32,000 nucleotides of DNA. Origin: Promethearchaeota archaeon. Its GTDB lineage: Archaea > Asgardarchaeota > Lokiarchaeia > Sigyniarchaeales > Promethearchaeaceae. The translations under genes were made by a program, and so were the position numbers. Under the pieces are notes generated by a model. It was not told the DNA's origin. It saw nothing but the letters and a program-made list of their open reading frames with translations, and ran no database searches. Below, in pieces: positions 1 to 32,000 of this stretch; position 1 is the first letter of the stretch; each line of letters starts with the position of its first letter. The stretch is from the NCBI GenBank assembly GCA_016933055.1, contig JAFGBS010000021.1:30001-62000 (forward strand), given 5' to 3'.

Positions 1-109
1 CTCCGATTTTTTCATGTTGTTCATAGATAATTACTTCATGACCCGCTTTAGCACATAATGCACCCGCTGTTAAGCCGGCTAATCCTGATCCAATTATACC
101 AATTTTCAT
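1..109 (-). CDS. FAD-dependent oxidoreductase (phytoene desaturase/amine oxidase-like), 5' part only, runs off window start
   Basis: Not in ORF track. Manual translation from ATG 109 gives MKIGIIGSGLAGLTAGALCAKAGHEVIIYEQHEKIG, a Rossmann GxGxxG with the acidic residue after beta2. SD-like GAGAGGA upstream. Confidence 0.9.
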   Translation of the reverse strand, partial: MKIGIIGSGLAGLTAGALCAKAGHEVIIYEQHEKIG

Positions 110-216
110 ATTTTATCCTCTCTAGTGTAGAAAATAAAAGTTTTCAATAACAATATTAGTTTTTTTATAATACCAAAAACATTTCGTTACATAGATTAAA
201 TCTGAAGGGATTCTCT

Positions 217-1467
217 GTGATATCGAATAATCATGAAAAGGCGGAAAAATACATCCGGGGTATATCTATCAATGTATTATTAATGGGCTTTGTTTCCTTT
301 TTTACAGATATCTCCAGTGAAATGATTACTGCTATCCTACCATTTTTTATTTTAAGTATTGCCGGAGGAAATATCCTTGCTCTTGGATATATTAGTGGGA
401 TATCGAATGCAATAGCAAACATGGTAAAAGGACTGTCGGGATTCCTGTCCGACAAATTTAAGAAGAGAAAACCGTTCATCATCCTCGGATATTCCATATC
501 AAATATCGCAAAACCTTTTATTGGGTTACAAAGATTCTGGTATGGAGTATTGGGGTTAAAGATAACGGATCGAATTGGGAAAGGTGTAAGGGTTGCCCCA
601 AGAGATGCACTTATTTCCTACTATTCTGAAAAATCCGTACGTGATCACAAATTTAATAATAGTAGCAGATCTGGTATCAATTTTGGGATTCATCGGACTA
701 TGGATACCTTAGGAGCGGTCACAGGTGCGTCCCTCGCAGCATTATTGATTTTTATTGGACTTTCATATGAAAACACGATATTGTTATCGATTATTCCAGG
801 AGTATTTGCAATTGTTATTATCTTTTTTGTAAAGGATGTCCACCTAGAGGAATTTACAGAAACAGATAAAAAAGAACGAATACAGAAATCGGAAGATATT
901 ACTCATCCGATGATTAAATTGATTATAATCCTATCAATAATGGAATTTGCAAGTGTAGATATTGCCTTTATTATGGTACGTGCTGGGGAATTAATAGGAA
1001 CAGGTGGAAGTCTTAGTATTGAATGGGTAATCTTATTGTACGCCATAACAAACATTATATATGCTTTGATGGCAACACCCGCAGGAAAACTCTCGGATAG
1101 ATTCGGTAAGCAAAGAGTAATCAGCGTTGGGCTTAGCATTTTATTTATAATTTCGCTATTGCTGATTTTTCCTCATACAAATTCGAGTTTCATTATTTTC
1201 ATTATATTTCCACTCTTTGGAATATATCTTGCCATAGTGGATACTTGTTCTAAAGCGTTCATTTCAGATCTGAGTGGAAAAAATAAGAAAGGAAAAGTGT
1301 ATGGACTCTATTATTTTCTCGTGGGAATGTTATCAATAATTGAGAGCATCTTATTCGCCTTTTTATATCAAAAATTTTCATATCAAATCGCTTTTGGGTT
1401 TTCAACTGCGTTGTTATTAGTATGTATTATCATTTTTGCGACTGCTGATTTTCAAATAAAAAAGTAA
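217..1467 (+). CDS. MFS transporter
   Basis: 416 aa, about 12 hydrophobic segments. MFS motif A twice (GFLSDKFKKRK; GKLSDRFGKQR), plus DRIGKGVRVAPRDALI and FGIHRTMDTLGA typical of a widespread MFS subfamily. Confidence 0.92.
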   Translation: MISNNHEKAEKYIRGISINVLLMGFVSFFTDISSEMITAILPFFILSIAGGNILALGYISGISNAIANMVKGLSGFLSDKFKKRKPFIILGYSISNIAKPFIGLQRFWYGVLGLKITDRIGKGVRVAPRDALISYYSEKSVRDHKFNNSSRSGINFGIHRTMDTLGAVTGASLAALLIFIGLSYENTILLSIIPGVFAIVIIFFVKDVHLEEFTETDKKERIQKSEDITHPMIKLIIILSIMEFASVDIAFIMVRAGELIGTGGSLSIEWVILLYAITNIIYALMATPAGKLSDRFGKQRVISVGLSILFIISLLLIFPHTNSSFIIFIIFPLFGIYLAIVDTCSKAFISDLSGKNKKGKVYGLYYFLVGMLSIIESILFAFLYQKFSYQIAFGFSTALLLVCIIIFATADFQIKK

Positions 1468-1529
1468 TAACCACACAGACAAGTGCAAATTTACGATTGG
1501 AAAGATGATGAGAGCGTCATACATTTTTT

Positions 1530-1619
1530 CTAACCCACATTCAGTACTAAAACTACTTGTTCTTTGTTAATTTTTCTACATCTGGAGCAAATCGGGTTTT
1601 CAATTTTCCGACTTTCCAT
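1530..1619 (-). pseudogene. Degenerate zinc-ribbon peptide remnant
   Basis: ATG 1619 gives MESRKIENPICSRCRKINK. A one-base shift continues TSSFSTECG, giving CxxC-x(10)-[S]xxCG, like CPKCGxxNxxxxxFCxxCG zinc ribbons. Confidence 0.35.
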
Positions 1620-1977
1620 CTCTTTTTTCTCACTCTCCACTTAAATATACTCAGCATTGATTCGAAACAGAGGTAAATCTGCTTAATTTATGAAAATGAG
1701 ATTTAATAAGTTTGCAGAGGATAAGTGAATACTAAGCACTGCATCTTTATAAGAATTGAATCCGAAATCGAAAATAATTGCTTTAGTGATACTTGTTAAT
1801 TGTCACGCATTCTCTTAGTAAATTTAATACGTACGATTTTCTCATAAAAATTCTTAAAAGTTGTTTCCTACGTGTTTTCTGAGCGTTCAACCATATTTTA
1901 ATATTTTTTTGGATACCCTACATTTGATAATACCTATCATTATGCAGATTCTCGCTTTTGTATGGATTAGAATAATC

Positions 1978-3435
1978 CTAAAGAAAGATCTTTATGAAAA
2001 TAGATATATATCCAATACCTAGGAGGATATGCAACAATGCAAATAAACCTCCTACCAGAGTTAATGATTTATACGTAAAACCTTTTACATTAGCTTTTCG
2101 CGCTAGCTCCAGCGTCATCATATCGCATGCAGCCCCTTGTGGTAAGAAATTTCCTCCTAAATTGATCCCCAGAGTAAAACCCATTAAGAGAGGAGTACTA
2201 GGGAAGTGTCCAATTGTGATTAATTTCGAGATGATCGGAAGAAACATAATTGTCACCGGAGCATCATCTAAAAATCCCGATAATAGCGATGTAATCAGAA
2301 TAATCTCAATGGTCAACACAATCGTATTGTGATTGGACCAAGATTCTACCAATAATTCAATTTTACCAACCAATCCAATGATATCTAAGATATGCACTAA
2401 AATGAAAAGGCATATAAAAAAATAGATTAATTTGGCATCAATTTTCCGCAGAAAATAAGATAAATCTGGTCTTTTCTTTGTACTTGATTTTTCGATTGGA
2501 TTTAACAATACAAAGATTAATAATCCTATTGGTCCCGTTATTATAATTTTTGGGATAGTCCCCAGCAAGATTATAAACCCAATTAACCCAATGAGATTTT
2601 TCACATACACTTTTTTTTCAATCGTGCTTTTTAATAGCGGTTTTACTTGAGAGCTTTCATTAACACGCTTGTCTGGGTGGATTTTATCATCTAACTCTTT
2701 CGATAGGTCTAAATTTTCAAAAATTGTGATGTTTTCTGCATTAGTTTGAGATTTGGCAAATAATAGTGTATCTCTCTCTTTTATATATCTACGCAACACA
2801 AATAAATCCAATAGAAATAACGTGATAATGGTTGCGCACACAAAATAAATTCCTAAATAAATCAGATGCCAGTACAATGTAAGACCAAAGTAGTTTGCTA
2901 TAATTATGTTTTCCGCAGAGCCGAAAGGAGTTAATGTACTGGCAATATTGATGCAAATTGTAATACCAAATAAATAGGGTACGGGAGAAATTTCCATTTT
3001 CCTACAAGCTTGTATCATAATTGGAACAAAGATGATCGCAACGGATAAGTCCTCAATAATTGTCGCTATCAAGGTGCTAGTTAAGCATATTGCATAAAAC
3101 ATTTTTCGTGGTGTATAGTAAAAACGGTTCACGATTTGGATTGCAATAGTTTCGAAAAAGTTAACGTGTTTGAATATTTCTACAATTGTAAAAATACAAA
3201 ACAGGAACACAATTACCTCCCAATCCACAGCCAGAATTATTTCTTTGAAATCATCTGCAGAGTCTAATGGAATTAACAATGATGAAATGATTATGGAAAT
3301 GAATACAATTACTATTGAGGAAATCAGGTAATCCCATTCTTCAAAAAATAAAGATAGAATTAGACCAATTAGACATATACCTATGAATATTTGTAAAAAC
3401 AGTTCTGTATTCATGTCTATACCCCGAAATTTCAA
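1978..3435 (-). CDS. ArsB/NhaD/SLC13 (IT superfamily) permease, paralog B
   Basis: Polytopic protein with DWEVIVFL, TLTPFGSAENI, LSGFLDDAPVT and GINLGGNFLPQG motifs. Probable true start is ATG 3414 (MNTELF) rather than TTG 3435. Confidence 0.88.
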   Translation of the reverse strand: MKFRGIDMNTELFLQIFIGICLIGLILSLFFEEWDYLISSIVIVFISIIISSLLIPLDSADDFKEIILAVDWEVIVFLFCIFTIVEIFKHVNFFETIAIQIVNRFYYTPRKMFYAICLTSTLIATIIEDLSVAIIFVPIMIQACRKMEISPVPYLFGITICINIASTLTPFGSAENIIIANYFGLTLYWHLIYLGIYFVCATIITLFLLDLFVLRRYIKERDTLLFAKSQTNAENITIFENLDLSKELDDKIHPDKRVNESSQVKPLLKSTIEKKVYVKNLIGLIGFIILLGTIPKIIITGPIGLLIFVLLNPIEKSSTKKRPDLSYFLRKIDAKLIYFFICLFILVHILDIIGLVGKIELLVESWSNHNTIVLTIEIILITSLLSGFLDDAPVTIMFLPIISKLITIGHFPSTPLLMGFTLGINLGGNFLPQGAACDMMTLELARKANVKGFTYKSLTLVGGLFALLHILLGIGYISIFIKIFL

Positions 3436-3643
3436 ATTAGAGTGAAATCATAACTTCGCATTGACCAAAAATTCAGTTATCTTAAACATGGATAGAGAGT
3501 TGATAACTAGTGATTAGCCATGTTCCCCAGATTTCACTAATAATATAGCTTTTTAAATTTATAAAACTGTTTAACGGAGTGAAGCAAAATTCCAAATTTC
3601 AATTTTTCCCTTCTGATACATTCTGAAATTTGATCTTATTCCC

Positions 3644-5080
3644 TCAAAAAACATAGACAATTACTGATAGATATGCTATTCCCAAAATAATATGCAAGCA
3701 GGCAAATAATCCCCCTATCTTGAATAATTTTTTGTAATTAAGATCGTCTACACAATATTCCCGTGCAATTTCTAATGTCATTAGATCTGCAGCACTTCCT
3801 TGAGGTAGAAAATTCCCCCCTAAATTAATTCCTAAAATAAAAGCAAATATTATGGGAGACGAATTTTCAACAACAGCCAAATGTCCTAATAGTATATTTA
3901 TTATTGGTATGAACATTATGGTAACGGGAGCATTATCCAAAAACGCAGATAAAATAGAAGTTGAAAAAAGGATAATCAAACTCGTTATAAACACATGGGA
4001 TTGACCGATATTTTCTAAAAACATTTCTAGAAATTGAATCGTTCCATTAGCCTCCATTAGATGAACTAATACAAAAAGGCAAATAAAGAAAAAAACAAGT
4101 TTAAAGTCTACACTTTTTAAATAATGGCTCAGAGAGGGGAGAATTTTATCTTTTTTGCGAGTTTGCACGGGATTGATTAACACAAATATTATTAACGCAA
4201 TAAAAGCTGGTAGATAGAGGTCTGGTATAAATACTAATAATACAATAAACAACACCAGCGCACCAAGGTTGAGGTAAAATGTCTTATTATCTACTTGTTT
4301 TTTAAGATTCATGGTGATTTCTGTGCTCCCTTCATAAAATACGGAATGAAAATCTTTGTGTTCTATTTGAATTGATTCTTTTGCATTTGGATCAGATGGA
4401 TCGGTAGCGAGTTCTTCGCAATTTGGACTCCATTTTACTTTTAAATATTTCTTTAATACAAATTGATCTAGTAGGAGTAGCGTAACACTTGTTGCAACTA
4501 CAAAATAGACTGAGAAATTTTTGAGGAAAAAACCAATACTCAAATCCAGAGCATTAAAAATTAATATGTTTTGAGCAGATCCGAAAGGAGTTAAGGTCGC
4601 TGCCAAATTTATACATATTGTCATACCCAGTAAAAAAGGCGTTGGATTGATACTTAGGGTTAAGCATGCAATAACTATCACTGGTCCAAAAATAATTGCT
4701 ATAGAAAGATCTTCTAATATAGTTGCAGTTAATGTGCTAACTATACAAATAAAATAAAACATAAGCCGTATTTTTTTTTTAAAAGTGATAACAATTCGTC
4801 TGGATACTTCGTGGAAAATTTTTTTCTCATTCAATATCTGCACAATAGTGAACATCGCAATTAAAAAGGCAATTACCTCCCAATCAATAGCCTCAACATA
4901 AAACCAAATAGTTGTGGGATCTAATGAAGGATCAGGAGAAGTTTCCAGAAGAAAAGCGGTTGCAATCCCTGCAATGATAATGAAAGCAAAAGCAAATAAT
5001 AAGTAATCTAGCTTCTCTATAAATAGGACAATAATTAATCCGATAAAACATGAGAGGACAATGATTTGAAGAATAAGCAT
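3644..5080 (-). CDS. ArsB/NhaD/SLC13 (IT superfamily) permease, paralog A
   Basis: 478 aa with DWEVIAFL, TLTPFGSAQNI, LSAFLDNAPVT and GINLGGNFLPQG; clear paralog of the 1978..3435 gene. Confidence 0.88.
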   Translation of the reverse strand: MLILQIIVLSCFIGLIIVLFIEKLDYLLFAFAFIIIAGIATAFLLETSPDPSLDPTTIWFYVEAIDWEVIAFLIAMFTIVQILNEKKIFHEVSRRIVITFKKKIRLMFYFICIVSTLTATILEDLSIAIIFGPVIVIACLTLSINPTPFLLGMTICINLAATLTPFGSAQNILIFNALDLSIGFFLKNFSVYFVVATSVTLLLLDQFVLKKYLKVKWSPNCEELATDPSDPNAKESIQIEHKDFHSVFYEGSTEITMNLKKQVDNKTFYLNLGALVLFIVLLVFIPDLYLPAFIALIIFVLINPVQTRKKDKILPSLSHYLKSVDFKLVFFFICLFVLVHLMEANGTIQFLEMFLENIGQSHVFITSLIILFSTSILSAFLDNAPVTIMFIPIINILLGHLAVVENSSPIIFAFILGINLGGNFLPQGSAADLMTLEIAREYCVDDLNYKKLFKIGGLFACLHIILGIAYLSVIVYVF

Positions 5081-5412
5081 GATCTGTGTAATAACTCATT
5101 AAAAGAATAATAAAAATGTGGAGTTTTTTCAAAAAGTTCTCATTATTGCGTTTTACTTGCATTTAAAGAGTAAATGATGATTTGAATATTCAAATGAAAA
5201 AGACAAAAAAATTGAAGATTTTATCGCACCGGAAAATGTCTTAGTAGTTCAATTAGAAGATTTATCAAAGAACCGAAAACGATTAAAAAATCCATCGGAT
5301 TCCTTCAAGTCACTCCTACCGAGGAATAAAAGAATAAAGCCTTTGCATTTATTCGACTTGTTTCATTACACACCAAAACTAAAAACGATAAGGAAAATCA
5401 AAGGTTTTTGTT

Positions 5413-6549
5413 TCAGTTATCTATACAATGATAATTTTTCTGGATATGTCGTTTAAGCCGTTTTAGTATATTTTCTGAACCTTTTTCCTTTATAAGCTTA
5501 AGTAATTTGTCAATGGTCACTGGTTTATTTCGATTTGCTGATTCGTATGCCATTAATACTGCCTCGATGGTTTTTTTAGCTTGTTGGGGGGTAAATTCGG
5601 GTTCAGTATCATTTAAAATACATTCTGCGAAATGTAGGTCCTCTGCACCCATAGATATTTTATAATATTGTGGAAAAGGGCCGTGTTCAATATCTGTGGG
5701 AATATGCCATCTATTTCGATTCGCTCCCATATCTGGATGATCCGAGAAAATTTGTAAAGGATATTCCAATGCATGGTTTTCAATGATCGTTCCTTTGGTT
5801 CCATAAATCTGTAACTCGTTGGAGGGGGGTGAAATTACGGTGAAGCTGACAGTGCATTGCATAATTGTCCCCGAGATATAACGATACATAACTAATGCAC
5901 TATCTTCCGCTTTTGTATCCAATGAAGTGCACTGCTTCGTCACCCAGCAATTAGCCATTTCGATTTCATCGTTTAGAATCCAGTTGGTGGTAGCAATTCG
6001 GTGAACTCCCATATCTAAAAGAGCTCCCATATTACGAAGTTTTATGTCCCCCTTCCAACCTGGAGAAGTTAATCCCGGAATCTCGTTTACACCTTCGTAG
6101 GCTCGTATGAGAAATACGTTTCCTATTAATCCTTTGTGTACTGTATCAGCTATATACTTATGTGCGGGTAAAAAGCGGTGGTTTTCCGCAATCATGAATT
6201 TCACATCTGCTTTTTTAGTAGCAGCAATCATCTCATCGCATTCCTCTAAGGTAGGAGCCATTGGTTTTTCGCATAGTACATGTACTCCAGCCTCTGCTGC
6301 TTGTATAACCTTATCCCGATGTAAATGATGAGGAACATTTATCAATACTGCGTCGATATCACTGTTTAACATTGAATCAAGATCTGCAAAATGTTCACCT
6401 TTATACCGACGTGCTAATCGATGTGCTTTCTTCTCATTCAGATCATAAAACGCGGTAAACTTATACTTCGTTTGTCCAACTGCACCAAGACTGTGAAATG
6501 TGTCGAAAACAGTACCACATCCACAAACTCCATACTTCACATAACCCAT
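5413..6549 (-). CDS. Gfo/Idh/MocA family oxidoreductase
   Basis: N-terminal GVCGCG Rossmann motif, IDAVLINVPHHLH, HVLCEKPMA, LLDMGVH, GTKGTI. Confidence 0.93.
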   Translation of the reverse strand: MGYVKYGVCGCGTVFDTFHSLGAVGQTKYKFTAFYDLNEKKAHRLARRYKGEHFADLDSMLNSDIDAVLINVPHHLHRDKVIQAAEAGVHVLCEKPMAPTLEECDEMIAATKKADVKFMIAENHRFLPAHKYIADTVHKGLIGNVFLIRAYEGVNEIPGLTSPGWKGDIKLRNMGALLDMGVHRIATTNWILNDEIEMANCWVTKQCTSLDTKAEDSALVMYRYISGTIMQCTVSFTVISPPSNELQIYGTKGTIIENHALEYPLQIFSDHPDMGANRNRWHIPTDIEHGPFPQYYKISMGAEDLHFAECILNDTEPEFTPQQAKKTIEAVLMAYESANRNKPVTIDKLLKLIKEKGSENILKRLKRHIQKNYHCIDN

Positions 6550-6730
6550 ACATCACTGATCTATATTCTCGAAATAAATGTTATTTGTGTGTTTAGTTTA
6601 AAATAGTGAATTAAGGCATACAGTGGACAATTATATTCTCATCATGATATGAGCGTATTATTCAAGTAATTAAATTGATCGTGAAAATGTGATACATACC
6701 TAACTAATTGTGAAACCTTCTTGATGTAAA

Positions 6731-7636
6731 ATGCAGATACAAAATGAAATTGAAGATTTTTTACTTTCTAAAGAGATAGAAACGGGTTGCAGTCCTGCAA
6801 CCATCCGTGCCTATCAACATGATCTTAAACTCTTCGATGAATCACTTAGATCGAATACTACAATCGAGAATATTAATCAGATCCATGTAAGAGCGTTTCT
6901 GAAAGTATTACGAGATAGAGAATACACGAAGGCGGCTATAGCACGAAAAATAGCGTGTCTAAAAAGTTTCTTCAATTTCTTAGAAGATTCAGAAATGATT
7001 GATAAGAATCCCATGAAAAAAATCAGTTCTCCCCGAATTAAACGAGAAGAACAACTCCCAAAATTTCTCAACTTAAGTGAGATGATATCCTTGCTAGGAT
7101 TTGTCAAACAAGGTAATGGGATTCCATATACTATCAGAAAACGTGGATATATCATCATTCGATTATTATATTCCACAATGGCACGAGTCAGTGAGATTGC
7201 TAATGCACGAATTGGGGATATTGATTTTAATTCAGGTATTTTAAAACTTCGCGGAAAGGGAAACAAACAGAGAATCGTACCCATCGACCAGGAAACCTTG
7301 AATGCATTGACAGAATATCTAGCAGATCGAATTTCTTATTCGGATTCAGATCCCTTGTTAGTAAATAAATATAATAAACCACTTTCCGTACGAACAATCC
7401 AGAAAGACATCCAAGTGATTAAAGAGAAATTTGGTTTAACTGAAGATAAGAAATTAACACCCCATGTATTCCGTCACACTGGTGCGACACATTTACGTCA
7501 GAATGGTATGGACATCTCCGAATTACAAGATATTTTAGGACATAGTAGTCCAAACACTACCAGAATCTACGCCAAGAATGATATTTCTAAGATTCAAGAG
7601 GAATATAATTCAAAACACCCCTTAAATAATCTTTAA
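6731..7636 (+). CDS. xerA: Tyrosine recombinase, XerA/XerC/D type
   Basis: 301 aa. N-terminal SAM-like domain (SPATIRAYQHDL; AAIARKIACLKSFFNFL). Catalytic R (ARVSEI), K (GKGNKQR), HxxR (HVFRH), H (LGH) and Y (TTRIY) all intact. Confidence 0.9.
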   Translation: MQIQNEIEDFLLSKEIETGCSPATIRAYQHDLKLFDESLRSNTTIENINQIHVRAFLKVLRDREYTKAAIARKIACLKSFFNFLEDSEMIDKNPMKKISSPRIKREEQLPKFLNLSEMISLLGFVKQGNGIPYTIRKRGYIIIRLLYSTMARVSEIANARIGDIDFNSGILKLRGKGNKQRIVPIDQETLNALTEYLADRISYSDSDPLLVNKYNKPLSVRTIQKDIQVIKEKFGLTEDKKLTPHVFRHTGATHLRQNGMDISELQDILGHSSPNTTRIYAKNDISKIQEEYNSKHPLNNL

Positions 7637-7645
7637 CTGTATTAA

Positions 7646-8476
7646 TCATTTATCTGACGATGAATTTTTTTCCATGGGGTCTAATTTATCTAAAACTTTG
7701 CCATTGTTTGAAATTGGTTTTCGAATCACTAGGCATTCGTCAAATTCCCCATAGCAATATTGGCATTCTCCAGTGTGCGATATAATTTTTCGCCACCATA
7801 ATGGATTGTAATAACCGAGATATACGGTTGCTAAAAATCCGAAATAAAGTACAAAACCTGTGATTTTTATTGTATACAGGTGAAAATATCCAAACATAGT
7901 GAAATCAAATAACACTAATAAAAACAAAATTCCAGAAGCCCCAACCAGATCTAGTGCAATTTTCAACACATGGTCTTCGATATTTAAGGCATTTTTCACC
8001 TTATGAGGACGATAGATTAAGAAATATACGACAAAAACTAACATAATAGCCATAGGAATAAAGATTAGATTGCTTATTATTTCATTTGTCGGGAGAAGTA
8101 AAACTGGAATCAAACAGACGAGTTTTGCACCAAAAAAAATGATTTCAACCAATAAACTGGGTTTAGTTTTACACATTTCGCTTGCGATACGAATTAAGAG
8201 AAGTGGTAATAAAATAATTCCGATTACATACGCATCCTCTAAGATATGATCCCATATGTCATTAATCGTGAAGATTTCATGGAAACCATAGTCCAGCTCC
8301 ACATAAGCTGAGACTAATTGAAATAATCCTAAAAAGAGTTGCATAGTTGATTTTTTGCGATGATACTTATTGAAAAACAACCCAGCTAGACCTAAATTCA
8401 TAAGGATGAGAAATCCATCAATTGAAAGTATCAAAACATCTTGCCAGTGTAATTCGCGTAGTATGATGGCTACCAT
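7646..8476 (-). CDS. Seven-TM hypothetical membrane protein with Cys-containing C-terminal tail
   Basis: 276 aa; about 7 hydrophobic helices by eye, ending YLGYYNPLWWRK; tail CQYCYGEFDEC. No family recognised. Confidence 0.75.
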   Translation of the reverse strand: MVAIILRELHWQDVLILSIDGFLILMNLGLAGLFFNKYHRKKSTMQLFLGLFQLVSAYVELDYGFHEIFTINDIWDHILEDAYVIGIILLPLLLIRIASEMCKTKPSLLVEIIFFGAKLVCLIPVLLLPTNEIISNLIFIPMAIMLVFVVYFLIYRPHKVKNALNIEDHVLKIALDLVGASGILFLLVLFDFTMFGYFHLYTIKITGFVLYFGFLATVYLGYYNPLWWRKIISHTGECQYCYGEFDECLVIRKPISNNGKVLDKLDPMEKNSSSDK

Positions 8477-8799
8477 AAAATAATTCCCTAGCGTACCTAG
8501 AATAATTAAGTGCTATATACGTTGTTGATCATAATTTTTTTTATAATCATTTTAATATCACAAGCTTCGATATGGAACAACTACAATAAAGGGGTCGAGG
8601 AGATGATGAAAGAGAATATCGCTGTGCAGAGATAAATTATCATTTCTGTTGAATTAATATATTGAGTGCATTATAATTGGAAGGTTAAAAGATAAGAAGA
8701 AAAACTTATCTAAACAAAGCAATCTATAGAGCATTGTGTGCTAATGAATAAGTGGTTCAATCATTTGTTTTCAAACATTTACTCTTAGAACTTCAATGA

Positions 8800-8968
8800 G
8801 TGTAGAAGTTCACATCGATTACAATTGAGCTAGGCGATTTAGAGATAGATATTTTAGTGATTTTTCTGCCATTCGATCTTCAACTCGGGTTCGATTCTAA
8901 TAGTGAATAATCAACTGTTCTACATATTGTTGGATATCTGTACGGTCGAATTGTTCGTTTAGGGCCAT
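8800..8968 (-). pseudogene. Possible decayed DDE transposase fragment
   Basis: Frame reads EQLIIHY*NRTRVEDRMAEKSLKYLSLNRLA, then IVIDVNF after a shift. Resembles the Y-x2-R-x3-E (YREK-like) region of IS4-superfamily transposases. In-frame TAG at 8897-8899. Confidence 0.3.
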
Positions 8969-9082
8969 TCTATTGTTTCCAGATCTTGACAACTAGACAA
9001 TTAGATAAAAATATTCATTGTTGTTTAATTTCTGCTTCCGAATTCAGCTTTTTGAGCTTAGAATCTAGTAGAAATGTAGAAA

Positions 9083-9511
9083 TTAGACTATTTGAAGTTT
9101 GGAATACTGCTCAGGATTCCCGCCGTTTTCGATATACTCTGCATAATGCTTTAGACTTTTCAGCTTGATTTCGGTTTCTCTTCTTATTTCATCGCTGATA
9201 TTACCATCTCGAGGAATTGCATAAAAAGTAACATTTGTGTCTCTACAATTGGCAGCAATACTAAATGTTTCTCCCGCTTCCATAATAAAAGGATTATTTT
9301 CATGAATGTGACTAATTTTTGCGAATGGAATTCTTTCTCCTGTGTGCACATTTTCCTCTCCGGTTAAAGTCTTCAATATGAAACCTTTTCCATTTTCTTC
9401 ACTATGTAAAATCATGGGATTCCACAATGCGTAATGTTCATAATCTTTTAACACATTAAACAGTGTTTCAGCACAAGCAGATATCTTTTGAGTTTTTTCG
9501 ATGCGTGTCAT
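9083..9511 (-). CDS. SRPBCC/START-like (polyketide cyclase-like) protein
   Basis: 142 aa; N-terminal IEKTQKISACAETLFNVLKDYEHYALWNP pattern and C-terminal amphipathic helix LKSLKHYAE are typical of SRPBCC. Confidence 0.75.
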   Translation of the reverse strand: MTRIEKTQKISACAETLFNVLKDYEHYALWNPMILHSEENGKGFILKTLTGEENVHTGERIPFAKISHIHENNPFIMEAGETFSIAANCRDTNVTFYAIPRDGNISDEIRRETEIKLKSLKHYAEYIENGGNPEQYSKLQIV

Positions 9512-9517
9512 TAACAG

Positions 9518-9529
9518 TATTCTAGAATA
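9518..9529. promoter_or_regulatory. Perfect 12-bp palindrome TATTCTAGAATA, candidate operator
   Basis: Lies 7 nt upstream of the SRPBCC ATG (9511), between it and a TATATA stretch near 9537-9545. Confidence 0.3.
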
Positions 9530-9581
9530 AAATGAATATATATCTATCTATAAAATTAGAAAAATGGTTAAGAAATCTTTT

Positions 9582-9596
9582 AAAAAAAAAAAAAAA
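9582..9596 (-). terminator. Oligo-T (T15) archaeal-type terminator
   Basis: A15 on the + strand, 14 nt past the stop of the 9610..12603 gene. Confidence 0.65.
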
Positions 9597-9609
9597 TATA
9601 AAGATATTT

Positions 9610-12603
9610 TTAGTATCCACGTTTCTTCTTGCGCAGGAGGAGAAAAGCCACTAAGCCCCCAATTATTGCAACTAAACCCACTGCACCTACAGTGTAGTAC
9701 CATGTCCATACGAAAGAACTAACACTAAAAGAGAGCGAAGGATAACCAAAATGACCCGCATATATCTGGACCGTCACTAATCCATCAGCATTATCAGGGG
9801 ATATGTCAAATTCCATCAAAATATATTCAGTAATAAAACCTAATTCAGCAGAATATTGTTCCGTTCCAGTGAATGCTGCATAATAGCTCCCGTCCGTTCG
9901 TATTGTATAACTGGTCAAAGAGAGTGGAAAATACAAGTTGACACTCGTAACGGTGCCATAAGAAACATTCATGGTAATCTGAGACCAATCATATTGTCCA
10001 TTACGTGCCGGTAATAATTTTACATACGCATAGTCAAGATCGGAGGCATTATAATTCAGTGTATGTCCATAATCTGTGAATTCTGTAAAGTTGATATCCG
10101 CTGAATGAGTTGCTGGAGGATCCCTCCCAAGTGTGTATTCCTGTTGGATCCAGATATCTTGTCGATAAACGGCGACAGAAAATATCATATCTGCAGTAAA
10201 TTTTTCAGTTACACCCGTATTGGAACCGTTGTAATTATAAATTGCCATGTCTTCCGTCGAGAAGAACATCAACGCTTTTTGATAATTAAAGTTGTAATCC
10301 AATCCAAAACCTGCATCATTAATGGAAGGTCCATCTTGTGCATTATCCACTATAATCCCACTAGCCCACTCTGTTTCTCCCGATGTGTCATCATAATAGG
10401 GGTCTCCCAGAGGTCCTATGTCATACCCAAATTCAATATTCAAATCAAATCGGATCTTAACAAATTTTTTCAGTGTGAAGTCATTAACTGTTGGCACCGT
10501 CGCTGCTGAAGTGTTACAGTATATTCTTATCAGATATAAGGGCCTATCTCCCGTGTCAGGGACACCTGTCCCAGTGCTATTAGTGGTAGTTTGCACATAA
10601 TTCCAGTTAGTTAAAGTATCAGGATCCCATGAAGTCGTACCACTCTGTTGAAGACTTCCCGATGCTGTTTTGGAACCATCAACGAAATCGTGTGTAGAGG
10701 GATTAAAATCTAACCATCCACCAGTTGATCGATATTGCCATACAAATGCATCCGTATCCGAAGCTGAACCCAATGCTACATTTACCCCTGAAAATTTATC
10801 ATATGCTCCGATAATAAATGCATCTCCAGTAGTTGCTCCTGTAGTTTTAATGGGCAATGGTGATGTTCCTGTATAATCAACAAAACCTGGTGTACTTGCA
10901 TCAAAAAGAAACTCGAGATCGGGATTTAAATTCACATTGAAGATATTGGGATTTTTATCCAAATTTAATGAAATATTGTAGCCATAATGACGGAATTCCT
11001 CATCTACATCCCAAATTAGAGCGTTCCCATGAGTAGCACCTAGTGGATCGGGCATATTATCCCATGCCGATAGAGTAATATCTTTAAATTGACTAGATAT
11101 TAAATCGACATTGGGATTTTTTAGAACGTAGGTTGTTTTTTCAGCTTCTGTAAAAGTAGTGGTTAATCGCAAATACTCATTTCCACCGCTTCCAGAGTGT
11201 TCAAATCCAAATCTATATGTGCCTTTGCTAATTAAGATGTTCACCGAATAATTACCGGAAGAAACCAAGTGTGTATCGATATTTTCGTATATACCAATAG
11301 TTCTAACATGATTATCACAAATTTCTACAATATAGGGATCAGATTCAATGAGATCGGGAGAATTGGGTCCTACGGATTCAAATTGTAATGACAATACTCC
11401 CGGATTGCGAGTACGCACGAACTTTCCTACAGCTTGTTCTTGAAGAGTAACGATTACTAATTCAGAATCATCTAAATCGATCCTATCCGACTTTATTTCA
11501 CTGAATTCTAGCGAAAATTTGGGTATATTTGATTCAGCGACTCCCGGAGATGCCCATGTAAAGTAATTCGGAGTATCTATAACGATATATATATTCGATC
11601 CCCCTAAAGGATTATAAATATTATTGTATCCCGTTGACAATCCAGTATGTGTGAAGGAATTTGCGGATTCATAGAAAATCCTACGATTAGATCCTCCAGG
11701 ATCATTGAATTCAAAATCCAAAGAATACACATAATAATTTAGTAAATCAATATTCATTTCGTAAACATATTTTTGGTATTCTGGATTTAGGATTTCGGAA
11801 GATCCCGGAAGAACTCCATCATGGATAGTTGATCCGCTTCGGATTGTTTGCGATTTGAAGTACTCACAGCGCAAAGTGACGAAACTCGCTCCGGTAGTAA
11901 ACGTCATCGTATATTTTCCTATCTCAAATGCAGCAAAGTAGAAATAACGACCTAAAGTTGATCCTCCTATGAACCGATTATTCGGAAGTTGCGTTTGAAT
12001 TATATTTACATATTTACCAGAGGGGGATATAATGGTAGGCGTTAATGCTACATCATTATACCAAATCTGATGAATGCCAGTTCTTGTGGCAGTAATATCG
12101 ACTTCCGGTATCAAACCACTATCCATTTGAATTTCAATCGAATCCCCCTCTCCCAATTTATATCTATCCACAACTAATGATACTTTATAATCCCCAAATT
12201 TGTCACTATTATTTGCTACATTAACGTAATAAGTAGCTTCATCACTCTTAAGACCATAACTGTTATAATAGGAAATATCGGTGCCCAATGTAACTGGATA
12301 ATATAATTCCGCTTCGGGATCATCTGGAACGCTTGAGGATCCCCCAACCGGATTACCAACCCAATCTTGTAAGGTAAAAGTCCCGGGTTTATTTCCATGA
12401 ATTTGTATCGAGGCGAACATAGAACTCTGAGGAGTAATAGCAACCTTCGAATAAGGATTTTCTGAAGATGTTGTTACTGTTGCGTCGTCATAACTATGGG
12501 ATTTAGCACTTACCAAAACGGGCATGCATAATATGAACACAACAGCGATTAGAATTATTTTTGTGATATGTTTAGTTTTTAGTTTCATAAAATCAATCCT
12601 CAT
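9610..12603 (-). CDS. Large cell-surface protein, signal peptide plus C-terminal TM anchor
   Basis: 997 aa (likely start ATG 12588, MKLKTK). Basic N-region, hydrophobic core and AxA-like site (VSA-KS). Ser/Thr/Gly/Tyr-rich beta-type body, C-terminal TM then RKKKRGY. At least 9 N-x-S/T sequons. Confidence 0.85.
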   Translation of the reverse strand: MRIDFMKLKTKHITKIILIAVVFILCMPVLVSAKSHSYDDATVTTSSENPYSKVAITPQSSMFASIQIHGNKPGTFTLQDWVGNPVGGSSSVPDDPEAELYYPVTLGTDISYYNSYGLKSDEATYYVNVANNSDKFGDYKVSLVVDRYKLGEGDSIEIQMDSGLIPEVDITATRTGIHQIWYNDVALTPTIISPSGKYVNIIQTQLPNNRFIGGSTLGRYFYFAAFEIGKYTMTFTTGASFVTLRCEYFKSQTIRSGSTIHDGVLPGSSEILNPEYQKYVYEMNIDLLNYYVYSLDFEFNDPGGSNRRIFYESANSFTHTGLSTGYNNIYNPLGGSNIYIVIDTPNYFTWASPGVAESNIPKFSLEFSEIKSDRIDLDDSELVIVTLQEQAVGKFVRTRNPGVLSLQFESVGPNSPDLIESDPYIVEICDNHVRTIGIYENIDTHLVSSGNYSVNILISKGTYRFGFEHSGSGGNEYLRLTTTFTEAEKTTYVLKNPNVDLISSQFKDITLSAWDNMPDPLGATHGNALIWDVDEEFRHYGYNISLNLDKNPNIFNVNLNPDLEFLFDASTPGFVDYTGTSPLPIKTTGATTGDAFIIGAYDKFSGVNVALGSASDTDAFVWQYRSTGGWLDFNPSTHDFVDGSKTASGSLQQSGTTSWDPDTLTNWNYVQTTTNSTGTGVPDTGDRPLYLIRIYCNTSAATVPTVNDFTLKKFVKIRFDLNIEFGYDIGPLGDPYYDDTSGETEWASGIIVDNAQDGPSINDAGFGLDYNFNYQKALMFFSTEDMAIYNYNGSNTGVTEKFTADMIFSVAVYRQDIWIQQEYTLGRDPPATHSADINFTEFTDYGHTLNYNASDLDYAYVKLLPARNGQYDWSQITMNVSYGTVTSVNLYFPLSLTSYTIRTDGSYYAAFTGTEQYSAELGFITEYILMEFDISPDNADGLVTVQIYAGHFGYPSLSFSVSSFVWTWYYTVGAVGLVAIIGGLVAFLLLRKKKRGY

Positions 12604-12756
12604 AAAGAGTTATAGGAGAAAAAACAGATCGCAATAAAAAACCTATGTATGGTTTAAATATTTAGCACTAATTCCTTTATCATCTCTATCATAACTATCT
12701 CATGATTCCTGAAAAAATTGGAAATCAGAATGTAACTATCATTAACAACAAAATTT

Positions 12757-15705
12757 ATGATACTCTATGAGAATGATACTGCTATGAGAAAAAAACGGCT
12801 GGGTATAGAACACTATTATGATTCGGTAATTTATTCACCCTCATATGTAAAATTGAAAAAATTATTGCATGATTCCAATTATTTGTATTATAAAATCCCT
12901 ATGAGAATCAAACGGTTAGAGTGGTTTTCTAAAATTTTACAGCATATTCCTCTACCTTTTAGTCCAACTACCTATTTTAAGTTGGAAGATTTTGATATTT
13001 ATCCAATTGCCCAGTCACATTTGGATGCTGCGTGGTTATGGACAGTAAATGATACTAAAGTGAGAGCATATAAGACCTTTTATGCAGCACTTAAACATAT
13101 TAATCAATATCCCTACTTCAGCGTTTCAATGACTAGCCCCCAATATTTCAATTGGATTAAACGGTATGATCCTGAAATGTGGGAGCGAGTGAAACAACAA
13201 GTTGCCCAAAATAAAATAGACACTGTTGGAGGCATGTGGGTCGAGCCAGCATTGCGATTGTGTTCGGGTGAGTCTTTAGTACGACAACGATTATATGGGC
13301 AGTTATTTTATTTGCGTAACTTTGGAAAAACTAGCAAGGTTGAATCATTATTAGATGTATTCGGATTTCCGTATTCATTACCCCAAATCCTAGTAAAATC
13401 AGGTGCGGAGTCATTTTGGACTACAAAACTCACATGGAATGATTATTCTCCATTCCCTTTTTCTAATTTCATGTGGAGGGGATTGGATGGAACCGAAATA
13501 TTTTCTCATATGTTCAAGTTTCAAATTATGGCGATGATTGATTTTGGTTTATATCGTCGTATGGCACGAAAACCTAGAATAAAAGGTTTAGTGTTTAATT
13601 CTCATAACTCTCTCAAGGAAATGAATGACGCTTTATCCGATGAACATGTTCGGACCTTAGGATTGTTTTATGGAAAGGGAGATGGAGGAAAAGGACCGAT
13701 TTTCACCGAAATCCAATACATGGAAAATCTTGCGAAATTTTATGGATTCAAGCATACGAATACTCACCGATATTTCGAGATATTAAAGGAGGATGTTGGT
13801 GACATAATCATAACTTGGGATGACGAATTATATTTGGAATATCATCGTGGATGTTTAACAACTCAAGCACGTGTTAAGAAAGGTAATCGATGTTCTGAGG
13901 AAGTGGTTATTGCCGCTGAATGTTTAAATACCACGATGTTGTTAACACCCCAATTAGACAAACATATCTATCCCAAAAAACTATTTGATGATTGTTGGCA
14001 AAAAATCCTTTTTAACCAATTTCATGATATTCTCCCCGGTTCTTCTATACCTGAAGTATATCTGCTAACTTGGAAGGAGCATGATTATGTAATAGAAAAT
14101 ATGCGATCCATGTTAAAGAACTGTTTATCACAAATTGAAACCGCGCTTCCTAGAATAAAGGGAGATATTATTATATATAATCCAGTTTCAGTGAAGAATG
14201 ATGGGATAATTAAAGATAATAACGATGAATATTTCATAAAAAATATTGAACCTTTCTCTGTTCTTATTTTAAGTAAAGAAGAACTTCAGAAACGGAACGA
14301 AACCTATAAACACGAAATTTCTATAGAATCTGGAAAATCTTCAATAAACGTGGAAAATGAATATCTAACCATAGCAGTCTCAAAAAAGTCAGGAAATCTT
14401 ATAGAATTGAACTTGAAACATCAACAAGCTATAACAAATTTTCTATATGGAGAAAGGAATGAAATTAAAGAAAGTACCGAAAAACTAGTAATGAAGGATA
14501 ATACCATAAAAAAGCATCATTTACGGTTTAAGGGAGCTCGAATCCACGCATTTCGGGAATTTATGAAACGAGGACAAGCATATCCTGCGTGGAATATTGA
14601 TAAATCCTACACAAAACATCCACTTGAGGTAAAGCTCGTAGAAGAACCGAAAGTGGAGAGTTTTCCAACTAAAGCTGAAGTCACTAGTAAATTTATGATC
14701 AAGCATTCTTACGTAGAGATAAAATATACGATACGAGCTCAATCAGATTTCGTAGATGTCGATTTTAGAATCGATTTCAATGATAACAAGACATTGCTGA
14801 AATATTTCATCCCTCTAAACCTACAGTCTGAGAATATCAGATGTGAAATTCCATATGGATCGGTTGTTCGAAATAGAAATCCGAAAACCGAAATGGAAAA
14901 GGGTAAATGGGAATTTGGAATGCAAAAATGGGTAGATATTAGTGATCTGGATGTGGGTTTGGCAATATTGAATGATTCAAAATACGGATTGTCTGCAAAT
15001 ATGAAAGGAATTTCCATCACATTGGTTCGTTCTCCCCATTATCCCAAAGATCCTTTCCACACGCGAGAAATTAAATTCAAACCAGAAGAACGACCGAATT
15101 ATACCGATCTTGGATTCCATGAATTCCAATTGCGAATCGTTCCCCATAAAGGTAATTGGATTAATCACAGAATACCCCATAAAGCTTTGGCATTTAATAA
15201 TCCAGTAATCTCTATAAGGACAAAAGTACTTTCTCAAGAAAATAATATTCCTTCTGAATCTCGCTTAAATGCTAATTCGTGTCAAACACAAGGATTAGAA
15301 GGTTATCAAGTTGTATTACCGAAAATTACCTCTGATCATCAAAACATAATTATATCTACCTTTAAACCCTCTGAGTGGATCAGTAAAGAAACCGAAGAAT
15401 TCAAAGTAGACAAAAAATATTCAAATGAAGATTTTGACTTACCTGAATCTCCCAGTGATTGGATCTGGGATGGAAAAACCCTCATTATAAGAGCATTTGA
15501 ATGCGGGGGTTCCCAGATTTCAAGTAGTCTTCGATTACATCACTTACCAGATTCTATAGAAATTACAGCTGAGGAAATAGATTTACTGGAATACAAAATA
15601 GGTAAAAAATTAGAAGTTATCCGGAATTCAGCAAATAATACTATAGTCATTCGGACAGAATTCACACCCTACGAGATTAAAACCATCCGTTTGATTATAG
15701 AATGA
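12757..15705 (+). CDS. GH38 alpha-mannosidase
   Basis: SHLDAAWLW (Zn His/Asp), GGMWVEP, GESLVRQRLYGQ, LDVFG (nucleophile Asp), GKGDGGKGP, ELYLEYHRG, QFHDILPGS. No signal peptide. Confidence 0.95.
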   Translation: MILYENDTAMRKKRLGIEHYYDSVIYSPSYVKLKKLLHDSNYLYYKIPMRIKRLEWFSKILQHIPLPFSPTTYFKLEDFDIYPIAQSHLDAAWLWTVNDTKVRAYKTFYAALKHINQYPYFSVSMTSPQYFNWIKRYDPEMWERVKQQVAQNKIDTVGGMWVEPALRLCSGESLVRQRLYGQLFYLRNFGKTSKVESLLDVFGFPYSLPQILVKSGAESFWTTKLTWNDYSPFPFSNFMWRGLDGTEIFSHMFKFQIMAMIDFGLYRRMARKPRIKGLVFNSHNSLKEMNDALSDEHVRTLGLFYGKGDGGKGPIFTEIQYMENLAKFYGFKHTNTHRYFEILKEDVGDIIITWDDELYLEYHRGCLTTQARVKKGNRCSEEVVIAAECLNTTMLLTPQLDKHIYPKKLFDDCWQKILFNQFHDILPGSSIPEVYLLTWKEHDYVIENMRSMLKNCLSQIETALPRIKGDIIIYNPVSVKNDGIIKDNNDEYFIKNIEPFSVLILSKEELQKRNETYKHEISIESGKSSINVENEYLTIAVSKKSGNLIELNLKHQQAITNFLYGERNEIKESTEKLVMKDNTIKKHHLRFKGARIHAFREFMKRGQAYPAWNIDKSYTKHPLEVKLVEEPKVESFPTKAEVTSKFMIKHSYVEIKYTIRAQSDFVDVDFRIDFNDNKTLLKYFIPLNLQSENIRCEIPYGSVVRNRNPKTEMEKGKWEFGMQKWVDISDLDVGLAILNDSKYGLSANMKGISITLVRSPHYPKDPFHTREIKFKPEERPNYTDLGFHEFQLRIVPHKGNWINHRIPHKALAFNNPVISIRTKVLSQENNIPSESRLNANSCQTQGLEGYQVVLPKITSDHQNIIISTFKPSEWISKETEEFKVDKKYSNEDFDLPESPSDWIWDGKTLIIRAFECGGSQISSSLRLHHLPDSIEITAEEIDLLEYKIGKKLEVIRNSANNTIVIRTEFTPYEIKTIRLIIE

Positions 15706-15732
15706 TTAAAAATCTTGCAAAAAGAGATTGTG

Positions 15733-16983
15733 TTATTTTTTGTCAATTAAGTTTATGAATTCTAGTGAGATTCTTCTCACTTTATCCAAAGCTTCTGACT
15801 CTACTTTGTCCGCTGTATCACCAATTGTGTGATACCAGCGTTTAACCTCGGGTTTTTCGATATCCATCGCTTCTAAACTAGCTCCTTTAGAAAATCCACC
15901 TTGCACAATTGCAGACCCATCTGTAGCTCCAAAGGGTAGAACTCGACTTTCTAAAGGGATTCCGATGTTTTCCGCTGCCTGAATAACTTTTTCTACAATT
16001 TCGGGATCATATTGTACTCCCAATGTGACTTCTTTATTGATCACATGGAGATCATCAGATTTTGCGACACCATCAAAATTCAAGAAATAAAACGGTTTTT
16101 TCTTAAGTTCGTCCTTATGGCCTTTTACCCAACGTTTTGCACCCCGAAGACCTGCTTCTTCGGAACCGAATGCACAAAAAAGTATTTTGGTATTTTTAGG
16201 TACAAGATCTTTATTAAGAGTGAGAGATTCTGCAATTCCTTGCATTATGGCAATTCCACTTAAATTATCGTTAGCCCCCATAACCGTCCATTTTGTTTTG
16301 AAGAAAAATAGCAAAGAGGTCATAGGAACGGTGATAATAGCCACACCTATTCCAAAGTAGGAAAAAATTGTTCCAGGAACATTAAAAACCCAACTAGATA
16401 TGAAAAAAGCAAGTGAAAGCAATATGTATATAACCAGTAATATAGGCAATCCGACTAGAAAATAATTGAACGTTCTCGGCATATATAGATTAAAATTAAA
16501 CTGATAGGCAGAATCTAGATGCGCAGAAAACATCAAAGTCTGCTTCCAGTCATCCCTTGGATTAATCTCACCTATTACATTCACACTGGTCTCTTTAGGA
16601 TAAAAAAAATCCACGAACTCCGCATATCGTAGAAATTGCATGTAGAAAATGAACATTGCTAAAATCGCTGTGATTGCTGAAATTATGGGATAAATCCAGA
16701 AAAAAGGCAATCCAATAAGGAATAATAATGGAGAAAATATCGTAAAACTTAGAAATGCGCGTGGAGCAAGTTTAAACTCTTCTTTAGTTACATCATCACA
16801 ATATTTAGTAAATTCATCTTTCACAATTTCTGCAGCTTTATGTTCAGCAGCACTTCCTGCCTCTCGTGGACCCACTTCTTCACAAATCTTCACGAGAAAT
16901 TTATGCATGGTATTTTGACGAAATCCTTCTGGAATCTTGTTATCCTTCCATACTCTTCGAGACAGTTCCTTATTTTTCACCAT
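15733..16983 (-). CDS. M28 family metallopeptidase with inserted TM hairpins
   Basis: Zn ligands SAHLDS, GANDNLSG, GSEEAG, LNFDG and YHTIGD; two hydrophobic insertions. Confidence 0.9.
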   Translation of the reverse strand: MVKNKELSRRVWKDNKIPEGFRQNTMHKFLVKICEEVGPREAGSAAEHKAAEIVKDEFTKYCDDVTKEEFKLAPRAFLSFTIFSPLLFLIGLPFFWIYPIISAITAILAMFIFYMQFLRYAEFVDFFYPKETSVNVIGEINPRDDWKQTLMFSAHLDSAYQFNFNLYMPRTFNYFLVGLPILLVIYILLSLAFFISSWVFNVPGTIFSYFGIGVAIITVPMTSLLFFFKTKWTVMGANDNLSGIAIMQGIAESLTLNKDLVPKNTKILFCAFGSEEAGLRGAKRWVKGHKDELKKKPFYFLNFDGVAKSDDLHVINKEVTLGVQYDPEIVEKVIQAAENIGIPLESRVLPFGATDGSAIVQGGFSKGASLEAMDIEKPEVKRWYHTIGDTADKVESEALDKVRRISLEFINLIDKK

Positions 16984-17203
16984 ATATCCAGATCTGAGAT
17001 TATTCTTTAAAAATCTAGTACAAAATGGAATAATGATTTTAGATTATGGAAGAAGAGGCATTATGAATAATTCGAAAATCAGAGTAATAACTGCCGCAAT
17101 CCCAGCGGTAATTAACACAGCCCCAACCGGATTAAATTCCTTTTTAGACATGATAATTATCATATTATTCTCCAAAAAATATAAAAAATTATGGGTAACT
17201 TGT

Positions 17204-19009
17204 TCAAAAAAACTTCAATATAGATCCTTGTGATTGAGCTGGAGGAGGAATGTTCAGAATCGATGATAGAGTAGGAGCAATATGTATCAATTCCGTTAAC
17301 CCCTCAAGTTTCAATCCGTGTTCAACACTGGGACCTTTGAATATTATCGGAACACTATTGGAAAATGGTCCAAATCGCTTAGTTGGTAAATAATACGCAT
17401 GTGCACCAAAAATATGATCCGAATTATAACAAAGAGGTTTATCAATGAGATTGGTTCTAGCAGCATTCATAACTGCCAGATCATCATCGAATATATTATA
17501 AGGAGGATTGAGGAAATATACCACATCACCAATTCGTTTCCCATTCTGATGCAATTCTGGATGATCTTCTTTGCGCATCACCAAGTCAATAATCGGATTG
17601 TTATTTTCCGGGTCCTTTATGTCCTGTAACACGTCTATCACATGGTCCCTTATAGATTCATAATCTTTTTGATCTACTATTCCTTGGGGATCTCTACCCT
17701 TAAGATTAATCCAGATATAAGTGGGTTCACAATAAGGAAATACCTGAGATTTTGTCCAATCAATTTGATAATAATTCCCATTTTTCCTATAAGCCATTAA
17801 TCCAGCCTCTACTAGCGGTTTAACGATGTTCGCAATCCTCCAGCACGGAATAGCCCCATGATCCGAAATATACACAACTGTAGTATTTTCATCCACCACA
17901 CTATCAATCAAAATACCTACCATATCATCAACAATTGAATAGGCTGTTTGAACGTGATTAATCGCCATTTCAGCGGTTTTCTCATCATATTGGGGGTATT
18001 CAGGATGCAAGTGACCAAGCGTATTGTGATTTATGGTATCTAGGTGATGAACATGAAAATAACATAATTCCCATTTTAATTGTTTTCTTGCAAAATAAAT
18101 GGCATTGGCTATAGCTTGGGTTTCTTTACGAGCGAATTCTAGGACTTCGGTCATTTTCCCCTCAAATGTATATCCTACATTAGATTTCGTAGGATTTTCT
18201 TCGGGAAATTTTATATTTTTCAAAAGTTTTTCCGCAAAATCAGTTGAACTAGTCCATCCATGGGTATTGTATAGCGGAGAAATGATTAACTCAACTTTAG
18301 AACCATCTTGTGCTATTTCGCGTAAATAAAACCGGAATATTACAGGTAAATCCCGCCCTCGATATTGACTAAAACTATTGAACCACTCACTCCACTGTCC
18401 TTGTTGCATAGTGAATTTATGGTTACTATATCCATAATGCAGAGATTTTTTTTGTTTTATTTCAAATTTAATGGCTGTATTATTAGAAATATGGAGGGTG
18501 AAAGTGTTATTTCTGATGATAAGTTTTTTTTTTTTCGAGTTTGTAGAAAAAATTAGTGTCTTTTGTGATCGTATAATTGGAGGAAGAATAGTGGGAATCG
18601 GCCAGGAAAAAGCACTCATAATTCCAAATTTAAGATTTGCTAACCATCCAGCAGGATAATTAATGATAAATGAAGGAATTTGATGTCGATCGGCAGTTTC
18701 CCAGATATATTCTGCTGTAGTGAATTTCTTCAATTGGGAACGAGATCTTTGTGTGGCACCATAATCCAGCTCTTCCCCAGGAATATGGGTATAAAAACTG
18801 GTTGCCCCATGAACGGAAGTTGTAGCCCCTGTGGCGATTGTAGTCCAGTTCGTTGGTGTATCGCAAGGTACGCAAGAAAGCCCCTCTGCATAAACACCAG
18901 ATTCTATTAGATTTTTTATATTAGGTAAAAGTCCCTCATCGACAAATTTATCCAACAGATAGGGAATAGACTGATCGACACCGATTAATAGTACCTTGTT
19001 TCTATTCAT
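17204..19009 (-). CDS. Alkaline phosphatase superfamily (type I phosphodiesterase/nucleotide pyrophosphatase) protein
   Basis: LLIGVDQ, PCDTPTNWTTIATG (Thr nucleophile region), HHLDTINH, ISDHG, FGAH. The ORF-track start (19054) overlaps the SDR; ATG 19009 or 19018 is more likely. Confidence 0.88.
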   Translation of the reverse strand: MNRNKVLLIGVDQSIPYLLDKFVDEGLLPNIKNLIESGVYAEGLSCVPCDTPTNWTTIATGATTSVHGATSFYTHIPGEELDYGATQRSRSQLKKFTTAEYIWETADRHQIPSFIINYPAGWLANLKFGIMSAFSWPIPTILPPIIRSQKTLIFSTNSKKKKLIIRNNTFTLHISNNTAIKFEIKQKKSLHYGYSNHKFTMQQGQWSEWFNSFSQYRGRDLPVIFRFYLREIAQDGSKVELIISPLYNTHGWTSSTDFAEKLLKNIKFPEENPTKSNVGYTFEGKMTEVLEFARKETQAIANAIYFARKQLKWELCYFHVHHLDTINHNTLGHLHPEYPQYDEKTAEMAINHVQTAYSIVDDMVGILIDSVVDENTTVVYISDHGAIPCWRIANIVKPLVEAGLMAYRKNGNYYQIDWTKSQVFPYCEPTYIWINLKGRDPQGIVDQKDYESIRDHVIDVLQDIKDPENNNPIIDLVMRKEDHPELHQNGKRIGDVVYFLNPPYNIFDDDLAVMNAARTNLIDKPLCYNSDHIFGAHAYYLPTKRFGPFSNSVPIIFKGPSVEHGLKLEGLTELIHIAPTLSSILNIPPPAQSQGSILKFF

Positions 19010-19022
19010 CTGAACCATCTCA

Positions 19023-19814
19023 TTATAGGGAAGATTTAATAAAACCCCCATCAACAGGTATAACTTGTCCCGTAATATACGTATTTCTTCCCGATACTAA
19101 AAATGTGACGAAGGAACCGATTTCTTCTGGTTCTCCAAACCTACCAATTGGTATTTGGGAAGTTCGCGATTGAGTAATCTGTTCCTTCGTTTTTCCTTCT
19201 ACCTTTGCCCATCCTTGAATAACCTGTTGAAGACGTTCAGTGTTTATGGTACCTGGCATAACCACGTTTATTAAAATATTATCTCGACCCACTTCGTTAG
19301 CAAGAGTTTTTAGATATCCTACTACCGCAAGTCGTGTGGAATTTGATAGGACTAAATTTGGTAATGGTTGTTTTGCAGATACCGAGGTGATCGCTACAAC
19401 GCGACCGTAGGTTTTTTGCTGCATTAGTGGAATGAATGCTTTAGTTAACCGTACTACAGAGAGAAAATTTGTATTTAGGGCATTTTGCCATTGTTCTTCC
19501 GTCATTTCCAAAGATGATCCGGTTGGGGGACCCCCTGCATTTATAACTAAACCATCCAGTTTTTCGTATTTGCTAATAACGGTATTTTTCAGTTTTTCAA
19601 TGTCCTTCAGATTAGAGACATCCGAAACAATCCAATCAGGCTTTAATCCAGTGTCTAAAACAATTCTTTCAGCTGCATTTTTCAGATTTTTTTCCGATCG
19701 AGAGGAGAGAATTACGTGTGCTCCTTCCTCAGCGAGAATTTTTGCGCACGCATATCCAAGTCCTTTACTTGATCCAGTGATAAGAATTATTTTATCTTGG
19801 AATATGAGATCCAT
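19023..19814 (-). CDS. SDR family oxidoreductase, atypical (FabG-like subgroup lacking YxxxK)
   Basis: TGSSKGLG, NAGGPP, LSNSTR in place of YxxxK, MPGTINT, GRFGEPEEIG, ITGQVIPVDGG. Confidence 0.93.
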   Translation of the reverse strand: MDLIFQDKIILITGSSKGLGYACAKILAEEGAHVILSSRSEKNLKNAAERIVLDTGLKPDWIVSDVSNLKDIEKLKNTVISKYEKLDGLVINAGGPPTGSSLEMTEEQWQNALNTNFLSVVRLTKAFIPLMQQKTYGRVVAITSVSAKQPLPNLVLSNSTRLAVVGYLKTLANEVGRDNILINVVMPGTINTERLQQVIQGWAKVEGKTKEQITQSRTSQIPIGRFGEPEEIGSFVTFLVSGRNTYITGQVIPVDGGFIKSSL

Positions 19815-19854
19815 ACTTGGAGATATGGACCGATAATTTTAAATATACGACTTG

Positions 19855-19890
19855 TGTCAAGTGTACTTGACATATCAAGTTTACTTGACA
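19855..19890. promoter_or_regulatory. Two abutting 18-bp palindromic operators
   Basis: 19855-19872 TGTCAAGT-GT-ACTTGACA (perfect arms); 19873-19890 TATCAAGT-TT-ACTTGACA (one mismatch). Located between the divergent SDR and bPH_2-HTH genes. Confidence 0.85.
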
Positions 19891-19920
19891 AATGTTGGAA
19901 TCAAAAAATAGGAATAGAAA

Positions 19921-20757
19921 ATGTCAGAAAAAAACCAAGAAAATGAATATATAGGTGACATACAGCGGGATTATGTCCGAAAAGAAGTTCTGAAATCTCT
20001 AATAATCTCGATGCTCATCTGTGGAGGATTGTTTGGGTTTGTTTTTACTCCTTTGTATTTTGAAGGGGCTCCTTCTTGGGCATTTAATACCCTTTATCTT
20101 AGCCTGGCAGCAATATTTTTTCTGTTAAACCTCATTGTGTATGTCTATGAGATCGCTTTTTGGAAATCATTTACCTATCGAATTAGTACTCAGTATATTC
20201 GCATCAATAGCGGTGTCTTTACGAAGTCGAAAACAACCATCCCTTTTAGTCGAATTCAAAATATAAATATTGCACAAGGTGTGTTTGACCGAATCTTTGG
20301 ACTACACACCGTGAAAATCGAGACAGCGGGAAAAAGTGCAGGTCAGCAGCAAGGCGGACCCATTAAACCTGAGGGATATATACCGGGTGTTAGAGATCCT
20401 ACTCGAATAACAGAAATAATAGATCAGTTGGTGGATAAATACACACAAAAAAAAATGGATGCGGGGATAGGGGATTACATTTTCGAAGACACTAACCTTG
20501 CTTTTGATGAATTTATTGCATATATCCTATCAAAAATGCTGGAGGGGCATCAATTGAAAACTCGTGTAAAAGAATTAAGAGAAAAACAAGTATTATCACA
20601 AGCACAACTCGCAGAAGAAATTGGAGTAAGTCGTCAAACTATTAATTATCTAGAACGAGGAAAATATGTCCCTTCATTGACTCTAGCGATGAAGATAGCG
20701 AAATTCTTCAAAATACCGGTTGAGAAAATTTTTGAATTGGAAGAACAAGACGAATAA
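19921..20757 (+). CDS. Membrane 2TM + bacterial PH (bPH_2/YdbS-like) domain fused to C-terminal XRE/Cro HTH regulator
   Basis: Two TM helices, then TYRISTQYIRINSGVFTKSKTTIPFSRIQNINIAQGVFDRIFGLHTVKIETAG (bPH_2 signature). C-terminus VKELREKQVLSQAQLAEEIGVSRQTINYLERGKYVPSLTLAMKIAKFF is an HTH_3. Confidence 0.9.
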   Translation: MSEKNQENEYIGDIQRDYVRKEVLKSLIISMLICGGLFGFVFTPLYFEGAPSWAFNTLYLSLAAIFFLLNLIVYVYEIAFWKSFTYRISTQYIRINSGVFTKSKTTIPFSRIQNINIAQGVFDRIFGLHTVKIETAGKSAGQQQGGPIKPEGYIPGVRDPTRITEIIDQLVDKYTQKKMDAGIGDYIFEDTNLAFDEFIAYILSKMLEGHQLKTRVKELREKQVLSQAQLAEEIGVSRQTINYLERGKYVPSLTLAMKIAKFFKIPVEKIFELEEQDE

Positions 20758-20766
20758 TCATAATTT

Positions 20767-21480
20767 TTACTTTCTTTTTTCATCTAACACGTATTCTAGA
20801 ATTTCTCGAATAGGTATCAACTCATGCACCACAAGATATTCTTTTGGTTTCTCCTCACCTGAAGTTCTCATTCGTGTTTGTTCCATCTCATAGATGTAAT
20901 CCCGTTCAAAAATGAGAAATCTATTTCGATAATCTATATATTCTTCTTTAGTTAAAAAAATGATACGGGGAATACAGGTATTATAACGATATTTTTCCTC
21001 GACAAATTCTTCTGTTATATCTTTTTGGGTGATATTATCATAGAAATCGCTGATATACATCAAGATTTGCTGGTTTGTTTCTTGAATATAGGTAAATAAT
21101 CGCAAATTAATTAGGAATTCTTCATGTAAATGTTCTATAAACTCATGTGGACTAACTTGCTTAAGATCTTCATAGGTTCTTCCTCTATATCCTCGTTTTT
21201 TCCTAGCAGAATAAATTTTTTGTTTGATAGAGCCACGATAATGTTGCTGTCGTACATCGATGAGTCCAATTTTGATAAGTTCTTTTATGTGTTTAGAAAT
21301 AGTCGATTTTGCTTTTCCCATCTTAGCAGATAATTCAGTTAGAGTAAGTTCTGGAAAAATCAATAACATCATTAATATTCTTACTTTTAAACCAGAGTCT
21401 AGAATTTTTGCATGCTTTTCTGAATCTAATCTAATTTGGTTTTCTAATGAGTTTTTAGAATTATTACTACCTATATCCAA
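20767..21480 (-). CDS. ArsR-like winged-HTH transcriptional regulator with C-terminal extension
   Basis: KVRILMMLLIFPELTLTELSAKMGKAKSTISKHIKELIKIGLI wHTH, RG..KQKIYS wing; TTG start. Confidence 0.85.
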   Translation of the reverse strand: MDIGSNNSKNSLENQIRLDSEKHAKILDSGLKVRILMMLLIFPELTLTELSAKMGKAKSTISKHIKELIKIGLIDVRQQHYRGSIKQKIYSARKKRGYRGRTYEDLKQVSPHEFIEHLHEEFLINLRLFTYIQETNQQILMYISDFYDNITQKDITEEFVEEKYRYNTCIPRIIFLTKEEYIDYRNRFLIFERDYIYEMEQTRMRTSGEEKPKEYLVVHELIPIREILEYVLDEKRK

Positions 21481-21669
21481 TTTTATCCCGATCTTTTGTA
21501 TACTAATTTATCTATTTAACTTATTCTATTTTGTTTTTTCGATATATTAAACGAACATTTAACACTCTGAAACTAAACGTCCATTTTCCATAGGAACATT
21601 GGACAATCTTTTTAAACTTAATGAGCGAAAATCAAGTAGCAAAAAAAATTTGCTCATAGTTTTCAAAAG

Positions 21670-23559
21670 ATGATTGATATGAATAAAACTAAAAAAGCTG
21701 GAATTGCGTTTGGAGTTTTGTTTCTTATTACAGTTGCTGGAATAGTATTAGCTTCTGGTTTTCAAAGCTCTTGGGGAAGTGTAGACGTCTCCATAGTGAA
21801 GATAAATACTCCAAATGGATATACTCTTACAGGGAAATTATATGTCCCTGAGGGAGTGGATAGTTCCAACCCTGCTCCAGGTGTTCTTGCTATTCATGGA
21901 TATAACAATGATAAGGATGTGCAAAGACCTCATTCGATTGAATTATCTAAGAGGGGCATAGTTGTGTTAGCCATTGATGTTCTAAATCATGGTGACTCTG
22001 ATTATGCAAATACTTCAACGGGTTCTGGAAATTCTGCAATACCCTATGAGGCAATGGATTATCTAAAATCCTTGGATTTTGTGGATTCCTCAAAAATAGC
22101 TTGCACTGGTCATAGCATGGGTGCATACTATACACTTTACATTGCACTAGCAAACCCTGATTTGGAAGCAATAGCTCCGATTGCCTTTGCTCCGATAACT
22201 TCATTTTATCCAACATTGAGGGCATTCAATCCGGACCTTGATATTCTACAAGTATCAAGTTGGGGTGAAGAATTCGGAAGAGCATACAATGAGACCATTG
22301 AGGCATTTATGGAAAGATGTTTGAATTCGATTGCTGCCTTTACTGGGGAAACTGCTCAATGGGATTACACATACGGGAATTTTACTGATGGTGCAACAAG
22401 ATTTGAGTTATTGAAGAAAACTCATCCGGGACAGACCCATAGTCGAAAGTCAACAGCTGCGATAACTGCGTTCTTCTTGCAATCTCTGATGGATTATACA
22501 GAAGAAGATGCATTCGCTTCTGCAAACAAGAATAATATGGTATACTGGCTTGCTGATCTTTTCGGAGTTGTAGCCATGGCAGGATTGTTATTCTCTATTA
22601 TCCCACTCGCAATACTTTTAATGCAAACGCATCTTTTTGGTGAAGTATCACAACCTATGCCTAAATACAAAGAAACCTACGCCCCAAAATTATGGGTTTG
22701 GTGGGTGTTTGGGATCGTTAATGCCACAATTGGTACTCTGACCTATATATTCAATACAGAATACTCAAATGATGGACCCAGAAATGGTGATTGGGTGTTT
22801 GACGGCACAATGATTAAAAATTTCGCTCCTAATATCTGGCGAAGTGGAATAGCTAATGATTTCCTCTCTTTCTTTGTAGTAAATGCAGGAGTGATGATTT
22901 TAATTGTCCTATTTTGGTATTTTGTAATATACCGTAAGAAACGCGTAGGATTTTACGATTTAGGTGCAAACTATAGTATGCCAACGGACGAGTTTGAAGG
23001 TGAGAAACCTCATGGATGGCGAATTTTTGGAAAAACGATATTCTTAGCATTCATATTGTTCAGTTATATGTATGTAATTACTGCTGTTGCGCAACACTTA
23101 GGTAATGTAGAAATTCGAGGTCCATGGTCTGCCTTTAAGGTGATGACCCCCGAACGGGCTGTAACATTTTGGTACTATTTCCCCGGTGTTTTGTTATTCT
23201 GGATCTTCAACGCAGGAATTTGGATGTTCGGAATGATGCGACAAAAGGAATTAAAAACCGAAGCAGGAACTATTATCGTTTGGTGGCTCAAAATTTGCGT
23301 CGTTATGTTAACCGGTTTAGTGTTATTGAACGTGATCTCCTACGTACCGATGTATTTAGGCTTGACCGGTCCGTACTTGAACAAGTTATCCTTCGCACCC
23401 ATGAACTTATTGCAATTGTGGTCATTTATTCCATACGCAGCAGGTTTTTACCTAGTAGCAATATTTTTCTTCCGAAAAACTGGGAAAATCTGGCTAGGAA
23501 CATTGATGTGCTCTGCAATAACAACCTGGATGATGGTAACCGGTTATATAATGTGGTAA
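21670..23559 (+). CDS. Alpha/beta hydrolase with N-terminal TM and polytopic C-terminal membrane domain
   Basis: GVLAIHGY oxyanion loop, GHSMG nucleophile elbow, candidate His in THPGQTHS; roughly 8-9 TM segments after residue ~290. Confidence 0.88.
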   Translation: MIDMNKTKKAGIAFGVLFLITVAGIVLASGFQSSWGSVDVSIVKINTPNGYTLTGKLYVPEGVDSSNPAPGVLAIHGYNNDKDVQRPHSIELSKRGIVVLAIDVLNHGDSDYANTSTGSGNSAIPYEAMDYLKSLDFVDSSKIACTGHSMGAYYTLYIALANPDLEAIAPIAFAPITSFYPTLRAFNPDLDILQVSSWGEEFGRAYNETIEAFMERCLNSIAAFTGETAQWDYTYGNFTDGATRFELLKKTHPGQTHSRKSTAAITAFFLQSLMDYTEEDAFASANKNNMVYWLADLFGVVAMAGLLFSIIPLAILLMQTHLFGEVSQPMPKYKETYAPKLWVWWVFGIVNATIGTLTYIFNTEYSNDGPRNGDWVFDGTMIKNFAPNIWRSGIANDFLSFFVVNAGVMILIVLFWYFVIYRKKRVGFYDLGANYSMPTDEFEGEKPHGWRIFGKTIFLAFILFSYMYVITAVAQHLGNVEIRGPWSAFKVMTPERAVTFWYYFPGVLLFWIFNAGIWMFGMMRQKELKTEAGTIIVWWLKICVVMLTGLVLLNVISYVPMYLGLTGPYLNKLSFAPMNLLQLWSFIPYAAGFYLVAIFFFRKTGKIWLGTLMCSAITTWMMVTGYIMW

Positions 23560-23569
23560 TCTAAAATTA

Positions 23570-23587
23570 TTTTTTTTTCTTTTTTTT
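23570..23587 (+). terminator. Oligo-T terminator (T9-C-T8)
   Basis: Starts 11 nt after the stop at 23559. Confidence 0.65.
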
Positions 23588-23940
23588 GCAATTAATACCT
23601 ATCAATCAGAGTTTAAGTAAATTTCATCTCTCAATGACATAATGTGTAAAATTAAAATCTTTAGAATTCATAACTGATTGTTTTAGAAGTTTATTCATGG
23701 AGATGGATTTATGTCTATGTATTTACTACAAACCTAGCAATTTATTCCGCTAGGTGCAGTAATGAACTATATAGGATCAACATTCTGCAGTAAAATCGGT
23801 CGAATCTGGTCAGGTACCATACTCTTAGCAGTTCATAAAACATGGGTAATAGTTACTGGAACGGTCATTGACCTGTTTATTTTATAAAATTTAATTTTAT
23901 TCTTTTTTCTATTTCTCAAAATTTTCGTTCATATCTTTTG

Positions 23941-23950
23941 AAAAAAAAAA
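23941..23950 (-). terminator. Oligo-T (T10) terminator
   Basis: A10 on the + strand, 10 nt past the stop of the MBL gene (23960). Confidence 0.55.
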
Positions 23951-23959
23951 TGAGAAATT

Positions 23960-24712
23960 TCAGATTTTAAACTTATAGGAACTGAAATAATTGAGATTAA
24001 TATATGTACATTCAATAAATCGAACGTAGGAAGTTACAAATTGATCATTAGTCGGGGGAATATAATGTATTCCTACGACAAATTTTGGTTGAATGGTGTT
24101 GATTGCATTAACAACCTCCATCTCATACATTGTTTGACAACCGGGACCTAATGGAAGTAAAGCAACATCAATCAATCCCTTAATTTGCTCATATTCAGGT
24201 ATATTCTTAGAATCCCCTGCATGAAAAAAGGTACAATCCCCGCAATCAATAATAAAGCTTGTCCAATTTTCTTCCTTGGGGTGACTAGCAGGATATTCTC
24301 CCACTGGAAGGGTGTACATATAAAAAGCTGTTATGATAATGTGTCCTACCACGATTTGCTCTTCTGGTAGTATCGCATGCCCATCAAATAGGTCTATCGC
24401 ATCCAACATGGTTGCGGGAAAGACGTTCATCGTTGTATCTTTCTGTATCTTGTTTATTGATGCAATTTGATAATGATCAGCATGGGGGTGTGTTATTAAC
24501 ACCGCATCAGCTGGTGTATTTTCATATTCAGTTGGTAAATTGATCGGATCTACATAAATCCGAACCCCTTTAGATTCAATCATTACACCTGCATTATCTA
24601 TTAAGGTAAAATGTACGGAATTTATATCTGAAATTACAATTGCAGTAGGTATGGTCACAAAAAGCACTCCAAATACAATACCGAAAAGAAGTAAGAATTT
24701 TTGTTTTGCCAT
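23960..24712 (-). CDS. MBL-fold metallo-hydrolase (Lactamase_B_3/UlaG-like) with N-terminal signal anchor
   Basis: IYVDP, ITHPHADH (HxHxDH), FHAGDS, DVALLP, IHY; hydrophobic N-terminus. Confidence 0.9.
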   Translation of the reverse strand: MAKQKFLLLFGIVFGVLFVTIPTAIVISDINSVHFTLIDNAGVMIESKGVRIYVDPINLPTEYENTPADAVLITHPHADHYQIASINKIQKDTTMNVFPATMLDAIDLFDGHAILPEEQIVVGHIIITAFYMYTLPVGEYPASHPKEENWTSFIIDCGDCTFFHAGDSKNIPEYEQIKGLIDVALLPLGPGCQTMYEMEVVNAINTIQPKFVVGIHYIPPTNDQFVTSYVRFIECTYINLNYFSSYKFKI

Positions 24713-24727
24713 TTATGTTCAAAAATA

Positions 24728-24741
24728 GTTACTCAAGTAAC
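24728..24741. promoter_or_regulatory. Palindrome GTTACT-CA-AGTAAC, candidate operator
   Basis: 16 nt upstream of the MBL ATG, immediately downstream of a TATATAAAAG box (~24743-24752, - strand). Confidence 0.35.
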
Positions 24742-24865
24742 ACTTTTATATATTTCGTTCCATTTGTGTTGGTGCGTTGCCTAAAGTTATAATTTAAAAT
24801 AGGATAGGTAGAAATTGTTTACATGAAATATCTTTAATTTATCTTATTTCAAATTTATTAGTACG

Positions 24866-26347
24866 ATGAAAAAACGTTTCATTATTGCGATAATAATTGC
24901 CAGTACTAGTATAATTGGTTTATTTACTGGAGGATTTCTCTTGTATTCTTGCCGATATTGTTCATTATGCAAAACCGAATTCTCCTCCCCAGCTTATGAA
25001 TTACCAATGGGTTCTCATCATAATCCAACTTTGGATAACGTTAGCATAGTGAATCAGACTATCTTAAATGGACTTGAAACAGCTTTATGGGCATTCACAC
25101 GACTTCGGCGTGCGGATGGATTTCCCTTAGGGAGTCTTGCAGATGGAAGTAAAATGTGGAGTGATAGAGGTCCAAGATGTCCCCTCCTACCTCGAGAATT
25201 CTCGATACAAGAAGGTACACCTCTCGTTGGTGGTATATATCTTGAGATGTATCAGATTGAACCAAATCCAATTTATTTAAGTGTTGCAAAAGATGTCGGA
25301 GATGCATTGCTGGCGGTTCAAGATAAAGAAGGAGGATTTTATTATGATGGACGAAGACGAGGAGATGGAACAGGTTATGATCCTCACCCACACAATATTC
25401 GAAAAAGCACCATTCTCGATGATAACGTCATGCAATCGTGCATGAGTTATTTACTTGATCTATACAATATTACTGGAGATCTAAAATATCTAATAGGATT
25501 TGAGAAAGCAGTTATGTGTCTAAATTCCATTGAATTGCAACACGGTGCATGGAAACAGCGATCTAATTTTCCGATTGATGCTTATCAATCTCAAGCAACA
25601 CTCAATGATAATGCTTTGCATGACGTGGTAATGGTATTATTAAAAGCTCACAATATGTTTCCCGCAAATCCAACATATTTGCAAGCTGCAATTCGTGCAG
25701 GAGAGTTTCTTTTTAGTACACAAGGAAATGGGGGTTCAGCATTTCAAAAAGGGTGGGCTCAACAATATGATGTAAACTTGCAACCATGTTGGGCACGTGA
25801 TTTTGAGCCACCGGCTATTTGTAGTATGCAAACAGCTTCGTCAATTCGAATACTCATGGAACTTTACTTAACAACCAATGATACAAAATGGTTAACTCCC
25901 ATTCCAGATGCGATTACTTGGTTAAATTCCAGTGAAACCAAATTAGGTGAGAATACGTGGGCAAGACTTTATGAACTTGAAACCAATATCCCTATCTACG
26001 GAATAGAAAAAGGAAAACAGAAAAATCCACAGTATGTGTATGATCCTACCGAAGCACGTTCTGGATATTCATGGCAGGGTTCATTTTTAATACCCAGTAC
26101 GATGAATAATTATCAGAAACTTGTTGATTTGTCATTTTCTGCATCAAGTTACAAGGAATGGCGGTCGGAAATACCTGATCTAGAATCTCAAGAAAATCTA
26201 GCATACTCATACATAAAGGTACTAAGTTCGGAAGGGTTTTGGATTACAGAAGGTGTATGGACCGATGAACTTGAAATTATTAGCAGAATTTTTGCGCAGA
26301 ATTGTCAAGAAATCTTATTATACCTAAATTTAACCCTTAATAGCTAA
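24866..26347 (+). CDS. Polysaccharide lyase family 10 (PelA-type pectate lyase-like), N-terminally anchored
   Basis: TLNDNAL, AGEFLFSTQ, GWAQQYD, PCWARDFEPPAICS and ARLYELETNIPIY match PL10/PelA (alpha/alpha) motifs; N-terminal TM followed by CxxCxxC. Confidence 0.8.
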   Translation: MKKRFIIAIIIASTSIIGLFTGGFLLYSCRYCSLCKTEFSSPAYELPMGSHHNPTLDNVSIVNQTILNGLETALWAFTRLRRADGFPLGSLADGSKMWSDRGPRCPLLPREFSIQEGTPLVGGIYLEMYQIEPNPIYLSVAKDVGDALLAVQDKEGGFYYDGRRRGDGTGYDPHPHNIRKSTILDDNVMQSCMSYLLDLYNITGDLKYLIGFEKAVMCLNSIELQHGAWKQRSNFPIDAYQSQATLNDNALHDVVMVLLKAHNMFPANPTYLQAAIRAGEFLFSTQGNGGSAFQKGWAQQYDVNLQPCWARDFEPPAICSMQTASSIRILMELYLTTNDTKWLTPIPDAITWLNSSETKLGENTWARLYELETNIPIYGIEKGKQKNPQYVYDPTEARSGYSWQGSFLIPSTMNNYQKLVDLSFSASSYKEWRSEIPDLESQENLAYSYIKVLSSEGFWITEGVWTDELEIISRIFAQNCQEILLYLNLTLNS

Positions 26348-26373
26348 AATGAGTCATTTTCGACGAGATATCT

Positions 26374-27132
26374 CTATACTTTTTTACTTAGTAAAGCATC
26401 TACAAATTTAGGTAAGGTTTGTTCACTCGGTCCACGCATAAAATAATCACAAATCGGTGTTAATGGAGTGCGGGTTACATTAAACTCTATGAGCGTAGTC
26501 CCTTGCTGTTTAGCGATATGTGGAAAGTTTGCAACGGGATATACCGTCCCTGAGGTACCGATTACCAACATAATAGTGGATCGCTCTATCCAATTCATTG
26601 CCTTTTGAAGGTGTTTTGGATTGATAGACTCGCCAAACCATACTACATCTGGTCTAAGTAATGCATCCTTGCAATAAGGACAGTAAAGAAGACTATCATC
26701 AGCCACAGCGTATTCATGGCTGTCCCATCTTTGAATATGATCGCATTTAGTACAATGTGCATACCGTATACGTCCATGAATTTCTACAATATGCTCAGAA
26801 GAATTCCCAAAATTAATTAAACCGTCCACATTTTGGGTGATTATGCCTAAACTTAATCCCATTTTTTCTAATTTTACCAATGCATCATGTCCAGGATTCG
26901 GTTTGGCAGTTAGAAGAGCTTGCATACGCCACTTATACCAATTCCATACTAAATTTGGGTCTTTTTTGAAAGCTTGAGGAGTTGCTAAATCCAGTGCACT
27001 ATAGGTTTTCCATAATCCATCCTTTCCACGGAATGTGGGCATTCCACTAGCTTTTGATAAGCCCGAACCAACTACTGAAACAATATGAATATCCTCTAAA
27101 TCCAGTTGTTGGACAATATCCGCTGCCTTCAT
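26374..27132 (-). CDS. cobB: NAD-dependent protein deacylase, sirtuin class III
   Basis: GSGLSKASGMPTFRG, WNWYKWR (Tyr/Arg pocket), ITQNVDGL, EIHG, two CxxC, RPDVVWFGE, GTSGTVYP. Confidence 0.93.
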   Translation of the reverse strand: MKAADIVQQLDLEDIHIVSVVGSGLSKASGMPTFRGKDGLWKTYSALDLATPQAFKKDPNLVWNWYKWRMQALLTAKPNPGHDALVKLEKMGLSLGIITQNVDGLINFGNSSEHIVEIHGRIRYAHCTKCDHIQRWDSHEYAVADDSLLYCPYCKDALLRPDVVWFGESINPKHLQKAMNWIERSTIMLVIGTSGTVYPVANFPHIAKQQGTTLIEFNVTRTPLTPICDYFMRGPSEQTLPKFVDALLSKKV

Positions 27133-27134
27133 GT

Positions 27135-27520
27135 ATGAAAATTATTTTGCTTATCTCATAAATTAATCTGGTTATTTTGAAATTTAGTTTGAATCTTTTC
27201 ACTCCTAAATTCCTATTTAGTGAATTCAGTAAATATAAGTGGGTGATATTAGAGAAAACCCAGAGGAGTAAAGAAGATTTTCGTAATTTCTTAACCATAC
27301 TTAAGGAAAAAATCCAAGTAATACATTTTCGTTCTTATAAGGACTATTAAAGAAATCACAAGATAGCACACCAGATCCAAAAGATCTTGTTTATATAGCA
27401 TGTGCTATGGCTATAAAAGGGTATATATGGTCAAATGATCGAGTTTTAAAGGAAGAACAGGATGAGGTAAGAGTAATTACCACTTCAAAATGGATTGAAT
27501 TTCTTTCTGGAAAAACTTAA
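27135..27520 (+). pseudogene. PIN-domain (VapC-like toxin) pseudogene
   Basis: Not in ORF track. ATG 27135 gives MKIILLIS* (TAA 27159), then LFTPKFLFSEFSKY...SYKDY* (TAA 27348). A one-base shift gives LKKSQDSTPDPKDLVYIACAMAIKGYIWSNDRVLKEE...T* (27520). DPKD and IWSND are PIN acidic motifs; the first DxN is missing. Confidence 0.85.
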
Positions 27521-27669
27521 TTTTCATTAGCTTACAATCAACCACTGTTTACGAATTTCCTTATAATGATCTCATAAACTATATTATGCTAAGATGTTCG
27601 TGAAACGTGAATTTCATGCAGAGATGTAATATTGGTATATATTTACCAAGAACATCCGGATCTTTCATT

Positions 27670-27860
27670 CTATGATTTATTTTCCCATATAACTTGTGTA
27701 ATGAAATTAAACGCTTGTTCCACATTAATTCGTGATTGGTGCTAATTTCAAAATACACAACGCATCCTTGAGACTGGGCAATATTGAGAGCTTTCTGCTT
27801 GTGTACTTCAACTAATAAAATGATATCTCATTACGTCTAAAAACGATCTACGTTATTAAA
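27670..27860 (-). pseudogene. C-terminal remnant of a Ras/Rab-like small GTPase
   Basis: Not in ORF track. EVHKQKALNIAQSQGCVVYFEIST plus one restored A gives KSRINVEQAFNFITQVIWENKS* (stop 27670-27672), i.e. G5 ExSxK and helix alpha5 NVEQAF. Upstream FNNVDRF resembles alpha3. Confidence 0.65.
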
Positions 27861-27984
27861 TCTTTTAAATTTTAAAGTGATCACGTATGCGCGTTAAGAA
27901 TGTCTACCCATTTATATTTATCCTGATGTAAAATGCTTTTTTATTAAATAAATTAGATGATTTTATAATCTCAAGAAAAATATC

Positions 27985-28557
27985 ATGATTATGAGCAAAC
28001 TCAAAAAAGATATGTCACCAGAACAACGTCATAATTTACTGAAAGTATTGAAAGCCCGTTTTGAGAAAAATATGAATCGTCATAAAGGTATTGAATGGTC
28101 TGAAGTACAAACAAGATTGGAAGCTAATGCAGATAAACTATGGTCACTCTATGAAATGGAACGAACTGGCGGTGAACCGGATGTCACTGGTCATGATATA
28201 AATTCGGATGAATACATTTTTTATGATTGTTCACCGGAAAGTCCTAAAGGTCGCAGAAATGTTAGTTACGACCGAGAAGGACAGGAGTCAAGGAAATCAC
28301 ATAAACCAGAAAATAACGCGATAGATATGGCAACTGCCATGGGTATTGAGCTTTTAACCGAGGATCAATATCGAGAGTTGCAGAAACTTGGAAATTTTGA
28401 CATAAAGACGTCGAGTTGGGTGAAAACTCCATCTGATATTAGAAAACTCGGTGGTGCACTTTTTTGTGATCGCCGCTACGACCATGTATTCGTGTATCAC
28501 AACAGTGCACCTTCGTATTATGGCGTTAGAGGATTTCGTGGATTGTTACGGGTATAA
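27985..28557 (+). CDS. DUF4256 domain protein
   Basis: LKARFEKNMNRH, EMERTGGEPDV, DCSPESPKGRR, KTSSWVKTP, IRKLGGALFCDRRY and RGFRG closely match the family as I recall it from bacteria. Confidence 0.85.
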   Translation: MIMSKLKKDMSPEQRHNLLKVLKARFEKNMNRHKGIEWSEVQTRLEANADKLWSLYEMERTGGEPDVTGHDINSDEYIFYDCSPESPKGRRNVSYDREGQESRKSHKPENNAIDMATAMGIELLTEDQYRELQKLGNFDIKTSSWVKTPSDIRKLGGALFCDRRYDHVFVYHNSAPSYYGVRGFRGLLRV

Positions 28558-28610
28558 ATTATTACCTTAAATTTTGTGAAGCAAACGAATTGCTGCTGAA
28601 AAAGGATAAA

Positions 28611-29024
28611 CTATTCCAAAGTTCTAAATGAATCTACAACTTCAGTTTCTATTAATGGATCTATATTCTCTTGATGTTCATGAATTTCTTTCAGTAACGC
28701 TAATAGCTCTCCCCTCATAATGTTGATTTGTCCATTATTCGAATTCATGATTGAATGCAATCGTTCTCTCATTTCTAAATTCGATTTACAGCGTTTTTTT
28801 AGATGTTGTTATTCCAAATTTAAATTTGAGGTATTTAACATCTCAATTTTCGGTAGAATTTCGTCCAATTGGGCATTGGCATCTTTGAAATTGATTCGAT
28901 CAATAACTGATTTAATGAAATTCAATTTTTTAGTCAAGACTGGATCTAAACGAAAATGTCGAATCTTTTTAACTAAAACCCAAGAGCACATTCCTAAAAT
29001 CCCAATATAAGTAATTCCTAACAA
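28611..29024 (-). pseudogene. Nonsense-interrupted hypothetical gene (TM followed by helical domain)
   Basis: The 71-aa ORF stops at TAA 28809, but the same frame stays open for about 65 more codons (QHLKKRCKSNLEMRERLH...FRTLE*, TAG 28611). No ATG start; begins inside a TM segment. Confidence 0.5.
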
Positions 29025-29080
29025 AATATACTCATAATCATATATCTAGAAATAAAAAAATAGAAATTAAAGTTACAAAT

Positions 29081-29437
29081 TTATGAGAGTTTAATATCTA
29101 TAGCTTCTGCTAATGGATCTTTAATTTTGACGGAAAACTTCAATAATCCATTTGAACAGTTAGCTTCGATCGAATCCGGTTCCACCTCGTACGAAAAATA
29201 ACGTGTTAAGGTGTAAATCACTTCATTATTATCCATTTCTCTGGTTGCCTCTAAATGCATCAAATCGGGTAAGATTTTCAAGGATACTTTTTCTTTTTGT
29301 ACTCCAGGAAGATGAATTTCGAAATTCATGATGTTCTTTTTACGATCTAGTTCACTGTAGTATTTGGGAGTTATGCGGAAGAGGCGTTTTTGTTCTTTTT
29401 CTTTATCCATTAAGTGAGTGTCTTCTGATTTTGACAT
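29081..29437 (-). CDS. Hsp20/alpha-crystallin family protein (3rd in operon)
   Basis: EIHLPGVQKEKVSL, EPDSIEANCSNGLLKF, C-terminal IDI; SD GGAGGT at 29445-29450. Confidence 0.88.
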   Translation of the reverse strand: MSKSEDTHLMDKEKEQKRLFRITPKYYSELDRKKNIMNFEIHLPGVQKEKVSLKILPDLMHLEATREMDNNEVIYTLTRYFSYEVEPDSIEANCSNGLLKFSVKIKDPLAEAIDIKLS

Positions 29438-29461
29438 ATGATTAACCTCCTTTGAATATAT

Positions 29462-29812
29462 TTAAAATAGTATTTCTTTAGCTCCGTCTAGAGGATCCTT
29501 AATGTGAGCTGTAACCTTCAGCAACCCATTATTATAGGATGCGGTAGTTTTATCGGGTACTATTTCAACACCCCATGAGTGGTTTGCGGTATATTCGATC
29601 TCATCGCGGATTGCATTAACATAAAACCAATTGGGTAAGGCTTTCAATGAAATGTTGTCTTTACTTACTCCAGGTAAACAAATCTCCACTTCTACGGTGC
29701 GATCGGCGTAATCCACATAGGTTGAGATGTCGGGATATGCGCGATATTTTATTTTACTTTCTTTTTTTTCAGTTACTTCAGATTTATCTTCTTTTTTTTC
29801 AATCATAGCCAT
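29462..29812 (-). CDS. Hsp20/alpha-crystallin family protein (2nd in operon)
   Basis: EICLPGVSKDNISL, VPDKTTASYNNGLLKV; SD GGAGGT at 29821-29826 overlapping the upstream TAG. Confidence 0.88.
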   Translation of the reverse strand: MAMIEKKEDKSEVTEKKESKIKYRAYPDISTYVDYADRTVEVEICLPGVSKDNISLKALPNWFYVNAIRDEIEYTANHSWGVEIVPDKTTASYNNGLLKVTAHIKDPLDGAKEILF

Positions 29813-29825
29813 TTTTTTCTACCTC

Positions 29826-30182
29826 CTATTGTATTGGTACTTCATATGCCTCCAGAAGAGGATCATGAATTTTCAGTTCTGCTCGCAATAAGCCTTCTTT
29901 ATATTCTGCTTTTGAGTTATTCGGCTCGATGTCTACATCTAATCCCAAATCTAAATCATAGAGATATTGTTCCCTACGAGCACGGAGTAAGAATCGATCT
30001 TGAAGAGCTTTCATTTCGATATCTTTTTTATCGACGCCTGGAAGAACCACACGAACGATAATTTTGTCTTCTTCCATCCACGCAGTAAATCTGGGAGTGA
30101 TTTTAGTCAAATTCTCTACTTCATTAACTTGCTTATTTACTAATTCGGTTTTTTCTTTTTCGGTTTCTGACATTGGTATCAC
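29826..30182 (-). CDS. Hsp20/alpha-crystallin family protein (1st in operon)
   Basis: RVVLPGVDKKDIEM, EPNNSKAEYKEGLLRA, C-terminal VPI. Start is GTG 30182 or ATG 30173. Confidence 0.88.
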   Translation of the reverse strand: MIPMSETEKEKTELVNKQVNEVENLTKITPRFTAWMEEDKIIVRVVLPGVDKKDIEMKALQDRFLLRARREQYLYDLDLGLDVDIEPNNSKAEYKEGLLRAELKIHDPLLEAYEVPIQ

Positions 30183-30198
30183 TTTTTCCTGTGTTTTA

Positions 30199-30286
30199 TT
30201 AGTTAACTTTTAGTTGATAAATAACTGTTAAGAAAAATAGAGTAAAAAACATATTTAAAGATTACGATGTTAGTTAACTAAATGTT
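30199..30286. promoter_or_regulatory. Repeated TTAGTTAAC-N5-GTT boxes upstream of the Hsp20 operon
   Basis: Copy 1 at 30199-30215 (TTAGTTAAC TTTTA GTT); copy 2 at 30270-30286 (TTAGTTAAC TAAAT GTT); 71 bp apart. Confidence 0.55.
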
Positions 30287-30526
30287 TCCTACTAAATCTT
30301 ATTATTTAAAAGGTGGAAATCTAAAAACAAGATTTTTTGATAACAATACTTTCAATTGTGATTTTATTGCGTATCGGCTGTCCTATAAGTTAATCTACAT
30401 TCTATAATCCATCAAATGATATATTTGTCTTTCAATATTCCTTTAGCATCTTCTTTTGATTCCATCAAATTTTGAATTCTCTTTTATTTACGTCTGAGAA
30501 AAAAAATTATAAAATTGATTCAGAAT

Positions 30527-30829
30527 TTAGGATAACTTTGGCTCAGGTTCGGTAGATTTTTTGGATTCCATTTTTGATTCTTGAGTGCTTTTCACAATCC
30601 TCACAATAGTGATTATTCCAAACAAGAAAGTTAATCCTCCTCCTATAAGCCCGATGATAAATGATATTATCATCATTGCAAGACCTAAGCTCACAAAAAT
30701 AATAAGTAATCCAATATCATCCACTTCTGAAGCACCACTGCGAATTAGGAAATATATTCGAAATGCTATATAGGTAATAAAACCAAATATCAAAGTAAAT
30801 ATCCCAGTACCTATCCCGTATTTTTTCAT
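30527..30829 (-). CDS. Small hypothetical membrane protein
   Basis: 100 aa, ATG start, 2-3 hydrophobic segments, charged C-terminal tail, A-run (T-run on - strand) downstream. Confidence 0.7.
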   Translation of the reverse strand: MKKYGIGTGIFTLIFGFITYIAFRIYFLIRSGASEVDDIGLLIIFVSLGLAMMIISFIIGLIGGGLTFLFGIITIVRIVKSTQESKMESKKSTEPEPKLS

Positions 30830-31070
30830 ATTTATTTTTTCACCAAATTACATACAGTTGGATGAGTTTAAGTAATTTATGATACCATTTTCCACTCTTG
30901 GTGGAATGGTTTAAGACGTGATTTTTTGTCGTAGGACTCCCCTAATTACAAACATGGTAGCAAATGCATCACTATTTAAGATAAAATCCAACAATGCGAA
31001 CGGAGATACAACATAACAAAAAGTTATTCGGTAAAAACTAAAAAATACTATGTGTCGATTTATCCTTTCT

Positions 31071-32000
31071 TCAGTTGATTACCTTAACTTTACGAGCCGC
31101 GGGTACTAATTCTTGCATCCTATACCTATTGGGACCGTAAATTATTGGTTTTATGGCACTTCGACCCATTTTTGCACCGGTTATTAATACCATCAATTGC
31201 ACAAGAAACCAATCAAGGGATAATTTATAATCATAATGTTCCCAAATTCGCAACACAACTTCCCAAAATGCCCAAATAAATAGTACAAAAATGATACACT
31301 GCCATACATTCCAGGTGATTATCCCCGGAGAGGAACTATAATCGACGGACTCCCCCCAGAACCGTGCAAATACGGTGTAAATACGATCTTCTACTCCCGT
31401 ATTAATAGAAAATGCTGTTAACGAAAATAACGAATATCTACGCCAGAATGTAGTACGGCGAGCAGCCCGAACACGTTTCAGTTCATTTCGAGGATAATCT
31501 TGAGTTCGAATAAACAGAACGAATAGAAATTGCATTGTACTCATGCTTACAATGGTTAGAGGAATCGGTACTGTCTCTTCTGCAAAACTAGAAAACCAAT
31601 TTGGATCGATCAACAGCCACCAAATTACAAATCCCATCATACAATAGATGAAAAATGATAATGTAAATCGGAAAATCTTCTTAATTTCCCATTTATGATG
31701 AAGCATAGTTGCATACATACAACCCATTAGACCGTATCCCAATCCAGGTAATAATCGAAATCTTCCCCGAATGAATTTTGTTATCAGAAGCTTAGGGATA
31801 TATAAATTTCTCGCTTCTAACCACACGATCGCGGATTCTCCAAGTTTAATTAGTGTAGGAGTTAAGGCAAACAACATTGTTAAAAGGACACCAAACACAA
31901 TAAGAAGTTGCATTGGTTTTTTTACTCGAATGAGTTTATATACTATCCATATTAACAGAGGAATAATTACACCCATCCACGCAACAGCATCCAAAATGTC
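31071..32000 (-). CDS. Polytopic membrane protein, DUF1624/HGSNAT-like acyltransferase fold suspected; 5' end outside window
   Basis: Frame is open to the window edge (...DILDAVAW). Multiple TMs; FRLLPGLGYGLMG and YSLFSLTAF resemble the FPxxPW.GY..G and SLxxY motifs of that family. Confidence 0.6.
   Translation of the reverse strand, partial: DILDAVAWMGVIIPLLIWIVYKLIRVKKPMQLLIVFGVLLTMLFALTPTLIKLGESAIVWLEARNLYIPKLLITKFIRGRFRLLPGLGYGLMGCMYATMLHHKWEIKKIFRFTLSFFIYCMMGFVIWWLLIDPNWFSSFAEETVPIPLTIVSMSTMQFLFVLFIRTQDYPRNELKRVRAARRTTFWRRYSLFSLTAFSINTGVEDRIYTVFARFWGESVDYSSSPGIITWNVWQCIIFVLFIWAFWEVVLRIWEHYDYKLSLDWFLVQLMVLITGAKMGRSAIKPIIYGPNRYRMQELVPAARKVKVIN

Follow-up and report, generated by a model that had tools for sequence, protein, structure and literature searches.

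Paired palindromes at an Asgard BRE/TATA promoter are predicted operators for the CylR2-like domain of a membrane-anchored regulator

Membrane-bound one-component transcription factors are known from bacteria, with BcrR, ToxR and CadC as examples. For archaeal promoters, membrane control has been shown in Sulfolobus, where it is exerted by ArnR and ArnR1, both of which form oligomers (PMC6396743). A regulator coupled to a membrane part is also found in E. faecalis, in which the cytolysin promoter is bound by the homodimeric repressor CylR2 and the gene beside cylR2 encodes CylR1, a small membrane protein with three predicted transmembrane (TM) segments (PMC3709268; bioRxiv 10.64898/2026.09.04.749385). 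On Bacillota plasmids (loci L120–L123), genes for CylR2-like helix-turn-helix (HTH) proteins consistently occur together with genes for small membrane proteins (DUF2178, DUF3169 and DUF3796 types) or overlap them, and this combination of a small XRE regulator and a membrane partner is recurrent and largely unstudied. Our searches of the literature found no study on bPH_2–HTH fusions or on Asgard XRE regulators.

The locus described here lies in a 32,000-nt stretch of Asgard archaeal DNA, hereafter the window, and encodes at 19921–20757 on the plus strand a 278-residue protein that Pfam matches, an AF2 model and sequence matches in the PDB describe as a membrane-anchored regulator. In the AF2 model (pLDDT 82) residues 17–83 form a TM hairpin made of helices 17–48 and 52–83, followed by a PH fold, composed of a β-sandwich and a C-terminal helix, that continues to residue ∼176. 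The model then has a linker with little order and a helix at 191–207 before the XRE HTH at residues 216–270. Pfam assigns residues 81–140 to bPH_2 (PF03703; E = 2.2e-19), and the succession of a TM hairpin and a PF03703 PH fold is that of a bPH_2 (YdbS/YdbT-like) membrane protein. The nearest Atlas clusters are likewise bPH_2 proteins, and the one HTH_3+bPH_2 cluster among the Atlas neighbors shown is 100% archaeal. The C-terminal domain matches HTH_3 (E = 7.8e-17) and HTH_26 (E = 1.5e-06) in Pfam; PADLOC and NCBIfam returned only generic HTH matches below their cut-offs. In phmmer searches of the PDB, the HTH aligned with CylR2 (PDB 1UTX) at ∼55% identity over 60 amino acids (E = 1.4e-13) and with 9k3w at ∼55% identity (E = 4.6e-15). 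The helix VSRQTIN is identical in all three proteins, and the recognition-helix codons S237-R-Q-T-I-N242, located at 20629–20646 on the plus strand, specify residues identical to those of CylR2 and 9k3w in the alignments. By these sequence criteria the DNA-binding domain of the fusion is a member of the CylR2-like XRE HTH (HTH_3/HTH_26) group. A predicted complex of two copies of residues 186–278 scored 0.21 (mark 0.42) and was given no weight either way.

Comparison with the described systems shows both shared and distinct features. Like ArnR and ArnR1, the window protein joins a DNA-binding domain and a membrane anchor in one polypeptide. However, ArnR is an activator in which the HTH is N-terminal and is combined with a HAMP-like part and C-terminal TM helices, whereas the window protein has the order TM hairpin, bPH_2 and C-terminal XRE HTH, is predicted to repress, and has no sequence relationship to ArnR. 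With CylR1/CylR2 the protein shares the ∼55% identical HTH and the VSRQTIN helix as well as the coupling of the regulator to a membrane part. In contrast to the E. faecalis pair, no separate CylR1-family membrane partner is found beside the HTH gene; the membrane part, a 2TM–bPH_2 (PF03703) module unrelated to CylR1, is instead fused in the same polypeptide. The fusion would work like the CylR1/R2 membrane-coupled system but is not a member of that pair family. Fusion proteins of this type were found in 32 of the 41 related genomes searched, including those of two cultured organisms, Promethearchaeum syntrophicum and Lokiarchaeum ossiferum, and 430 such proteins are present in a large protein collection. 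The L. ossiferum genome (G009) encodes three full-length fusion paralogues (L006, L035 and a third match); with the patterns used, two of them show no recognizable palindrome within 150 nt upstream.

The DNA upstream of the fusion gene contains two abutting 18-bp palindromes, neither of which is assigned to a strand. Operator 1 (19855–19872; TGTCAAGTGTACTTGACA) is a perfect 8+2+8 palindrome, TGTCAAGT-GT-ACTTGACA, and operator 2 (19873–19890; TATCAAGTTTACTTGACA) reads TATCAAGT-TT-ACTTGACA, with a single mismatch, a G-to-A change at position 2. The two are separated by a spacer of 0 nt and thus lie 18 bp apart from center to center. The ATG of the fusion gene (19921) is located 30 nt past the end of operator 2, and 40 nt separate the start of operator 1 from the A of the ATG of a divergent SDR gene (19814). 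The original prediction had described this arrangement, and its sequences, its single mismatch and both ATG distances are all as first read. Its further statement that the window has no other full copy also holds, since a scan that allowed up to three mismatches matched only operators 1 and 2. One hundred dinucleotide shuffles of the window yielded 0.09 matches on average, and never two or more; with the conservation of the sites across genera and phylum-level groups described below, this makes a relic without function, or a repeat that arose by chance, extremely improbable.

The pair had also been put forward as a motif that could define a regulon, an expectation that did not survive a genome-wide scan. 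In the 3.76-Mb genome (GC 35.3%, 91% complete), operators 1 and 2 are the only matches with at most one mismatch. A position weight matrix built from close relatives scored the two operators at 28.0 and 23.2 bits, and the runners-up across the whole genome reached at most 17.8 bits and were all within long ORFs; no further promoter with the motif was found, the local pair alone exceeding 18 bits in this 91%-complete genome. The operator pair is a strictly local element and not a regulon motif. A smaller feature adjoins it: ACTTG at 19850–19854 and the left arm of operator 1 together make up an additional short palindrome (ACTTG-TGT-CAAGT, 19850–19862). We considered this ACTTG as a third half-site and dropped it, since close relatives conserve it only in part.

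The half-site provides a direct comparison with the cytolysin system. In the cyl plasmid examined (NZ_CP124896.1), the 119-bp cylLL–cylR1 intergenic region contains one perfect palindrome, TTTTGTCAAGTG-T-CACTTGACAAAA, which can be written as the 19-bp TGTCAAGT-GTC-ACTTGACA and has an 8-nt half-site identical to that of the window. The palindrome presumably corresponds to the fragment that CylR2 binds experimentally; text searches of the literature for the palindrome or for "IR1" gave no match. Its center comprises 3 nt, compared with 2 nt in the window and in Clostridium, and cyl has this one 19-bp palindrome where the window has two abutting 18-bp sites. In both cases the half-site TGTCAAGT/ACTTGACA is located in a divergent promoter region. 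The cyl promoter is a σ70 target, however, whereas the window host is archaeal with a BRE/TATA target, and no bacteriocin genes are near the window locus.

Other bacterial relatives extend the comparison. A homologue on a C. estertheticum plasmid, which has the helix SRQTIN and is encoded beside a DUF2178 membrane protein, has TGTCAAGT-TA-GCTTGACA upstream, together with a second site, TGTAAAGG-AT-ACTTGACA. Upstream of a B. licheniformis homologue (SRQTII) is TGTAAAGT-AC-CCTTTACG, and a B. thuringiensis homologue (SRQTIS, beside DUF3169) has TGTCAAT-type repeats. The region upstream of a B. cereus homologue (RRETIG, beside DUF3796) contains no such palindrome and no exact half-site, only one isolated half-site with one mismatch. 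An SRQTIN helix is thus found with a TGTCAAGT inverted repeat in the promoter region of its own gene, and as read from these genomes the helix/half-site pairing recurs in three very distant lineages, one of which has an experimentally characterized repressor of the promoter in question. The Bacillota CylR2/YozG-like XRE (HTH_26) proteins resemble the window protein in HTH subfamily, in linkage to a membrane-protein gene, and in having TGT[C/A]AAGT-type palindromes upstream when the helix is SRQTI. They differ in consisting of two separate genes, mostly uncharacterized, whereas the Asgard form is a bPH_2 fusion to which most Asgard lineages add a stand-alone XRE gene downstream.

These bacterial loci also bear on which protein would bind the palindromes. 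A convergent winged-helix (wHTH; MarR/ArsR/TrmB-like) gene at 20767–21480 ends 10 nt after the fusion gene (20757 to 20767), and its product could in principle be the ligand in place of the HTH of the fusion. Within the close clade the wHTH gene keeps its synteny and the tail-to-tail order is conserved; in three relatives (L113, L115 and L117, around 3831–3840) it shares 4 nt with the 3′ end of the fusion gene. However, the half-site is that of a bacterial CylR2-type HTH, and no wHTH is present among the annotated neighbors of the five bacterial loci examined. Moreover, a wHTH homologue occurs in only 5 of 86 loci, while the palindromes are widespread, and binding by the wHTH protein is therefore very unlikely.

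Conservation upstream of orthologues had been named in the original prediction as a test of the motif, and the motif is there. In a species-representative collection, the 80 related loci come from Asgard-named genomes, save several labeled "uncultured archaeon" and one Bathyarchaeota-labeled MAG, and include P. syntrophicum MK-D1, L. ossiferum and Harpocratesius. For the upstream-site counts, 82 distinct Asgard orthologue loci were collected and searched over 150 nt upstream with the family pattern TGTNAA-N5-7-TTNACA, allowing at most one mismatch. At least one site was found in 59 of the 82 loci, compared with 6.4 ± 2.5 (maximum 13) in dinucleotide shuffles, a count that overstates independence because the loci are phylogenetically related. 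The density of sites is 16.5 times that in the remainder of the same loci. The remaining 23 loci, among them the two L. ossiferum paralogues noted above, have no family-pattern site within the 150 nt. This family-specific pattern replaced a generic palindrome count (7/8 paired positions), which proved uninformative in AT-rich DNA, where shuffles scored about equally.

The geometry of the sites is conserved. The same abutting pair is present in a same-genus genome ("Promethearchaeota archaeon AMARA_1") and in close relatives, and among the four closest relatives conservation extends over the entire intergenic region. L116 and L117 are more diverged and have altered flanks, yet both keep the TATA element and two TGT[C/A]AAG-type palindromes. 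Abutting 18-bp pairs also occur in separate lineages (L030, L075 and L086). The position relative to the TATA element recurs as well: of the 36 site-bearing loci, 19 have a TATA 8-mer 0–14 nt before the first 18-bp-pattern site, and in 12 of these 19 loci with a TATA within 15 nt the gap is 3–4 nt. The distance to the second site is 18 bp in this genus and in L030, L075 and L086, 20 bp in L116 and L117, 23–27 bp in the MK-D1 group and others, and from >40 to >80 bp elsewhere; 18 and 23–24 bp are frequent values. The variation among lineages argues against a strict phasing requirement.

In the Asgard loci the half-site varies together with the recognition helix of the fusion. Lineage-specific half-sites common to both sites of a locus are AGCTAAGT in L009, TGCAACC in L012/L013, TGTCAAC in L018 and ACTAGTAAA in L021/L022, and such variants track changes of the fusion recognition helix to SRTTIY, S/AESTI, SETTI and PIQ/ETI. 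Loci that have the fusion only (this clade, L005, L007 and L008) have the helix S/TRQTI and the site TGT[C/A]AAGT-N2-ACTT[G/T]ACA, except L007, whose site is weaker (TGTAAAAA-AT-ATCTTACA). The covariation of helix and operator, as judged from these alignments, is qualitative and imperfect, since the helix PIQTINYLEE pairs with three different palindrome types. Taken with the conservation among orthologues and the identity of the half-site to that of the CylR2-repressed promoter, the helix-tracking variation indicates that the HTH of the adjacent fusion very probably uses the palindromes as its operators. The earlier proposal of HTH operators and autoregulation is, on the same three grounds, likely. 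In this proposal dimers of the fusion's HTH would bind the palindromes and give negative autoregulation, which we regard as a well-favored prediction from the sequence data.

How such binding would act depends on the promoter. Archaeal BRE elements follow the consensus RNWAAW, which is fitted by a BRE-like GATAAT at 19832–19837 on the plus strand. It is directly followed by a TATA box read from the sequence, TTTAAATA, at 19838–19845 on the plus strand, within a wider A/T element (19836–19847), and 9 nt separate this TATA box from operator 1. In archaea the TATA element is centered ∼28 nt upstream of the transcription start (PMC8553660). With the TATA center 26–28 nt upstream, the start of the fusion gene is predicted at ∼19868–19870, inside operator 1, so that operator 1 would span ∼−14 to +4 and operator 2 ∼+5 to +22. 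Across the genome, TATA-like 8-mers peak sharply at −28 to −25 from ATGs with a smaller peak near −50, and Shine-Dalgarno (SD)-like motifs peak at −7/−8; these distributions suggest a mixture of leaderless and SD-led mRNAs in this Loki-type archaeon. A promoter scan also returned a bacterial σ70 promoter on the minus strand (TTGACA-16-AATTAT), which was ruled out because the genome is archaeal. The TTGACA is part of the CylR2-type half-site; given an Asgard archaeal genome, its reading as a "−35" is irrelevant, and BRE/TATA and start provide the proper frame.

In the proposed mechanism, dimers of the C-terminal CylR2-like XRE HTH would occupy both palindromes. Because the sites abut BRE/TATA and cover the predicted start, occupancy would block RNAP recruitment or open-complex formation after TBP/TFB, and the outcome would be negative autoregulation of the fusion gene. 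The presence of two sites, and of a possibly oligomeric membrane module, may provide avidity, and occupancy would respond to a membrane-related signal that the TM/bPH_2 part senses. We infer actual binding, dimeric state, repression, start position and the nature of the signal; the palindromic form of the sites would fit a dimer. Cooperative binding at the paired sites, as first proposed, is only a possibility, as their spacing is not conserved, and the 18-bp center-to-center distance, which places adjacent half-site centers 8 bp apart, could bring steric competition. A repressor that sits between the TATA element and the start is the usual archaeal geometry. The repressors MDR1, LrpA and Phr resemble the present case in having an operator directly downstream of BRE/TATA and over the predicted start. 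They differ in being soluble members of the DtxR, Lrp and wHTH families, whereas the window protein is a membrane-tethered XRE HTH.

The position of the start bears as well on whether the repeats act as RNA, that is, as a 5′-UTR hairpin that affects stability or translation. If fully transcribed, 19855–19890 would fold into a long hairpin (−17.9 kcal/mol, z = −3.8). However, such a hairpin follows automatically from two copies of one palindrome, a single palindrome would have a loop of 2 nt, and the predicted start inside operator 1 also speaks against this reading. Among orthologues the spacing of the sites ranges from 18 to >80 bp, and both sites in a genome match in sequence, not just in pairing ability. 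No Rfam family matched, the sub-threshold chance match icd-II reaching 22 bits against a gathering score of 99. A function as RNA is therefore highly improbable, and we retain the operator reading.

A different question is raised by the genes on the other side of the operators. The divergent SDR gene (19023–19814, minus strand) encodes a protein of 263 amino acids whose homology starts at residue 1, and directly downstream of it is a gene for a type I phosphodiesterase/nucleotide pyrophosphatase (17204–19054, minus strand), which probably forms one transcription unit with SDR. With the TATA read on the minus strand, the SDR ATG is ∼27 nt from the TATA center, within the genome-wide peak at −28 to −25, and the 106 nt between the two divergent genes contain no other TATA-like element. 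The simplest reading is therefore one bidirectional TATA: the element at 19838–19845 is probably used in both directions, and the SDR mRNA is probably a leaderless transcript from the TATA that also serves the fusion gene. Control of SDR by the regulator is possible, as the TATA appears common to both genes, but is unsupported, because synteny is only genus-level and the SDR start in L116 and L117 is far from the TATA.

Seen from the SDR promoter, the operators would be just upstream of BRE/TATA, at ∼−41 to −76. Archaeal activators use this position to recruit TBP/TFB. The operators could thus mainly control the SDR–phosphodiesterase unit, as part of a directional switch in which the regulator's own gene is repressed and the SDR operon is allowed or activated. 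In favor of this role are the ATG-to-TATA distance that matches the leaderless peak, the lack of another TATA-like element that would fit the intergenic region, and the CAT-to-TATA distance, which is free of indels in the four closest relatives. On the other side, the adjacency of SDR, like the synteny of the phosphodiesterase and wHTH genes, is limited to the genus-level clade, whereas paired palindromes are found upstream of the fusion across Asgard archaea whatever lies upstream. The homology-defined SDR start is at least 100 nt from the TATA in L116 and L117, and the minus-strand BRE match is poor. Overall, main control of the SDR–phosphodiesterase unit is unlikely; this role complements autoregulation and does not exclude it. 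In one relative, L115, the SDR homologue (2111–2898) is split into two frames (2898–2788 and 2785–2111), with a called gene of 184 amino acids, possibly through a frameshift or an assembly error.

The autoregulatory reading on its own invokes an already known, ordinary kind of element, an autoregulatory XRE operator. What is new is its Asgard setting on a BRE/TATA promoter, the presence in one polypeptide of a CylR2-type HTH and a bPH_2 membrane module, in contrast to the two-gene arrangement of bacteria, the apparent conservation of a helix/half-site pair across domains, and a TATA possibly common with a leaderless divergent gene. The locus offers a concrete, easily testable regulator/operator pair whose predicted specificity can be checked against a characterized bacterial homologue. 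It is also a case in which an archaeal BRE/TATA promoter makes use of a bacterial-type HTH and its operator, and an Asgard example of a membrane-anchored one-component regulator. A more ambitious picture, which we put forward tentatively and consider doubtful as a whole, is that of a phylum-wide Asgard membrane-tethered CylR2-type regulator that uses the Bacillota code (SRQTIN with TGTCAAGT). At this locus it would sit on a single bidirectional TATA and switch the direction of transcription, turning off its own leadered transcript when bound and leaving or favoring the leaderless SDR–phosphodiesterase transcript, while an oligomeric bPH_2 module would sense membrane state and tether the promoter DNA to the membrane.

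The Asgard loci have one further recurrent feature. In 71 of 86 loci (loci L010–L112; for example, L016:2395–2598 and L010:2401–2583) the fusion gene is followed, after 30–130 nt, by a second, stand-alone XRE gene. The encoded protein has ∼66–75 amino acids in the MK-D1 family and ∼130–148 in other families, and the clade of the window is without it. The recognition helix of the stand-alone XRE protein is nearly constant (SRQTI/SRQMI), unlike the varying helix of the fusion. The two-gene cassette of fusion and stand-alone XRE looks ancestral.

Follow-up and report, generated by a model that had tools for sequence, protein, structure and literature searches.

The stretch of DNA analysed here, which we call the window (32,000 nt of a Promethearchaeota archaeon, JAFGBS010000021.1:30001-62000), contains a gene for a 278-aa protein in which a transmembrane (TM) helical hairpin and a bacterial-type PH domain (bPH_2) are fused to an XRE helix-turn-helix (HTH). 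A 106-bp control region separates it from a divergent short-chain dehydrogenase (SDR) gene (ATG 19814, - strand). The features of the locus are as follows.

19023..19814, - strand: divergent SDR gene (adh_short_C2, E 2e-54)
19837..19847, no strand: TATA-like box, T4A3TATA, near-palindromic (read from the sequence)
19855..19872, no strand: candidate operator O1, a perfect 18-bp palindrome, TGTCAAGT-GT-ACTTGACA (from the sequence)
19873..19890, no strand: candidate operator O2, TATCAAGT-TT-ACTTGACA, abutting O1 in an 18-nt register (from the sequence)
19921..20757, + strand: fusion gene, 278 aa, stop codon included
19948..19959, + strand: N-terminal beta-strand, residues 10-13, preceding TM1 (model, block pLDDT 96)
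19969..20169, + strand: TM helical hairpin, residues 17-83, with helices 17-47 and 52-83 and an outside loop 48-51 (model, pLDDT 97)
20170..20451, + strand: bPH_2 domain with its C-terminal helix, residues 84-177, predicted to be cytoplasmic (PF03703; Foldseek)
20452..20490, + strand: variable, probably flexible connector, residues 178-190, 13 residues (pLDDT <50 for 179-193; conservation)
20491..20544, + strand: family-signature helix, residues 191-208, 18 residues, LAFDxFIxYxxxKMxE (conservation; model)
20545..20739, + strand: CylR2-type XRE HTH, residues 209-273 (PF01381; PDB sequence search; Foldseek)

An earlier reading of this DNA from the sequence alone (the sequence-only reading) had described one ORF joining two TM helices, a bPH_2 domain and a complete HTH, and Pfam, the structural model, the contigs and the homologues all agree with that description. 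The gene is a single open frame with no in-frame start further upstream. In Pfam, bPH_2 (PF03703) matches residues 81-140 with 69.9 bits against a cut-off of 22 (E 2e-19), and HTH_3 (PF01381) matches residues 216-269 with 61.5 bits against a cut-off of 23 (E 8e-17). We looked for a stop or frameshift between the domains and found none: the probable source run yields a contig that matches the whole fusion-gene stretch with 0 differences and 0 indels, an independent second run is identical over 20519-20800, and the single frame is kept in more than 100 full-length homologues from independent assemblies. The agreement of the contig and of these homologues excludes a frameshift or assembly artefact.

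An AlphaFold2 monomer model, made with an alignment of 121 family members, has a mean pLDDT of 83.8. From the N-terminus it has the strand at residues 10-13, helices 17-47 and 52-83 (pLDDT ~97), the beta-rich PH domain closed by a C-terminal helix (85-177), residues 179-193 at low confidence, a further helix at 191-207 and a five-helix HTH (216-270). A full-length homodimer prediction with the family alignment scored 0.01, a value that weighs neither for nor against a dimer. The hairpin sequence is poorly conserved in the family (top-residue frequency 0.34-0.36), and the PH core is conserved (0.71). There are 4 lysine and arginine residues ahead of TM1, none in the loop and 3 following TM2, a distribution that fits a predicted N-in/C-in topology with both termini, the PH domain and the HTH in the cytoplasm; a cytoplasmic placement has likewise been predicted for membrane PHb families (Xu et al.). 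In HMM score, and in having a membrane hairpin before a PH domain predicted to be cytoplasmic, the protein is a bPH_2 protein, and its PH part matches the PH-fold protein 3dcx in Foldseek (probability 1.00, E 0.015). At the N-terminal strand, G12 and I14 are conserved in the family columns. We infer, rather than read from contacts in the model, that this strand pairs with the PH sheet; a contiguous beta1 is missing from membrane PHb families (Xu et al.). The PH loop 138-150 is of low confidence in the model. In two variants, P0150 and P0241, the equivalent of this loop is replaced by ~58 residues with two hydrophobic helices, making a second membrane hairpin inserted within the PH domain, and this extra helix pair suggests that the loop faces the membrane.

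The domain architecture supports the earlier proposal of a membrane-anchored regulator of the one-component type. The protein also has the two elements that define a transmembrane transcription regulator, a predicted DNA-binding domain and at least one predicted TM region in one protein (PMC10269533). The ~60-aa linker of the sequence-only reading is present, although it is not a passive spacer: it is made up of the C-terminal helix of the PH domain (161-177), the variable residues 178-190 and a conserved helix, 191-208. The latter is the best conserved segment of the family, with a top-residue frequency of 0.75 versus 0.68 for the HTH, and D196 and F198 within it are invariant in the family alignment. 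A conserved helix between the PH domain and the HTH suggests that the two are coupled, rather than that one is a mere appendage of the other, and helix 191-208, placed directly before the HTH, is a candidate coupling or dimerisation element. It was modelled at a pLDDT of only ~57; low confidence in a monomer model would be consistent with a need for a partner surface.

The connector could also serve as a site of regulated release, in that proteolysis within 178-190 would free an active repressor of ~90 aa or, conversely, would destroy a tethered one. Residues 179-193 are variable and of low confidence, the free fragment would resemble stand-alone CylR2-type proteins, and natural split forms (see below) indicate that the halves are workable as separate polypeptides. 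Against this, one would not expect a mere spacer to be conserved more strongly than the HTH, as helix 191-208 is; the genes next to the family include no conserved protease gene; and tethered DNA-binding membrane regulators are well documented in bacteria and archaea. We consider release improbable, and favor a protein that acts from the membrane.

The C-terminal domain is an XRE/HTH_3 domain by HMM score and by its five-helix Cro/C1-type fold, for which Foldseek returned many XRE structures. A PDB sequence search matched it to DR_2454 of Deinococcus (9k3w, E 1e-13) and to CylR2 (1utx and 2xiu, E 2.8e-12), and in Foldseek its identity to these two proteins was 45-55%, with TM-scores by target of 0.88-0.94. 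The recognition helix, G-V-S-R-Q-T-I at residues 235-241, is the same in CylR2 and DR_2454. In sequence, fold and S-R-Q-T-I helix the domain is thus of the CylR2 type; because it is fused, forming the C-terminal quarter of a 278-aa membrane protein rather than a stand-alone protein of ~65 aa, it lies outside the stand-alone CylR2 proteins. No other CylR2-type HTH was found in the window's genome even at E<=1 (3.76-Mb assembly); since the assembly is 91% complete, another HTH or further binding sites could sit in the missing part.

The control region consists of a TATA-like box followed by the two palindromes. On the + strand the box precedes the middle of O1 by ~26 nt, and read on the - strand it precedes the SDR ATG by ~26 nt too. 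With the box centred at 19842, the usual archaeal spacing would place the start of the fusion-gene transcript near 19868, inside O1, so that a bound dimer would block initiation. On the other strand, its distance from the start codon suggests a leaderless SDR transcript with the operators upstream of the TATA box. Three orthologous loci, with protein identities of 74-80%, retain the box and both palindromes, and TTTAAATAT of the box is invariant there. In the 3.76-Mb genome, O1 is the sole exact match to TGTnAAnTnnAnTTnACA, and the 14-bp core TCAAGTnnACTTGA has exactly two copies, one in O1 and the other in O2. Across the family, TGTnAAnTnnAnTTnACA with at most one mismatch is present at -330..+30 of the fusion gene in 51 of the 85 loci, and sites of this type have a density of 2.07/kb there versus 0.020/kb over the other 880 kb of these loci (~100-fold); this family-wide enrichment is not specific to the tethered HTH, since in most relatives a soluble second XRE could bind the palindrome. 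The candidate operators at 19855-19890 to which the sequence-only reading had drawn attention therefore appear both real and specific, with a genome-unique core that is conserved and is enriched upstream of the family, and we infer that they are inverted-repeat sites for the HTH. The strongest argument that the window's protein would bind O1 and O2 itself is that it contains the only canonical CylR2-type HTH in its 91% complete genome.

A similar pairing of HTH and palindrome is seen in a bacterium. The promoter of an HTH-DUF2178 operon of Clostridium estertheticum, whose HTH is 60% identical, has the near-identical palindromes TGTCAAGTTAGCTTGACA and TGTAAAGGATACTTGACA, each one mismatch away from the degenerate pattern, so the half-site that accompanies this HTH type is the same in an archaeal and a bacterial setting. 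Some lineages of the family have quite different upstream palindromes, either TGCAACCATTGGTTGCA twice or ACTAGTAAATTTACTAGT (5689-5760 in L012, from Harpocratesius repetitus; ~-60..-45 in L015, L017 and L031), which hints, as far as sequence comparison goes, that operator and recognition helix co-evolved. A search of the window's genome for a wider regulon gave core sites with one mismatch at the control level (13 versus 9 per strand) and 30 matches to the degenerate 18-mer with at most one mismatch versus 25 in the control, from which no further target can be named.

The best explanation of the observed architecture, conservation, operator specificity and enrichment, to which we give a probability of roughly 0.6, is a membrane-bound repressor that would regulate its own gene through O1 and O2 and would probably affect the SDR gene, its activity being set by the hairpin and PH domain through helix 191-208. 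In this model, the two-helix hairpin would anchor the PH domain directly beneath the membrane with both ends in the cytoplasm, and the flexible stretch together with conserved helix 191-208 would tie the PH domain to the CylR2-type HTH. HTH dimers would bind the two abutting 18-bp palindromes, which lie directly downstream of the TATA-like box and over the expected transcription start; because O1 and O2 cover that start, the protein would repress its own gene. Via the common control region it would probably also act on the divergent SDR gene. DNA binding would change with the state of the hairpin and PH domain, whether set by a ligand, by lipid or by oligomerisation, and helix 191-208 would pass that state on. 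Envelope stress, the signal favored by the sequence-only reading, might be proposed by analogy with YdbS/YdbT only. That reading also put forward control by PH oligomerisation or by proteolytic release, and neither gained support from the analysis.

A regulon limited to its own promoter would be expected of a self-limiting membrane protein no less than of a signal transducer. In the former case the hairpin and PH domain would have a YdbS- or DdE-like job, such as peptide export, immunity or membrane maintenance, and the HTH would provide feedback only, with no relay of a signal. The genome's only operator pair is indeed at the gene's own promoter, and most relatives adjoin an ABC exporter. The bPH_2 proteins DdE and DdF are needed for export of a leaderless bacteriocin, and Xu et al. 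suggested that membrane PHb proteins may act as transporters or pores. Against this, the window's genome has neither a homologue of the 537-aa permease encoded beside some relatives (only generic ABC ATPases were found) nor a YdbT-like partner (one weak second bPH-like match, E 0.03, lies on a different contig, with no adjacent one). Coupled parts, rather than an appendage, are suggested by the conserved helix between PH domain and HTH, and a control region held in common with the SDR gene points to one or more additional targets. We regard a purely self-limiting role as unlikely, although less so than proteolytic release, and prefer the signal-controlled repressor. The SDR gene is a candidate second target, with co-regulation suggested by geometry only; its divergent orientation recurs in the window's clade (L002, L003 and L007). 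SDR genes are also found near the family in 14 of the 85 loci, among them L005 and L091, and one adjoins a CylR2-type HTH gene on a Staphylococcus epidermidis plasmid (L088, 234-1410); as SDRs are very common, this recurrence near CylR2-type HTH genes may be due to chance.

Most relatives differ from the window's locus in having a partner gene. A second XRE gene lies 20-250 nt downstream of the fusion gene in 72 of the 85 loci and encodes either a 65-aa CylR2-like protein or one of ~135 aa with a C-terminal extension. An ABC ATPase gene is present in 39/85 loci, mostly ~520 nt downstream, and the gene for the 537-aa permease in 23/85; the second XRE, the ATPase and the permease are all absent from the window's clade, in which the fused recognition helix has stayed canonical. 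The presence of the second XRE goes with the state of the fused recognition helix. In 11 loci this helix is canonical (S-R or T-R), and in 9 of them no second XRE was called, although some of these solo calls (e.g. MK-D1) are probably misses of the ORF caller. In 73 loci the helix has diverged (mostly to P-I, P-L, P-V or K-K), and 69 of these have a second XRE; the helix of the second XRE is canonical in at least 55 of 72 cases. A tree from a quick search, midpoint-rooted and with long branches, has two major clades with 99% SH-aLRT each: all canonical fusion HTHs fall in one, and every one of the 68 entries in the other has a diverged helix and a partner XRE. Phylogeny partly confounds the association of a canonical helix with a missing second XRE. 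In five loci of the majority clade (L044, L059, L065, L072 and L073) a control region of ~220 bp (~-260..0) has a canonical palindrome at ~-215 and two related but different palindromes at ~-125, following a TTTAAATA box, and at ~-50; the different palindromes may serve the soluble and the tethered HTH separately.

The divergence of the tethered helix raises the question of whether it binds DNA at all. The tethered HTH might be mainly a protein-interaction module, either a decoy or anti-repressor for the soluble XRE or a RodZ-like binder of the cytoskeleton, and the replacement of S-R by P-I/L/V or K-K in the majority clade, where the adjacent soluble XRE keeps S-R, is in line with this. In the window, by contrast, the genome has no second CylR2-type HTH, the helix is canonical and operators precede the gene. 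Such a role is very unlikely for the window's protein, and is more plausible for the paired majority clade; for the former we retain the DNA-binding repressor described above.

The architecture is neither rare nor peculiar to this window, and defines a conserved family across Loki-type Asgard archaea. A word-indexed search returned more than 430 matching proteins, nearly all with both domains, and those with named organisms come from Asgard archaea. When 1.84 billion cluster representatives were searched exhaustively, 23 clusters (50% identity) came out at E<1e-30; most are full-length proteins of the same architecture, with a few fragments and multi-repeat proteins, and the weaker matches are multi-repeat YdbT-like and multi-HTH proteins. 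Relatives are encoded on 184 stretches among 185,579 species genomes, the best 80 of which are all from Asgard or 'uncultured archaeon' MAGs. Both Promethearchaeum syntrophicum MK-D1 and Lokiarchaeum ossiferum, which are in culture, carry the family. A kinship-based search of 300 further genomes sampled from the same phylum found full-length matches in 49 of the 75 that belong to the window's order (5/6 and 44/69 in its two families); the ~224 sampled from the phylum's other families gave no full-length match and a single PH-only match, in the same class. As the full-length matches in this sample are confined to the window's order, the family is a conserved order-level invention. We had considered a phylum-wide spread, based on submitters' labels (Hod-, Hermod-, Odin- and Thorarchaeota), and rejected it when the kinship-based search found the window's order only. 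Those labels on family-bearing MAGs may not match current classification.

Orthologues are not generally split into two genes. Most relatives keep the fusion, and a natural split form occurs on 7 contigs from several samples, with 64 nt between the genes; in L091 (3001-3825; also in L092 and L093) a 183-aa 2TM-bPH_2 gene without an HTH is followed by a 69-aa HTH_3 gene. This split form reinforces the functional linkage of the hairpin-PH and HTH halves. As the sequence-only reading had supposed, we found no characterised protein with this architecture in the literature searched. There is no dedicated NCBIfam model for the fusion family, generic XRE models matching below threshold only, and a survey of transmembrane transcription regulators mentions no XRE, PH or Asgard examples.

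The closest functional parallel is CylR1/CylR2 of Enterococcus faecalis, in which CylR2 represses the cytolysin promoter and CylR1, a small predicted membrane protein, is required for control by CylR2. The fused HTH is 45% identical to CylR2 over 60 residues (TM-score by target 0.90). The two systems also share a palindromic operator at the regulated promoter, a candidate one for the fusion, and the dependence of CylR2 on a membrane protein matches the membrane anchoring of the fused HTH. They differ in that the fusion is one polypeptide, in which a 2TM hairpin and bPH_2 domain take the place of the three predicted TM helices of CylR1, and in that its host is archaeal, with a TATA-type promoter and no lantibiotic genes nearby. 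Relatives of the fused HTH were found in 972 records (plasmids of Bacillota), and in the examples that we examined a membrane-protein gene (DUF3796, DUF2178 or DUF3169) lies right next to the small HTH gene or overlaps it. The HTHs of these pairs are 52-60% identical to that of the fusion, and the palindromes of Clostridium estertheticum noted above belong to one of them; unlike the fusion, they comprise two genes, are bacterial and have partners not annotated as bPH_2, and they are likewise uncharacterised. In view of such pairs, the Asgard protein joins covalently what is elsewhere a widespread two-gene arrangement, with another membrane part.

Comparison with other membrane regulators shows what is shared and what is not. 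Like ToxR, CadC and BcrR of bacteria and ArnR/ArnR1 of Sulfolobus, the fusion has a DNA-binding domain and TM segments in one protein and would be expected to act from the membrane. The HTH of BcrR is also of the XRE type, and BcrR controls an ABC transporter, which is probably true of most relatives of the fusion as well. However, the fusion reverses the BcrR order, with the membrane part N-terminal and the HTH C-terminal. The window has no ABC transporter, nor does its genome encode the family permease; on the grounds of the reversed order and the lack of a transporter in the window, the protein is not BcrR-like. Compared with transmembrane regulators generally, its putative sensor is a cytoplasmic PH domain, the outside loop of 4 residues leaves essentially no extracytoplasmic part, and homology is limited to the generic HTH. 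YdbS/YdbT of Bacillus subtilis and DdE/DdF of Enterococcus faecalis share with it the unit of 2TM hairpin and bPH_2 domain, with a clear Pfam match, but have no DNA-binding domain and consist of a one-repeat and a three-repeat protein; no such side-by-side pair of bPH_2 genes is present at the window's locus. The 278-aa fusion is real, conserved and uncharacterised, and it is a variant of the transmembrane one-component regulators, in effect a fused CylR1/CylR2-like module, providing a clean experimental entry point rather than a new principle.

How CylR1 controls CylR2 has been an open question since 2002, and a natural covalent fusion of such a module speaks for direct physical contact between the two parts when they act. 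More tentatively, and with doubts that outweigh our confidence, we speculate that the fusion family as a whole works in the manner of CylR1/CylR2, with the membrane part holding the HTH through helix 191-208 and acting as the switch. The solo form in the window would then be a complete one-protein circuit, and in the majority form the tethered HTH, its recognition helix having diverged, would by now serve as a partner at the membrane that captures or releases the soluble canonical XRE; the result would be a membrane-to-DNA relay without phosphorylation, confined to Loki-type Asgard archaea and probably derived from Bacillota. Asgard archaea are the closest known prokaryotic relatives of eukaryotes, and to our knowledge their signal transduction is almost unexplored experimentally. 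The family offers a conserved, order-specific regulator that is present in both cultured representatives, and the window's version is the simplest case, with one protein, one promoter, two operators and no confusing second paralogue.

The neighbors of the fusion gene in the window's clade are the divergent SDR gene, a convergent winged-helix gene and membrane-anchored alpha/beta hydrolases. In the window the convergent gene (20767-21480, - strand) ends 10 nt past the fusion-gene stop and encodes a 237-aa protein with an ArsR/MarR/MsvR-like winged helix (~21-92) and a C-terminal part of ~140 aa without a family match; L002 and L003 have it in the same position, with a 4-nt overlap between it and the fusion gene. 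Further downstream (21670-23559, + strand) lies the gene for a 629-aa protein with an N-terminal alpha/beta-hydrolase domain (PETase/esterase-like, weak matches) and a long, hydrophobic C-terminal half that is probably multi-TM, and two or three genes of this type are found in tandem in L002 and L003. Upstream of the SDR gene are a gene for a 616-aa protein resembling type I phosphodiesterase/nucleotide pyrophosphatase (17204-19054, - strand) and an M28-type peptidase gene (15733-16983, - strand), the latter assigned by its ORF cluster with M28 genes of L002 and L003; the phosphodiesterase-like and M28-type genes are syntenic in L002.
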